From contig JAFZPM010000003.1 in the NCBI GenBank assembly GCA_017550335.1, positions 15,040-79,039 on the forward strand: a stretch of 64,000 bases of DNA, given 5' to 3'. This document shows positions 1-64,000 of the stretch, piece by piece. The notes beneath the pieces were generated by a model, which was given only the letters and a program-made list of their open reading frames with translations, was not told the DNA's origin and searched no databases. The DNA is from Paludibacteraceae bacterium (lineage in GTDB: Bacteria > Bacteroidota > Bacteroidia > Bacteroidales > Paludibacteraceae). Both the position numbers and the translations under genes were made by a program. Positions within the stretch are counted from its first letter, which is position 1, and every line of letters begins with the position of its first letter.

Positions 1-2016
1 GGAGAAAAAGCAGGATCGCTTACCACAGGAAAGGAATACACCATCCGCATCAAAAAGGAGGGTCAGCATGTGCGTTGCTATCTCGACGGTGAGGCTATCA
101 TCGATGCCAATCTTCAGACATACGGTGCCCGTACCGTCTACACCTCAGCCAGCATCAACGATGAAACCAACACGATGTACATTAAGATAGTCAATCCTTC
201 CGGTAGCCAAAGGGATGTGACGCTTACCCTCACGGGTGGCCACGCCGAAACGGCTGAAGCGGAAATACTCTCCGCCTCCAGAGGCACCGACGAGAACACC
301 ACCTCGAATCCCCAACGCATCGTGCCTCGCACACAGCAACTGACCGTCAAGGATGATAACACGATAGCCTATGCATGTCCCGCCTATTCCGTAGGTGTGA
401 TACGCCTGCAGGTCAACGATATCACATCGTCACAACCTGACCCACTGCCAGAACCCGTTCTGAGCTTTAGCTTCGAAAGCGGTAAACCTATAGACGATGG
501 TGGCACATATACCTGCGAACTCAAGGGGAAGGCTTCCATCATCACCCTCGATGATGGTAACCATGTGCTCGCCACAGGAAGCAAGGGCGAGGGAAGCTAC
601 ATGGAGATACCCGTGACCGCCGCCCAACAGACGTTCGCCTCGATAAATGATTACACCATAAGTATCAATATGCTGCAGCGTGTCGGAAACAACACGGGCA
701 AGTTCTGCTGGGCATACTCTATGGAACGTGGCACCGACCAGTATATAGGCCTTGTCAATACGGGTGGCAACAGCGATTGGTACTACGAAATCAAGGACGA
801 AACCACCGAGGGAACGCACTCATATTCAGGCATCAGCATCGGCGACTGGCATAACATCACCTACACCCAACAGGGCAATGTCGGACGCATCTATGTTGAT
901 GGGCACCTCAAAAACGAAATAACCATGACGCTCAAGCCGTCATCGTTCATCAACGATATCACACATTTCACCATCGGTCACTCCCCTTTCAGTTCTGACG
1001 CGATCATGGAGAACGCCCTGTTCGATGACTTCCTTATCTTCGACACCGCCCTCACACCCGAGCAGGTGATGGAGATGGGACGATGCACGACCGCAATGCA
1101 GTACACCGAAGGCTACGATAATCCAGATGCCGAGCGTCAGGAGTTCAAGAACTTAGTGAAGGAGGTGAAGAACTACGTCAACGACAGCGGGGATGATGCG
1201 CTCAAGCAAGCCTACAACTCGGCGACACGAGTCCTCAACTCGTCCAGCTCCTCCGCCTCCGCGATCAACCGCGCATACGTGGATCTGAAGGAAGCGGTAG
1301 CCGCCTATCAGCAGGGTCAGTTGGCGCTCGCGCGAAGCGGTCAGTCAGCCAACCTCACCTTCCTCATCACCAACAGTTCCTTCACACGCTACAACGTGGG
1401 ATGGCAGGGCGCCGATCTCAGCGTCGCCTACAATGGCTATACCAACGAGACGGCGGAACAATATTCTCGCCCCTTCGATATCTGGCAAGAGATCGAAGGA
1501 CTTCCGGCAGGGACCTATGTCCTCACGTGCAAAGCCTTCTATCGAGCCGGTTCCATCGAAGCAGGCTATCAAGCATGGCGAAGCAATAGCAGTGCGACAC
1601 GCAACGCGCAACTCTATGCGAATGAGGTCACCGCCACAGTGCCTAATCTGTACAGCTCTTCCGCCTACACGTACAACTCCTACACCTACCCGGACAACCT
1701 CACACAGGCCTCCGCCGCGCTCAATGACGCAAACGCCTATGCGCCTGTTTCCGTAAGCATTGACCTCAATGAGGGTGAGCCTTTACGGTTGGGTATCCGC
1801 AAGCAAGCGATAGTATCCTCCGACTGGGTAGCATATGACCACTTCCAACTCCACTATGTGGGAGGCACGACAGGCGTGGAAGAGGTCAGCTCCGAATCTT
1901 CCAACGGCTCCGTCTATGATCTCCATGGCCGTTTCGTCCGCAAAATCCCTGAAAATCTAGAGGATATGCCTAAGGGCGTGTATATCATCAAGGGGGAGAA
2001 GGTATTGGTGAAATAA
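1..2016 (+). CDS. secreted glycan-active protein, 5'-truncated at the window edge (arabinofuranosidase-type C-terminal beta-sandwich, LamG/concanavalin-like domain, T9SS C-terminal sorting domain)
   Basis: Frame 1 is open from nt 1 (GEKAGSLTTGKEYTIRIKKEGQH precedes the listed Met at 70), so the gene starts upstream. 'TLTLTGG..AEILSA..NPQRIVP' resembles the GH51-type C-terminal sandwich. 'WHNITYTQQGNVGRIYVDGHLKNE' is LamG-like. The C-terminus 'VYDLHGRFVRK..GVYIIKGEKVLVK' looks like a Por/T9SS CTD. Confidence 0.6.
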   Translation, partial: GEKAGSLTTGKEYTIRIKKEGQHVRCYLDGEAIIDANLQTYGARTVYTSASINDETNTMYIKIVNPSGSQRDVTLTLTGGHAETAEAEILSASRGTDENTTSNPQRIVPRTQQLTVKDDNTIAYACPAYSVGVIRLQVNDITSSQPDPLPEPVLSFSFESGKPIDDGGTYTCELKGKASIITLDDGNHVLATGSKGEGSYMEIPVTAAQQTFASINDYTISINMLQRVGNNTGKFCWAYSMERGTDQYIGLVNTGGNSDWYYEIKDETTEGTHSYSGISIGDWHNITYTQQGNVGRIYVDGHLKNEITMTLKPSSFINDITHFTIGHSPFSSDAIMENALFDDFLIFDTALTPEQVMEMGRCTTAMQYTEGYDNPDAERQEFKNLVKEVKNYVNDSGDDALKQAYNSATRVLNSSSSSASAINRAYVDLKEAVAAYQQGQLALARSGQSANLTFLITNSSFTRYNVGWQGADLSVAYNGYTNETAEQYSRPFDIWQEIEGLPAGTYVLTCKAFYRAGSIEAGYQAWRSNSSATRNAQLYANEVTATVPNLYSSSAYTYNSYTYPDNLTQASAALNDANAYAPVSVSIDLNEGEPLRLGIRKQAIVSSDWVAYDHFQLHYVGGTTGVEEVSSESSNGSVYDLHGRFVRKIPENLEDMPKGVYIIKGEKVLVK

Positions 2017-2056
2017 TCCAGCCGACACGTAGTAAGAACTTGAAAAAACATTGTAT

Positions 2057-2908
2057 ATGGCAAAGAAAGTATTTTCAATTTTATTGGTATTATGCTGTGT
2101 CTTCAATTCCTTTTCTGAGGAAATGAACATGGAGTGGGTTCATAAAGATGAGGCTTTTCTTCGTTCCACATTGGATTTTATAGAGAAGAACGATTTTACG
2201 GATAGCTCTATTCGAAAATTTACTGGAATTGTGAATGATAATCCAATTCAGCTTGGGTTTGGACTCCAACAGTATTCAAGAACAACCAATGGGGGAGGAT
2301 ATATGACAGTGAGCTGTCGTTATGTCGTCTTTAGGGAACAACCTATTAAGTTGATTGTTTCAATCTATGGTTACGACCGTATTGAAAACCTTATCGGGGC
2401 AGATCTGCAAGAACGATATTCCAGACTGTTTTTGAGGGGTACATATAGATACGAGAATGACCTTAATTATGAAAAATACAAGAGCTATAAAAAGGAAATA
2501 GTGGGCGAATGTGAGGCTGTTGTAATCCCCCAAGAATATAAGAAGTATTATGATCGTCTGTATAATGCGGATGGTACCGATATGTATGGTTATTATGTGG
2601 GTATTGCTGGTAGTAAACCTGCTGGTAGAGAAGCCATGGAGAAGTTGCTAAAGCTAAACGACAAGGTTGTTTTTATTTCTTTGTTGAAAGGGGATAGTCC
2701 CACAGGTAGAATATATGCGGCGGAGGGTCTCCTTCGTCTTGAAAACAGCAAGGAAAATGTAGATTTGATAAACCAAATATTCTCGACGTTGGTCAGGAAT
2801 GGCATTAGGTATACGACCTCAAATGGATGTATCATCATGGGCGAGGAGTATGAGTATTATAAATATGATCGTAATCGCAAGTTCCCTGAGATTGACGACA
2901 AAGAGTGA
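2057..2908 (+). CDS. hypothetical secreted protein (low-GC gene)
   Basis: The ORF track starts at TTG 2051; the first ATG at 2057 gives MAKKVFSILLVLCCVFNSFSEE, a signal-peptide-like N-terminus. No family recognised. Sampled lines are about 37% GC versus about 50-58% in the neighbouring gene. Confidence 0.5.
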   Translation: MAKKVFSILLVLCCVFNSFSEEMNMEWVHKDEAFLRSTLDFIEKNDFTDSSIRKFTGIVNDNPIQLGFGLQQYSRTTNGGGYMTVSCRYVVFREQPIKLIVSIYGYDRIENLIGADLQERYSRLFLRGTYRYENDLNYEKYKSYKKEIVGECEAVVIPQEYKKYYDRLYNADGTDMYGYYVGIAGSKPAGREAMEKLLKLNDKVVFISLLKGDSPTGRIYAAEGLLRLENSKENVDLINQIFSTLVRNGIRYTTSNGCIIMGEEYEYYKYDRNRKFPEIDDKE

Positions 2909-3185
2909 CAAGAGAGCCTGACTGACCTTTCCTCCGTTAAGCTAGAAACGGTCGTATGCTTTGTGCGCAACACGCCAAGGGAACCAAGGAACAGTTCCAG
3001 GAAGGCAGATGTATCGGAGAAATTCCAGACTTTCCCCTCAAAGATTATGCGATGGAATCCTTATCTTTCTTAAATTTATCACTATTTTTGTTACCGAAGA
3101 CATGTATGGGGAATATCGGATGCGTATTCGACGTACCATAGATTCCATTAGCCTATAAATACTTATATATTAATTAATTATCCGT

Positions 3186-4712
3186 ATGAAAAAGAAAGTT
3201 TTCGTTATCCTGACATCGCTTATGGCATGTGCATGGACAGCAGTATACGCCCAAGGGAGAGAATTGGACGTGAAACGTATAGAGATAGAAAAGGAGTCGT
3301 CGATCACCTTCCTAAGCTGTGATCCCATCGGGAAGAAAGGATTGGTCCTGACCACAAAGGAGAAGGATAAACAAAAGGGTGCGAAGAAGGATCATGACAT
3401 GCTGACATTCAGCAAATATGACACATTGCTGAACAAGGTACAGGATATTGACGTCAACTTCCAAGAAGATGGGGAGGTGCGACAATCCACGGCAGGAGGG
3501 AACCTATATCGGGTGGCGATGACCAGGAAGGGCCAATACGAGTTTCTTTTCCTGGATGGAGAGAACATGCAGCCGAAACTATTCAACGGAGAGATTGGGA
3601 AGAAGACAAACATGATATATAACCGTGTAGTGGGAGACTATCTATACATCGCAGGTGAACAAAGCGACTTGCCGTTCGTATACAGCATCAATGCAAGGAC
3701 AGGCGAGAAAAACATGATCAACATACCTGTGACAAACAAACGACGCTACGTCTTCATGTCTTTTGAGGCGGACGAAGACCATAACGAAGCCCATCTGTTC
3801 ATCAAAGAGAAGGAGAAGGAAGGATACGTGATCAAGCTATACGTGTTCAGCAATGGCAAGATGGATAAGAACTACACGTTCGCTCCGGATGCGGAAGATA
3901 AGTTCCCTGCCACAGCGTTCGCCTCTAAAATGGACGATGGGTCATACATCATATCCGGCACCTATTCCGACAAGGACATCAAATCGACTGACCGCTCAAT
4001 AGGTATCTTCCTGAAAAAGATCGAGAACGGGAAGACCATCTTCTCCACCTACACCAACTATCTTGACCTGACGAACTTCACCTCCTATATGACCAAACGC
4101 AGACAAGAGAGGGTAGAGCGTAAAAAGGAAAGAAAGGCCGAAAAGAATGAAGAATATACGATCAACTACAATATGATTCCGAACAAAGTGATAGAGGACA
4201 ATGGGAAGTATCTATTGGTCGGGGAAGCCTACTATCCGACATACATCATGGAATCATACACCGTCATGGTCGGCACCGGAAACGGCGGCATGGTGCCACG
4301 AACCCAGTGGAGAATGGTGTTCGACGGATTTGCCTACACGCACTATTTCGTGATCGAATTTGACTCGAAAGGCGCTATGGGATGGTCCAACGCCGCCCCG
4401 ATAGAGGTCCAGAAAAGCTGGATTCCTCATCGCCACCTTTCCGTGAGCAAAGACACCAAGTCGCTCGACATTATCTATCCTTCATTCGGGAAGATGAACC
4501 ATGTAGCGTACGGAAACGGCGGTGAAGAATTGAATAAGGAGGAGATCCAGTATGTGGACGATGACCAGAAACTGAAACGATACTCCGGCCTTGACACGCG
4601 GTTCTGGTACGGAAACACTTTCTTGTCCTCAGGGCAACTGAAGATCAAGGACGACGACGGAAGAAGACGCATTTACAGCATCAACAAGATAACGTTCGGG
4701 AAGAAACCCTGA
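3186..4712 (+). CDS. hypothetical secreted protein
   Basis: 508-aa ORF with a signal peptide (MKKKVFVILTSLMACAWTAVYAQG) and an internal charged stretch (KRRQERVERKKERKAEKNEE). No family recognised. Confidence 0.55.
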   Translation: MKKKVFVILTSLMACAWTAVYAQGRELDVKRIEIEKESSITFLSCDPIGKKGLVLTTKEKDKQKGAKKDHDMLTFSKYDTLLNKVQDIDVNFQEDGEVRQSTAGGNLYRVAMTRKGQYEFLFLDGENMQPKLFNGEIGKKTNMIYNRVVGDYLYIAGEQSDLPFVYSINARTGEKNMINIPVTNKRRYVFMSFEADEDHNEAHLFIKEKEKEGYVIKLYVFSNGKMDKNYTFAPDAEDKFPATAFASKMDDGSYIISGTYSDKDIKSTDRSIGIFLKKIENGKTIFSTYTNYLDLTNFTSYMTKRRQERVERKKERKAEKNEEYTINYNMIPNKVIEDNGKYLLVGEAYYPTYIMESYTVMVGTGNGGMVPRTQWRMVFDGFAYTHYFVIEFDSKGAMGWSNAAPIEVQKSWIPHRHLSVSKDTKSLDIIYPSFGKMNHVAYGNGGEELNKEEIQYVDDDQKLKRYSGLDTRFWYGNTFLSSGQLKIKDDDGRRRIYSINKITFGKKP

Positions 4713-4897
4713 ATAAATTCTTGCCCACACATAACAGGGGAGCAGGGAGCTGAGGCTTCTTGCTCCCTTTCGAATATACGGACATGAGCATCGGGGAGAT
4801 CCTATGCGCCTTTCCTGTTTTTATTATTATTTTTGCAAACAGATACGTGTGTATATCCTCTGGATTTTCGGTAAAACAGAATAATAATTCATAGCCT

Positions 4898-5239
4898 ATG
4901 GCAACCATTAACGTATACGAGAGATACTACGAGGCGGATCTCATGGCGAACGGAGTGCAACGCAACGGCGCGTTAGTCATGCTGATATCCGACTCCGAAG
5001 GCGGGAACATCCGCTACGAGGCGGCGGTCACCTTTTTCCCGCACAAAAGCGCGGACGATTTCGCGGTGTCGTACGACGCCTATTACAGTGAAATCCTTTT
5101 CGAGGCGAAAGGAAGACGTTCCAAGAAAAGGGAAGAGAAACTGCTCTCCGAGTTGGAGCAACACATCACCGCATTGGCGGAGAAAGCCGGCGGCCAACTG
5201 TTCTGGGACAAGCCCATCGGAGAAGAGAGGAGAGGTTGA
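4898..5239 (+). CDS. hypothetical protein (113 aa)
   Basis: Clean ORF preceded by TATTTTTG (4828-4835). No family recognised. Confidence 0.4.
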   Translation: MATINVYERYYEADLMANGVQRNGALVMLISDSEGGNIRYEAAVTFFPHKSADDFAVSYDAYYSEILFEAKGRRSKKREEKLLSELEQHITALAEKAGGQLFWDKPIGEERRG

Positions 5240-5278
5240 GGAACAAGGGAAAGAGGGCATGGATTTGCCTCCCTCCCA

Positions 5279-6130
5279 TCATTTGCTGGTATAGCTATCC
5301 TTCGTGATCACATCGATCTTACCACCTCTCATGTGCTCCTTCACCACCTTCCTGAAATAGAAGCTGTAGCCCTTTATCTGACGGATCGTCTGCAAGGAGA
5401 AGAACTTCTGCGAGATAGGGCGTTGGTAAGCGTGCTGGATGGAGACATACGGGAGGTAGACCGTCTTGTATCCCACGGTCGTCAGTCGGCGGCAGAAATC
5501 CGCATCCTCAGGTCCATAGAAGATCCTATCATCTAGGAAGCCCACCTTCACCTGCGCCTTCCTACGAATCAGCTGGCAGGCGCCGATCACGAAATCGACC
5601 ACCAACGGCTCAGTACCCTCCGTCTGGGTGGCAGGGTAAAGCGTCTTGTTATAGGAATCCTCGAAGATGTTATACCCATAGCGCGCCATGATGTTATGCA
5701 GACCGCTCTTCGTGATGCCCACACGGGTAGGGAAATGTTTACAGCTCGCCTGAGGCAAACCATCCTGTCCGATCAGCTTACAGCCGCACACGCCGACATC
5801 CTCATGGTTATCCATATAGTCGACCATCGCGCGGAAAGCCTCTTCATTCATCTCCGTGTCACTGTCCAGGAAGAGGACATATTCGCTCAGGGAATTCACG
5901 ATGCCCATGTTACGCGCCGCCGCCACTCCCTGGTTGTTGGCGCAGGATATAATCTTCACAGACGGGTATGAATATGAAATAGCGGCCCGGCTTTCATCAA
6001 CCGAAGCGTTATCCACGTAAATGATCTCCACGCTCGGATCGTCCATCAGGAATTCCAATGAAGCAAAATTCTTCTGCAAATAATGCCAAGAGTTATGCCC
6101 AATGACAATTATAGCTACTTTTATTCTCAT
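5279..6130 (-). CDS. glycosyltransferase family 2
   Basis: N-terminal 'VAIIVIGHNSWHYL', 'VDNASVDES' and 'LFLDSDTE' (DxD) are typical of GT2/GT-A fold enzymes. Confidence 0.8.
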   Translation of the reverse strand: MRIKVAIIVIGHNSWHYLQKNFASLEFLMDDPSVEIIYVDNASVDESRAAISYSYPSVKIISCANNQGVAAARNMGIVNSLSEYVLFLDSDTEMNEEAFRAMVDYMDNHEDVGVCGCKLIGQDGLPQASCKHFPTRVGITKSGLHNIMARYGYNIFEDSYNKTLYPATQTEGTEPLVVDFVIGACQLIRRKAQVKVGFLDDRIFYGPEDADFCRRLTTVGYKTVYLPYVSIQHAYQRPISQKFFSLQTIRQIKGYSFYFRKVVKEHMRGGKIDVITKDSYTSK

Positions 6131-6312
6131 AATCCTTTAAATAATCCTCTAAAAAAAGTGTAATACATTTTTCATAAAGGCCTTCCCAGATATCTCCTAA
6201 CTATCTGAAACAGCCATACTAGCAGTTGCATTCAATAAAATCAGTGGTACGAGATTCTAAAATCACCTTTCATCGTACATTGCTCAACAAACCCAGCTCA
6301 CGCTAGATTCCG

Positions 6313-6320
6313 CAAATATA
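6313..6320 (-). promoter_or_regulatory. candidate Bacteroidetes -7 promoter box (TATATTTG) upstream of the GT2 gene
   Basis: The reverse complement of caaatata matches TAnnTTTG. It lies about 180 nt upstream of the start at 6130. Confidence 0.35.
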
Positions 6321-6447
6321 CAAATAATTCATCTCCACATCATGAACACCACTAAATTCGCAACATTTCTTATCCAATGGATACAAATGATTACACCCAT
6401 GCATTAAATCAAGAAAATACCCACGACATCCACAACCACGCATGGAT

Positions 6448-7794
6448 TCACTCTATATGCACGTCTCCGTCACTCTCCTCATCATCACTCTCCTCATCAT
6501 CGTCATCATTATCCCTATGGTTAATACGATATGGTTTGGTCCCCGCATACGAAGTCAATGATTTAAACTCCTTCCATTCCGGCTCGGTCAGGACGGTTAT
6601 GTATTGCTTAGGAGCCAGACGGGCCACCTGTTCCCTACTCCTGTCGATACGCTCCTGAGTGGCGGGATGGTCGGAGAAGAAGCCGATGTCATCGATGATG
6701 CTTCCGCTCAACAACTTATTCATAAACGAAGAGAAACCGGAAGGGTCTATATCCGCATTGTAAAGATACCTGACAGACAAGGTGTCGGCCTCACGCTCCG
6801 CCTTACGGCTCAGATGGTTGGTGGTCATCTCCGTCATGAGGTTGGAGGTGTTCCCGAAGAAGGCGGAGAAGATCAGACTGATTCCCACGTTCTTTTTCAC
6901 GGACTCCCTCACGTGGTCACGCTCGATATGCCCCAACTCATGTCCGATGACGGCAAGCAGTTCGTTCTCCGTCTCGCAGGTCTCGACCAACTTGGAGAAG
7001 ACGACCAAGTTGCGCCCGCAATAGGCGAACGCGTTGACCTGATTACTCTTGACCAAATAGACGTTCACGCTATCGATGCCATTCTTCTCGCATATATGGT
7101 CCACGCACTTCCGCAAGGCCGCCGAAGCCTTATCCTCGTCCACCTCATGTCCATTCACATACCTGTCGTAGATGGACTCCTCAATGATCGGGAAGAGCGA
7201 GAGATTAGGATACTCGATTTTCTGGGAGGAAAGACCCAAGGATATCAATAGGAACAAGCCGAGCAACGAACCTGCGGAGACAGCCACATCACGAACAAAC
7301 TTAGGCTTGGCCTCCTGCGCCAGTTTCTCATACACCAAATCCGCAGGCACCCACATACGTTGCCACACATCCCACGATTTCTTTCCACAAAACATATGGC
7401 ACAGAGGTGAAATCATAACCCAATTCACCTCCTTGTCCTTCTTAATCTTAAGACAGCAGACGATGGACAAAAGGATTTCCGCCACATTGAGGATGACCGC
7501 CAAGACATAATAGGCGACGAGGTAGTTGTTGAGCTGCCACTCGTCCCAAACCAACTGCCACACGGAATACCAAGTGAATGAGTTCATGAAGAAAAGAGGC
7601 AACTGCGACACGAAAGCGTTCATGCTGTGCCACCTCGTGAGGTACGTGGACTTCCTACGACGGATGTAATAGATGATATTCGCTATCAGATTGATGATAG
7701 GAATAGGCGTCGTCGTGGCAAAAACCGCCAACGACATCAAGTAACCGTTTACCGCAGACTCCTTTTCGCTTTCGCTTAACTTATATGCGTCCAT
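6448..7794 (-). CDS. M48-family zinc metallopeptidase with a multi-pass N-terminal membrane domain and an acidic C-terminal tail
   Basis: HExxH motif 'IGHELGHIERDH'. Several hydrophobic segments in the first ~190 aa. C-terminal 'NHRDNDDDDEESDDEESDGD'. Confidence 0.8.
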   Translation of the reverse strand: MDAYKLSESEKESAVNGYLMSLAVFATTTPIPIINLIANIIYYIRRRKSTYLTRWHSMNAFVSQLPLFFMNSFTWYSVWQLVWDEWQLNNYLVAYYVLAVILNVAEILLSIVCCLKIKKDKEVNWVMISPLCHMFCGKKSWDVWQRMWVPADLVYEKLAQEAKPKFVRDVAVSAGSLLGLFLLISLGLSSQKIEYPNLSLFPIIEESIYDRYVNGHEVDEDKASAALRKCVDHICEKNGIDSVNVYLVKSNQVNAFAYCGRNLVVFSKLVETCETENELLAVIGHELGHIERDHVRESVKKNVGISLIFSAFFGNTSNLMTEMTTNHLSRKAEREADTLSVRYLYNADIDPSGFSSFMNKLLSGSIIDDIGFFSDHPATQERIDRSREQVARLAPKQYITVLTEPEWKEFKSLTSYAGTKPYRINHRDNDDDDEESDDEESDGDVHIE

Positions 7795-8203
7795 ATAACG
7801 AACTTATTATCAAATATATCCAATCAATAGCTATGATAAGAAACAATATCCAGCCCCACTTGCCATTCCTGACATACTCCTCGAACCCGCACCATAACTC
7901 ATAACACCTGTCCGCCTTGAGCGCCAAGAGGATAGGAGAAACGACCAACATCGGCAACGCCAACAGAACCATCGGGTTCAGACCCACGGCGGTGGCGAAC
8001 TCCCCCTTCAGCATCAGGAGGATAGACGTGGTCAATCCGCAACCCGGACATGGCAAGCTGGTAATTCTCCGGAACGGGCAAACGATGAAACCATTCCCCT
8101 CCCCCATCCACATGTTAATCGCCAACCATACATAGGCGACGAGCAACAAGGCGACCGAGAAAAGGAGAAAGGCACGCTTTGACTTGAAAGAGCCCAATGT
8201 CAC
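7781..8203 (-). CDS. DUF2752 domain membrane protein
   Basis: 'CPFRRITSLPCPGCGLTTS' is the CxxC-containing signature I associate with DUF2752. Small multi-TM protein. Overlaps the M48 gene start by 14 nt. Confidence 0.65.
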   Translation of the reverse strand: MTLGSFKSKRAFLLFSVALLLVAYVWLAINMWMGEGNGFIVCPFRRITSLPCPGCGLTTSILLMLKGEFATAVGLNPMVLLALPMLVVSPILLALKADRCYELWCGFEEYVRNGKWGWILFLIIAIDWIYLIISSLYGRI

Positions 8204-8224
8204 ACAAACTTACGAATGACGAGG

Positions 8225-8833
8225 TCACTCGTCACTCTTCGTGTAATCAGTATATCCCTGAGGAGCATATGAAGAATAGTCTGACTTCGGCGCATAATCA
8301 CTAGGATTCTCCTCTCCCGGCATATGAGCTGAAGATTGCTCAGGCAAACTGATAGGCGCCTCTCCGAAATTAGAGCCTTGAGAGGAAGCCTGAGGCTGGG
8401 AAGAACCGTAATTCTCTGTTCCCTCATACCCCACGGAACTCTTCGGACGGGCATCCTGTGAAGGCCTTTCCGTCTTATTCGAATACCTGTTGATCAGGGT
8501 GATGATCTTATTCGCATTATAATCCCTTGTTTCGCCCATGATAAGGAAGAAATCAACGATCGTCCATATACCGAAGCCACCACAAGTCAGCAACTTAAGG
8601 ATTCCGATACCAACCTGCCCCAACACGAAACGGTCGATTCCAAGCGCACCTCCACCAATAGAGACAAGCATCATGTGGATAGGCTTCTTAAAGTCCGCTC
8701 CCAAAACGAGCGGTGCCTTCTCGTCCGGAACCATCTCCAAACCCTCTGAGATCTTCGCCAAATGGAAATCATCGAAACAGCCCGAATTGTGAGCCATGAA
8801 ATAGGATATCCAATCTTTATTCATATAATTCAA
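8225..8833 (-). CDS. TM2 domain-containing membrane protein with a disordered S/P/Q/Y-rich C-terminal tail
   Basis: 'GGGALGIDRFVLGQVGIGILKLLTCGGFGIWTIVDFFLI' matches the TM2 two-helix motif. The C-terminal ~85 aa are low complexity. Confidence 0.7.
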   Translation of the reverse strand: MNYMNKDWISYFMAHNSGCFDDFHLAKISEGLEMVPDEKAPLVLGADFKKPIHMMLVSIGGGALGIDRFVLGQVGIGILKLLTCGGFGIWTIVDFFLIMGETRDYNANKIITLINRYSNKTERPSQDARPKSSVGYEGTENYGSSQPQASSQGSNFGEAPISLPEQSSAHMPGEENPSDYAPKSDYSSYAPQGYTDYTKSDE

Positions 8834-9042
8834 AAATTAAATTTAAATGCCACTAAAATAAATGAGGAACAAATTCCACGATTAATCTCACAAAGATAAT
8901 ATTTCCCATTAATCAATAACCCTAAATGATAAAATAAATTATCATCATGAGGCCATATTATTTAAAAAATATATCGATAAGCTAAAGGATAAAGCGATCA
9001 TGATCCCCATCACAGCGTGCGGTAACCCTGTGACAACAAACA

Positions 9043-9078
9043 GGGAGGGGGACTATCACCAAGGACAGTCCCCCCCCC
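9043..9078 (-). terminator. terminator-like GC hairpin containing a G9/C9 homopolymer, downstream of the alpha-2-macroglobulin gene
   Basis: GGGAGGGGGAC (9043-9053) pairs with GTCCCCCCCCC (9068-9078). On the minus strand the hairpin is followed only by a weak U-rich stretch (tgtttgttg). Confidence 0.45.
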
Positions 9079-9099
9079 GAATCATTTTTGAACTATTCA

Positions 9100-12000
9100 C
9101 TATTCTTTGACGACAGTCCAGAACCCGAGGTTCCGCGCACTGATCTCGCTGTCATACATCGAAGCGCACACAAAGCCAGGTGCGAAATACCTGCCGACGA
9201 ATGAGGCGTGCAACTTGACGGTGAACGTCTTCGTCTCGCGAGGAGCGAGGGAGAAGTAGGTCAAAACACGGTCGTCACGGACATCCATGTAATTGTAGTT
9301 CTCGCTATCATCCGAAGAACCGGAGAGACGGTCGTTCTGGATCTCCCAACCGGAAGGGAAGGCCTGCGTCAAAGCCACCTCCTTGTAGGTCTCGAACGAA
9401 GAGACATTGCTTACCCTTACCTTCACCATGAAATCCGTACCTTGCTCCAGACTGTTCACATCGATCGATGAGCCATCCAACGTACTGTAGGTGACCTTCA
9501 TGGTCAGACCGTTCTCGTACGAACCGCCCGCATTCTCCAGCGGAATACCCGAAACGACCACAGAGGCGAACAAGGCGTTGCCACCGTTGTTCTTGATCTT
9601 CAGCGTCTTTTGACCCGTGCCGCTCACCTCCAACGCCTTCTTCACGACATTGTTATTGGAGTTGAACGCGACAGACTTGCCGTCCTTGATACATGCGGCA
9701 TTGATATTTCCGCCCTTAAGCTGTTTCGTATAGTGGGAGAAGGCCACCAATACCTGCGCCAACTCCTGTGTGCTATATTGTTTTCCGGTGCTGAGTTGCT
9801 CAGACATCTTCCTCAGCAAGGAGAAGGTAGTCGCCTTATCCGAGCCGATCAATGTCATGGCATCCAGGATCAACGCCCTGTCTCTCAGGGTCGAACCGAA
9901 GGTGACATTGCTATGAGAGTATTTACGCACTTCCGTGGAGAGGGAAGCGCAGAGATTCTTCGCGACATCCTTCTTTCCGCACAACGCATACGCGGCGGCC
10001 AGACGCCATTTGGACACATTATCCAGACTCTTGTCCTTCAACCTGTTCATGGCGCTCAAGTCAGCCTTGCCCGCAAGAGCCAAAGTATAAAGGCGGTAAG
10101 CCTGCTCCAACGTATTGTCATTATCGCTTTGGTAACACCATGAGGAAGCGGTCCTCTTCTGGTAAGCCAAGAAATTATTGATCACCGTGTTCGAAACGTC
10201 ATAACCATGGTTCTTCGCCTCCAAGAGGAAGTGACCGGCGTATGTGGTCACCCAAGGATAGTCGTAGTTGCCGCCCATCCAGTAGGAGAATGCGCCGCTG
10301 CCCATCTGCATTTGGCTCAGCTTGAATATAGCCTCCTTCACGTGTTGGTCGCACTCCGCCTTCTCCTGAGGAGTCATCTCGATGATCTCCGGCAACAGCA
10401 ACTGAGGGAAAGCCTTGGAGGAAGTCTGCTCCGCGCAACCGTGAGGGTAACCGATCAAGTACTCCAAGCTACGTCCCAGATCCAACGAAGGCAACGAACT
10501 GATCTCGACCATCAACTGGTTGGTGTTCTCCACGCCAAACAAATCGTAAGGGCACTCCACCTCTTGGTTCGCAGGAATCTCGAACAGCTTGCTCCTCTGG
10601 ATGCGCTCGTTCGGATTGCGGACACTCAGATTGATTTCGCTCTTCACATTATTGGTGCCATCGGAAGCGGAGACGATGATCTTGTTCGCTCCGATAATCG
10701 GTTTCGCCTTCAGCTTGAAGGTGATGATCTTGTCCTCGTTCTCATTGAAGCTCTCCTGGATCGATGAACGTCCCACAACCTCCGCCTTATCACCTGCGGA
10801 GACGGTGACCGTCACGTTCTTCTTCTTGCCGTCCATGGCGAAGACGCTCACAGGGAGAGAGAACTCCTCATTAGGGCCGACGACACGCGGAGCGGTTGGC
10901 AGAAGCATCAGCGGCTTCGTCACCTTCACCGCCTTGTCCGCGCTTCCATAAGCCGCTTTGCTACCGGCAACCACCATGACACGGACAGAGCCGAAATAGG
11001 TAGGAAGAACCACCTTATGCGTCTTCGACTCACCCTTCTTCAGCGTGACAGGTCCAAAGAAGCGGACAACCGGTTCGAAGCGTTTGTTCATACCGTCACG
11101 GTTCAAAGCCTCGTCACCACCGATAGCCAACATCTGCTCTATCTTTCCGCCATAGGCGCCGATGACCAGATCGTACATATCCCAAGAGTTGACGCCAAGC
11201 GCCTCACGCTTGAAGAACTCGTTATGGGCATTCGGTGTCTTAAAGTTCGTGAGATCCAACAGACCCTCGTCCACGATGGCCAACGTATAGTTCATCTCCT
11301 TGCCGTTCTTCTCGCTGACAGTAACGTCAAACGCCTTGTCCGACTCGACTTTATCATCCATCTTGATGACAGGATACAGGTGGCTCTGTTCGCTTTCCAC
11401 CATGAAATTCTTCACACCGTACATTCTGATAGGAAGATCGTTCTCCGTCTTGTTATACGGCTGCAGCAAGTTCACATAGAGATATGCGTTAGGCATCATA
11501 TCGGCCGTCACGTCCACATCGACGACAGTAGTACCCGCCTGGGCATCCACCCACTGCGAGGAGAGCACCCTGGATCTGTTTTCCACCGTGATCAAGACGC
11601 GTCCCTTCTCAGGTGTAGGGATCGTCACCTTGACCTTATCCCCCACGTTATAGGTCTCCTTATCCAAGTTGAAGGAGATCAATGCGGCAGACTTGGAGCC
11701 GTCGTTTTGCGCGCGGGAGTACCAGTTCTCCCAATCGAAGAAGATCTCACCACCCGCTTCATGACCATTCTTTCCATCCTTAACGATGAGCAGATAGCGA
11801 CCCCAATCACTGTCAGGCACGTTGATAGTGACCAAAGCCTTTCCATCCCTCACGGAGATGTTCTTTTTCTCCAGGTAAGGAGTGCGTGAGCTGCTCTCGG
11901 AATAATAAGCCTCCTCATCATCAGAATCCCACCACCAGTGCCAGCTCAGTCTGTACAACTTGAGGGTGATTCCATCACCGTCGATAGGCTTCCCGTTCTC

Positions 12001-14655
12001 GTCCAGCAGAACGATAGGGAATGTCTGGTCTTTATTCGTGAAGACATACTTGAAGCCAGGCTTGATCGGGTATTTGACACCCACATAGCGGGAATAGACA
12101 GACAACGGAACGTTCGTGTAGTTCACACTGTTATCACCCGTTCCCTCATCCACTCTTGTGGTGAAGGTAGCCTGCAGCAATCCCGGCGCATTCGTCAGTT
12201 CAGGGATATGGACACTTTCAGTGACATTACCCTCATCGTCCGTCTCGCTCTCGATCACGGTAACCTCCTGGCTCGTGAACTCCTTCGCGGAAGGAGACTC
12301 GAATCTGTAATCGGAGTATTTAGGGAACGGATTAGGATTACGACGATACCTCATCGTGACGTTCACATCCTTTCCGACGGCGCGGCCACCGTGCAACCAT
12401 TCCGAATGGATGGATATAGGTTCAGACGTACCCGAAGAGAGGACAGAATGCTTGGTGGACAACTGCACCTTCATTCGGTTCGGTTTAACCGTCTCCACAG
12501 ACAGACTCTTCTGGAACGAGGAACCACCGATGGTGAAACCGATATGCCAGTTACCCGTCTGGTCGTCCACTTTCGTAGGGATCCTGAAACTATAGATGCA
12601 ATTGGAAGGATCGTATTTCTGCACCTTCTGCGCATAACGTTGTCCGCGAGGGGTGCGCAGATACATGGTGATCGGGTGACCTGCAGGAAGCGTACCATCC
12701 GCATCCTGAAGCATCAGGGAGATGTTGAGCGTATCGCCCGGACGCCATACGCCACGTTCGCCATAGATATAGCCCTTCACACCCTTCGAGGAGCTTGCGC
12801 CACCCACGTCGAAGGAAGAGAGCGACAAGGCCGAGTTATCACGCATACGGAGGTAGCCCATACGGCCATCCTTCTCCACCACCACGAAGGAAGGGGACCT
12901 TGAGAGCTTCGCCTTCACGAAACCATCCTTGTCCGTCTCCTCCTCGGAAATCAGCTGCATCTGGTAATCGTAGAACTTCACGTTCGCGCCACCCTCAGGC
13001 ATAGCGGTGAGGATATTCGTCACAATGACGTCATAGAAATTGCTCTTTCCACCCTTTGCCGTGATACCGAAGTTAGACACGAAGATGTTCGAAGAGACCC
13101 TTCTGGAAGACTCCAGATAGTATGTGATCTTGGACGGATCATCCCGTTCATCCCATCTATAGGCGTAGTCGTTCGGCACAGCGCTTTCGTCATCATCGTA
13201 AGTATAATAACTCCAGTAGTAACTATCGTCTCCGTTGTCCTCGATTCCTGCGACACCACTGTAATCATGTTCGATATCGTTGATCGAATCCGTGATCTCG
13301 CAAGGGTAAGTGGAATAGGCCCTCTTGAAAGAGAAGATGACATGATACATGGCACCCGGATCCTCCTTCGAGAGTTGGGAGAGATCCAAGGAGTAGGTTC
13401 TCCACTGGGAGTACGCGTTCACATTGTCCGCATCCAGATCCACCCTCTTTTGGAACAACAGACGGGCGGTACGTTTCAAATCGTTGTTGTTGCTCTCGTT
13501 CATCTTGTTCGACTGCAGATATTGCAGCATATTGTTCTCGAAAATCTTCACCACAGTGACGTCCACAGCCTTCAGGTTGACGGCTTGGAAAGGCAGAGCG
13601 GCCTTGTCGGAGGAAGGCAGGATGACGCCCTTCTTCAACAGTCTGACCGCAGGTTTCAGGCTAGAGAAGCAGTAGGTCAGCACCGTATCCTTCTCAACCT
13701 TCTCACCGTCCTCACTCATCAATCCCGAATAGACATGCAATTTAGACTCTGTGAAGTTAATCTTCTCAGGGTAGATCTTCAACACGTTTCCTTCCCTCAC
13801 GTATGAAACATTTCCTCCACCTGTGCTCACATATGTGCGCCACTCCTGGTTCGGACGGATGGATTTGCTGAAGAAGAGTTTCAGGTAAGATTGCTCACCG
13901 TTCACCACGCTCAGGTTGGTCACCTTCATGCCCGCGATATAAGGGATGTTGATTTCGTGCTTGTCCTTGACGTCGCAATCGATGTTCTTACCATCCCATT
14001 CAACCGTCACAGCGATATCCTTCTTTACGTTCTTGCCGAATCCGGTGATCGTGAAAGAATAATTATGGCTGTAATCGGAAGACATATCGGACCATTCCAT
14101 GTCCAACGTCTTCTTCTCAGGAGCGGTCATCTTGGCAGTGAAACAATTCTGCAGGTCGGCCAAATCCTCTTTGTCGTTCAAGGAGACCGTACCCGTCACC
14201 TGGTATTCGCCGCCGTCCATCATCTGAGGCTCATCACACGACACATACATGTTCTGCTTGATCACCTCCACAGGGAAGACGAACTGCTTCAATTCATCCC
14301 GTCCGTTCAGATCGGCCACCTTGCCCAATTCGAAGGTCACTTGGTACTCTTTTCCTCTCTCCAACGCAGTCTCGGGTTGGAACTCAAGCGTCCTGTTATC
14401 CACCCAATACGTGGATCCATCCACTTTAGGCTCCAGAGAGAAGATTTTCCCTTCCTCCTTCTGACCCGGCTTAGCCTTCTCGGAAGGATGCGCCAACACG
14501 ACCCGGATAGCCGCATGGCGGGATATCCTGTTCTGCGGATAACTGCTGATATACTCCATGAACTGAGTATCATCAGAGACAACTGCTTTTTTGCCACATC
14601 CTGTGGATATGACGGCCAGCAGCATGGCCATAAACAACCTGATAAATCGCCTCAT
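9100..14655 (-). CDS. bacterial alpha-2-macroglobulin family lipoprotein (thioester-containing)
   Basis: 1851 aa. Lipobox 'AVISTGC'. Intact thioester motif 'GYPHGCAEQT'. Length and repeated beta-sandwich-like architecture are typical of the ECAM/YfhM-type A2M. Confidence 0.9.
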   Translation of the reverse strand: MRRFIRLFMAMLLAVISTGCGKKAVVSDDTQFMEYISSYPQNRISRHAAIRVVLAHPSEKAKPGQKEEGKIFSLEPKVDGSTYWVDNRTLEFQPETALERGKEYQVTFELGKVADLNGRDELKQFVFPVEVIKQNMYVSCDEPQMMDGGEYQVTGTVSLNDKEDLADLQNCFTAKMTAPEKKTLDMEWSDMSSDYSHNYSFTITGFGKNVKKDIAVTVEWDGKNIDCDVKDKHEINIPYIAGMKVTNLSVVNGEQSYLKLFFSKSIRPNQEWRTYVSTGGGNVSYVREGNVLKIYPEKINFTESKLHVYSGLMSEDGEKVEKDTVLTYCFSSLKPAVRLLKKGVILPSSDKAALPFQAVNLKAVDVTVVKIFENNMLQYLQSNKMNESNNNDLKRTARLLFQKRVDLDADNVNAYSQWRTYSLDLSQLSKEDPGAMYHVIFSFKRAYSTYPCEITDSINDIEHDYSGVAGIEDNGDDSYYWSYYTYDDDESAVPNDYAYRWDERDDPSKITYYLESSRRVSSNIFVSNFGITAKGGKSNFYDVIVTNILTAMPEGGANVKFYDYQMQLISEEETDKDGFVKAKLSRSPSFVVVEKDGRMGYLRMRDNSALSLSSFDVGGASSSKGVKGYIYGERGVWRPGDTLNISLMLQDADGTLPAGHPITMYLRTPRGQRYAQKVQKYDPSNCIYSFRIPTKVDDQTGNWHIGFTIGGSSFQKSLSVETVKPNRMKVQLSTKHSVLSSGTSEPISIHSEWLHGGRAVGKDVNVTMRYRRNPNPFPKYSDYRFESPSAKEFTSQEVTVIESETDDEGNVTESVHIPELTNAPGLLQATFTTRVDEGTGDNSVNYTNVPLSVYSRYVGVKYPIKPGFKYVFTNKDQTFPIVLLDENGKPIDGDGITLKLYRLSWHWWWDSDDEEAYYSESSSRTPYLEKKNISVRDGKALVTINVPDSDWGRYLLIVKDGKNGHEAGGEIFFDWENWYSRAQNDGSKSAALISFNLDKETYNVGDKVKVTIPTPEKGRVLITVENRSRVLSSQWVDAQAGTTVVDVDVTADMMPNAYLYVNLLQPYNKTENDLPIRMYGVKNFMVESEQSHLYPVIKMDDKVESDKAFDVTVSEKNGKEMNYTLAIVDEGLLDLTNFKTPNAHNEFFKREALGVNSWDMYDLVIGAYGGKIEQMLAIGGDEALNRDGMNKRFEPVVRFFGPVTLKKGESKTHKVVLPTYFGSVRVMVVAGSKAAYGSADKAVKVTKPLMLLPTAPRVVGPNEEFSLPVSVFAMDGKKKNVTVTVSAGDKAEVVGRSSIQESFNENEDKIITFKLKAKPIIGANKIIVSASDGTNNVKSEINLSVRNPNERIQRSKLFEIPANQEVECPYDLFGVENTNQLMVEISSLPSLDLGRSLEYLIGYPHGCAEQTSSKAFPQLLLPEIIEMTPQEKAECDQHVKEAIFKLSQMQMGSGAFSYWMGGNYDYPWVTTYAGHFLLEAKNHGYDVSNTVINNFLAYQKRTASSWCYQSDNDNTLEQAYRLYTLALAGKADLSAMNRLKDKSLDNVSKWRLAAAYALCGKKDVAKNLCASLSTEVRKYSHSNVTFGSTLRDRALILDAMTLIGSDKATTFSLLRKMSEQLSTGKQYSTQELAQVLVAFSHYTKQLKGGNINAACIKDGKSVAFNSNNNVVKKALEVSGTGQKTLKIKNNGGNALFASVVVSGIPLENAGGSYENGLTMKVTYSTLDGSSIDVNSLEQGTDFMVKVRVSNVSSFETYKEVALTQAFPSGWEIQNDRLSGSSDDSENYNYMDVRDDRVLTYFSLAPRETKTFTVKLHASFVGRYFAPGFVCASMYDSEISARNLGFWTVVKE

Positions 14656-14687
14656 AAAAAAATATATTTTAAATTATTTGTTCCGAA

Positions 14688-15377
14688 CTAATGCGCCACG
14701 TTGAACCGATCGTCCCGCTTGACCGCCACGATCCTGAACTTCCCGTCGACAGGCAATAACGAGACCCTGTTTCCCTTGAAGTATTTGGCATAGCGTTTCT
14801 TGCGCTCCTTCTCGAGGTATCGCTCCGTGTCGCAGTAGACATGCACACTGTCTCCCCTGCTGAACTCACAATGCAGGAAAATCATCTCGAAACGGTTCGC
14901 CAAAGTGTCCGCGTCCATGCCATCCGCAGCCAACGAATCCTTGTCGAAGAAATCGGATATGCTTATTTCAGGGAACTCGACCGCCTTCTTCCCGGAGGTC
15001 TGCACACGCCACCATCCGTCACACATCGAACCACAAACCCATGAACTGAATCCGTACACGAGAAGGGAATCCTCTATTTTCCATAACTTGGCGGAAACAT
15101 ATCCCTGACTGGAGGTCTGGAATAAAGCATAGTTGTTCTCGTCATAGTCTATCAACCTGCACGTGTCGCGATAGAGGCTGGTCACCGCATTCTCACCCTT
15201 CTTCTCCTTGTGGGATTGCATCAGCTGGTTCATCATATCCACCTTCAACTGCGTGGAGGAAGGAATCATGCGAGACATGTAAGACTCCAATGTCTGGGCT
15301 TCACACAAACCCAGCGACAGACTCAACCCGAAGATAAGCAATAGTAACTGTTTCATTAACACCAATTTAATCTGCAT
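14688..15377 (-). CDS. hypothetical secreted protein upstream of the A2M gene
   Basis: The ORF track starts at 15494, but the internal Met at 15377 gives a signal peptide (MQIKLVLMKQLLLLIFGLSLSLGLCEAQ). Its stop is 33 nt from the A2M start. Confidence 0.5.
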   Translation of the reverse strand: MQIKLVLMKQLLLLIFGLSLSLGLCEAQTLESYMSRMIPSSTQLKVDMMNQLMQSHKEKKGENAVTSLYRDTCRLIDYDENNYALFQTSSQGYVSAKLWKIEDSLLVYGFSSWVCGSMCDGWWRVQTSGKKAVEFPEISISDFFDKDSLAADGMDADTLANRFEMIFLHCEFSRGDSVHVYCDTERYLEKERKKRYAKYFKGNRVSLLPVDGKFRIVAVKRDDRFNVAH

Positions 15378-15586
15378 CCGCTCCCCTCCTTGGGGATTTA
15401 TCCATATCATCATAAAAGATTCCGCAGCTCTCCCCCAACCCATTTTCCTCTCTTGCCTGAAATAGCCGAGCAACACGAATCCAATATAATACAAATATAA
15501 AAAAAACGATTTGAATCGTCAAGACGTTATGGGTAGAAAATGCGTTAAGAAACGTTAGTCCGACGAAGCGGTCATGGATCAGGCCC

Positions 15587-16540
15587 TCATCCCTTCAACC
15601 GCCTATATGCGCGGCAAAACAAGGAATTGACCCTCTCCACCCTAAGGTAGGTCCTCGGCTCGGTCGCGAACTGCTTGTACGAGTTGGCGATCTGCGGATC
15701 CATGCTTCCCTCGAAATCGAACGCACTCGTCTTGCCCTGCAGGAACTGCAACGTGCGCCAGACCATCAGCGTGGAGGCACCGGAAGCCTTGAATGCGGGA
15801 TGGATGGCGGGTATCAGGTAGTAGGCGAACCGCTCGTCCCACACGAAGAAAAGGGCGCTGTGGAGGTTGCCCTCCGCATCATGGACGGTGACGATCTTCC
15901 CCTGCCCCCTGTCGATCGCTTTGCGGCAGACCGTCTCCTCCAACAGACGGGAGTTGATGTTAGTGCGCCCGCGAAGCCTCAACGTCTCGGTATGGAACTC
16001 GTGGAAGGCGGAGACATCCATGTCCCAACCCACCTGCAGTCCGTTGCGTTCCGCCTTGCGGATGTGACGTTGCTTGGCGGAGGTGAACCGCTTGAAGAGA
16101 CTCTCCAGATCCGAGATGTCTGGGATGATGTACGTGACCCTCTCGGAGACGTGATAGCCCGCCGCCTCGAAGAGAGCGTGATGTCTGAACGTCGGGTCGA
16201 AATCCTGCATGTACCAATCCACCTTCAAAGCCTTCAACTGGGCGAGTATATCCTCGCAAACCCTACGTTCGAAAGCCTCCTTGCCGGCCTCGTCCAACCC
16301 CTCAGGATAGAAGAAATGGATGCCGTTGTTCTGGGAAAAGACCGGTTGCAGGATGATCTTGAGGAAGTACTTGCGCACCCACAGGTAGGGCATGGCGCCA
16401 CGCACCTCGCCTTCCTCCTCGACAAGGAGGACATCCCACGTCTTGCCCACGCAGATGGCATCCATCCACCAATATTGAGCAAAGAGCGGCACCTCTGGAT
16501 GCCGCTCACACGCAAGACGATATTTCTCTTTATTGTTCAC
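15587..16540 (-). CDS. GNAT-fold acetyltransferase, FemAB/BioF2-like
   Basis: 317 aa. The N-terminus 'EVPLFAQYWWMDAICVGKTWDVLLVEE' and the overall size resemble Bacteroidota FemAB-like GNAT proteins. GTG start directly abuts the cstA stop. Confidence 0.55.
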   Translation of the reverse strand: MNNKEKYRLACERHPEVPLFAQYWWMDAICVGKTWDVLLVEEEGEVRGAMPYLWVRKYFLKIILQPVFSQNNGIHFFYPEGLDEAGKEAFERRVCEDILAQLKALKVDWYMQDFDPTFRHHALFEAAGYHVSERVTYIIPDISDLESLFKRFTSAKQRHIRKAERNGLQVGWDMDVSAFHEFHTETLRLRGRTNINSRLLEETVCRKAIDRGQGKIVTVHDAEGNLHSALFFVWDERFAYYLIPAIHPAFKASGASTLMVWRTLQFLQGKTSAFDFEGSMDPQIANSYKQFATEPRTYLRVERVNSLFCRAYRRLKG

Positions 16541-17995
16541 TTACGACTCCACCTGCTTGCTACCCTTCTTGTTGTACCACAAGAAGAAAATGACACAAGA
16601 AGCCACAGCGGCGATAGCGCCCACCGTATAGCCAATAATCGGTTCCAAACCTATGCAATCCTTCGAGATGAGCAGGAAGGAGACACTGACCGTCGTCATG
16701 AAGACGGCTGGCACGAAGGTGATCCAGAAGCATTTCTTATGCAACACCAGATAGACCGTGATGGTCCACAACGTGAAGACGGACAAGGTCTGGTTGCTCC
16801 ACCCGAAGTAGTTCCATATCACATTGAAACCCTCCTTGTCCGATATGTTGAAGGCGAGCAAACCCATCGTTATCGCGAACATCGGCACGCAGATATAGAG
16901 GCGCTTGCGGATGCTCTTCTGCTCCATGTGGAGGAACTCCGCCACGATCAGACGGGCGGAACGCAAGGCGGTGTCACCACTCGTGATCGGGGCGGCGACG
17001 ACACCCATAAGCGCTAAGATGCCTCCGACGAGACCCAACCAACCCTCGCTGACCGCCGTGACTACCTGCGGAGCCTGAAGCGATGTTTCAACGCCCAACT
17101 CCTCCGCTCCTCCTCCGTAGAAGAAGTACATGGAGATGGTGGCCCAAATCAGGGCGACGATACCCTCCGTGATCATACCGCCATAGAAAACCGGACGGCC
17201 ATACTTCTCGTTCTTGATGCAACGCGCCATCAACGGACTCTGCGTCGCATGGAAACCACTGATCGCACCGCAGGCGATCGTGATGAACAAGGCAGGGAAA
17301 ATATCCTTCCCGTTGAATGAAAGGGTGGATACGCCCGTCTCATACAACTCCGGCAACGTAGGCCATTTAATGAAGAGGTTGGCGCCCAACGCGACCGCCA
17401 TGAAGATGATGGCGAAGGCGAAGATAGGGTAGATCTTGCCAATGATCTTGTCGATAGGCATCAAGGTGGCTATCAGATAGTAGAGGAAGATGATGCCGCA
17501 CCATACATAGACGGAATTACCGATGTAGTCCTGCGTCATATTCCCTAAGATGAGCGCAGGGCTGTAAACGAAGACCGCACCTACCATCAACATCAGGAAG
17601 ACCGTGAATATCAACATGACCTTCTTCGTGTTCTGTCCCAAGTACTTACCGATCAATTCGGGCAATCCGGCCCCTCCGTTACGGATGGACAACATACCGC
17701 TGAAGTAATCATGGACCGCACCCGCGAAGATACATCCGAGGACAATCCACAAATAGGCGGAAGGCCCGAACTTGGCACCCATGATGGCACCGAAGATAGG
17801 TCCCGTACCAGCAATGTTCAGGAACTGAATCATGAAAATCTTCCATGTGGGCAATGGAATATAGTCCACACCATCCTGCATGGAAAGCGCAGGAGTAACC
17901 CTACTCGGGTCCGGAGAGAATATCCTCTCCACCAATTTCCCATAAACGAGGTAGCCGGCCACCAACGCCAGCATCGAAATAATGAACGTTACCAT
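16541..17995 (-). CDS. cstA: carbon starvation protein A (peptide/pyruvate transporter family)
   Basis: 484-aa polytopic membrane protein. 'MVTFIISMLALVAGYLVYGKLVERIF', 'WKIFMIQFLNIAGTGPIFGAIMGAKFGP' and 'HATQSPLMARC' are typical CstA motifs. Confidence 0.85.
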   Translation of the reverse strand: MVTFIISMLALVAGYLVYGKLVERIFSPDPSRVTPALSMQDGVDYIPLPTWKIFMIQFLNIAGTGPIFGAIMGAKFGPSAYLWIVLGCIFAGAVHDYFSGMLSIRNGGAGLPELIGKYLGQNTKKVMLIFTVFLMLMVGAVFVYSPALILGNMTQDYIGNSVYVWCGIIFLYYLIATLMPIDKIIGKIYPIFAFAIIFMAVALGANLFIKWPTLPELYETGVSTLSFNGKDIFPALFITIACGAISGFHATQSPLMARCIKNEKYGRPVFYGGMITEGIVALIWATISMYFFYGGGAEELGVETSLQAPQVVTAVSEGWLGLVGGILALMGVVAAPITSGDTALRSARLIVAEFLHMEQKSIRKRLYICVPMFAITMGLLAFNISDKEGFNVIWNYFGWSNQTLSVFTLWTITVYLVLHKKCFWITFVPAVFMTTVSVSFLLISKDCIGLEPIIGYTVGAIAAVASCVIFFLWYNKKGSKQVES

Positions 17996-18157
17996 TTGAA
18001 CTATATTTTAGACGGGCTCTCCAAATCACTTCTCAAGCCCATTGTTTTGTCCTTTTTATTGATAACGGTGAATTCCATGGCATCACCATGCATCGTAATC
18101 TCCACAAAATTACGATATTTTTATATTCATGGAATTCAAAGGGACGATTTATTATTG

Positions 18158-18165
18158 TATTTTTG
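18158..18165 (+). promoter_or_regulatory. candidate -7 promoter box (TATTTTTG) for the MscS-family gene
   Basis: Matches TAnnTTTG, 31 nt upstream of ATG 18196. Confidence 0.45.
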
Positions 18166-18195
18166 TGAAGCTAACCAATTCCAGTATATGACTAT

Positions 18196-20835
18196 ATGAT
18201 AAACGGCAGACTGAAGAAATTAATATTCGCTGTGTTGTTCGCCTTTATGGCAGTTCCCGCCTCCGCAGTGCTTAAGGAAAAAGACCTCGAACAAACCCTG
18301 TTGGTGCTCCTGATGGAGCTGGAAACCTACAACGCGGAGCAGCAGGAGATGATGAAGCGGTACAACATGATCAGCAAGATGCAGCACCAGAACCTCATCA
18401 ACACCATGCAGAAGAGCGAGCAGATCGCCCTCATGCTCTATTCCCAGAAGCAGGACTACACCTTCGACCTCGCCTACGCCTGCCATGAGGCGACCCAGCA
18501 ATACAACAACTTCTCGAAGAACATGCTTCCGTTCCAGAAAATACAAGACATGTATAGGGTGGAGGTAAACCGTTACAATAACATCATCGATATCCTGGAG
18601 ATGCTTCCTCCCCGCATTAGGAAGGGACACAACGCCAACGACACTACCTTTCGAGCCCCGACCACGCATGTCCGCATGAACCATGAGGGGGAACTCGTCG
18701 ACTCGGCACGTGTGCTCCCCGCCCCAATCAAGACGGATGTGAAGGCATTGGCGGACAGCGCGAAGAAGAAGAGCATATTCCTGTTAAGCGAAAAGGGACA
18801 AGCGAGCAGGGACTCTTGCCTCGCCTTGGCGAACAACATCCGGGACAACCTCGTCTACCTTTACAACGAGGTCTCCAAGGACAGCGAGCACTACGAGTTC
18901 GTCTCCCAAAGGCTGAAGAAGGTGAACGACTACGCCATGGACCGCTACTCCGACATCAAGAATCTCATCTTCATCAACGGTGACGTGAACTACTTCACGA
19001 TCCTCAAGCGATGGGACTTCTACTACAACAACGCCAAGGAGGATATCATAGAGAAGTACACGCAACCTAAGAACAAAAGCGTGAAATCGGAGTGGCGCGG
19101 GCCGATCGTCATCGGACTGGCCATCTTCATCGTCTTCTACTTGATTGTGGCATTCCTGCTCAGCAACGTCATCATCCGCTTCGCGGTGCCATCCCGCTTC
19201 AAGACGAATGTGTTCATCGCCAAGAAACCGTTCTACATCTTGGCGTTCTCCTTCGTGCTCTTTGTCATTGTGCTCCTGATCTTAAGGCTCTTCACCTTGC
19301 ATAACTTCTTCATGATGGCGAGCGGACTGCTGATCGAGTACGCCGGACTCGTCTCGGCGGTGCTCTTCTCGTTGTTGATACGCTCCAGCATCAAGCAAAT
19401 AAGAAGCAGTTTCATCATCTACACGCCTATCCTCCTGATGGGCTTCATCATCATCGTGTTCCGCATCATCTTCGTGACGAACAGCGTGGTGAGCATCCTA
19501 TTCCCGCCTGTCCTGCTCTTCTTCACCATCTGGCAGGCCATCTCCCTGAAAAAGCATAGGAAAAAGATACATACCAGTGACGGGTTGTACACGCTTGTCT
19601 CCCTCGTCGTCATCATCACCAGTTGCATCGCCAGCTGGTGCGGATACTCCCTGCTCGCCGTGCAGATATTCATCTGGTGGCTGTTCCAGTTGATGGCGAT
19701 ACAGACCATCACCTGCCTCTACTACCTCATCAAGAAATATGAGTTCCGCTTCCTCACGGCAAGGGCCATCAAGAAGGACGAGAGCTTGTCCCTCCGACAG
19801 GCTAGGCAACTGGCCTACGAGATGGTGCACCCGAACAAGCACACATTGGGCGACCATATACGCATCACCTGGCCATACGACCTCTTCATCAAGACCCTGG
19901 TGCCTATCTTCATCATCAGCTCCGTCCTGATCTGCGTCGTCCTGGCAGCGGGCATCTTCGACCTCTCGGAGACCTTCAAGATCATGTTCTACACCAACTT
20001 CATCAACGTGGAGGGGGTTTGCCAACTCTCCCTCTTCAAGATGCTGGTCATCTCCGTCACCTTCTTCGTCTGCCGCTTCATCTGCTACGGAATGAAGGCG
20101 ATATACAAGCAATACCGAGTCAAACATTTCACCTTCAACGGGGAGGCCAACATCACGCTGGCGAACAACATCATCTCCATCCTCGTGTGGGGCGGTTTCT
20201 TCATCTATGTCCTTGTCTTCCTGAAGGTGCCTAAGTCCGGCATCTCCATCGTGACGGCGGGCTTGGCGACAGGTATCGGTTTCGCCATGAAGGATGTCAT
20301 CGAGAACTTCATCTATGGCCTCTCGCTCATGACAGGACGTGTCAGGGTGAACGACTACATCGAGTGCGACGGCGTCAGGGGAAGGGTGGACACCATCACC
20401 TACCAGAGCACGCAGATCGTCACCCTGGATGGCTGCGTCATCGCCTTCCTCAACACGACATTGTTCAACAAGACCTTCAAGAACCTCACCCGCAACCATG
20501 GGTACGAGTTCATCAAACTCTCCGTCGGCATCAGCTATGGCTCGGACATCGAGCAAGTCAGGAAGGTGTTGGTGAAGGCGCTGACCGTACTGACCAAGGC
20601 GGACGAGACAGGCATCTCGCCTATCGAGCCTAACCGAGGCATCAATGTGATCGTGGACGAGTTCGGGGACAATAGCGTGAACCTATTCGTCACCTTCTGG
20701 GGATTGGTGGAAAGGAAACTGTTCCTCTGCGGCAAGGCGAAGGAAATCATCTATAACACACTCAATTCGAACAATATAAACATCCCATTCCCTCAACGCA
20801 CCATCTACATCAAAGAGATGCCTACGGACAAATAA
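18196..20835 (+). CDS. mechanosensitive ion channel family protein (large MscK/MscS-like)
   Basis: 879 aa with a signal peptide, a coiled-coil periplasmic region and multiple TM helices. MscS core 'GLATGIGFAMKDVIENFIYGLSLMTGRVRVNDYIECDGVRGRVDTITYQSTQIVTLDG'. Confidence 0.85.
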   Translation: MINGRLKKLIFAVLFAFMAVPASAVLKEKDLEQTLLVLLMELETYNAEQQEMMKRYNMISKMQHQNLINTMQKSEQIALMLYSQKQDYTFDLAYACHEATQQYNNFSKNMLPFQKIQDMYRVEVNRYNNIIDILEMLPPRIRKGHNANDTTFRAPTTHVRMNHEGELVDSARVLPAPIKTDVKALADSAKKKSIFLLSEKGQASRDSCLALANNIRDNLVYLYNEVSKDSEHYEFVSQRLKKVNDYAMDRYSDIKNLIFINGDVNYFTILKRWDFYYNNAKEDIIEKYTQPKNKSVKSEWRGPIVIGLAIFIVFYLIVAFLLSNVIIRFAVPSRFKTNVFIAKKPFYILAFSFVLFVIVLLILRLFTLHNFFMMASGLLIEYAGLVSAVLFSLLIRSSIKQIRSSFIIYTPILLMGFIIIVFRIIFVTNSVVSILFPPVLLFFTIWQAISLKKHRKKIHTSDGLYTLVSLVVIITSCIASWCGYSLLAVQIFIWWLFQLMAIQTITCLYYLIKKYEFRFLTARAIKKDESLSLRQARQLAYEMVHPNKHTLGDHIRITWPYDLFIKTLVPIFIISSVLICVVLAAGIFDLSETFKIMFYTNFINVEGVCQLSLFKMLVISVTFFVCRFICYGMKAIYKQYRVKHFTFNGEANITLANNIISILVWGGFFIYVLVFLKVPKSGISIVTAGLATGIGFAMKDVIENFIYGLSLMTGRVRVNDYIECDGVRGRVDTITYQSTQIVTLDGCVIAFLNTTLFNKTFKNLTRNHGYEFIKLSVGISYGSDIEQVRKVLVKALTVLTKADETGISPIEPNRGINVIVDEFGDNSVNLFVTFWGLVERKLFLCGKAKEIIYNTLNSNNINIPFPQRTIYIKEMPTDK

Positions 20836-20882
20836 GAGGACAGGGAAACAAGATTGGGGAACAGGCGATCACACGGGGAGCA

Positions 20883-21242
20883 TTACTCCCTCACATAGTT
20901 CAGCACCACGGCCGACGCCTCCAACTGCGCAGGAACGGGTGGATGCATTTTACGGACGGTGAGTTCCATCGTCTCGATCTGTCGGAACCGTGAGAGGATG
21001 GCTTGTTGTATCCTCCACGCCACGTTTTCGATCAATTGGGAAGGCCGTCTCATCTCCTCCTTTATCATTTCACAGATCTCCGCATAGTTGATGGCGTCCT
21101 GGATGTTGTCCGTCCGGGCCGCCAGAGAGAAGTCATAACCGATCTTCAACGACACACGATACTCCCCGCCCACGACATTCTCCGTGGGGATGACGCCATG
21201 GTAGGCGAATATCTGCAGGTTATCCACTATAAGGTAATTCAT
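20883..21242 (-). CDS. folB: dihydroneopterin aldolase
   Basis: 119 aa. 'LQIFAYHGVIPTENVVGGEYRVSLKIGYD' is typical of FolB. Overlaps rsmD by 4 nt. Confidence 0.8.
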   Translation of the reverse strand: MNYLIVDNLQIFAYHGVIPTENVVGGEYRVSLKIGYDFSLAARTDNIQDAINYAEICEMIKEEMRRPSQLIENVAWRIQQAILSRFRQIETMELTVRKMHPPVPAQLEASAVVLNYVRE

Positions 21243-21784
21243 TCCGCCGATTTTTTTATGAAGAAGGTGAAATTCACATGCCCGTATTTCCTATGCTCGA
21301 GGAAGTTGGGGTGCGATTCGAAACTGAAATCCTTGGGGTGTTCCAATATGAGGAGGCCCTCCTCGTTCAGCAGGTCTTGCTGAAAGACGATGTCAGGTAT
21401 CTCCTTCAACCGAGGGTGGTCATAGGGCGGGTCGGCAAAGACCAGATCGAACTTGGAAGCGCACCGCTCCACATACTTGAACGTGTCTCCCTTGATGGTG
21501 TTGATCTCATCGGCTTTCAGCTCCGCAACGGTCTTTTTGATGAACAGATAGTTGGTGGCGTTCATCTCCAATAAGGTGACGCTCGGGCATCCCCTGGAGG
21601 CGAATTCAAGGCTGATGCTGCCCGTTCCCCCGAACATATCCAACACCCTTGTCTCCTCGTAGTCGATACGGTTGTTGAGGATATCGAACAACGCCTCCTT
21701 GGCCACGTCCGTCGTGGGGCGAGCCTTCAGGTTCTTGGGAGGGGAAAAGCGTTTCCCCTTGTATTTTCCGCTAACTATACGCAT
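21239..21784 (-). CDS. rsmD: 16S rRNA (guanine966-N2)-methyltransferase
   Basis: 'MRIVSGKYKGKRFSPPKNLKARPTTDVAKEALFDIL', 'DMFGGTGSISLEFASRG' and 'FADPPY' are RsmD signatures. Confidence 0.85.
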   Translation of the reverse strand: MRIVSGKYKGKRFSPPKNLKARPTTDVAKEALFDILNNRIDYEETRVLDMFGGTGSISLEFASRGCPSVTLLEMNATNYLFIKKTVAELKADEINTIKGDTFKYVERCASKFDLVFADPPYDHPRLKEIPDIVFQQDLLNEEGLLILEHPKDFSFESHPNFLEHRKYGHVNFTFFIKKSAE

Positions 21785-22611
21785 GTCGGTAAATCAAATA
21801 GAATGGTTTGTTTACGGCAGATCTCCGCCTTGGCGAACGACTTGCCCAGCTCGACGGAAGGACGGTTGTTGAGGCTCACATGGCTGACATACTCGCCCAA
21901 CCGCGCCAAAGCGCTATCCTTCTCCTTCACATCGCCCCGCACGGTCACCTTCACGTTGCAAGGGTCCAACTGCAACTGGTCGAAGACGTTGAGCGTGAAA
22001 TAGAGGAACTCCTCGGCGTTCTTCCGCGGGAATGTGTTGGCCATCTGCAGGACATTACCCTTCACGGCCACGAGGTCGAAGAAGCCCTGCCCCATCAGAA
22101 TTCCGACGGAATCCTCGCCCGACTCCTTGCTCCGCATCATCGTCTGGGTGGAGAGCAGGCTTTGCCTATGGACAAAACGGATGGAGGGGAATCTCTCCTC
22201 CAGGGCGTTTGCCACCTCCGCCTGGACACCATGGAGAAGGACCGCGTCGCAGAGCTCTATCGGGTCCTGCATCACCTTGACAAGGGATGGGTCCCCATGG
22301 GTACAGAACTTCCAATAGGCCACCTTGTCCGCCTCATCGGAGATGGCGGAGGGCATCAACGTGTACGACCTGTCATCGTTGAGGAAGAAGACCTCGTTGT
22401 ACTTGCGGCGCAGGGAATCCAGCTTGTTCAGATGCTCGGTGAATTGCTGCGCGACACTCTTGCCCGCCTCCGCGATGTGGCAGAAATAGAGCGGACGCCT
22501 CTCCGTAAGGGAGGCCACGACAAAACAAAATCCATCCGGCAAGAACCGAATGGATAATGTATGATTAGGCGAGTTCGCCGGATCGAAGGATGACTCCGCT
22601 ATCTCGATCAT
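21775..22611 (-). CDS. DUF3822 family protein
   Basis: Sequence style and position (upstream of rsmD) match Bacteroidota DUF3822 proteins, from memory. I prefer the Met at 22611 (MIEIAESS), which avoids the 44-nt overlap created by the track start at 22659. Confidence 0.5.
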   Translation of the reverse strand: MIEIAESSFDPANSPNHTLSIRFLPDGFCFVVASLTERRPLYFCHIAEAGKSVAQQFTEHLNKLDSLRRKYNEVFFLNDDRSYTLMPSAISDEADKVAYWKFCTHGDPSLVKVMQDPIELCDAVLLHGVQAEVANALEERFPSIRFVHRQSLLSTQTMMRSKESGEDSVGILMGQGFFDLVAVKGNVLQMANTFPRKNAEEFLYFTLNVFDQLQLDPCNVKVTVRGDVKEKDSALARLGEYVSHVSLNNRPSVELGKSFAKAEICRKQTILFDLPTCV

Positions 22612-22615
22612 AAGC

Positions 22616-23302
22616 TTACTCCCAGTTACCTGCGTTGTTATTTGGAGAGTTGACGTCACCCACCTTCAGACCAGGGAACCTCTTGAGCGTCTTAACAGCC
22701 TCCTCCTTGATGTTGATGATCTGCTGCTTGTCCAATCCATTCAAATATACCTCGAACGGAACACTTGCCTCAAACAATGGCACCTCAACGTTAGATTTGG
22801 TGAGGAACATCTTGCTCTGCAGATCGAACTTAGCCTGATTGTTAGTGAAAGGCACAATATCCAACGTCGAAGCATCGAAATCGTCACCGAAGATGGAACT
22901 CTTCACATTTACATAGTTCGTGTCACGACGGAAATTGGTCATGAAGGAATCATAGTTAGCGATACCATACTTCGGAGCATCCTCAGGAGTAAGACTAACG
23001 GCGATCTCCTCCGTCAATCCAGCCTTCATCTGATCGTCCGTAAGCTCTCCCTTCTTGGCAACCTTCGGAATCACACCCGTGTTGACGAAGTCAATCAAGT
23101 CCTGCATCTTTCCAGCATACTTCCCGTTCGCCTCACAATAGGCAATTTGGGCCTTTCTGATGTTTACCAATTTCTCGATAACCACAGCGTCTCGGACCGC
23201 CTTTTGTTCCGCGAACTCAATAGGGTTCATTACGCTTCTATAGCACATGTACGCCAAAAGAGGTATGGCGACAATCAAAAGGACTTTTAATACGTTTCTC
23301 AT
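22616..23302 (-). CDS. hypothetical N-terminally anchored protein
   Basis: 228 aa with a single N-terminal hydrophobic helix (VLKVLLIVAIPLLAYMCY). First gene of the apparent operon with DUF3822, rsmD and folB. Confidence 0.5.
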   Translation of the reverse strand: MRNVLKVLLIVAIPLLAYMCYRSVMNPIEFAEQKAVRDAVVIEKLVNIRKAQIAYCEANGKYAGKMQDLIDFVNTGVIPKVAKKGELTDDQMKAGLTEEIAVSLTPEDAPKYGIANYDSFMTNFRRDTNYVNVKSSIFGDDFDASTLDIVPFTNNQAKFDLQSKMFLTKSNVEVPLFEASVPFEVYLNGLDKQQIINIKEEAVKTLKRFPGLKVGDVNSPNNNAGNWE

Positions 23303-23407
23303 ATCGTTTTTAATAATTATTTTTGTTCCGCAATTTTTTTAAAGCACAAAAATAAAAAAAAAGGTTTTAACAAGGACTCCTAACATGAGTTATTTTGAAA
23401 AAAAGTG

Positions 23408-24796
23408 ATGAATCGATTCTTGTCGGAGAAAATAATAGCCGCGTTTGAACATGAACCCACCTCGCAGCAACATGCTCTAGTAGAGGCGTTAAGCTCCTTC
23501 GTGGTGGACGGATTGGACCATCTTTTCCTCCTAAAGGGGTATGCGGGTACGGGTAAGACTTCGGTCGTTTCGGCTTTGATCAAAGTGATGGATGAATTGG
23601 AGCAACCTGTCATCCTGATGGCCCCCACAGGCCGCGCCGCCAAGGTGCTCTCCTCCTACTCGGGACATCCCGCATCCACGGTGCATCGGAAAATCTACCG
23701 ACAGCGTGTGGGGGGTAGCCTGGAAGCGGACTTCTCCCTGAACGTGAACCTCCACAAACAAACCCTCTTCATCGTGGACGAGGCTTCCATGCTCGCGAAC
23801 GCTGGCGACTCCGTCTTCGGCTCCGGCAACCTCCTGGATGACCTGATGTCGTACGTCTATAGCGGAGACGGATGCCGCATGATCCTAGTGGGAGACACCG
23901 CACAGCTGCCTCCCGTGGGACAGGAAGAAAGCCCCGCACTTTGTTCGGATTACATGAAGGGATACGGCTTCCCTATCGACGAATACCTCCTGACGGACGT
24001 GGTGCGCCAAGCGAACGAGTCGGGCATCCTCTACAACGCGACCGCCCTCCGTCTCCTCCTGATGCAGGGCGCGGAAGGTGCCTTCCCGAAAGTGGACATG
24101 GACTTCCCCGACATCAAAAAGGTTTCGGGGGAGGACCTGATCGAGGAGATCTCCTCCTCCTACAACCGGGAGGGAATGGACGAGACCATCATCGTATCCC
24201 GGTCAAACAAACGAACCAATATCTTCAACGAGGGAATACGCAACAGAATCCTATACCGTGAGGAGGATTTCTCCTCGGGCGACTGGGTCATGGTGGTGAA
24301 AAACAACTACTTCTGGTCGAAACAGACGGACGGCAAACTGGACTTCATAGCCAACGGTGACATCGCCGAAGTGCGCCGTGTGCGCCGCCGTACGGAGGTC
24401 TATGGCTTCCACTTCGCCGAAGCGACGCTCTACTTCCCTGATTATGAGGTCGAAATAGAGGCGAAGATCCTACTGGACACCCTCCGTAGCGAATCGCCTT
24501 CCCTCACCTACGAGGAGAGCAACCGCCTCTTCCTCTCCGTCCAAGAGGATTACATGGAGATACACAACAAGAGGGACCGACTGAAGGCGATGCGGGAAGA
24601 CCCCTACCTGAATGCGCTGCAACTGAAGTTCGCCTATGCGGTCACCTGCCACAAGGCACAGGGCGGACAATGGAGCAACGTCTTCCTGGACAAGGGCTAC
24701 GTGACGGACGACATGGTGAATGCCGAGTACCTCCGCTGGCTCTACACCGCCTTCACCCGCGCGACGAAAACATTGTACCTGATTAATTGGGAATAA
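23408..24796 (+). CDS. RecD-like superfamily I DNA helicase (AAA_30 / UvrD_C_2 type)
   Basis: Walker A 'GYAGTGKTS', 'LMAPTGRAAKVL', 'FIVDEASM', and C-terminal 'AYAVTCHKAQGGQWSNVFL'. The ATG at 23408 follows the GTG at 23405 used by the track. Confidence 0.8.
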   Translation: MNRFLSEKIIAAFEHEPTSQQHALVEALSSFVVDGLDHLFLLKGYAGTGKTSVVSALIKVMDELEQPVILMAPTGRAAKVLSSYSGHPASTVHRKIYRQRVGGSLEADFSLNVNLHKQTLFIVDEASMLANAGDSVFGSGNLLDDLMSYVYSGDGCRMILVGDTAQLPPVGQEESPALCSDYMKGYGFPIDEYLLTDVVRQANESGILYNATALRLLLMQGAEGAFPKVDMDFPDIKKVSGEDLIEEISSSYNREGMDETIIVSRSNKRTNIFNEGIRNRILYREEDFSSGDWVMVVKNNYFWSKQTDGKLDFIANGDIAEVRRVRRRTEVYGFHFAEATLYFPDYEVEIEAKILLDTLRSESPSLTYEESNRLFLSVQEDYMEIHNKRDRLKAMREDPYLNALQLKFAYAVTCHKAQGGQWSNVFLDKGYVTDDMVNAEYLRWLYTAFTRATKTLYLINWE

Positions 24797-24826
24797 CATT
24801 GGTGCGAAGAAACGCTCGCCACCTCC

Positions 24827-24862
24827 GAACAACAAAGAAGGCGAACCGTTCGGCCCGCCTTC
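24827..24862 (-). terminator. intrinsic-terminator-like hairpin downstream of trpB2
   Basis: GAAGGCG (24837-24843) pairs with CGCCTTC (24856-24862). On the minus strand it is followed by ctttgttgtt. Confidence 0.45.
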
Positions 24863-24886
24863 CCTATGGAATTCATACGATAATCA

Positions 24887-26254
24887 TTACTTGATGATCT
24901 TCTCCAATTTATCCACGTTCGCTTTGATCACCTCATCCGGCAACTCGTAGTTGACGAGGTCGCCTTCGATGAACTGGTCGTAAGCGGTCATATCGATCAA
25001 TCCGTGACCGGAAAGGTTGAAGAGGATGACCTTCTCCTTGCCCTCTTCCTTAGCCTTCTTCGCCTCGCGGATAGCGGCGGCAATAGCATGGGAGGACTCT
25101 GGAGCAGGAATGATTCCCTCTGTGCGGGCGAACAAAGTAGCCGCCTCGAACGTCTCCAACTGAGGGATGTCCACACCCTTCATCATACCGTCCTTGATCA
25201 ACTGGCTGACGATGGTTCCCGCACCGTGGTAACGGAGACCGCCGGCGTGGATATGGGCTGGCGCGAAGTTATGACCCAACGTGTACATAGGCAACATTGG
25301 TGTGTAACCCGCCTCATCACCGAAGTCATATTGGAAGACACCACGGGTCAACTTAGGGCAGGAAGCCGGCTCAGCCGCAAAGAACTGCGTCTTCTTGCCG
25401 TCCAAGATGTTATGTCTCATGAACGGGAAGGAGAGTCCGCCGAAGTTGGAACCACCACCGAAGCAACCGATGATGATGTCTGGGTATTCGCCCGCCATCT
25501 CCATCTGCTTCTCAGCCTCCAAACCGATGATGGTCTGGTGGAGGGTCACGTGGTTCAAGACGCTACCTAACACGTATTTGCAGTTAGGTGTCTGCATGGC
25601 GAGCTCCACCGCCTCCGAGATGGCGGTACCCAAACTACCTTGGTAGCTAGGGTTGGCGGTCAAAATATCTTTACCGGCACGTGTGCTCATGCTTGGGGAA
25701 GCGATCACCTGCGCACCGAAGGTCTGCATGATGGAACGACGGTATGGTTTCTGGTGGTAGCTGACCTTTACCATGAAGACAGCCAACTCCAGTCCGAATG
25801 CCTTCGCAGCGTAGGAAAGGGCGGCACCCCATTGTCCCGCGCCGGTCTCCGTCGTGATGTTGGTCACACCCTCCTTCTTGCAGTAGTAAGCCTGCGCCAA
25901 AGCGGAGTTCAGTTTGTGTGAGCCGACAGGGCTGACGCTCTCGTTCTTGAAGTAGATGTGCGCTGGCGTATCCAACGCCTTCTCCAATCCGTAAGCTCTC
26001 ACCAAAGGCGTGGAACGATAGCTCTTGTAGAGGTCGCGTACCTCCTCAGGAATCTCGATCCATGCGTCCGTCGTGTTCAACTCCTGCTCGGAACACGCGC
26101 GGTTGAAAAGGCCGCACATCTCATCGACCGTGATAGGCTTCTTTGTCTGTGGGTTCAACATAGGAAGCGGCTTGTTCTTCATATCCGCTACGATGTTATA
26201 CCATTTCCTTGGTATCTCATTCTCCTGCAAAAAGAATCTTTTTTGTTTTTCCAT
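24887..26254 (-). CDS. trpB: TrpB-like PLP-dependent enzyme (tryptophan synthase beta chain, TrpB2 type)
   Basis: 455 aa. 'FFLQENEIPRKWYNIVADM', 'NESVSPVGSHKLNSA' (PLP lysine), and the long-form size are typical of TrpB2. No trpA or other trp genes are adjacent. Confidence 0.85.
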   Translation of the reverse strand: MEKQKRFFLQENEIPRKWYNIVADMKNKPLPMLNPQTKKPITVDEMCGLFNRACSEQELNTTDAWIEIPEEVRDLYKSYRSTPLVRAYGLEKALDTPAHIYFKNESVSPVGSHKLNSALAQAYYCKKEGVTNITTETGAGQWGAALSYAAKAFGLELAVFMVKVSYHQKPYRRSIMQTFGAQVIASPSMSTRAGKDILTANPSYQGSLGTAISEAVELAMQTPNCKYVLGSVLNHVTLHQTIIGLEAEKQMEMAGEYPDIIIGCFGGGSNFGGLSFPFMRHNILDGKKTQFFAAEPASCPKLTRGVFQYDFGDEAGYTPMLPMYTLGHNFAPAHIHAGGLRYHGAGTIVSQLIKDGMMKGVDIPQLETFEAATLFARTEGIIPAPESSHAIAAAIREAKKAKEEGKEKVILFNLSGHGLIDMTAYDQFIEGDLVNYELPDEVIKANVDKLEKIIK

Positions 26255-26290
26255 TTTGTTATGTTATTAAAAATATTGTTTCCTAAAAGC

Positions 26291-26326
26291 AAAAGAAAAA
26301 CCGCAGACCTCGGAGGCTTGCGGTTT
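26291..26326 (-). terminator. intrinsic terminator in the trpB2 leader (candidate attenuator)
   Basis: Minus-strand RNA AAACCGCAAGCCUCCGAGGUCUGCGGUUUUUCUUUUGCUUUU: a GC-rich stem (CCGCA/UGCGG plus CC/GG) followed by a U-run. It lies 36 nt upstream of the trpB2 ATG, and no upstream minus-strand gene exists for it to terminate. Confidence 0.65.
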
Positions 26327-26379
26327 CACTATCTTATTTGAATATGTCACATGCGCTAGTTGCAGACCCTCCGTTTGAA

Positions 26380-26436
26380 TCAGAATCTGCGCCACCAACG
26401 TTTGCTATAGTTCCTAAACACATTCATTAAAATCAT
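26380..26436 (-). CDS. candidate trp leader peptide (MILMNVFRNYSKRWWRRF, tandem Trp codons)
   Basis: Minus strand reads atg att tta atg aat gtg ttt agg aac tat agc aaa cgt tgg tgg cgc aga ttc tga. There are two adjacent TGG codons three codons before the stop. The stop lies 53 nt upstream of the terminator hairpin. An alternative start is at 26427. Confidence 0.55.
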   Translation of the reverse strand: MILMNVFRNYSKRWWRRF

Positions 26437-26515
26437 TCCTTTTTCTTATTCACAAAGGAATATAATTTTTTCTTACGCACAAAATAATTTCGAAAAAAAA
26501 CACAAATTTTACCAT

Positions 26516-26565
26516 AGCGGGTTCATTTACGATTTACTATACCGTAGATGCCAAAGCCTCACCAT
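26516..26565 (+). repeat. short copy of the dispersed 'CATTTACGATTTACTAT' intergenic element
   Basis: gcgggttcatttacgatttactataccgtagatgccaaagcc aligns with both ends of the longer copies at 45072, 47432 and 62147. Confidence 0.5.
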
Positions 26566-26678
26566 TCCTCATCGAACCGACACCCCTCCCCTCTTGCACA
26601 TCTCCGTTTTTTTTGCGAATATCGCGTAAGATAATGACAAGAGAGGGATTCACCCGCAACATACTAAGGATAAGCGAA

Positions 26679-27233
26679 ATGAAGATTACGTTCAATTCTC
26701 CCATCATACTGACATTCGCCTTTATATCGGCCATCGCCCTCGTACTGGGCGTACTCACCAACGATTGGACCACTAAGGTATTCTTCTCCACCTACGACTC
26801 GTCCCTGCTCAACCCCTTGACCTACGTGAGGAGCCTCACCCATGTGCTGGGGCACGCCTCCTTCTCCCACTACATCAACAATATGCTCTTCTTCCTACTC
26901 TTGGGACCCATCCTGGAGGAGAAATACGGCAGCAAGCGCATCATGATCGTCATCGGGGCAACGGCCATCATCACAGCCATCATCAACAGCATATTCACAT
27001 CCTGTGCCCTACTGGGCGCTTCGGGCGTCGTATTCGCCTTCATCATCCTGGCCTCCATGACCTCTTTCCGAGAGAAGGAGATACCCCTGACCTTCATCCT
27101 GATCATTTTCCTATACCTCGGACGGGAGGTCTTCAACGGAATATTCTCTTCGGACAATATCTCACAATCCGCCCACCTCATCGGAGGGGCGTGCGGCGCC
27201 ATCGCCGGATTCGTCTTCGCACCGAAGAAATAA
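26679..27233 (+). CDS. rhomboid family intramembrane serine protease
   Basis: 'HYINNMLFFLLLGPILEEKYG', catalytic 'GASGVVFA' and 'AHLIGGACG'. Start chosen at MKITFNSPIILTF. The track's TTG at 26613 or the ATG at 26634 are alternatives. Confidence 0.8.
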   Translation: MKITFNSPIILTFAFISAIALVLGVLTNDWTTKVFFSTYDSSLLNPLTYVRSLTHVLGHASFSHYINNMLFFLLLGPILEEKYGSKRIMIVIGATAIITAIINSIFTSCALLGASGVVFAFIILASMTSFREKEIPLTFILIIFLYLGREVFNGIFSSDNISQSAHLIGGACGAIAGFVFAPKK

Positions 27234-27368
27234 GCATCTGAACGGTCCCCCAGCATCTGCCTGATTGACTATTATGCACCAAAAATCCAATCATTTGAGG
27301 AGATTATCATAATCATTTCCCCATGGAAAGCATACCTTGCGCCCTGAAAAACATAAACTCTACATCCA

Positions 27369-29426
27369 ATGAACAGCACTCATTCACGATTCAGAGGATG
27401 GAGCACAGCGGCGTTGATGCTTCTCCTCACTTCCTACAACGCATTGGCTGACAACCCGATTGTCCGCTACACCTACACACCCGACCCCGCACCGGTGGTC
27501 TTCGGCGACACCTGCTACGTCTACACCGGCCACGACGAGGATGGGGCGGAATACTTCGAGATGAACGAATGGCAATGCTTCTGGACGACCGACATGGCCA
27601 ACTGGACCCCAAGAGGCATCATCATGCGCTACACCGACTTCAAATGGAGCACGGGCGAGGCGTGGGCTTCGCAATGCATCAGGAGAAACGGCAAGTACTA
27701 CTTCTACGTCACCGCCGTGAACAATGCACGGTGCATCGGCGTGGGCGTCGCGGACAACCCCGGCGGACCCTTCAAGGACCCTCTCGGCAAACCGCTCTGC
27801 GGACCGATCAACTGGGAACACATCGACCCGACCGTCTTCATCGACGATGATGGCCAGGCATACCTCTACTTCGGTAACCCGAGCGCCTACTACGTGAAAC
27901 TGAACGAGGACATGATCTCCTACTCGGGCTCCATCCAAAAGACCAATATGAGCTCCGGCTTCGGACCGAACGGCTCCATCTACACGGAGGGCCCTTGGTT
28001 CTACCGCCGCAACGGACTCTACTACCTCCTCTACGCAGCATCCGGCATACCGGAGGATATCGCCTACTCCACCAGCGACGGCCCGACAGGCCCTTGGACC
28101 TACCGCGGCAAGATCATGACGAACAACGAAAGCAACCTCGCCTTCACCAACCACTGCGGCGTGGTGGACTATAAGGGTCACTCCTACTTCTTCTACCACA
28201 ACCAATCGATCAGCCACAACGGATTCGACCGATCCACCTGCGTCGAGGAATTCACCTACAACGCGGACGGTACCTTCCCTACCATCCACGTCTCAAGCCA
28301 GGGCCCGAAGCCTATCGCCTACCTCAACCCCTACAAGCGGGTGGAGGGCGAAACCATGGCCTACGAGGAGGGCTTGAAGATTCAGGAGAACAGCGTATGC
28401 TCCAACAAGATATGCCTCGGCTATATCTCCAAAAACAGCTTCACCAAGGTGGCCAATGTCAACTTCGGAACGGGCGGCGCCACGTCCGTAACCGTCAACG
28501 CCAGCAGTAACAGCAACAGCGGAGGAAAGGTGGAGTTCCACCTCGACAGCAAAAGCGGAGACCTCATCGCCTCCGTGGAGATCTCCTCAACGGGCGGATG
28601 GGACACGTTCAAGGACTTCGAGGCGGAGGTGACCGGCGCCACAGGCGTGCATGACCTCTACATCGTCTTCAAAGGGGAGTCGGACTACCCTTGCAACGTG
28701 GACTACTGGCAATTCTTCGGCGACGGCTCCGAAGAGGAACTGGAGGAGATCGCGGAGGAGAAGCAAGCTCCTTTCCATGGAACACCAGCCTCCATCCCTG
28801 GCAAAATCGAGATGGAGGACTATGACCTCGGCGGCGAAGGGAAAGCCTACCACGACGAAAGCTCCGCAAACGAAGGCGGCGCCTACCGCAAGGATAATGT
28901 GGACATCGAGGAGACCACCGCTTCCAACTATGTCGTGGGCTATAACATCAAGGGAGAATGGCTCGAATATACGGTCGACGTGAAGGAGAGCACCGAATAT
29001 GAGTGGACCGCCCGCGTCTCCTCCACCTTCGAGGAGTCTGGATTCCGCCTCTACCTCGACGACAAGGACATCACAGGCCTCATCACCGTGCCGCAAGGCG
29101 AGGAGTGGTCCGATTATACCCTCATCAAAGGCAAGACGAAGGAACTCGCGGCTGGCGAACATGTCCTGAAACTAGCGGTGGAGAGCTCCTACTTCAACAT
29201 CGACTACATCGAGTTCACGAGCGGAGACGCTACGGGCATTGTAAACATCAGTTCGACACCGAACCTCCAACCAGGCGAGTACCTACTCTACAACGCCACC
29301 GGCGAACTCGTCAGAAACATCCGATTGCCGAAGGAACAATCCTTCCTCGAAGGCGACGGACCTGACCATGGCATGTATATCCTGGTTTCCAAAGAGACGG
29401 GAACCCATTACAAGATTACAAAGTAA
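27369..29426 (+). CDS. GH43 glycoside hydrolase with two CBM6-like modules and a probable T9SS CTD
   Basis: 'NPIVRYTYTPDPAPVVFGDTCYVYTGHDED', 'IDPTVFIDDDGQAYLYFG' and 'TEGPWFYRRNGLYYLLYA' are GH43 five-bladed propeller motifs. Two 'GGW..F' / 'GEWLEYTV' CBM6-type segments. The C-terminal ~70 aa are beta-rich. Confidence 0.85.
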   Translation: MNSTHSRFRGWSTAALMLLLTSYNALADNPIVRYTYTPDPAPVVFGDTCYVYTGHDEDGAEYFEMNEWQCFWTTDMANWTPRGIIMRYTDFKWSTGEAWASQCIRRNGKYYFYVTAVNNARCIGVGVADNPGGPFKDPLGKPLCGPINWEHIDPTVFIDDDGQAYLYFGNPSAYYVKLNEDMISYSGSIQKTNMSSGFGPNGSIYTEGPWFYRRNGLYYLLYAASGIPEDIAYSTSDGPTGPWTYRGKIMTNNESNLAFTNHCGVVDYKGHSYFFYHNQSISHNGFDRSTCVEEFTYNADGTFPTIHVSSQGPKPIAYLNPYKRVEGETMAYEEGLKIQENSVCSNKICLGYISKNSFTKVANVNFGTGGATSVTVNASSNSNSGGKVEFHLDSKSGDLIASVEISSTGGWDTFKDFEAEVTGATGVHDLYIVFKGESDYPCNVDYWQFFGDGSEEELEEIAEEKQAPFHGTPASIPGKIEMEDYDLGGEGKAYHDESSANEGGAYRKDNVDIEETTASNYVVGYNIKGEWLEYTVDVKESTEYEWTARVSSTFEESGFRLYLDDKDITGLITVPQGEEWSDYTLIKGKTKELAAGEHVLKLAVESSYFNIDYIEFTSGDATGIVNISSTPNLQPGEYLLYNATGELVRNIRLPKEQSFLEGDGPDHGMYILVSKETGTHYKITK

Positions 29427-29451
29427 ACATAAAATAAGATGATGATGAGAG

Positions 29452-29490
29452 CGGGTTGGGTTCAGGATAGGACTCAACCCGTTCGTTTTT
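29452..29490 (+). terminator. rho-independent terminator after the GH43 gene
   Basis: CGGGTTGGGT (29452-29461) pairs with ACTCAACCCG (29472-29481) with one G-U pair, followed by ttcgttttt. Confidence 0.7.
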
Positions 29491-29585
29491 CCTCTGCTCT
29501 TCCAATCTCTGAAGACTAACCGACCTAATACAAAGCGGGACCGCCACATCGTGACAGCCCCGCATTCCTTTATATGTTCGTACGA

Positions 29586-30554
29586 TTAGAACCCGCTCGG
29601 CTTCAGCTTCAATCCGCAGGTCTCCTCCAACCCGAACATCAGGTTGAAGTTCTGGACAGCCTGGCCGGAAGCGCCCTTCAGCAGGTTATCGATCATGGAG
29701 ATGATCAACAACTTATTACCATGCTTCTCGACGTGGACAATGCCCTTGTTCGTGTTCACCACCTGCTTCAAGTCTGGGTTGGCGTCCATCACGAAGGTGA
29801 AGGCTGAATCCTTGTAGAAATCCTTGTAAAGTTTCTGGATCTCCTCGATCTCCAAGTCGCACTCCGTATAGGAAGAGACGAAGATGCCCCTCGCGAAATC
29901 ACCGCGCACAGGCAAGAAGTTGATGTCGTGACTAAAGCTTGGCTGCAGCTGACGCATGGTGCGGTTGATCTCCAACAAGTGTTGATGCGTGAAGGCCTTG
30001 TAGATGGAGATGTTGTTGTTCCTCCAGCTGAAATGGGACGTCGCGCCTGGCTTCACACCCGCACCCGTGGAACCCGTGATACCAGTGGTGTGCACCTCGC
30101 CCTTCAGCAATCCCTTAGCCGCCAGCGGAAGGAGACCGATCTGGATAGCCGTAGCGAAACAACCAGGGTTCGCCAGCTTAGTAGCCTTCTTGATACGCTC
30201 ACGGTTCACCTCAGGCAAGCCATAGACGAAGCCGTCGCTCTCGTCGCGGTAATCCTGCGAGAGATCGATGATCTTCACGTTGGAAGGCACCACATGCGAC
30301 TCCAGGAACTTCCTGCTATCCCCATGACCCGAGCAGATGAACAAGGCGTCCACCTTATCCAAAGGGAGCTCGTCGGTGAAGGTCATATCCGTCTCGCCGA
30401 AAAGACCCTCATGGACGTCATAGAGTTTATTACCCGCATTACTGCTACTGTTAACGAAGACCACCTCCACCTGAGGATGGTTCAAAACGATGCGAAGCAA
30501 CTCGCCTGCCGTATAGCCGGCACCGCCTATAATTCCTATTTTTACCATAATCAA
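29586..30554 (-). CDS. argC: N-acetyl-gamma-glutamyl-phosphate reductase
   Basis: 'KIGIIGGAGYTAGELLRIVLNHPQVEV', catalytic 'NPGCFATA', 322 aa. Confidence 0.9.
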   Translation of the reverse strand: MIMVKIGIIGGAGYTAGELLRIVLNHPQVEVVFVNSSSNAGNKLYDVHEGLFGETDMTFTDELPLDKVDALFICSGHGDSRKFLESHVVPSNVKIIDLSQDYRDESDGFVYGLPEVNRERIKKATKLANPGCFATAIQIGLLPLAAKGLLKGEVHTTGITGSTGAGVKPGATSHFSWRNNNISIYKAFTHQHLLEINRTMRQLQPSFSHDINFLPVRGDFARGIFVSSYTECDLEIEEIQKLYKDFYKDSAFTFVMDANPDLKQVVNTNKGIVHVEKHGNKLLIISMIDNLLKGASGQAVQNFNLMFGLEETCGLKLKPSGF

Positions 30555-30706
30555 TCACAAAAAACACTGCGCGAAGTTAGGGATATTTTTTAAGTTATCA
30601 GACCATTGGCTTTATATGTTTAACTAAAATAGTGGATTTTAGAGCTGCCCTACCATGGTTTGTGAGCACTCAACTTTGCGGTAATCTGCAAATACCGGCC
30701 AAAACC

Positions 30707-30726
30707 TTTTCGGTTATAACCGAAAA
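30707..30726. promoter_or_regulatory. perfect 20-bp palindrome TTTTCGGTTATAACCGAAAA upstream of ATPase gene 1
   Basis: The sequence is its own reverse complement. It shares the TTTCGGTTAT half-site with the three 40-bp repeats that follow. Confidence 0.5.
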
Positions 30727-30740
30727 TTATGTCTATTTCT

Positions 30741-30845
30741 AGAAAAGTTTCGGTTATAATAGAAACCTTATTGTTTTTGCAGAAAAGTTTCGGTTATGAT
30801 AGAAACTTTTGTATATTTGCGGAAAAGTTTCGGTTATGATAGAAC
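30741..30845 (+). repeat. 40-bp tandem repeat (2.6 copies) spanning the promoter and start codon of ATPase gene 1
   Basis: agaaaagtttcggttataatagaaaccttattgtttttgc / agaaaagtttcggttatgatagaaacttttgtatatttgc / ggaaaagtttcggttatgatagaac.. at exactly 40-nt spacing (30741, 30781, 30821). Confidence 0.85.
30812..30819 (+). promoter_or_regulatory. candidate -7 promoter box (TATATTTG) of ATPase gene 1
   Basis: Matches TAnnTTTG. It lies inside repeat copy B, 17 nt upstream of ATG 30836. Confidence 0.5.
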
Positions 30846-32131
30846 AAATGGAAAATATTAAAGCCTACAACCCGTGGGGAGGAAACGATATCGCTTTAGG
30901 CTATAGACGTGACTTCTATATGACAAAGATTACCCCTTACATCGGTAATTCTTTGGTGAAGGTGCTTACGGGACAGCGAAGGACAGGCAAAAGCTACATC
31001 CTTCGCCAAATAGCCATGGAGCTTATACACAAAGGGATAGCACCTGAAAACATATTGTTCATCAACGCCGAGTTCTCCGCCTTCAACTTCTTGCAGACGC
31101 ACGAAGATCTTGAGAAACTCATTCAGGAGTACCGCAAGGAATTGTCCCCCAAAGGCAAATTCTTCCTTTTCATCGACGAAGTGCAAAACATAACCGGTTG
31201 GGAAAGGAGTGTCAACTCGCTATCCCAGGATTTCACCTCCCCCTGCGAAGTATTCATCAGCGGATCCAACTCAACCATGCTCTCGGGAGAACTGGCGACG
31301 CACCTATCGGGGCGCTATGTTCAGTTCGAAATACTCCCTTTCTCCTATAGGGAGTGGTGCGATGTCCACCAAAAGGAGCAAGGCTTCGATAGCTACGAGG
31401 AATATCTTCATGATGGGGGACTACCCGAGCTGATACACCTCAACGACGACGAAGTGAGACGCCATTACATGTCCAGCCTCAAAGACACCATCCTGCTTCG
31501 CGACATTATCTCACGGTACTCCATCAGAGATCCCAAACTGTTGGAAGACCTTTTCGTCTACACCGTGAACAATGCGACAAAGCTCACAACGCCCAACAAC
31601 ATCGTGAAGTTCTACAAAGGGAAGGGGAAGAAGGTGAACTATGAAACCGTAGCGTCGTACCTCGCCTATATGACAGAGACCTACATTATCCATAAAACCG
31701 AGCGATACAACATCCAAGGCAAGGAAACCATTGCGGGAAACTGCAAATACTACATCAACGACCTCTCTTTCTACAATTATCTCTACAGAGGCTTTTCTTT
31801 CGGGGCTGGCTATGAACTGGAGAATTTAGTCTATTTGGAGCTACGCAGAGCCGGTTACGAAGTCTATGTGGGGACCATACAGGGCGCTCACACTGATGAG
31901 CAAAGCGAGGTCGATTTCGTGGCCATAAACGGAGACAAAAAAATCTACGTGCAGGCTTCATACGAGACAAGCGATCCCAAAACGCTGGAGCGGGAATACT
32001 CCTCTTTGGAGCTCATCCAAGACCACTACCCCAAATTCGTCGTAACCCTAGATAAGTTCCAACGTCCCAACAGAAACGGTATTGTGCATGTACTGGCACC
32101 GGAGTTCCACAAGGTGTTGGAGAGGATTTGA
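30836..32131 (+). CDS. AAA_14 / DUF4143-type ATP-binding protein
   Basis: 'VLTGQRRTGKSYILRQI' Walker A, 'FLFIDEVQN' Walker B, and a C-terminal region typical of the very abundant Bacteroidales 'ATP-binding protein' family. The track's TTG start at 30809 lies upstream of the -7 box, so ATG 30836 (or 30848) is preferred. Confidence 0.75.
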   Translation: MIEQMENIKAYNPWGGNDIALGYRRDFYMTKITPYIGNSLVKVLTGQRRTGKSYILRQIAMELIHKGIAPENILFINAEFSAFNFLQTHEDLEKLIQEYRKELSPKGKFFLFIDEVQNITGWERSVNSLSQDFTSPCEVFISGSNSTMLSGELATHLSGRYVQFEILPFSYREWCDVHQKEQGFDSYEEYLHDGGLPELIHLNDDEVRRHYMSSLKDTILLRDIISRYSIRDPKLLEDLFVYTVNNATKLTTPNNIVKFYKGKGKKVNYETVASYLAYMTETYIIHKTERYNIQGKETIAGNCKYYINDLSFYNYLYRGFSFGAGYELENLVYLELRRAGYEVYVGTIQGAHTDEQSEVDFVAINGDKKIYVQASYETSDPKTLEREYSSLELIQDHYPKFVVTLDKFQRPNRNGIVHVLAPEFHKVLERI

Positions 32132-32132
32132 C

Positions 32133-32214
32133 GGTTAGGAAAATGTGATGGATTCCGCAATTCATGGTTAGGAAAATGTGACAGGTTTAGCAATTCATGG
32201 TTAGGAAAATGTGA
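32133..32214 (+). repeat. 33-bp tandem repeat x3 (core GGTTAGGAAAATGTGA) immediately after the ATPase-1 stop codon
   Basis: The core recurs at 32133, 32166 and 32199. Copies 2 and 3 share the 25-nt gcaattcatggttaggaaaatgtga. Confidence 0.85.
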
Positions 32215-32282
32215 AAGCGTATTATTTATATAATTGATATATAACGTATTAGCATAAAAAATTACCCGCAGCGATTATTACC

Positions 32283-32316
32283 AAAAAAGCCGACAACGCA
32301 AAAGCATTGTCGGCTT
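32283..32316 (-). terminator. rho-independent terminator after the response regulator gene
   Basis: AAGCCGACAA (32287-32296) pairs with TTGTCGGCTT (32307-32316). On the minus strand a U-run follows (plus-strand aaaaaa at 32283-32288). Confidence 0.75.
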
Positions 32317-32339
32317 CCATCATCATTAACTTAAAATAT

Positions 32340-33047
32340 TTATTCACCCTTTGGCTCCTCCGGGATCACGATCTTGTAGCCTTTACCATGCACATTGATG
32401 ATCTCCACCTGAGGATCTGCCTTCAACAATTTACGTAACTTAGTGATATAGACATCCATGCTCCGAGCGTTGAAATAGTTGTCATCCACCCAAATGGTCT
32501 TCAGGGCACGGTTGCGCTCCAGGATGTCGTTCTTGTGTTCGCAGAGCAAGGCGAGCAATTCAGACTCCTTGGTGGTCAGCTTCGTGGACTCGCCATCGAT
32601 GGTGAGGAGCTGCTTCTGGGAATCGAACGTGAACTTACCCAACTTCTGGATAGGGTCCGCCGCACCCTTCTTGCCGTTCACACGACGGAGGATCGCCTCG
32701 ATACGAAGCAACAGCTCCTCCATGCTGAAAGGCTTGGTGATATAGTCGTCGGCACCGATACGGAAGCCCTCGACGATATCCTCCTTGAGCGTCTTGGCCG
32801 TCAGGAAGAGGATAGGCACCTTCTCGTTCACCTGCCTGATCTCCTGCGCCAACGTGAAGCCATCCTTCTTAGGCATCATCACATCCAGGACACACACGTC
32901 ATACTTACCCGCGAAGAATGCGTTGCCACCCTCTTCGCCATCCAGCTTCAGGTCCACATCGTAGCCCTTAGCGTGCAGGTACTCCCTCAGCAACATGCCA
33001 AGGTTCTCATCGTCCTCGCACAATAGAATTTTTATCTTCTCGTCCAT
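32340..33047 (-). CDS. rprY: OmpR-family response regulator (RprY-like)
   Basis: 'KILLCEDDENLGMLLREYLHAKGY', receiver Asp in 'VCVLDVMMPKKDG', and a C-terminal winged-helix 'VYITKLRKLL'. Confidence 0.75.
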   Translation of the reverse strand: MDEKIKILLCEDDENLGMLLREYLHAKGYDVDLKLDGEEGGNAFFAGKYDVCVLDVMMPKKDGFTLAQEIRQVNEKVPILFLTAKTLKEDIVEGFRIGADDYITKPFSMEELLLRIEAILRRVNGKKGAADPIQKLGKFTFDSQKQLLTIDGESTKLTTKESELLALLCEHKNDILERNRALKTIWVDDNYFNARSMDVYITKLRKLLKADPQVEIINVHGKGYKIVIPEEPKGE

Positions 33048-33068
33048 ATCTTATCTCGTCTTTTTAGA

Positions 33069-34604
33069 TTAATTATTCTTTTTCTTTATAGGAATCTCAA
33101 TGATAAACTTCGTGCCCTTCTCGTACTCGCTCTCCACCCGTATCGTGCCGCGATGGTCGGTGACCACCTTCTTCACGTAGGCCAAGCCCAGGCCGAAGCC
33201 CTTCACGTTATGCACGCTGCCCGTCGGCACGCGGTAGAACTTGTCGAAGATACGTTTCAAGTTTGATTTCTTGATACCGATACCGTTGTCCTCCACCGAG
33301 ATGCAGATCTTGCCGTGCTCGTTCCACGTCCTGATCCTCAGCACCAGCGGTCCCTTGCTATACTTCACCGCATTGTCCATCAGGTTGTAGATGATATTGG
33401 TGAAATGGATCTCGTCCACCATCGTCTCGGAATCCTCCGCATCCAGTTCCGTCTGGATGTCGCCACCCGTGTTCTGCACCTTCAGGGCGAAGTTGCCGGC
33501 GATGGTGAGGATGAGGTCGTCGATGTCCATCAGCTCCAGTTTCAGGGCGGAGCTCTCCTTCTCGAAGATAGACATCTGCAGCACCTTGTCGATTTGGCGG
33601 GTCAGACGTTTCGTCTCGTCGCCGATGGTCTTGGAGAGTTGGTCCACCATGCCCTTCGACTTGGAGATGGAGTCGTCGTTCAGCATCTGCGCGGCGAGCG
33701 ATATGGTGGAGACCGGCGTCTTCAACTCATGCGTCATGTTGTTCATGAAGTCCGTACGCATCTCGGAGAGCTGTTTCTGCCGGGAGATGATCACCAAGGA
33801 GAAGACGAACGTGAACAGCAGGATAAGCGTGAAGATGATCGAGACGTAAAAGATCTGGTTCGACCCCAAGTACCTCGATTTGGAAGGCGTATAGACCTTC
33901 AGCATGTTGGAGGTCGGAGCGGGATCGTTCGGGAAGAGCAGCTGTGTGTAGCAGACCATATCCTTCGGGCTCCACCCATCCTCCTCGAAACTTCCGCTGC
34001 TATAGATCTCGCGGCCATCCTTGTTCACGACACAACAATAGTACTTCAGTTCGCCCAGCCCGTTGTTGTCCAGCTCACGGTCGACGAGCTCGTTCAGCTT
34101 CTGGAAGTCGATACGCTCCTCGATCGGTTTCACATAGGTCTCGCTCAGCAGGCGGACCAGGATGTCATCCAGCAAGGCCCTGCTCTGCAGGAAACGTTCC
34201 TTGAGTTTGTTCTGGATGATGCGGGAAGACTCCTCGATGGAGTTCATGCCGTGCTTCATGGAGATGAAGACGGTAGGGCGCACCCGCACGCACGAGTTGA
34301 AGGAGGAATCCGCCCGTTGTCCGATATTGTTCATCTGACCGTTCATCGGCAGAGGAGCGGGCCCCGGCTTCGTGGTGATGCGGGTCTTGGAAGAAGGGAC
34401 CGCCAAATTCTTGTTCAAGTATTGGAGCGTCTCCTCCTCCTCCAGCAAGCGCGCGACCTCGTAAAGGCTACGCTTCACGGCCTCACCGAACTGCTCCTCG
34501 CGCATCTCGGCGGTGGAGCGGATATAGTAAGACTGGAGGAATATCAATCCCAAGAATGAAATCGACATTACAATACCCAATAATATGATCGTCGTCTTCT
34601 TCAT
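33069..34604 (-). CDS. rprX: sensor histidine kinase (RprX-like)
   Basis: H-box 'FMNNMTHELKTPVSTI', N-box 'NLMDNAVKYS', and G-boxes 'VEDNGIGI' and 'GFGLGLAYV'. Start chosen at MKKTTIILLGIV (the track start at 34622 adds 6 aa). Confidence 0.75.
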   Translation of the reverse strand: MKKTTIILLGIVMSISFLGLIFLQSYYIRSTAEMREEQFGEAVKRSLYEVARLLEEEETLQYLNKNLAVPSSKTRITTKPGPAPLPMNGQMNNIGQRADSSFNSCVRVRPTVFISMKHGMNSIEESSRIIQNKLKERFLQSRALLDDILVRLLSETYVKPIEERIDFQKLNELVDRELDNNGLGELKYYCCVVNKDGREIYSSGSFEEDGWSPKDMVCYTQLLFPNDPAPTSNMLKVYTPSKSRYLGSNQIFYVSIIFTLILLFTFVFSLVIISRQKQLSEMRTDFMNNMTHELKTPVSTISLAAQMLNDDSISKSKGMVDQLSKTIGDETKRLTRQIDKVLQMSIFEKESSALKLELMDIDDLILTIAGNFALKVQNTGGDIQTELDAEDSETMVDEIHFTNIIYNLMDNAVKYSKGPLVLRIRTWNEHGKICISVEDNGIGIKKSNLKRIFDKFYRVPTGSVHNVKGFGLGLAYVKKVVTDHRGTIRVESEYEKGTKFIIEIPIKKKNN

Positions 34605-34701
34605 CGACGCAAATATAAACAAACGATTTTAACATTTCGCGTGGCTTAACTTTATTTAATAAATAGGGGAGTAAATGGGCGGTTAAATGTGAAAAAATGA
34701 G

Positions 34702-34709
34702 TAAATTTG
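34702..34709 (+). promoter_or_regulatory. candidate -7 promoter box (TAAATTTG) upstream of the antiporter gene
   Basis: Matches TAnnTTTG, about 100 nt upstream of ATG 34809. Confidence 0.35.
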
Positions 34710-34808
34710 CATGAGGTGAATTATAAAATTCGCTAAATTTACATAGCAGACAGAACCATAGGGTTTAGAAAACATTCATAAACCCCACCATAAGAGGAAG
34801 ATAGCATA

Positions 34809-37124
34809 ATGGAGAATATACCATCGATACTGGCGGATTTGGCACTGATACTCATATCAGGAGGTGTCATGACCATTCTATTCAAATGGTTGAAGCAACC
34901 GGTCGTATTAGGGTATATCGTGGCCGGCTTTCTTGTCAGCTCGCAGATTTCCTTGACGCCCACCATCTCAGGCACCTCCGACATAGGCACATGGGCGGAC
35001 ATCGGCGTTATCTTCCTGCTCTTCTGCCTCGGTTTGGACTTCAGTTTCAAGAAATTGATCAAGGTGGGTCAGACCGCAGCCATCGCGGCCATCACCATCA
35101 TCACCTTCATGATCCTGCTAGGGTTTCTCGTGGGTGTTTCCCTGGGCTGGGGCATCTTCAACAGCCTGCTCCTTGGTGGTATGATCTCCATGTCATCCAC
35201 CGCCATCATCATCAAAGCGTTCGACGACATGGGGCTGCGCAACCAGTCCTACACCCGCTACGTCTTCGGCATCCTCATCGTGGAGGACCTCATCGCCATC
35301 CTCCTGATGGTGCTCATCTCCACGCTGGCCGTCAGCAAGTCATTCGAGGGGGAAAGCCTCATCATGGCCATCCTGAAGCTGATCTTCTTCCTGGTCGTTT
35401 GGCTGATAGGCGGTATCTATTTCATCCCGATCATCCTACGGAAGGCGAAGAAGGTGCTGAACGACGAGACCTTGCTGGTCTTCTCGCTGGGCTTGTGCTT
35501 CGGCATGGTGCTCTTCGCGAAGACGGTGGGATTCTCCTCCGCATTAGGAGCCTTCGTCATGGGTTCCATCCTGGCGGAGACATTGGATGCGGAAAGGATC
35601 GAGCGGTTGGTGCGTCCCCTGAAGGACACCTTCGGCGCCATCTTCTTCGTGTCGGTCGGCATGATGGTGGACTTCGCCGTCATCACGCAGTACATCGTGC
35701 CGATCATCATCATCACCCTAGCGATCATCTTCGGACAGATCATCTTCGGCACCTGCGGTCTCCTCTTGGCGAACCAGCCCCTGAAGACCGCCATCCAGTC
35801 CGGCTTCTGCCTCACGCAGATCGGTGAGTTCGCCTTCATCATCGCCATGTTGGGTATCAACCTCAAGGTCATCGACCCGTTCATCTACCCCGTCATCGTG
35901 GCGGTGTCGGTCGTCACGATCTTCCTCACGCCTTACATCATGCGGCTTTCGGAGCCGGCCTACAACTTCATATCGAACCACATGCCCGAGTCCTGGGCGA
36001 ACGCCATCGAACGACGCTCCACCTCCGGGAAGTCCGCACATGTGCAGAACGTATGGTACAGCCTGCTGTCGCAGATCATCCGGATCATATTCGTCTACTC
36101 GATGCTGACCATCGCCATCGAACTGCTCTCCATCAAATACTTCATACCGTTCGTCACCAGCAAGATCGAGGGATATTGGGGCGCCATCGTGGGCGCAGGC
36201 ATCACCATCCTGATCATCTCCCCTCTCCTGCGCGCGATGGTGGCAAAGAAAAACCATTCGTTGGAGTATAAATATCTTTGGAAGACAAGCAAATACAACC
36301 ATGCCCCACTGCTAGCCACCATCCTGCTGCGTTTCTTCCTCGCCGCCACATTCGTCTACTTCATACTCCTGAAGACGGCGGAGCTGTTGCACATCAACAC
36401 GGGCTTCCTCTTCATCGCCGCATTCATCGTCTGCGCCACCATCCTCATCATCCTCATGCTGCGGTCCAGACGCATCAAACTATACTCCATCACCCTGGAG
36501 CGCAAGTTCATGCACAACCTCAACTCGAGGGAATACGAGGCACAAAAGAAATCGAGGGAAAAGGAGGTCTTCGGCAAAAAGGAGCTGGCGAAGAGACTCT
36601 CCGCACACGACCTGCATCTGGTCGACTTCGAGGTGCCTCAGTTCTCGAAGGTGATCGGATATACCCTGAGAAGGATGAACTTCCACCAGAAGCACGGCGT
36701 CTATGTGGTCTCCATCATGCGAGGCAAGCAACGCATCAACATCCCTTCGGCGGAGGAGGTCATCTTCCCGTTCGACAAGCTGCTCGTGCTCGGCACCGAC
36801 GAACAACTGAAATCGTTCAACACCGCCCTTAACACCAACAACGAGGAGTGGGTGCGCGACACGAAGAACACCGGCGTCGTCATCGAACAGTTCCAGATCT
36901 CCGAGAAATCCACCTTGGCGGGAAAGACCATCAGCCAGTCCGGCATCAAGGAACACTCCAAGTGCATGGTCGTGGGCATAGAACATGAGGGCGTGACCAC
37001 CATGAATCCATCCCCTAACACCACCATCATGCAGGGCGACTTCATCTGGATCGTGGGCGAGGCCCAAAAGATCCAGGAACTGATGAAAAATTGCGAATCC
37101 ATCTACGTGCTGGACCAGCAGTAA
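34809..37124 (+). CDS. CPA2-family cation:proton antiporter with two C-terminal TrkA-C-like domains
   Basis: 771 aa with 12 or more hydrophobic helices ('LGYIVAGFLVSS', 'LGAFVMGSILAE'). C-terminal soluble repeats 'LVDFEVPQFSKVIGYTLRRMNFHQKHGVYVVSIMRG' and 'EQFQISEKSTLAGKTISQSGIKEHSKCMVVGIEHEG'. Confidence 0.8.
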   Translation: MENIPSILADLALILISGGVMTILFKWLKQPVVLGYIVAGFLVSSQISLTPTISGTSDIGTWADIGVIFLLFCLGLDFSFKKLIKVGQTAAIAAITIITFMILLGFLVGVSLGWGIFNSLLLGGMISMSSTAIIIKAFDDMGLRNQSYTRYVFGILIVEDLIAILLMVLISTLAVSKSFEGESLIMAILKLIFFLVVWLIGGIYFIPIILRKAKKVLNDETLLVFSLGLCFGMVLFAKTVGFSSALGAFVMGSILAETLDAERIERLVRPLKDTFGAIFFVSVGMMVDFAVITQYIVPIIIITLAIIFGQIIFGTCGLLLANQPLKTAIQSGFCLTQIGEFAFIIAMLGINLKVIDPFIYPVIVAVSVVTIFLTPYIMRLSEPAYNFISNHMPESWANAIERRSTSGKSAHVQNVWYSLLSQIIRIIFVYSMLTIAIELLSIKYFIPFVTSKIEGYWGAIVGAGITILIISPLLRAMVAKKNHSLEYKYLWKTSKYNHAPLLATILLRFFLAATFVYFILLKTAELLHINTGFLFIAAFIVCATILIILMLRSRRIKLYSITLERKFMHNLNSREYEAQKKSREKEVFGKKELAKRLSAHDLHLVDFEVPQFSKVIGYTLRRMNFHQKHGVYVVSIMRGKQRINIPSAEEVIFPFDKLLVLGTDEQLKSFNTALNTNNEEWVRDTKNTGVVIEQFQISEKSTLAGKTISQSGIKEHSKCMVVGIEHEGVTTMNPSPNTTIMQGDFIWIVGEAQKIQELMKNCESIYVLDQQ

Positions 37125-37244
37125 AGGTCTTCCAAACCCCTTGAAATATCAACTCTTAACCTCTAATTCTTAACCAAAAAGGGAGGTTATTGCCTCATGT
37201 GTCAATTCTATAATTATAGGGTTGGCATTTTCGTTTTTTATATC

Positions 37245-37252
37245 TAATTTTG
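37245..37252 (+). promoter_or_regulatory. candidate -7 promoter box (TAATTTTG) for the activase-fusion gene
   Basis: Matches TAnnTTTG, 27 nt upstream of ATG 37279. Confidence 0.45.
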
Positions 37253-37278
37253 CAAATATTTTCACGTAAGGTATTTTT

Positions 37279-40200
37279 ATGTTCAAAATAGGACTTGATA
37301 TTGGCTCTACTACGGCAAAGATTGTAGTGCTAAACGAAGCTGGGGAAGTAGTATACTCATCATATAAACGCCACTTGGCTAACGTCAAAGGCGCCATATC
37401 TGCTTTTCTGGAGGAACTGAAAAACACACTATCAACGGAAAAGTTCACACTCTCCATCACAGGATCCGTGGGATTAGGCGTGTCTGAACGATACGACATC
37501 CCCTTCGTCCAGGAGGTGATCGCAGCCACGGAATTCACGAAACAGGTACACCCGGAAATATCCACCATCATCGACATAGGCGGTGAGGACGCTAAGATCG
37601 TATACCTCAAGAACGGACAGGTCTCCGACCTCCGCATGAACGGTAACTGCGCCGGCGGTACGGGTGCGTTCATCGACCAGATGGCGCTTTGCCTGGGCGT
37701 GGAAGTCTCTGAGCTGGACGGACTCGCCAAGAACGCGCAGCACGTCTACCCGATCGCTTCCCGCTGCGGTGTATTCTCCAAGACGGACATTCAAAACCTC
37801 GTGGCGCGCAACGCTTCCAAGGAAGATATCGCCGCCTCCATATTCCGCGCCGTGGCCGTACAGACCGCCAGCGCATTGTCACACGGCTGCGAAGTGCGCC
37901 CTAAAGTGCTCTTCTGCGGCGGTCCGCTCACCTTCATCGGTTCCCTCCGGAAGGCCATCGCGGACTATTTCAGACTCGACATCAACGACGACTGTGTCAT
38001 CCTTGAGAACGCGAACATCATCCCTGCCTGGGGTACCGCTCTCTTCAAGAACGACATGACCCCGATCAACATCGAGGAACTGACGGAGATCCTGAACCGT
38101 GAGCCTGTCCAGAAGAACACGGCTAACCCTAATAAGAACAAGACGAACGTCACCTTGCCTCCTATCTTCCACGACGAGGAGGAATACATGGCTTGGAAGG
38201 CGGAGAAGGAGAAGTCACACATCCCTGTGGTCAACCTCAACGAATGCAAGGGCAAGACCTACTTGGGTATCGACTCCGGCTCCACCACGACGAAGATCGT
38301 CCTCATCAACGAAACTGGTGATATCCTCTATAAATACTACACCCACAACGGAGGTAACCCGATCGGCGCCGTACGCCGCGGACTGGAGAAACTGAAGGCC
38401 CGCTGCGTGGAGGAGAAGCTGGACCTGCACATCACGGCAGGCTGCTCCACCGGTTACGGAGAGGACCTCATCAAGGCTGCCTTCTCGCTTGACTTCGGCA
38501 TGATCGAGACAATGGCCCACTACGTGGCCGCCAAGAACATGTGCCCGGACGTCTCCTTCATCCTCGACATCGGCGGGCAGGACATGAAGGCCATCTACGT
38601 GGAGAACGGCGCACTGACCCGCATGGAGATCAACGAGGCCTGCTCGTCGGGCTGCGGATCCTTCATCGAGACGTTCGCCCAGACACTCAACTGCGAGATC
38701 ACCGACTTCGTCTATCAGGCTTGCCAAAGCCAGAACCCATGCGACCTCGGTACCCGTTGCACCGTCTTCATGAACTCCAAGGTGAAGCAGGTGCTGCGCG
38801 AAGGCTACTCGGTGAGCGACATCGCCGCAGGTCTCGCCTACTCGGTCGTCAAGAACTGCCTCTTCAAGGTGTTGAAAATCAAGAACTACGATGAATTGGG
38901 GAAAAACATCGTCCTCCAAGGCGGTACGATGAAGAACGATTCCATCGTCAAGGCGTTCGAGAACCTCACCGGCAAAAACGTATACTGCAACAACGTGCCG
39001 GAGCTGATGGGCGCCTATGGTTGCGCCCTCTACGCCATGAAGATGCACGACCAGAACAAGAAGGCGACTCCGCTCGACAACTACCTTATGTCGGCGGACT
39101 TCGACTCGAAGGTGCTCTCCTGCAAGGGATGCGACAATAATTGCCAAATCACGAAATATACCTTCAAGAGCGGCGGCACCTACTACTCCGGCAATAAGTG
39201 CGAAAAGATATTCAACAACGGTGGCTACAAGGTGAAGCCGGGCGTCGACATGAGCGCAAGGAAGTACCATGAGCTCTTCGACCGCGCCGAGCAGCCTTCC
39301 AAACTGCTCTCCCCGCTCTTCCGCATGGGTATCCCACGCGCGTTGAACATGTACGAGGAGTTTCCGTTCTGGCATACCTTCTTCACAGAGTGTAACATAC
39401 AAGTGGAGATCTCCTCCACATCCACCTATAGGAACTACGAAAGGGGCGTGCACACCGTCATGTCCGACAACATCTGCTTCCCTGCGAAACTGGTGCACAG
39501 CCACATCTACGAACTGCAGGAGAAAAACGTGGACCGTATCTTCTTCCCGCGCGTCGTCTACGAGTGTGTGGAGGACAACGCCGCCCACAACAGCTTCAAC
39601 TGCCCGATCATCATCGGCTACCCGGACGTGGTGCAGAGCGCCATCGACTCGGAGATACCGATCGACTCGCCTGTCATCTCCTTCAAGGACGAGAAGCTCC
39701 TGCTCAAGCAGCTGATCCGCTACATGAAGGGACTGGGCGTCTCCGAGAAGGTGGTGAAAGCCGCCCACGCCAAGGCGGTGAAGGTCTACAGCGAGTTCGG
39801 ACTGAACCTCCGCAAACTCAACGAGGAGGCGTACGAGAAGGCGAAGAAGGAGGACCGTCTGGTCATCGTACTGGCGGGAAGACCTTACCACACCGACCCA
39901 CTTGTGCAGCATAAAGTCTCTGAGATGATCTCTCAGATGGGCGTGGACGTCATCACGGAGGAGGTCTCAAGAAAGAATAACTGCGACGAAAAGGAGGCCT
40001 TCATCATCAAGCAATGGTCGTTCGTCAACCGTATCCTCAACTCCGCCCAATGGGCGGCAAGGCAGGGAAGGAACGTCCACTACGTGGAGACCACCTCCTT
40101 CGGTTGCGGACCGGACGCCTTCTTCACGGACGAGGTGCGCAGCTTGCTCAACCGATATGGTAAGTCATTGACTTTATTGAAGATAGACGATATCAACAAC

Positions 40201-41514
40201 GTAGGTTCCATGAAGCTCCGCGTGCGCTCCCTCATCGAGAGCCTCAAGTTCGAGGCCAAGGAAGCCACCGAGGTGAAGCCGTTCATCAAGCCAAAACGCT
40301 TCGAGGTGGGCGACAACGAGCGCAGGAAGATCCTCGCGCCATTCTTCACGGAATACCTCTCCCCACTCTTCCCGGCCGCCTTCAAATGGGCTGGCTACGA
40401 CATGGAATCCCTGCCGTTGAGCAACGCGGATTCGAACGATGTGGGACTGAAATACTCCAACAACGAGGTCTGCTACCCAGCCACCCTGATCGTGGGCGAC
40501 CTGATCAAGGCGTTGCAGTCGGGCAAGTATGACCTGGACAAGGTGGCCGTGGCCGTCACCCAATTGGGACAATGCCGCGCCGCCAACTACCCTCCGCTGA
40601 TCCGCAAGGCGATCGTGGACGCCGGCTTCGAGCAGGTGCCTGTCATCGGTATCGGCGGAACGGACAACATCGAGGACCAACCGGGCTTCAAGCTGAACCT
40701 CATCAAGGCGGCTCCGCTCGTCATATACGCCACCATGTACGGAGACTGGCTCTCCATCTTCTACCACGCCATCGCGGTGCGTGAGAGGAACAAGGGCGAG
40801 GCGCGCAAACTGCGTGACCTCTACTTGGAGAAGGCGAAACCATTGGTCGAGAAGGGCGACACGAAGGGTCTGCTGAAGCTGACCGGCGAGGCCGCCCGGG
40901 CCTTCAACGAGGTGCCGATCTACGAAGACCGCGTCTACCCGAAGGCAGGTATCACAGGCGAGATATTCCTGAAATTCAACCCATACGCGCACCGCTACGT
41001 GCCGGATTGGCTGATGGAGCATGGCGTCGAGGTCGTGCCATCCGCCGTGCACAACTTCTTCTTCCGCGCCTTCGTCAACTACAAGTTCAACAAAGAGAAC
41101 TTCGTGAAGCGTTTCAAGGTGCCGCCATTGGTCATCGACATGGCCTACAACCTCATCCGCAAGGTGATGAAGAAGATCGAGGCGGAGGCCTCCCAGTTCA
41201 GGTATTACAAGCCAGAGCAGGACATCAAGACCATCAGCGAATATGCGAAGGATGTGATCAGCCTCTCCGCCCAGTTCGGCGAGGGATGGTTGTTGCCGGC
41301 GGAGGTCATCGCCTTCATGAAGGACGGATGCAACAACGTCGTCAGCATGCAGCCGTTCGGTTGCATCGCCAACCACATCGTGGCGCGCGGCATCGAGAAG
41401 AAACTGAAGAAGGAGTATCCGCAGCTGAACATGCTCTCCCTCGACTTCGACGGAGGCGTCAGCGAGGCGAACATCGCCAACCGCCTGCTGCTCTTCACCA
41501 GCAACATGAAATAG
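37279..41514 (+). CDS. fused double BcrAD/BadFG-type (2-hydroxyacyl-CoA dehydratase activase-like) ATPase plus a dehydratase-like / DUF2229-type C-terminal region
   Basis: Two ASKHA ATPase modules begin 'IGLDIGSTTAKIVV' (aa 4) and 'LGIDSGSTTTKIVL' (aa ~328). Each has the cluster-ligand-like cysteines ('NGNCAGGTG..ASRCGVFSKTD' and 'NEACSSGCGSF..GTRCTVFMNSK'). About 800 aa follow, beginning 'MGIPRALNMYEEFPFWHTFF'. Confidence 0.8.
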   Translation: MFKIGLDIGSTTAKIVVLNEAGEVVYSSYKRHLANVKGAISAFLEELKNTLSTEKFTLSITGSVGLGVSERYDIPFVQEVIAATEFTKQVHPEISTIIDIGGEDAKIVYLKNGQVSDLRMNGNCAGGTGAFIDQMALCLGVEVSELDGLAKNAQHVYPIASRCGVFSKTDIQNLVARNASKEDIAASIFRAVAVQTASALSHGCEVRPKVLFCGGPLTFIGSLRKAIADYFRLDINDDCVILENANIIPAWGTALFKNDMTPINIEELTEILNREPVQKNTANPNKNKTNVTLPPIFHDEEEYMAWKAEKEKSHIPVVNLNECKGKTYLGIDSGSTTTKIVLINETGDILYKYYTHNGGNPIGAVRRGLEKLKARCVEEKLDLHITAGCSTGYGEDLIKAAFSLDFGMIETMAHYVAAKNMCPDVSFILDIGGQDMKAIYVENGALTRMEINEACSSGCGSFIETFAQTLNCEITDFVYQACQSQNPCDLGTRCTVFMNSKVKQVLREGYSVSDIAAGLAYSVVKNCLFKVLKIKNYDELGKNIVLQGGTMKNDSIVKAFENLTGKNVYCNNVPELMGAYGCALYAMKMHDQNKKATPLDNYLMSADFDSKVLSCKGCDNNCQITKYTFKSGGTYYSGNKCEKIFNNGGYKVKPGVDMSARKYHELFDRAEQPSKLLSPLFRMGIPRALNMYEEFPFWHTFFTECNIQVEISSTSTYRNYERGVHTVMSDNICFPAKLVHSHIYELQEKNVDRIFFPRVVYECVEDNAAHNSFNCPIIIGYPDVVQSAIDSEIPIDSPVISFKDEKLLLKQLIRYMKGLGVSEKVVKAAHAKAVKVYSEFGLNLRKLNEEAYEKAKKEDRLVIVLAGRPYHTDPLVQHKVSEMISQMGVDVITEEVSRKNNCDEKEAFIIKQWSFVNRILNSAQWAARQGRNVHYVETTSFGCGPDAFFTDEVRSLLNRYGKSLTLLKIDDINNVGSMKLRVRSLIESLKFEAKEATEVKPFIKPKRFEVGDNERRKILAPFFTEYLSPLFPAAFKWAGYDMESLPLSNADSNDVGLKYSNNEVCYPATLIVGDLIKALQSGKYDLDKVAVAVTQLGQCRAANYPPLIRKAIVDAGFEQVPVIGIGGTDNIEDQPGFKLNLIKAAPLVIYATMYGDWLSIFYHAIAVRERNKGEARKLRDLYLEKAKPLVEKGDTKGLLKLTGEAARAFNEVPIYEDRVYPKAGITGEIFLKFNPYAHRYVPDWLMEHGVEVVPSAVHNFFFRAFVNYKFNKENFVKRFKVPPLVIDMAYNLIRKVMKKIEAEASQFRYYKPEQDIKTISEYAKDVISLSAQFGEGWLLPAEVIAFMKDGCNNVVSMQPFGCIANHIVARGIEKKLKKEYPQLNMLSLDFDGGVSEANIANRLLLFTSNMK

Positions 41515-41565
41515 GCCCCATTCAAACAAAAAGAGAGTTCATGAATAGTGTTAACATTTAATCAT

Positions 41566-42471
41566 ATGAAAAAAACAATCAAACTTCTATTGTTGCCGGT
41601 CTTGATGACCCTTTCCCTCGGCAACGCATTCGCCTCCAACACAGAGGCGGACACCATCCTGGCGACGAAACTGGTTCAAACCCCGAAGGTCAATGCGGAT
41701 TCTGCCATCGTGAATGTTGTGAAAGCGACAAAATTAGATATGAATTCCATCTCGGCCGAAGACATTAATGCGACAGGCCGTGTATACTCACCTTTCATAA
41801 TCGCCACTAAGGTTGAGGTAAAGGAATATACCAAAACAAAAGACCTGGATGTCTTCAAGAATCTCACAATTATGCCAAGCGTCAATGCGACAGGCGAGGA
41901 CGCATCCAACCCTACGTTTTTCATGTACTACGGAGGAAGCACCATGTCTAACTGCTTTAGCATCAAATTCGACAACGACACCGTCAAAAAAGACATAGGA
42001 ATGAAACTTTCCACACAATCATACTCGGGCTTTCACCATATCACCTTCGATGCCTCCGCATACAACTTCAAATTCGAAAACGGCAAGGGAACCGGTACCC
42101 TGAATGTGGATGGCAAGATCGTCTGCAAGGAGGAGATCCGCGTGGCGGAGGTCAACACGGACAAGGTGAACTCCAAGGACATCACCGCCAAGAACATCAA
42201 CGTGGAGTTGGGCAATGCGGCCGACTACGTCTTCGAGGAGGGATATGACCTGAAGTCGCTGGGCGAAGTGGAAGAGTACGTGAAGAGCAACAAACACTTG
42301 CCGGGCGTGCCTTCCGCATCGGAGTTCCAAGACAAGGGCATGAACGTCTCCGAGATGAGCAACCTCCTGCTCGAAAAGGTGGAGGAACTCACCCTACACT
42401 TGATCCGCATGCAGAAAGAGATCGACCAACTGAGGGAGGAGAACAACGCCCTGAAGGCAAAGAACAAATAA
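41566..42471 (+). CDS. secreted mosaic-family protein 1 (variable N-terminal half plus the conserved C-terminal 'NAADYVF..HLPGVPSA..LLEKVEELTLH' coiled-coil module)
   Basis: ATG at 41566 gives the signal peptide MKKTIKLLLLPVLMTLSLGNAFA (the track start at 41548 is GTG). The C-terminal ~125 aa are nearly identical to the ORF at 42537 and homologous to the four minus-strand paralogues. Confidence 0.7.
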   Translation: MKKTIKLLLLPVLMTLSLGNAFASNTEADTILATKLVQTPKVNADSAIVNVVKATKLDMNSISAEDINATGRVYSPFIIATKVEVKEYTKTKDLDVFKNLTIMPSVNATGEDASNPTFFMYYGGSTMSNCFSIKFDNDTVKKDIGMKLSTQSYSGFHHITFDASAYNFKFENGKGTGTLNVDGKIVCKEEIRVAEVNTDKVNSKDITAKNINVELGNAADYVFEEGYDLKSLGEVEEYVKSNKHLPGVPSASEFQDKGMNVSEMSNLLLEKVEELTLHLIRMQKEIDQLREENNALKAKNK

Positions 42472-42536
42472 GACCAAGTGATTCCCCACACAAAGTCATA
42501 TGACCTGAATGTACAAACTTCATTAACAACTATTAT

Positions 42537-43349
42537 ATGAAAAAAATAATCACACACTCCATTACGCTTGTCTTGGCGATCCTTTCCATCGGCAACGCAT
42601 TCGCCTCCAACACAGAGGCGGACACTGTTCTGGCGACGAAATTGATTCAAACCCCATCCCTCAAAACAGATCATCTTGAAACAAGTTCTCTTAATGTGGA
42701 AGATATTGACGCAAACGGGATAGTTACAGCAAACACACTACGGGCATATCAGAAAATCAGTATATGTGGTCCTCTTGGTAATCATACCGAAAGAATCTGT
42801 AATCCAAGTTTCAGAATGCAGCTATGCAACACCAATGGAAGCCCCCAATTCTCGATTAACATGAAGGATGATTCCACAACTCTAATCTCCACGGACACAG
42901 GTTATGGGAATTATTATCCTATCCACTATGAAGCATCCGAATTCAATTTCACGTTCGGAACCGAATACCAGAGCACCAAAAAGAAATCCGGTACCCTGAA
43001 TGTGGATGGCAGGATCGTCTGCAAGGAGGAGATCCGCGTAGCGGAGGTCAACACGGACAAGGTGAATGCCAAGGACATCAACGTGGAGTTGGGCAATGCG
43101 GCCGACTATGTCTTCGAGGAAGGATATGACCTGAAGTCGCTGGGCGAGGTGGAAGAGTACGTGAAGAGCAACAAACACCTGCCGGGCGTGCCTTCCGCAT
43201 CGGAGTTCCAAGACAAGGGCATGAACGTCTCCGAGATGAGCAACCTCCTGCTCGAAAAGGTGGAGGAGCTCACGCTGCACCTGATCCGCATGCAGAAGGA
43301 AATCGACCAACTGAGGGAGGAGAACAACGCATTGAAGAATAAGGAATAA
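42537..43349 (+). CDS. secreted mosaic-family protein 2
   Basis: Signal peptide MKKIITHSITLVLAILSIGNAFA. It shares 'SNTEADT(I/V)LATKL(V/I)QTP' and the whole C-terminal module 'GTLNVDG(K/R)IVCKEEIRVAEVNTDKVN...LREENNALK' with member 1. The central ~130 aa are unrelated. Confidence 0.7.
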   Translation: MKKIITHSITLVLAILSIGNAFASNTEADTVLATKLIQTPSLKTDHLETSSLNVEDIDANGIVTANTLRAYQKISICGPLGNHTERICNPSFRMQLCNTNGSPQFSINMKDDSTTLISTDTGYGNYYPIHYEASEFNFTFGTEYQSTKKKSGTLNVDGRIVCKEEIRVAEVNTDKVNAKDINVELGNAADYVFEEGYDLKSLGEVEEYVKSNKHLPGVPSASEFQDKGMNVSEMSNLLLEKVEELTLHLIRMQKEIDQLREENNALKNKE

Positions 43350-43369
43350 AAGCTAATAGCTAAAACATA

Positions 43370-43412
43370 CGGGGCGGGCGGATCACAAGATAATCCGTCC
43401 GCCCCGATTTTT
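43370..43412 (+). terminator. strong rho-independent terminator after mosaic-family gene 2
   Basis: CGGGGCGGGCGGAT (43370-43383) pairs with ATCCGTCCGCCCCG (43393-43406) with one G-U pair, followed by attttt. Confidence 0.85.
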
Positions 43413-43491
43413 GGGAGGGGGAAGGCGTGCCATTGATTAAATGAATTACGTTGCTGAACGTGCTTACATTCTACATTTTCGTATCCCCCAC

Positions 43492-43538
43492 GGCCTGAAA
43501 GGCCACAACATTATCTAGCCTAGGGCAACGCCCTAGGG
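43492..43538. repeat. double-hairpin intergenic module, copy 1 (GGCC-TGAAA-GGCC ... CCTAGGG-CAACG-CCCTAGG)
   Basis: ggcctgaaaggccacaacattatctagcctagggcaacgccctaggg. A second copy with the same layout is at 43686-43731. Confidence 0.6.
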
Positions 43539-43685
43539 AATTATGAAACGATAGTTCGACGGAGTCAATTATGAGTTGGGGGGACGGACGTCTCTACATG
43601 CTGCGCACAATTAAGCCCCAGCGGGGCGGCATCCCCCAGGCAGGGGTGTAAACCCCTGTATGATGAACGGGTTTTGGGGAGTGGA

Positions 43686-43731
43686 GCTCTGAAAGAGCGT
43701 AACATATATAGCCTAGGGCAACGCCCTATGG
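43686..43731. repeat. double-hairpin intergenic module, copy 2
   Basis: gctctgaaagagcgtaacatatatagcctagggcaacgccctatgg. The 22-nt tagcctagggcaacgccctagg core is shared with copy 1, with one substitution. Confidence 0.6.
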
Positions 43732-43756
43732 TAAATTGGCCCCAGTCCATCCAATT

Positions 43757-43810
43757 GCTTAACCGGTTAAGCATTTTTATATGAAATTTGCTTAATGGAT
43801 TAAGCAAATT
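43757..43810. promoter_or_regulatory. two palindromic operator-like sites (GCTTAA-N4-TTAAGC) upstream of ATPase gene 2
   Basis: GCTTAACCGGTTAAGC (43757-43772) is a perfect 16-bp palindrome. AATTTGCTTAAT-GG-ATTAAGCAAATT (43785-43810) has 12-bp arms and ends 3 nt before the -7 box. Confidence 0.5.
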
Positions 43811-43813
43811 TTG

Positions 43814-43821
43814 TATATTTG
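43814..43821 (+). promoter_or_regulatory. candidate -7 promoter box (TATATTTG) of ATPase gene 2
   Basis: Matches TAnnTTTG, 27 nt upstream of ATG 43848. The context ttttgtatatttgc is identical to the ATPase-1 promoter. Confidence 0.5.
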
Positions 43822-43847
43822 CAGGAAAATTCACAACGACTAATACG

Positions 43848-45044
43848 ATGGAACAGCTTCAAAACCAACACTTAAGGATGCTATCGCATTTGCCTACACA
43901 ATATGAGCGTAGTCTGATGAACGAAATCAACTGGGACGCCCGTCTAATTGCCGTTCGTGGCGCACGAGGTGTCGGGAAAACCACGATGCTCCTGCAACAC
44001 ATCAAAAAGGAGTATGGAACAGACCCCCAATCTGCCCTATACGCGAGTTTAGACCATCTCTACTTCACAAGGCACACCCTGCTGGATCTAGCCGAGACGT
44101 ACCACAAGAGAGGAGGACGTTGCCTTTGCCTTGACGAAGTACATAAATATGACGGATGGAGCCGTGAGATTAAAATTATCCACGACGGGTTTCCCGACCT
44201 GCAAATCATTTTCACCGGATCTTCCCTGCTCAACATCCTCAATGCGGAAGCAGACCTATCACGCCGCTGCGTAAGCTACGACATGCAAGGCCTTTCATTC
44301 CGCGAATATCTGCTTTTCAAGGAAAAAGTGTCACTTCCCATCTTCTCGTTAGACGAAATACTTCATCATTCGCTGGAGGCATCGGAAACGGTCGTGAACG
44401 CATGTAAACCAATCAAACACTTCGCTCATTACCTTCGAGAAGGTTATTATCCCTTTTTCATGGAAAAGAACATCGACTACCTCACCCAATTACAGAAGGT
44501 GGTCAACATGATCTTAGAAATAGAACTCCCGCAACTGAGCAACATGGAAATCGCCAACGTCCGCAAAATACGCAGCCTGATCGCCATCGTCAGCAGCGGG
44601 GTGCCTTTCACTGTGGACATCAGCAAAATGGCACAGACGTCCGGGCTCAACAGGAATACCATCATCAACTATCTGGAACACCTCGATAGGGCACGCCTGC
44701 TGAATCGCTTGTACAGCGATGCGCTTAGCCTGAAACGGCTACAAAAACCCGACAAGATCTACATGGAGAACAGCAACCTGCTCCATGCATTATCACTGAC
44801 AGATGTGGAGGTCGGGACTGAAAGGGAAACATTCTTCGTGAACCAACTCTCCTATAAACACCACATCGAATATTCGAAACAGGGCGATTTCCGCATCGAC
44901 AACCAATACACCATCGAAGTGGGCGGGCGGAACAAAGACGGAAAACAAATCGCAGGGGTGGAAAACGCATTCATCGCCGCCGACAACATCGAATACGCCT
45001 TGGGCAATAAAATCCCGCTTTGGCTGTTCGGTTTCCAATACTGA
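43848..45044 (+). CDS. AAA-family ATP-binding protein (second, divergent copy of the Bacteroidales ATPase type)
   Basis: 'VRGARGVGKTTMLLQHI' Walker A and 'CLCLDEVHKY' Walker B. Start at MEQLQNQ (43848), because the track start at 43788 lies upstream of the -7 box. Confidence 0.7.
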   Translation: MEQLQNQHLRMLSHLPTQYERSLMNEINWDARLIAVRGARGVGKTTMLLQHIKKEYGTDPQSALYASLDHLYFTRHTLLDLAETYHKRGGRCLCLDEVHKYDGWSREIKIIHDGFPDLQIIFTGSSLLNILNAEADLSRRCVSYDMQGLSFREYLLFKEKVSLPIFSLDEILHHSLEASETVVNACKPIKHFAHYLREGYYPFFMEKNIDYLTQLQKVVNMILEIELPQLSNMEIANVRKIRSLIAIVSSGVPFTVDISKMAQTSGLNRNTIINYLEHLDRARLLNRLYSDALSLKRLQKPDKIYMENSNLLHALSLTDVEVGTERETFFVNQLSYKHHIEYSKQGDFRIDNQYTIEVGGRNKDGKQIAGVENAFIAADNIEYALGNKIPLWLFGFQY

Positions 45045-45071
45045 GACTCACCAAACCGGGAGCCCCACCTC

Positions 45072-45166
45072 CCACAACGGTTTCATTTATCGTGTCGGAC
45101 ATTTGCAATCATTTGCCATTCAACCACTTACGACCTATCCCATAGATGCGGGAAGCCTGATTGTCT
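45072..45166 (+). repeat. dispersed ~95-bp intergenic element, copy b
   Basis: cccacaacggtttcatttatcgtgtcggacatttgcaatcatttgccattcaaccacttacgacctatcccatagatgcgggaagcctgattgtct aligns along its length with 62147-62245. Confidence 0.65.
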
Positions 45167-45243
45167 ACCACCCCGTCTTCATGAAAAAACGTGCCATCCA
45201 CAGAAAGACGATGCAAAAAAATTTGTCGCGACGAATTTTTTTA

Positions 45244-45251
45244 TATATTTG
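45244..45251 (+). promoter_or_regulatory. candidate -7 promoter box (TATATTTG) upstream of the GH5 gene
   Basis: Matches TAnnTTTG, about 130 nt upstream of ATG 45382. Confidence 0.35.
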
Positions 45252-45381
45252 CACGCTTGGACAGTGAACCATGTTCCCAGACATCGATTTGGCATACTTC
45301 GTTGATGTGTATCCAAAGAAAATGAAAAAGGTTAATGACAAATAATTATCAGAATCAGTAATAATTTTAATTTTTAATCGC

Positions 45382-47331
45382 ATGAAAAAACTTTTTACGT
45401 TAGCAGCAGCGTTATTGGCTTTCGCTTTGCATGGCAATGCGGGGGACTATAGCACTTGGGGCAAATTGAAAGTGGTTGGGAACCAATTGTGCTCCCAATC
45501 AGGAGAACCAGTCCAACTGAGGGGCTGGAGTACGTTCGGTCACTTCGACGGCTTGGAGAAAGCGTTCAATGACGAGGGCGACTTCCAAAGGATGAAGCAG
45601 AACGGCGCCAATTTGGCCCGTCTCGCCATGTACATCAACGAAGGAAAGGGATATCAAGGCAACCAAGACTACAACAAACAATGGATGAAGAGTTGCATCG
45701 ACTGGTGTAAGTCTCAAAACATGTACTGTATCGTAGACTGGCACATGCTGAACCCAGGTAACCCGAATGATTACAGCGGTGCGGAGGATTTCTTCCGTGA
45801 GATCTGTCAATACGTGAAGGATAAAGGTTACGACCACGTCATCTATGAGATCTGTAACGAACCAAACTTTGACGAGAAGGGACTTGACGTCATGAGTTCT
45901 AAGGTTGAGCAGGTTTGGAAAAATGTAAAGACCTATGCGGCAAAAGTGCTCCCTGTCATCAAGCAAGGTGACGGTGATGCAGTCGTACTCGTAGGTACTC
46001 CTCAATGGGACCAAGGTTTGACATGGGCTCTCCAAGATCCGCTTGACAAGTGCGGTTTGGAGAACGTGATGTATTCATTCCATAGCTACGCAGGCGACCA
46101 AAGACGCTATTTGGGTTACATCTCCTCAGCTGCGGCATTCATGCCAATCTTCGTTTCCGAGTGGGGTCTTTCAAGCCACACGGGTGACGGTGGTGACTTC
46201 AACGTTGCAAAGAAGACCGCAGACATGTTGATGGATATCTGCGACGGTAAGAACCTCGGAAACCAAATCATCAGCTGGGCCAACTGGAGCTGGTGCGACA
46301 AGGGTGAGGTGGCTTCTTCCTTCACCAGCTATGACGGCAACCAATGGTCCCAATCCGGAGAATACGTGAAGAATGCCCTGAAGCAAAACAATAATTACAC
46401 CAGTTTAGAGTCCAAACCATACAACGGAGAGGCTCAGGTGTTTGACGGTGTCAACGATTTTGAGCTTGACCTGATGAAATATGACGAGGGAGGATTTGGT
46501 GTCGCATTCTTCGACAACGACGAGGACTGGAAGGACAACAGACCTTGTACTGAATCACCAGCATGTAACATGGGTAACGCTGGACAATTGGATGGCATCC
46601 GCGAAGACGAAACTGTCGATTTGGGTTACACCTATGGCAACGGAGAAGAGCTTGGTGACGGTTACATCAGTCTGGGTTGGATCAGCCAGAGCGAATGGGT
46701 GAAATACACCATGGACATCAAATACGGAGGCATCTACGAATTCGAGATATTCACATCCAACAGACAAAGTATGAGTGATAGTGACTATGAAGGTTTCAAC
46801 AAAGTCGCTTTCGCTTTGGACGGCAAGAACTGCTTGGTAGAGGAAGACGGTACGGAGCACTACAAAGTGGTGGATTTGACCCCATGCCATGGCGGTTCCG
46901 GAGAGAGTACTGCATACCAAGATTGGGATTGGACTGAAGTAAAATCCAGCTACGCTCCAGGCAAGAAGTTCTATTTGAAACTGGAAAAAGGAAGACATGT
47001 GTTCGCTGTGGCCTTCATGGCGACATCCGCAGGTCTGGGAACCATCAAGTTCAAGGGTAAACCGGAGAACGAGGACGTTTCCGTAGAAGACATCAAGGCA
47101 AGCCACAACGTTTCGATTTGGCCAAACCCTGCAGAGAACGGCAACGTGAACATCTCCGTCAACGCCGACGCCGAAGTGGACATCTTCTCTGTGGACGGTG
47201 TCAATGTATATTCCGGCAATGTGGCAGCAGGCACAACCAATGAGTTGAACCTCAACCTCCCTGCCGGCATCTACAGCGTATCCGTCAAGAGCGAACAGGG
47301 CGTGACGACAAACAAACTGATTGTGAAATAA
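45382..47331 (+). CDS. GH5 endoglucanase (cellulase family) with a CBM-like module and a T9SS C-terminal sorting domain
   Basis: Signal peptide. 'VIYEICNEPN' (acid/base Glu) and 'IFVSEWG' (nucleophile Glu) are GH5 hallmarks. 'GWISQSEWVKYTMDIKYGGIYEFEIF' is CBM6/35-like. The C-terminus 'VSIWPNPAENGNVNISV...GIYSVSVKSEQGVTTNKLIVK' is a type A Por CTD. Confidence 0.9.
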   Translation: MKKLFTLAAALLAFALHGNAGDYSTWGKLKVVGNQLCSQSGEPVQLRGWSTFGHFDGLEKAFNDEGDFQRMKQNGANLARLAMYINEGKGYQGNQDYNKQWMKSCIDWCKSQNMYCIVDWHMLNPGNPNDYSGAEDFFREICQYVKDKGYDHVIYEICNEPNFDEKGLDVMSSKVEQVWKNVKTYAAKVLPVIKQGDGDAVVLVGTPQWDQGLTWALQDPLDKCGLENVMYSFHSYAGDQRRYLGYISSAAAFMPIFVSEWGLSSHTGDGGDFNVAKKTADMLMDICDGKNLGNQIISWANWSWCDKGEVASSFTSYDGNQWSQSGEYVKNALKQNNNYTSLESKPYNGEAQVFDGVNDFELDLMKYDEGGFGVAFFDNDEDWKDNRPCTESPACNMGNAGQLDGIREDETVDLGYTYGNGEELGDGYISLGWISQSEWVKYTMDIKYGGIYEFEIFTSNRQSMSDSDYEGFNKVAFALDGKNCLVEEDGTEHYKVVDLTPCHGGSGESTAYQDWDWTEVKSSYAPGKKFYLKLEKGRHVFAVAFMATSAGLGTIKFKGKPENEDVSVEDIKASHNVSIWPNPAENGNVNISVNADAEVDIFSVDGVNVYSGNVAAGTTNELNLNLPAGIYSVSVKSEQGVTTNKLIVK

Positions 47332-47353
47332 CAAACGTTTTTCCACAATATGG

Positions 47354-47387
47354 AAGGGTCGGGTTCAATATGAATCCGACCCTTTTT
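47354..47387 (+). terminator. rho-independent terminator after the GH5 gene
   Basis: AAGGGTCGG (47354-47362) pairs with CCGACCCTT (47376-47384), followed by ttt. Confidence 0.8.
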
Positions 47388-47431
47388 CGTGGGAATGCGT
47401 CAGACGACGAATCGGACAAGCCCCCTTCCTC

Positions 47432-47515
47432 CTCGTCGGTTTTACCGCATTAGAGATAATGTTATTTACTATTTAACCATTTACGATTCACTATTCTCCG
47501 TGAGGAATTGTAGTC
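47432..47515 (+). repeat. dispersed intergenic element, copy c
   Basis: cggttttaccgcattagagataatgttatttactatttaaccatttacgattcactattctccgtgaggaattgtagtctgc. It shares both flanks and the TTTAC-type internal heptamers with copies at 45072 and 62147. Confidence 0.6.
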
Positions 47516-47574
47516 TGCTACCTCATTTAAACGAAAGAGCCGTGATTCATGTGTGAAAAATGTGAAATATTTCT

Positions 47575-47582
47575 TATATTTG
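47575..47582 (+). promoter_or_regulatory. candidate -7 promoter box (TATATTTG)
   Basis: Matches TAnnTTTG, about 100 nt upstream of ATG 47683. Confidence 0.35.
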
Positions 47583-47682
47583 CGAATTCGTCTATCATGG
47601 CAATAACATAGAGGATAGGATATCGTGAGGAGACATACGGGAACAATATGATGATTTCAAATAATAATTAAAACATAAAAGC

Positions 47683-49110
47683 ATGAGAAAATTATTTTTA
47701 CTTTCTTGTACGCTGCTCGCCTCGGTGGCGAGTGTGTTCGCGGAATATGATTCCGACAAATACTGGCTGGTCAAAGACGGAAAGATGGTGACGGAGAATG
47801 TGACCACCTCCCCTTACACAGGGAGAAAGGTGGAGAGAGGAATCGTTATACCTAGTCAGATGAAGGACACCGTCGTGGACGGAGAGGATAGGGTTGTTTA
47901 CAGACAACTCTCTTCCGACTACTTGGATGTGAAGTTGAAGATCGATTCCCTGAATCCGATCGACCTAAGCAAATACTATGTGATGGTCTTGGAGTACATG
48001 ATCCCGGAAGAGCACAAGGATTTCGCATTTATGAGTGGGGACAACGATAGGAACAAGCCTATGTTCATCATCGGCATGCAGGATTCCATGAGTGCGATAG
48101 AAAAAGAGCCAGACCCGAATAAGTGTCCTCTCTATGTTACCATAGACGCAAAGTTCGGCAAGGCGAATAAGTGGGTAGAGGTAAAGAAATACCTATACGC
48201 CAACCCAAGCATCAAGACAATTGGCGGTATGGTCTTCTCGTATGCCCGCGAGAAAGCGGATACTGTTAATTTCCCATACATCAGAAACTTTTACATAGAG
48301 TCGATGGAGGAGGGCAAGCCTTTCTATGCGGAGAACTTCGACTGTCCTATCAACAACCCTCTATACATTGAAAAGACATACCCGACGGTCGCTAAGGTGA
48401 CATACACTGGCGGCATCGTGCCGGTATTGTCGGAAACAGAGACGGTTCCTTACGTAAAGGAAAACGAGCTCGTATGGTTCAGGGACTACATGCCGGATTC
48501 AGTCAGGGGAACAGATGGTTCCGGATACATGGACGATGAGATCCTCCACGGATTGCAGGTAGAGGCACAGAGGGATTCCATCGTATTCCCTGGAATCCAA
48601 CTTCCAGAAGGCACCAAGCAGTTCAAGTCTGAGATGATCGTGAAGAAACATAAGAATGACAAAACTGAATCAAGGTGGGACGATGCCGACCCAGCCACTG
48701 TCGTGAACGTGATGGATGTTCCGATCAAGGTACGCTTCAACACGGGTGAGATCGTCGATTTGGACAACAATAAGCTACAGATGATCTGGACAAAGAACGA
48801 GAACATCGTCAACGTACCTGCAGGAGCCACCTCCATGGACTTGATCATCAGTTCACTGCCAGTAGGTTATCTGGTGGATAACATCATGTTCACCGCCCTG
48901 AACAGCGACGGTGTCAACGACGTTACAGCCGACGCCTTCGAGATCAACGCATACATCGACGCCAACGGCAACGTGGTTGTGTTGAACGGAGAACTGCTCG
49001 CGACATACAACATGAACGGTCAGGTGGCCTCCATCAACGACAAGGCTATCGTGATCATCGTGAAGGGCGAGAACGGCGCGATCGCCGCTAAGACATTGAT
49101 CAGAAAATAA
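47683..49110 (+). CDS. hypothetical secreted protein with a probable T9SS C-terminal sorting domain
   Basis: Signal peptide MRKLFLLSCTLLASVASVFA. The C-terminus 'VVVLNGELLATYNMNGQVASINDKAIVIIVKGENGAIAAKTLIRK' is CTD-like. No catalytic family recognised. Confidence 0.6.
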   Translation: MRKLFLLSCTLLASVASVFAEYDSDKYWLVKDGKMVTENVTTSPYTGRKVERGIVIPSQMKDTVVDGEDRVVYRQLSSDYLDVKLKIDSLNPIDLSKYYVMVLEYMIPEEHKDFAFMSGDNDRNKPMFIIGMQDSMSAIEKEPDPNKCPLYVTIDAKFGKANKWVEVKKYLYANPSIKTIGGMVFSYAREKADTVNFPYIRNFYIESMEEGKPFYAENFDCPINNPLYIEKTYPTVAKVTYTGGIVPVLSETETVPYVKENELVWFRDYMPDSVRGTDGSGYMDDEILHGLQVEAQRDSIVFPGIQLPEGTKQFKSEMIVKKHKNDKTESRWDDADPATVVNVMDVPIKVRFNTGEIVDLDNNKLQMIWTKNENIVNVPAGATSMDLIISSLPVGYLVDNIMFTALNSDGVNDVTADAFEINAYIDANGNVVVLNGELLATYNMNGQVASINDKAIVIIVKGENGAIAAKTLIRK

Positions 49111-49151
49111 CACCGCATAAGCTCTATCAGCGACATGCGCAAACCGTATAC

Positions 49152-49187
49152 GGACGGGCGGGGAATCATCCTCGCCCGTCCTTTTTT
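49152..49187 (+). terminator. rho-independent terminator
   Basis: GGACGGGCG (49152-49160) pairs with CGCCCGTCC (49173-49181), followed by tttttt. Confidence 0.85.
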
Positions 49188-49254
49188 ACACCCGACATCC
49201 CGTAAGATTTAGGATGAAATATCTCCCGGGATTTGCCATTCAGATAAAAAAATA

Positions 49255-49262
49255 TAACTTTG
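49255..49262 (+). promoter_or_regulatory. candidate -7 promoter box (TAACTTTG) for rubrerythrin
   Basis: Matches TAnnTTTG, 29 nt upstream of ATG 49291. Confidence 0.45.
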
Positions 49263-49290
49263 TTGATTATGTACAAAAAACGATAGTAAC

Positions 49291-49830
49291 ATGGCAAACA
49301 AGTATGCAGGCACACAGACAGAGAAGAATCTAGAGGCGGCGTTCGCGGGCGAGAGCCAAGCGCGCAACAAATACACCTACTTCGCATCGAAAGCGAAGAA
49401 AGAGGGGTTTGAGCAAATCGCCGCCATATTCCAACAAACAGCGGACAACGAGAAGGAGCACGCGAAGCTTTGGTTCAAGGAGCTGAACGGCATCGGCACA
49501 ACCGCAGAGAACCTGGCGGAAGCCGCCAACGGAGAGAACTACGAATGGACAGAGATGTACGAAGGATTCGCCCAAACGGCGGAGAAGGAAGGCTTCAAGG
49601 AACTCGCAGCGAAATTCCGGCTTGTGGCCGCCATCGAGAAAAGGCACGAGGAGCGTTACCGCGCTTTGCTGAGGAACATCGAGACCGCGCAAGTCTTCGA
49701 GAAGAGCGAGGTGAAGGTGTGGGAATGCAGGAACTGCGGTCACATCGTGGTGGGCACGAAAGCGCCGGATATATGCCCTACCTGCGCACATCCACAAGCC
49801 TACTTCGAAGTGCACGTGGATAACTTCTAA
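49291..49830 (+). CDS. rbr: rubrerythrin
   Basis: '[26 protein letters not shown]', a second ferritin-like 'ENYEWTEMY' half, and a C-terminal rubredoxin-like '[14 protein letters not shown]'. Confidence 0.9.
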
Positions 49831-49870
49831 ACAGGAACAAAACAATAGTAATAACCATAAAAACAGAAAA

Positions 49871-50032
49871 GATGAAAAAATACGTATGTGAAGTATGCGG
49901 TTGGGAATACGACCCGGAAGTGGGATGCCCTGAGGCAGGTATCAAACCAGGAACTCCATGGGAGGAAGTACCGGAGGATTTCGAGTGCCCTTTGTGCTCC
50001 GTAGGGAAAGACCAATTCACGGAGGCGGAGTA
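49871..50032 (+). CDS. rubredoxin (53 aa; below the ORF-track size cutoff)
   Basis: Hand translation: MKKYVCEVCGWEYDPEVGCPEAGIKPGTPWEEVPEDFECPLCSVGKDQFTEAE. It contains the two CxxCG / CPxC knuckles and the conserved 'GTPWE..P.DF.CP.C'. Confidence 0.85.
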
Positions 50033-50049
50033 ACCGACGGAAGAATAGA

Positions 50050-50092
50050 GAGAGGGGAGCCACTGCGGACAGTGACTCCCCTCTTCCTTTTT
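50050..50092 (+). terminator. rho-independent terminator after rubredoxin (in the convergent gap with mosaic-family gene 3)
   Basis: AGAGGGGAGCCACTG (50050-50064) pairs with CAGTGACTCCCCTCT (50069-50083) with one mismatch, followed by tcctttttt. Confidence 0.8.
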
Positions 50093-50133
50093 TAGCCCCC
50101 AGCGACCCCGGGAGGACTACCGGACGGCACATG

Positions 50134-50898
50134 TCATTTACCCTCCAGCCTGCTTCTCAACGAAGCGTTCTCCTCCTTCAACGAGTTGATCTCCTTCTTC
50201 ATGTCGATCAAATGCAGGGTGAGCTCCTCCACCTTCTCAAGGAGCAGGTTACTCATTTGGGAGACGCTCATGCCCTTCTCGGACAACTCGGCGGCGGAAG
50301 GCATGCCCGGCAAATGCTTGTTCTCCTTCACGAAGCACTCCACCTCGCTGAGCGAACGCAGATCGTAGTTCTCGTCGAAGACATAGTCGGCGGCGTTGTT
50401 CATGTCCACAGTGATCTCTCCCGCACGGATACTCTTCGAATCCACCTCGACAACCTTCATCCGATCCTTACAAGTCAACGTGCCGTTGACGACCACATCA
50501 TTATGGAAAGTGGCCCGTTTGAAAGAGAATCCCACAGGGAACATTGTATTCCCTCGGCCCGAGTTCCTGATCGCCACCGAGTCACCGTTTACCCAATACA
50601 TGGCATATGACGACGAGTACATGTTATCCACACCATCGCTAGGAAGAGAGAATCCGGAAGCGGAAATAAGACCCTCGCTGTTCACTTGGAAGACCATTTT
50701 GGAAGAAGAGGTCCGCGTCGAGTCGTAACAAGCTATAAAATGGCTACACTTAACACCCGTCGGAGTAGAGAGGTTCATATCCAACCTATGGAGAGAGGTC
50801 TTATAATCACTGCCCTCCACCACCTGCGTTTGCGCAACAGCAACATTCACAAACATGACACCCGCCAAGATTGTCCAAATAACTTTCTTTAGATTCAT
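50134..50898 (-). CDS. secreted mosaic-family protein 3
   Basis: Signal peptide MNLKKVIWTILAGVMFVNVAVAQT. C-terminal 'VVVNGTLTCKDRMKVVEV..NNAADYVFDENYDLRSLSEVECFVKENKHLPGMPSAAELSEKGMSVSQMSNLLLEKVEELTLHLIDMKKEINSLKEENASLRSRLE'. Confidence 0.7.
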   Translation of the reverse strand: MNLKKVIWTILAGVMFVNVAVAQTQVVEGSDYKTSLHRLDMNLSTPTGVKCSHFIACYDSTRTSSSKMVFQVNSEGLISASGFSLPSDGVDNMYSSSYAMYWVNGDSVAIRNSGRGNTMFPVGFSFKRATFHNDVVVNGTLTCKDRMKVVEVDSKSIRAGEITVDMNNAADYVFDENYDLRSLSEVECFVKENKHLPGMPSAAELSEKGMSVSQMSNLLLEKVEELTLHLIDMKKEINSLKEENASLRSRLEGK

Positions 50899-51003
50899 TG
50901 TATTAATAATATATCGATAATAATTCAGGTTTATGCCTTCTGGCTATGCCCCTCCGAAAGAATGACGCACCAAGCCACCCGGGGCCACAACGCTTTGCAA
51001 ACG

Positions 51004-51011
51004 CAAATATA
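51004..51011 (-). promoter_or_regulatory. candidate -7 promoter box (TATATTTG) for mosaic-family gene 3
   Basis: The reverse complement of caaatata matches TAnnTTTG, about 105 nt upstream of the start at 50898. Confidence 0.4.
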
Positions 51012-51196
51012 CACTTTTTTGAACGAAATACAGATTACGCACATCAATTAAGATGGAGACGTGCCACCCAAAGGAGTCGCATGGGCAAACTCCAGCCGCC
51101 CCGCCATTCAAAAAAAGAGTGGCGCCCCTTCGAAAGAGGCTCCACTCCGACATTCCACCGGCATCCCCACCAAAGGGACACCGGACACATACACTA

Positions 51197-52018
51197 TCAT
51201 TTACACTCAAGTTTACTTCTCAAAGAAGCGTTCTCCTCCTTCAGTGAGTTGATCTCCTTCTTCATGTCGATCAAATGGAGGGTAAGTTCCTCCACCTTCT
51301 CGAGGAGCAGGTTGCTCATTTGGGACATGCTCATGCCGTTCTCAGCCATCTCAGCCGCGGAAGGCACGCCAGGGAGGTGCTTGTTCTCCTTCACGAAACT
51401 CTCCACCTCGTTGAGTGAACGCAGGTTGTAGTTCTCGTCGAAGACATAGTCGGCGGCGTTGTTCATCTCGACGTTGATGTCCTTCGTCTTGATCTGGTCT
51501 GCCTTCACCTCAGCCACCTCCAGCTCGTCCTTACAAGAAAGCTTACCATTGACAACCACCTCACAATTGAAGGTAGCCTTGCTGAGTTCAAATATGGCAG
51601 GGTACCTTCTCTGTTTTATGAGGTCAGAAATAGGAGGATTGCCCGTTCCAATACGTTGATTCGAAGCCGTAAAAACCAGATTGGAATTAGAATCCCAATT
51701 GATAGAGAAGCATGGCGTACTCCTTGCATCATCCAAAGAGGTCTTTTTAATGAAGAGGCTCGTACCCGCCATGCGACCAAAGGAATTGATTTCGAACACC
51801 AAATTATTGGTTGACAGGTTCGGGTTATAGCAACTCAAGAAAGTTGTAGGAGGAAGAAATTTAGGGCCTAATTCCCCATCAAGAGGGAGTGTCAACTCCA
51901 AGCCATGTAATTTTGTCAAGAAATCCTTCTCCTTAACCACAGTCTGCGCCTTTACATTAGCCGCGCATACACACATCGCAACACCCACTGTTGCCAAGAT
52001 TGTTTTTCTTATACCCAT
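51197..52018 (-). CDS. secreted mosaic-family protein 4
   Basis: The internal Met at 52018 gives MGIRKTILATVGVAMCVCAANVKAQT. The C-terminal module is 'VVVNGKLSCKDELEVAEVK..NNAADYVFDENYNLRSLNEVESFVKENKHLPGVPSAAEMAENGMSMSQMSNLLLEKVEELTLHLIDMKKEINSLKEENASLRSKLE'. Confidence 0.7.
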   Translation of the reverse strand: MGIRKTILATVGVAMCVCAANVKAQTVVKEKDFLTKLHGLELTLPLDGELGPKFLPPTTFLSCYNPNLSTNNLVFEINSFGRMAGTSLFIKKTSLDDARSTPCFSINWDSNSNLVFTASNQRIGTGNPPISDLIKQRRYPAIFELSKATFNCEVVVNGKLSCKDELEVAEVKADQIKTKDINVEMNNAADYVFDENYNLRSLNEVESFVKENKHLPGVPSAAEMAENGMSMSQMSNLLLEKVEELTLHLIDMKKEINSLKEENASLRSKLECK

Positions 52019-52158
52019 ATATTTAAGAATCAGGTTATTAAAATACATTCATACATATGTGCCACGTCGGAAGAGATCCATCGGACGGGCGTTTTTTTCA
52101 GTTTTGTGAAGAGTGGGGCCACATTCCTCACGTGGCTCCACTCTTTTTCACAACAGTA

Positions 52159-64000: not shown

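What the first reader, a model, noticed from the sequence alone, without database searches (positions are those of the whole stretch)
26255..26436. Trp-codon leader peptide plus terminator: a ribosome-mediated attenuator in front of the stand-alone trpB2
Seen directly on the minus strand upstream of trpB2:
- A mini-ORF: atg att tta atg aat gtg ttt agg aac tat agc aaa cgt TGG TGG cgc aga ttc tga. This encodes MILMNVFRNYSKRWWRRF, with tandem Trp codons at 26392-26397.
- 53 nt after its stop lies a GC-rich hairpin followed by UUUUUCUUUUGCUUUU (26291-26326).
- The trpB2 ATG lies 36 nt further on.
- No upstream minus-strand gene exists that this terminator could serve.

The layout parallels E. coli trpL (..KGWWRTS-stop, then attenuator).

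Alternative pairings are visible. CGGAGG at 26367-26372 is complementary to CCUCCG in the upper terminator stem. The pentamer UCUGC occurs both at 26361-26365 and in the 3' terminator arm, and both copies are complementary to GCAGA, which overlaps the leader's last codons.

Leader-peptide attenuators have been predicted in some Bacteroidetes amino-acid operons in comparative studies. Finding one on an orphan TrpB2-type gene would tie this enigmatic paralogue directly to Trp limitation.
Basis: partly seen in the sequence, partly recalled or inferred. Interest (0 to 1): 0.62.

Follow-up and report, generated by a model that had tools for sequence, protein, structure and literature searches.

The report
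Tryptophan leader attenuator controlling stand-alone trpB2
A tiny gene with two adjacent tryptophan codons and a switchable stop signal sits in front of a lone tryptophan-synthase-like gene (trpB2) in a rumen Paludibacteraceae bacterium. It is a well-conserved example of a known kind of switch on an undescribed target, and it links this puzzling enzyme to tryptophan shortage.

Summary
The minus strand holds an 18-codon ORF (26436-26380, MILMNVFRNYSKRWWRRF) with UGG-UGG at 26397-26392. An intrinsic terminator follows (26326-26298, U tract to 26285), and the trpB2 ATG is at 26254.

Folding gives the three classical alternative helices:
- 1:2 is the anti-antiterminator. It starts 2 nt after the Trp codons.
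- 2:3 is the antiterminator. It appears only when a ribosome is placed on the Trp codons.
- 3:4 is the terminator.

W-rich mini-ORFs with a terminator precede trpB2 in 39 of 126 upstream regions examined, against 1 of 126 on the reverse complement. All three helices keep pairing, with compensatory changes.

A model built from trpB2 leaders finds only one other site in this genome, the leader of trpEGDCFBA. Contigs from five rumen metatranscriptome runs start at 26412-26434 (four at 26432-26434); four of them run through the terminator into trpB2.

The kind is known: E. coli trpL, and the predicted Bacteroid-trp leader (Rfam RF01692) on trpB/trpE. Rfam models stay below threshold here, and I found no paper describing a leader on trpB2.

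Nine related genomes have lost the whole trp operon but keep leader plus trpB2. That supports a Trp-starvation-induced indole-salvage role.

No experiment exists. Verdict: first reading supported; a new member of a known kind; moderate interest.

The parts
26480..26483 (-). Candidate -33 promoter element TTTG
   Evidence: Sequence. It lies 19 nt upstream of the -7 box. The Bacteroidetes promoter consensus is from my own knowledge. The equivalent element is conserved in relatives.
26453..26460 (-). Candidate -7 promoter box TTCCTTTG (consensus TAnnTTTG). Predicted transcription start is near 26446.
   Evidence: Sequence. Relatives carry TAtaTTTG, TAtcTTTG or TAccTTTG at the same place. Contigs from five metatranscriptome runs begin at 26412-26434 (four at 26432-26434), and none covers 26435-26620.
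26380..26436 (-). Leader ORF MILMNVFRNYSKRWWRRF plus stop. A second in-frame ATG lies at 26427.
   Evidence: W-rich mini-ORFs are conserved upstream of trpB2 in 39 of 126 regions, while the rest of the peptide varies.
26392..26397 (-). Tandem Trp codons UGG-UGG, the sensing site
   Evidence: These columns are invariant in alignment A2.
26382..26390 (-). Segment 1 (GCAGAUUCU), the 5' strand of the 1:2 anti-antiterminator. It starts 2 nt after the Trp codons and includes the first two bases of the stop codon.
   Evidence: MFE fold. In A2 the helix is 91% paired, with 4 pairs changed on both sides.
26362..26373 (-). Segment 2 (CGGAGGGUCUGC). It pairs with segment 1 when there is no stall. It pairs with the terminator 5' arm when a ribosome stalls.
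   Evidence: Constrained folds. 2:3 is 81% paired against 33-56% for slid controls. Compensatory variants seen: CGGAGG/CCUCCG, UGGAGG/CCUCCA, GGUGGAU/AUCCACC and AGGAGGAU/AUCCUCCU.
26311..26326 (-). Segment 3: terminator 5' arm plus loop (AAACCGCAAGCCUCCG). Positions 26321-26311 form the 3' strand of the antiterminator.
26298..26310 (-). Segment 4: terminator 3' arm (AGGUCUGCGGUUU)
   Evidence: Terminator hairpin of -17.1 kcal/mol. 88% paired, with 3 pairs showing compensatory changes.
26285..26300 (-). U-rich tract UUUUUCUUUUGCUUUU of the intrinsic terminator (its first three U also close the stem)
24887..26254 (-). trpB2: stand-alone TrpB-like PLP enzyme, 455 aa, the regulated gene
   Evidence: NF009057 at 697 bits, TIGR01415 at 604 bits, PF00291. 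The canonical trpB1 sits in trpEGDCFBA on another contig.

Best explanation
This is a classical ribosome-mediated (leader-peptide) transcription attenuator that makes trpB2 expression depend on charged tRNA-Trp.

Transcription starts about 10 nt upstream of the leader ATG, from a Bacteroidetes-type promoter. The leader is translated while the polymerase moves on.

When Trp is plentiful:
- The ribosome passes UGG-UGG and reaches the UGA at 26382-26380. Segment 1 (26390-26382) pairs with segment 2 (26373-26362), or the terminating ribosome covers segment 2.
- Segment 3 is then free to pair with segment 4.
- The terminator (26326-26298 plus U tract) stops transcription 36 nt before trpB2.

When Trp-tRNA is scarce:
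- The ribosome stalls on the Trp codons and covers segment 1.
- Segment 2 (CGGAGG.U.UGC) pairs with the terminator's 5' arm and loop (GCA.A.CCUCCG) as soon as these are made.
- The terminator cannot form, and trpB2 is transcribed.

What is shown: the sequence elements, the in-silico alternative structures, their conservation and covariation, the homology to the genome's own trp-operon leader, and co-transcription of leader and trpB2 in rumen RNA.

What is inferred: translation of the leader, stalling, and Trp-dependent termination.

The likely physiological sense is that TrpB2 makes Trp from scavenged indole. It is induced together with the trp operon, or in its place, when Trp runs short.
For: Anatomy
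- All elements are confirmed in the sequence.
- Without a ribosome, the MFE shows the 1:2 helix (-19.3 kcal/mol locally) plus the terminator (-17.1).
- With the RNA masked up to 10 nt 3' of a Trp codon placed in the A site (the codon's own 3 nt plus 10) and cut before the terminator 3' arm, the MFE is the 2:3 antiterminator (-14.7 to -16).

Conservation
- WW or WWW mini-ORFs with a terminator precede trpB2 in 19 of 30 genomes of the genus. They also occur in Prevotella spp., Alistipes, Ca. Enterocola and other Bacteroidales MAGs.
- Counts: 39 of 126 regions forward, 1 of 126 reverse complement, 0-6 of 126 for other residue pairs.
- The peptides vary apart from the W run.

Structure support
- Alignment-free test: the 2:3 duplex beats dinucleotide shuffles (p <= 0.05) in 30 of 39 leaders, and the 1:2 duplex in 22 of 39.
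- On an 18-sequence alignment, the 1:2 core is 91% paired, 2:3 is 81% and 3:4 is 88%. Each has 3-4 pairs changed on both sides and each exceeds its slid controls.
- Other lineages use different sequences but the same logic. One example is ACUUGCAG / CUGUAAGU / ACUUACAG in L106-L109.

Paralogy
- Model R1, built from trpB2 leaders, hits only two forward-strand sites in the 3.47-Mb genome: this leader (103 bits) and the trpEGDCFBA leader MAYKVNMNIANSLYWWRPTLFQSRR (41 bits, E 2.7e-5).
- In other Bacteroidales, R1 hits leaders of trpB1, trpE and trpB2.

RNA
- In five independent rumen metatranscriptome runs, contigs begin at 26412-26434 (four at 26432-26434).
- Four run through the terminator into trpB2; one spans 24901-26433. 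The fifth (26277-26432) stops 14 nt past the U tract, short of the trpB2 ATG.
- No contig covers the promoter gap 26435-26620.

Biology
- Nine relatives lack trpE, D, C, F, B1 and A but keep an intact trpB2 with this leader.
- The Bacteroides thetaiotaomicron TrpB2 homologue (BT_RS23500) gave an E. coli trpA mutant a growth benefit when spotted with wild-type E. coli, which the authors attribute to indole uptake (PMC11535334).
Against: - There is no experimental evidence of any kind for this element. The related Bacteroid-trp leader is described in its source only as presumed, and I found no paper testing it.
- At equilibrium the terminator stays the MFE structure even with the stall mask. The switch has to be kinetic, as in E. 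coli.
- The outer part of the 1:2 helix (CGUUGGU/ACUAGCG) is only 59% paired in relatives and is not conserved.
- The covariation statistics come from related sequences. The shuffle controls are therefore not probabilities.
- The RNA data are assembled contigs. They show co-transcription but no terminated short transcript and no Trp dependence.
- Leader translation without a Shine-Dalgarno sequence is assumed.
- 11 of 30 genomes of the genus, and Bacteroides, Phocaeicola, Muribaculaceae and Segatella copri, have trpB2 without such a leader.
- Arg codons flank the Trp codons (KRWWRRF), so the signal may not be purely Trp.
Confidence: 0.87

Rival explanations
1. The mini-ORF is incidental. The conserved RNA is a protein- or ligand-binding switch (TRAP-like, T-box or riboswitch) or a constitutive partial terminator, and translation plays no part.
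For: The structures alone (terminator and competing helix) could in principle be operated by a trans factor. Leader translation has not been shown. Bacteroidetes lack Shine-Dalgarno-led initiation, so the start cannot be judged from the sequence.
Against: - No T-box, riboswitch or other cis-regulatory family is hit at E <= 10. The only leader-type forward-strand hit is Trp_leader RF00513.
- The in-frame W run within an ATG-started short ORF is the one feature kept across lineages whose RNA sequences otherwise differ.
- The excess is specific to Trp: 39 regions against 0-6 for other doubled residues, and 1 on the reverse strand.
- Segment 1 starts 2 nt after the W codons, and the stop codon lies just before segment 2. 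That is the spacing ribosome sensing needs.
Confidence: 0.05
2. The leader is an upstream ORF that controls trpB2 at the level of translation (reinitiation or coupling) or mRNA stability, not transcription termination.
For: Short leader ORFs close to structural genes are common in Bacteroidetes and have been proposed to boost translation (PMC4833913).
Against: - The leader stop is 125 nt from the trpB2 ATG. A strong hairpin with a U tract lies between them, which is far from the 11-14 nt distance discussed in that paper.
- The terminator and its competitor helix are conserved and covary.
Confidence: 0.04
3. The mini-ORF encodes a functional micropeptide, and the hairpin is simply its terminator. 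trpB2 would have its own promoter downstream.
For: A gene followed by a terminator is the default reading of ORF plus hairpin.
Against: - The peptide is not conserved apart from the W run: MILMNVFRNYSKRWWRRF, MNHYSNNSRRWWRWS, MQTIRTSNNWWWCNSI.
- Only 36 nt separate the U tract from the trpB2 ATG, and no -7 box lies there.
- RNA contigs run continuously from the leader into trpB2.
Confidence: 0.02

Closest known systems
Bacteroid-trp leader (Rfam RF01692; Weinberg et al. 2010, PMC2864571, Additional file 1)
   Same: - It is from the same phylum.
- It has a short ORF with two or more UGG codons, usually followed by CGC, then a hairpin.
- It is presumed to act as a peptide-leader attenuator.
- Model R1, built from trpB2 leaders, cross-hits leaders of trpB1- and trpE-first operons. 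The two are therefore one broad class.
   Different: - The published motif is described as controlling trpB and trpE. In the relatives tested, its hits lie in front of canonical trpB1-trpE or trpE operons, never in front of trpB2.
- RF01692 gives no hit in this genome at E <= 10. It reaches only 44 bits (cut-off 49) on one trpB2 leader elsewhere.
- The target here is a single stand-alone TrpB2-type gene.
Escherichia coli trpL attenuator (Rfam RF00513 Trp_leader)
   Same: - It has the same four-segment logic (1:2, 2:3, 3:4).
- Tandem UGG UGG is followed by CGC.
- The stop codon lies just before segment 2.
- An intrinsic terminator precedes the first gene.
- RF00513 aligns over its full length at 26291-26403 (25.4 bits). 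It scores 36-37 bits on trpB2 leaders of other Bacteroidales that end in WWRTCS (L108) or WWRTCSSKL (L109).
   Different: - The score is below the gathering threshold of 41 bits.
- The phylum differs, and the promoter and translation-start signals are Bacteroidetes-type.
- It controls one salvage-type gene, not the trpEDCBA operon.
- No TrpR operator is evident.
The trpEGDCFBA operon leader of the same genome (G000:C45, about 41205-41062)
   Same: - It is a paralogous attenuator: MAYKVNMNIANSLYWWRPTLFQSRR, sharing UGGUGGCGC.
- It has a GGAGG box and a terminator with CUCC in its loop.
- It is the only other site found by model R1 (41 bits).
   Different: - Its leader ORF is longer (25 codons).
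- Its helices are arranged differently.
- It controls the seven-gene de novo pathway.

Membership tests
Leader-peptide (ribosome-mediated) transcription attenuator, trpL type | Short ORF with clustered codons for the end-product amino acid | tested here: met
   18 codons with UGG-UGG at 26397-26392. The W run is conserved in orthologous leaders.
Leader-peptide (ribosome-mediated) transcription attenuator, trpL type | Intrinsic terminator between the leader ORF and the regulated gene | tested here: met
   Hairpin of -17.1 kcal/mol plus U tract, 36 nt before the ATG. 88% paired with compensatory changes.
Leader-peptide (ribosome-mediated) transcription attenuator, trpL type | Antiterminator mutually exclusive with the terminator | tested here: met
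   The 2:3 helix forms in folds with a stalled-ribosome mask. It is 81% paired against 33-56% for slid controls, and p <= 0.05 in 30 of 39 leaders. In silico only.
Leader-peptide (ribosome-mediated) transcription attenuator, trpL type | Anti-antiterminator whose 5' strand lies within reach of a ribosome on the regulatory codons | tested here: met
   Segment 1 starts 2 nt after the W codons. The 1:2 core is 91% paired, with 4 pairs changed on both sides.
Leader-peptide (ribosome-mediated) transcription attenuator, trpL type | Termination responds to supply of the charged tRNA | not testable with these tools
   This needs Term-seq, Northern blots or reporters with and without Trp. Metatranscriptome contigs show only read-through transcripts.
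Rfam RF01692 Bacteroid-trp | Covariance-model score at or above the gathering cut-off (49 bits) | tested here: not met
   No match in the window region or in the whole genome at E <= 10.
Rfam RF01692 Bacteroid-trp | Bacteroidetes leader with at least two UGG codons upstream of trpB or trpE | tested here: inconclusive
   The taxon and the UGG codons fit. The downstream gene is TrpB2-type, whereas RF01692 hits in relatives precede trpB1 or trpE. Model R1 links both groups.
Rfam RF00513 Trp_leader (enterobacterial) | Covariance-model score at or above the gathering cut-off (41 bits) | tested here: not met
   25.4 bits, full-length alignment, E 0.0036 for the 321-nt search and 0.056 for the 5-kb search.
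T-box, TRAP-type or riboswitch control of trp genes | Match to a known RNA family, or (G/U)AG repeat arrays | tested here: not met
   No such Rfam hit at E <= 10. No triplet repeat array is seen in the sequence.
TrpB2 (TrpB-like PLP enzyme, NF009057 / TIGR01415) | Score above the curated cut-off, with the PLP-lysine motif | tested here: met
   697 bits (cut-off 366) and 604 bits (cut-off 519). S112-H113-K114 are invariant in alignment A1.

The most novel reading that the evidence does not exclude
The leader-trpB2 module is a self-contained indole-to-tryptophan salvage unit induced by Trp starvation. Nine related Paludibacteraceae genomes (seven of them 97-99% complete) have lost trpE, D, C, F, B1 and A. 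Each keeps an intact trpB2 behind a WW or WWW attenuator. The attenuator is therefore maintained to gauge Trp supply for an enzyme whose only possible substrate source is external indole. This would be the clearest in-vivo-type evidence so far for the physiological role of stand-alone TrpB2. It would also describe an uncatalogued, widespread branch of the Bacteroidota Trp-leader class dedicated to trpB2.
Probability: 0.55. Interest if true: 0.6.

Novelty: new member of a known kind. Interest (0 to 1): 0.42.

Why it matters
TrpB2 paralogues outside trp operons have been a puzzle since 2002. Proposals include indole rescue, use of O-phosphoserine, or an unrelated extra function. Merkl 2007 (PMC1854888) argued that separation from the operon suggests individual regulation and an additional function.

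Here trpB2 is wired to the same signal as the de novo operon, stalling at Trp codons. Relatives that lost the operon keep this wiring. That is regulatory evidence that TrpB2 supplies tryptophan when it is scarce, most plausibly from indole, which is plentiful in rumen and gut.

There is also a practical point. These leaders fall below Rfam thresholds, so they are invisible to standard annotation. The alignment and model made here could seed a family.

The mechanism itself is textbook, so the surprise for a specialist is moderate.

Tried and rejected
- The simple terminator scan did not list this hairpin. The stem has an A/C mismatch, which is closed by a C-to-U change in L005 and L006. I relied on energy folding instead.
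- Equilibrium folding of the whole leader with a stall mask still gives the terminator. The antiterminator appears only when the 3' arm is not yet transcribed, so the switch must be kinetic.
- RF01692 was expected to match, but it gives nothing in this genome.
- The outer helix between the W codons and ACUAGCG (26400-26394 with 26360-26354) is strong here but not conserved (59% paired). I left it out of the model.
- The plus-strand Atu_C9 and SSRC34 hits at 26262-26331 are just the terminator hairpin read backwards.
- The 'trpB2' with an attenuator in Corynebacterium diphtheriae (PMC1262725) is a second trpB copy in a trpB2A operon, not a stand-alone TrpB2-type gene.
- Merino, Jensen and Yanofsky 2008 could not be fetched.
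- Literature searches for a trpB2 leader in Bacteroidetes found nothing.
- The RNA runs are held only as assembled contigs, so no terminated/read-through ratio could be measured.

Full report
**Observation.** On the minus strand an ATG at 26436 opens an 18-codon ORF, MILMNVFRNYSKRWWRRF, with a TGA at 26382-26380. A second in-frame ATG lies at 26427. The two Trp codons are at 26397-26392. A hairpin starts 53 nt after the stop (AAACCGCA.GCCU-CCG-AGGU.UGCGGUUU, 26326-26298). The tract UUUUUCUUUUGCUUUU runs to 26285.

The 455-aa ORF 26254-24887 begins 36 nt after 26291. It is a TrpB2-type enzyme: NF009057 at 697 bits, TIGR01415 at 604 bits, against 150 bits for canonical TIGR00263. The next gene upstream is a divergent plus-strand rhomboid protease (26613-27233), so the terminator serves no upstream gene. 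Everything else is exact.

**Organism and genomic setting.** The window is G000:C23:15040-79039 of a 3.47-Mb, 99%-complete genome. Its nearest named relative is a ruminal 'Paludibacteraceae bacterium' MAG (L113, 97% identical TrpB2). Public runs that hold the sequence are bovine and sheep gut metagenomes.

The genome also has a complete trpEGDCFBA operon on contig C45. That operon has its own leader, MAYKVNMNIANSLYWWRPTLFQSRR, and its own terminator.

**Structure.**
- The 206-nt leader region folds at -55.7 kcal/mol, z = -4.0.
- Without a ribosome, the MFE pairs GCAGAUUCU (26390-26382) with AGGGUCUGC (26370-26362), and the terminator forms.
- I then placed a ribosome with a Trp codon in the A site, masking the RNA to 10 nt 3' of that codon, and ended the transcript before the terminator's 3' arm. 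CGGAGG.U.UGC (26373-26362) then pairs with GCA.A.CCUCCG (26321-26311). The energy is -14.7 to -16 kcal/mol, and the pairing consumes most of the terminator's 5' arm and loop.
- A ribosome at the UGA would cover CGGAGG and so favour termination. This is the E. coli trpL logic.
- At equilibrium the terminator always wins, so the decision must be kinetic.

**Comparative evidence.**
- trpB2 occurs in 48 of 61 related genomes.
- A WW or WWW mini-ORF followed by a terminator precedes it in 19 of 30 genomes of the genus and in several other genera of the family.
- Among 80 named loci from public genomes, the same arrangement occurs in uncultured Prevotella/Prevotellaceae, Alistipes, Ca. Enterocola and other Bacteroidales MAGs. 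It was not found in Bacteroides, Phocaeicola, Muribaculaceae or Segatella copri, nor in any of the loci whose titles place them outside Bacteroidota; one record labelled only 'uncultured bacterium' (L151) also has it.
- The detector fires on 39 of 126 forward regions, 1 of 126 reverse complements, and 0-6 of 126 for other doubled residues.
- The peptides share only the W run, often followed by Arg.
- On an 18-sequence alignment (A2) the 1:2 core is 91% paired with four pairs changed on both sides. The antiterminator is 81% paired, against 33-56% when slid. The terminator is 88% paired.
- Without any alignment, the 2:3 duplex beats dinucleotide shuffles in 30 of 39 leaders, and the 1:2 duplex in 22 of 39.
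- Other lineages implement the same three-way competition with unrelated sequences. Examples are ACUUGCAG / CUGUAAGU / ACUUACAG, and CUUGCAAC / GUCGCAAG / CUUGCGAC.

**Relation to known families.**
- Rfam's E. coli-type Trp_leader aligns end to end at 26291-26403 but scores 25.4 bits (cut-off 41).
- Rfam's Bacteroid-trp (RF01692) was described by Weinberg et al. 2010 as a presumed peptide leader controlling trpB and trpE in Bacteroidetes. It finds nothing in this genome.
- In relatives, RF01692 hits (40-49 bits) lie in front of trpB1-trpE or trpE operons, not in front of trpB2.
- On trpB2 leaders of other lineages, both Rfam models stay below threshold: 44 bits for RF01692 and 36-37 bits for RF00513.
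- My own model R1, built from trpB2 leaders, finds two forward-strand sites in this genome: this leader and the trpE leader. Across 301 Bacteroidales genomes it picks up leaders of trpB1 (9), trpE (1) and trpB2 (3).
- The trpB2 leader is therefore a branch of one broad Bacteroidota Trp-leader class. It is not catalogued, and I found no paper that describes it.

**RNA evidence.**
- In five rumen metatranscriptome runs, contigs begin at 26433, 26432, 26434, 26412 and 26432.
- Four of them continue through the terminator into trpB2. One spans 24901-26433, essentially the whole predicted transcript. The fifth (26277-26432, X37) ends 14 nt past the U tract, short of the trpB2 ATG.
- No contig covers 26435-26620, although the rhomboid gene beyond that gap is covered.
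- This fits a start a few bases upstream, after the -33 TTTG (26483-26480) and -7 TTCCTTTG (26460-26453) elements. In relatives the -7 box reads TAnnTTTG.
- The data show co-transcription. They do not show regulated termination.

**Biological meaning.**
- Searches with TrpA, and with a concatenate of TrpE, D, C, F and B1, show that G005, G009, G013, G017, G023, G024 and G027 (same genus) and G034 and G036 (same family) lack the whole de novo pathway. Each keeps an intact trpB2 with the leader.
- Within the genus, 7 of 8 operon-less genomes carry the leader, against 12 of 22 operon-bearing ones.
- The B. thetaiotaomicron homologue gave an E. coli trpA mutant a growth benefit only when spotted with wild-type E. 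coli, which the authors attribute to indole uptake (PMC11535334).
- Taken together, this supports TrpB2 as an indole-salvaging tryptophan synthase that is switched on by Trp shortage.

**Caveats.**
- Everything mechanistic is inferred from sequence.
- 11 of 30 genomes of the genus have only a plain promoter before trpB2.
- The sequences compared are related, so the covariation statistics overstate independence.
- Two of the nine operon-less genomes are only 88% and 93% complete.
- Arg codons around the W codons may add a second input.

**Earlier notes of this scan.** Eight AI notes report the same arrangement in other genomes. They agree with this reading but are not independent evidence.

**Verdict.** This is a new member of a known kind, on an undescribed target gene, and of moderate interest.

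Noticed in passing
G000:C45 about 41205-41062 (L059 14206-14063, minus strand); outside the window: The genome's trpEGDCFBA operon has its own Trp leader (MAYKVNMNIANSLYWWRPTLFQSRR) with a terminator and a GGAGG/CUCC competitor. Rfam RF01692 misses it. My model R1 finds it at 41 bits.
   Followed up: partly
L049, L053, L056 (G021, G004, G006) compared with L059: Within one GTDB genus the trp operon comes in two forms. One is trpE-first (this genome). The other is trpB1-trpE-first with an RF01692-like leader. The three genomes checked with the second form all lack the trpB2 leader.
   Followed up: partly
L108 1374-1471, L109 1362-1461, L120: Some Bacteroidales trpB2 leaders end in WWRTCS-stop (L108) or WWRTCSSKL-stop (L109). 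As I recall the E. coli sequence, they share UGGUGGCGCACUU with trpL (peptide ending WWRTS-stop). RF00513 scores them at 36-37 bits. This could be deep homology or convergence; it is undecided.
   Followed up: no
L029 and L031 (G013, G023), compared with L030: About 190 nt of extra, non-coding-looking sequence lies between the attenuator's terminator and the trpB2 ATG. In these two genomes the leader sits at -363 instead of -173.
   Followed up: no
G015:C70:10929-12092 and L028: This genome has a lone trpB1-like gene (58% identity) and a leaderless trpB2, but no trpA, C, D, E or F. It therefore carries two orphan beta subunits.
   Followed up: no
G000:C9:63748-63813 (+) and G000:C8:98882-98998 (+): Two other WW or WWW mini-ORFs are followed by strong terminator-like hairpins (-19.9 and -17.3 kcal/mol). 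I did not check whether they are intergenic or what lies downstream.
   Followed up: no
window 26646-26900 (+): The divergent rhomboid protease gene is also represented in the rumen metatranscriptome contigs. This shows the organism is transcriptionally active in those samples.
   Followed up: no
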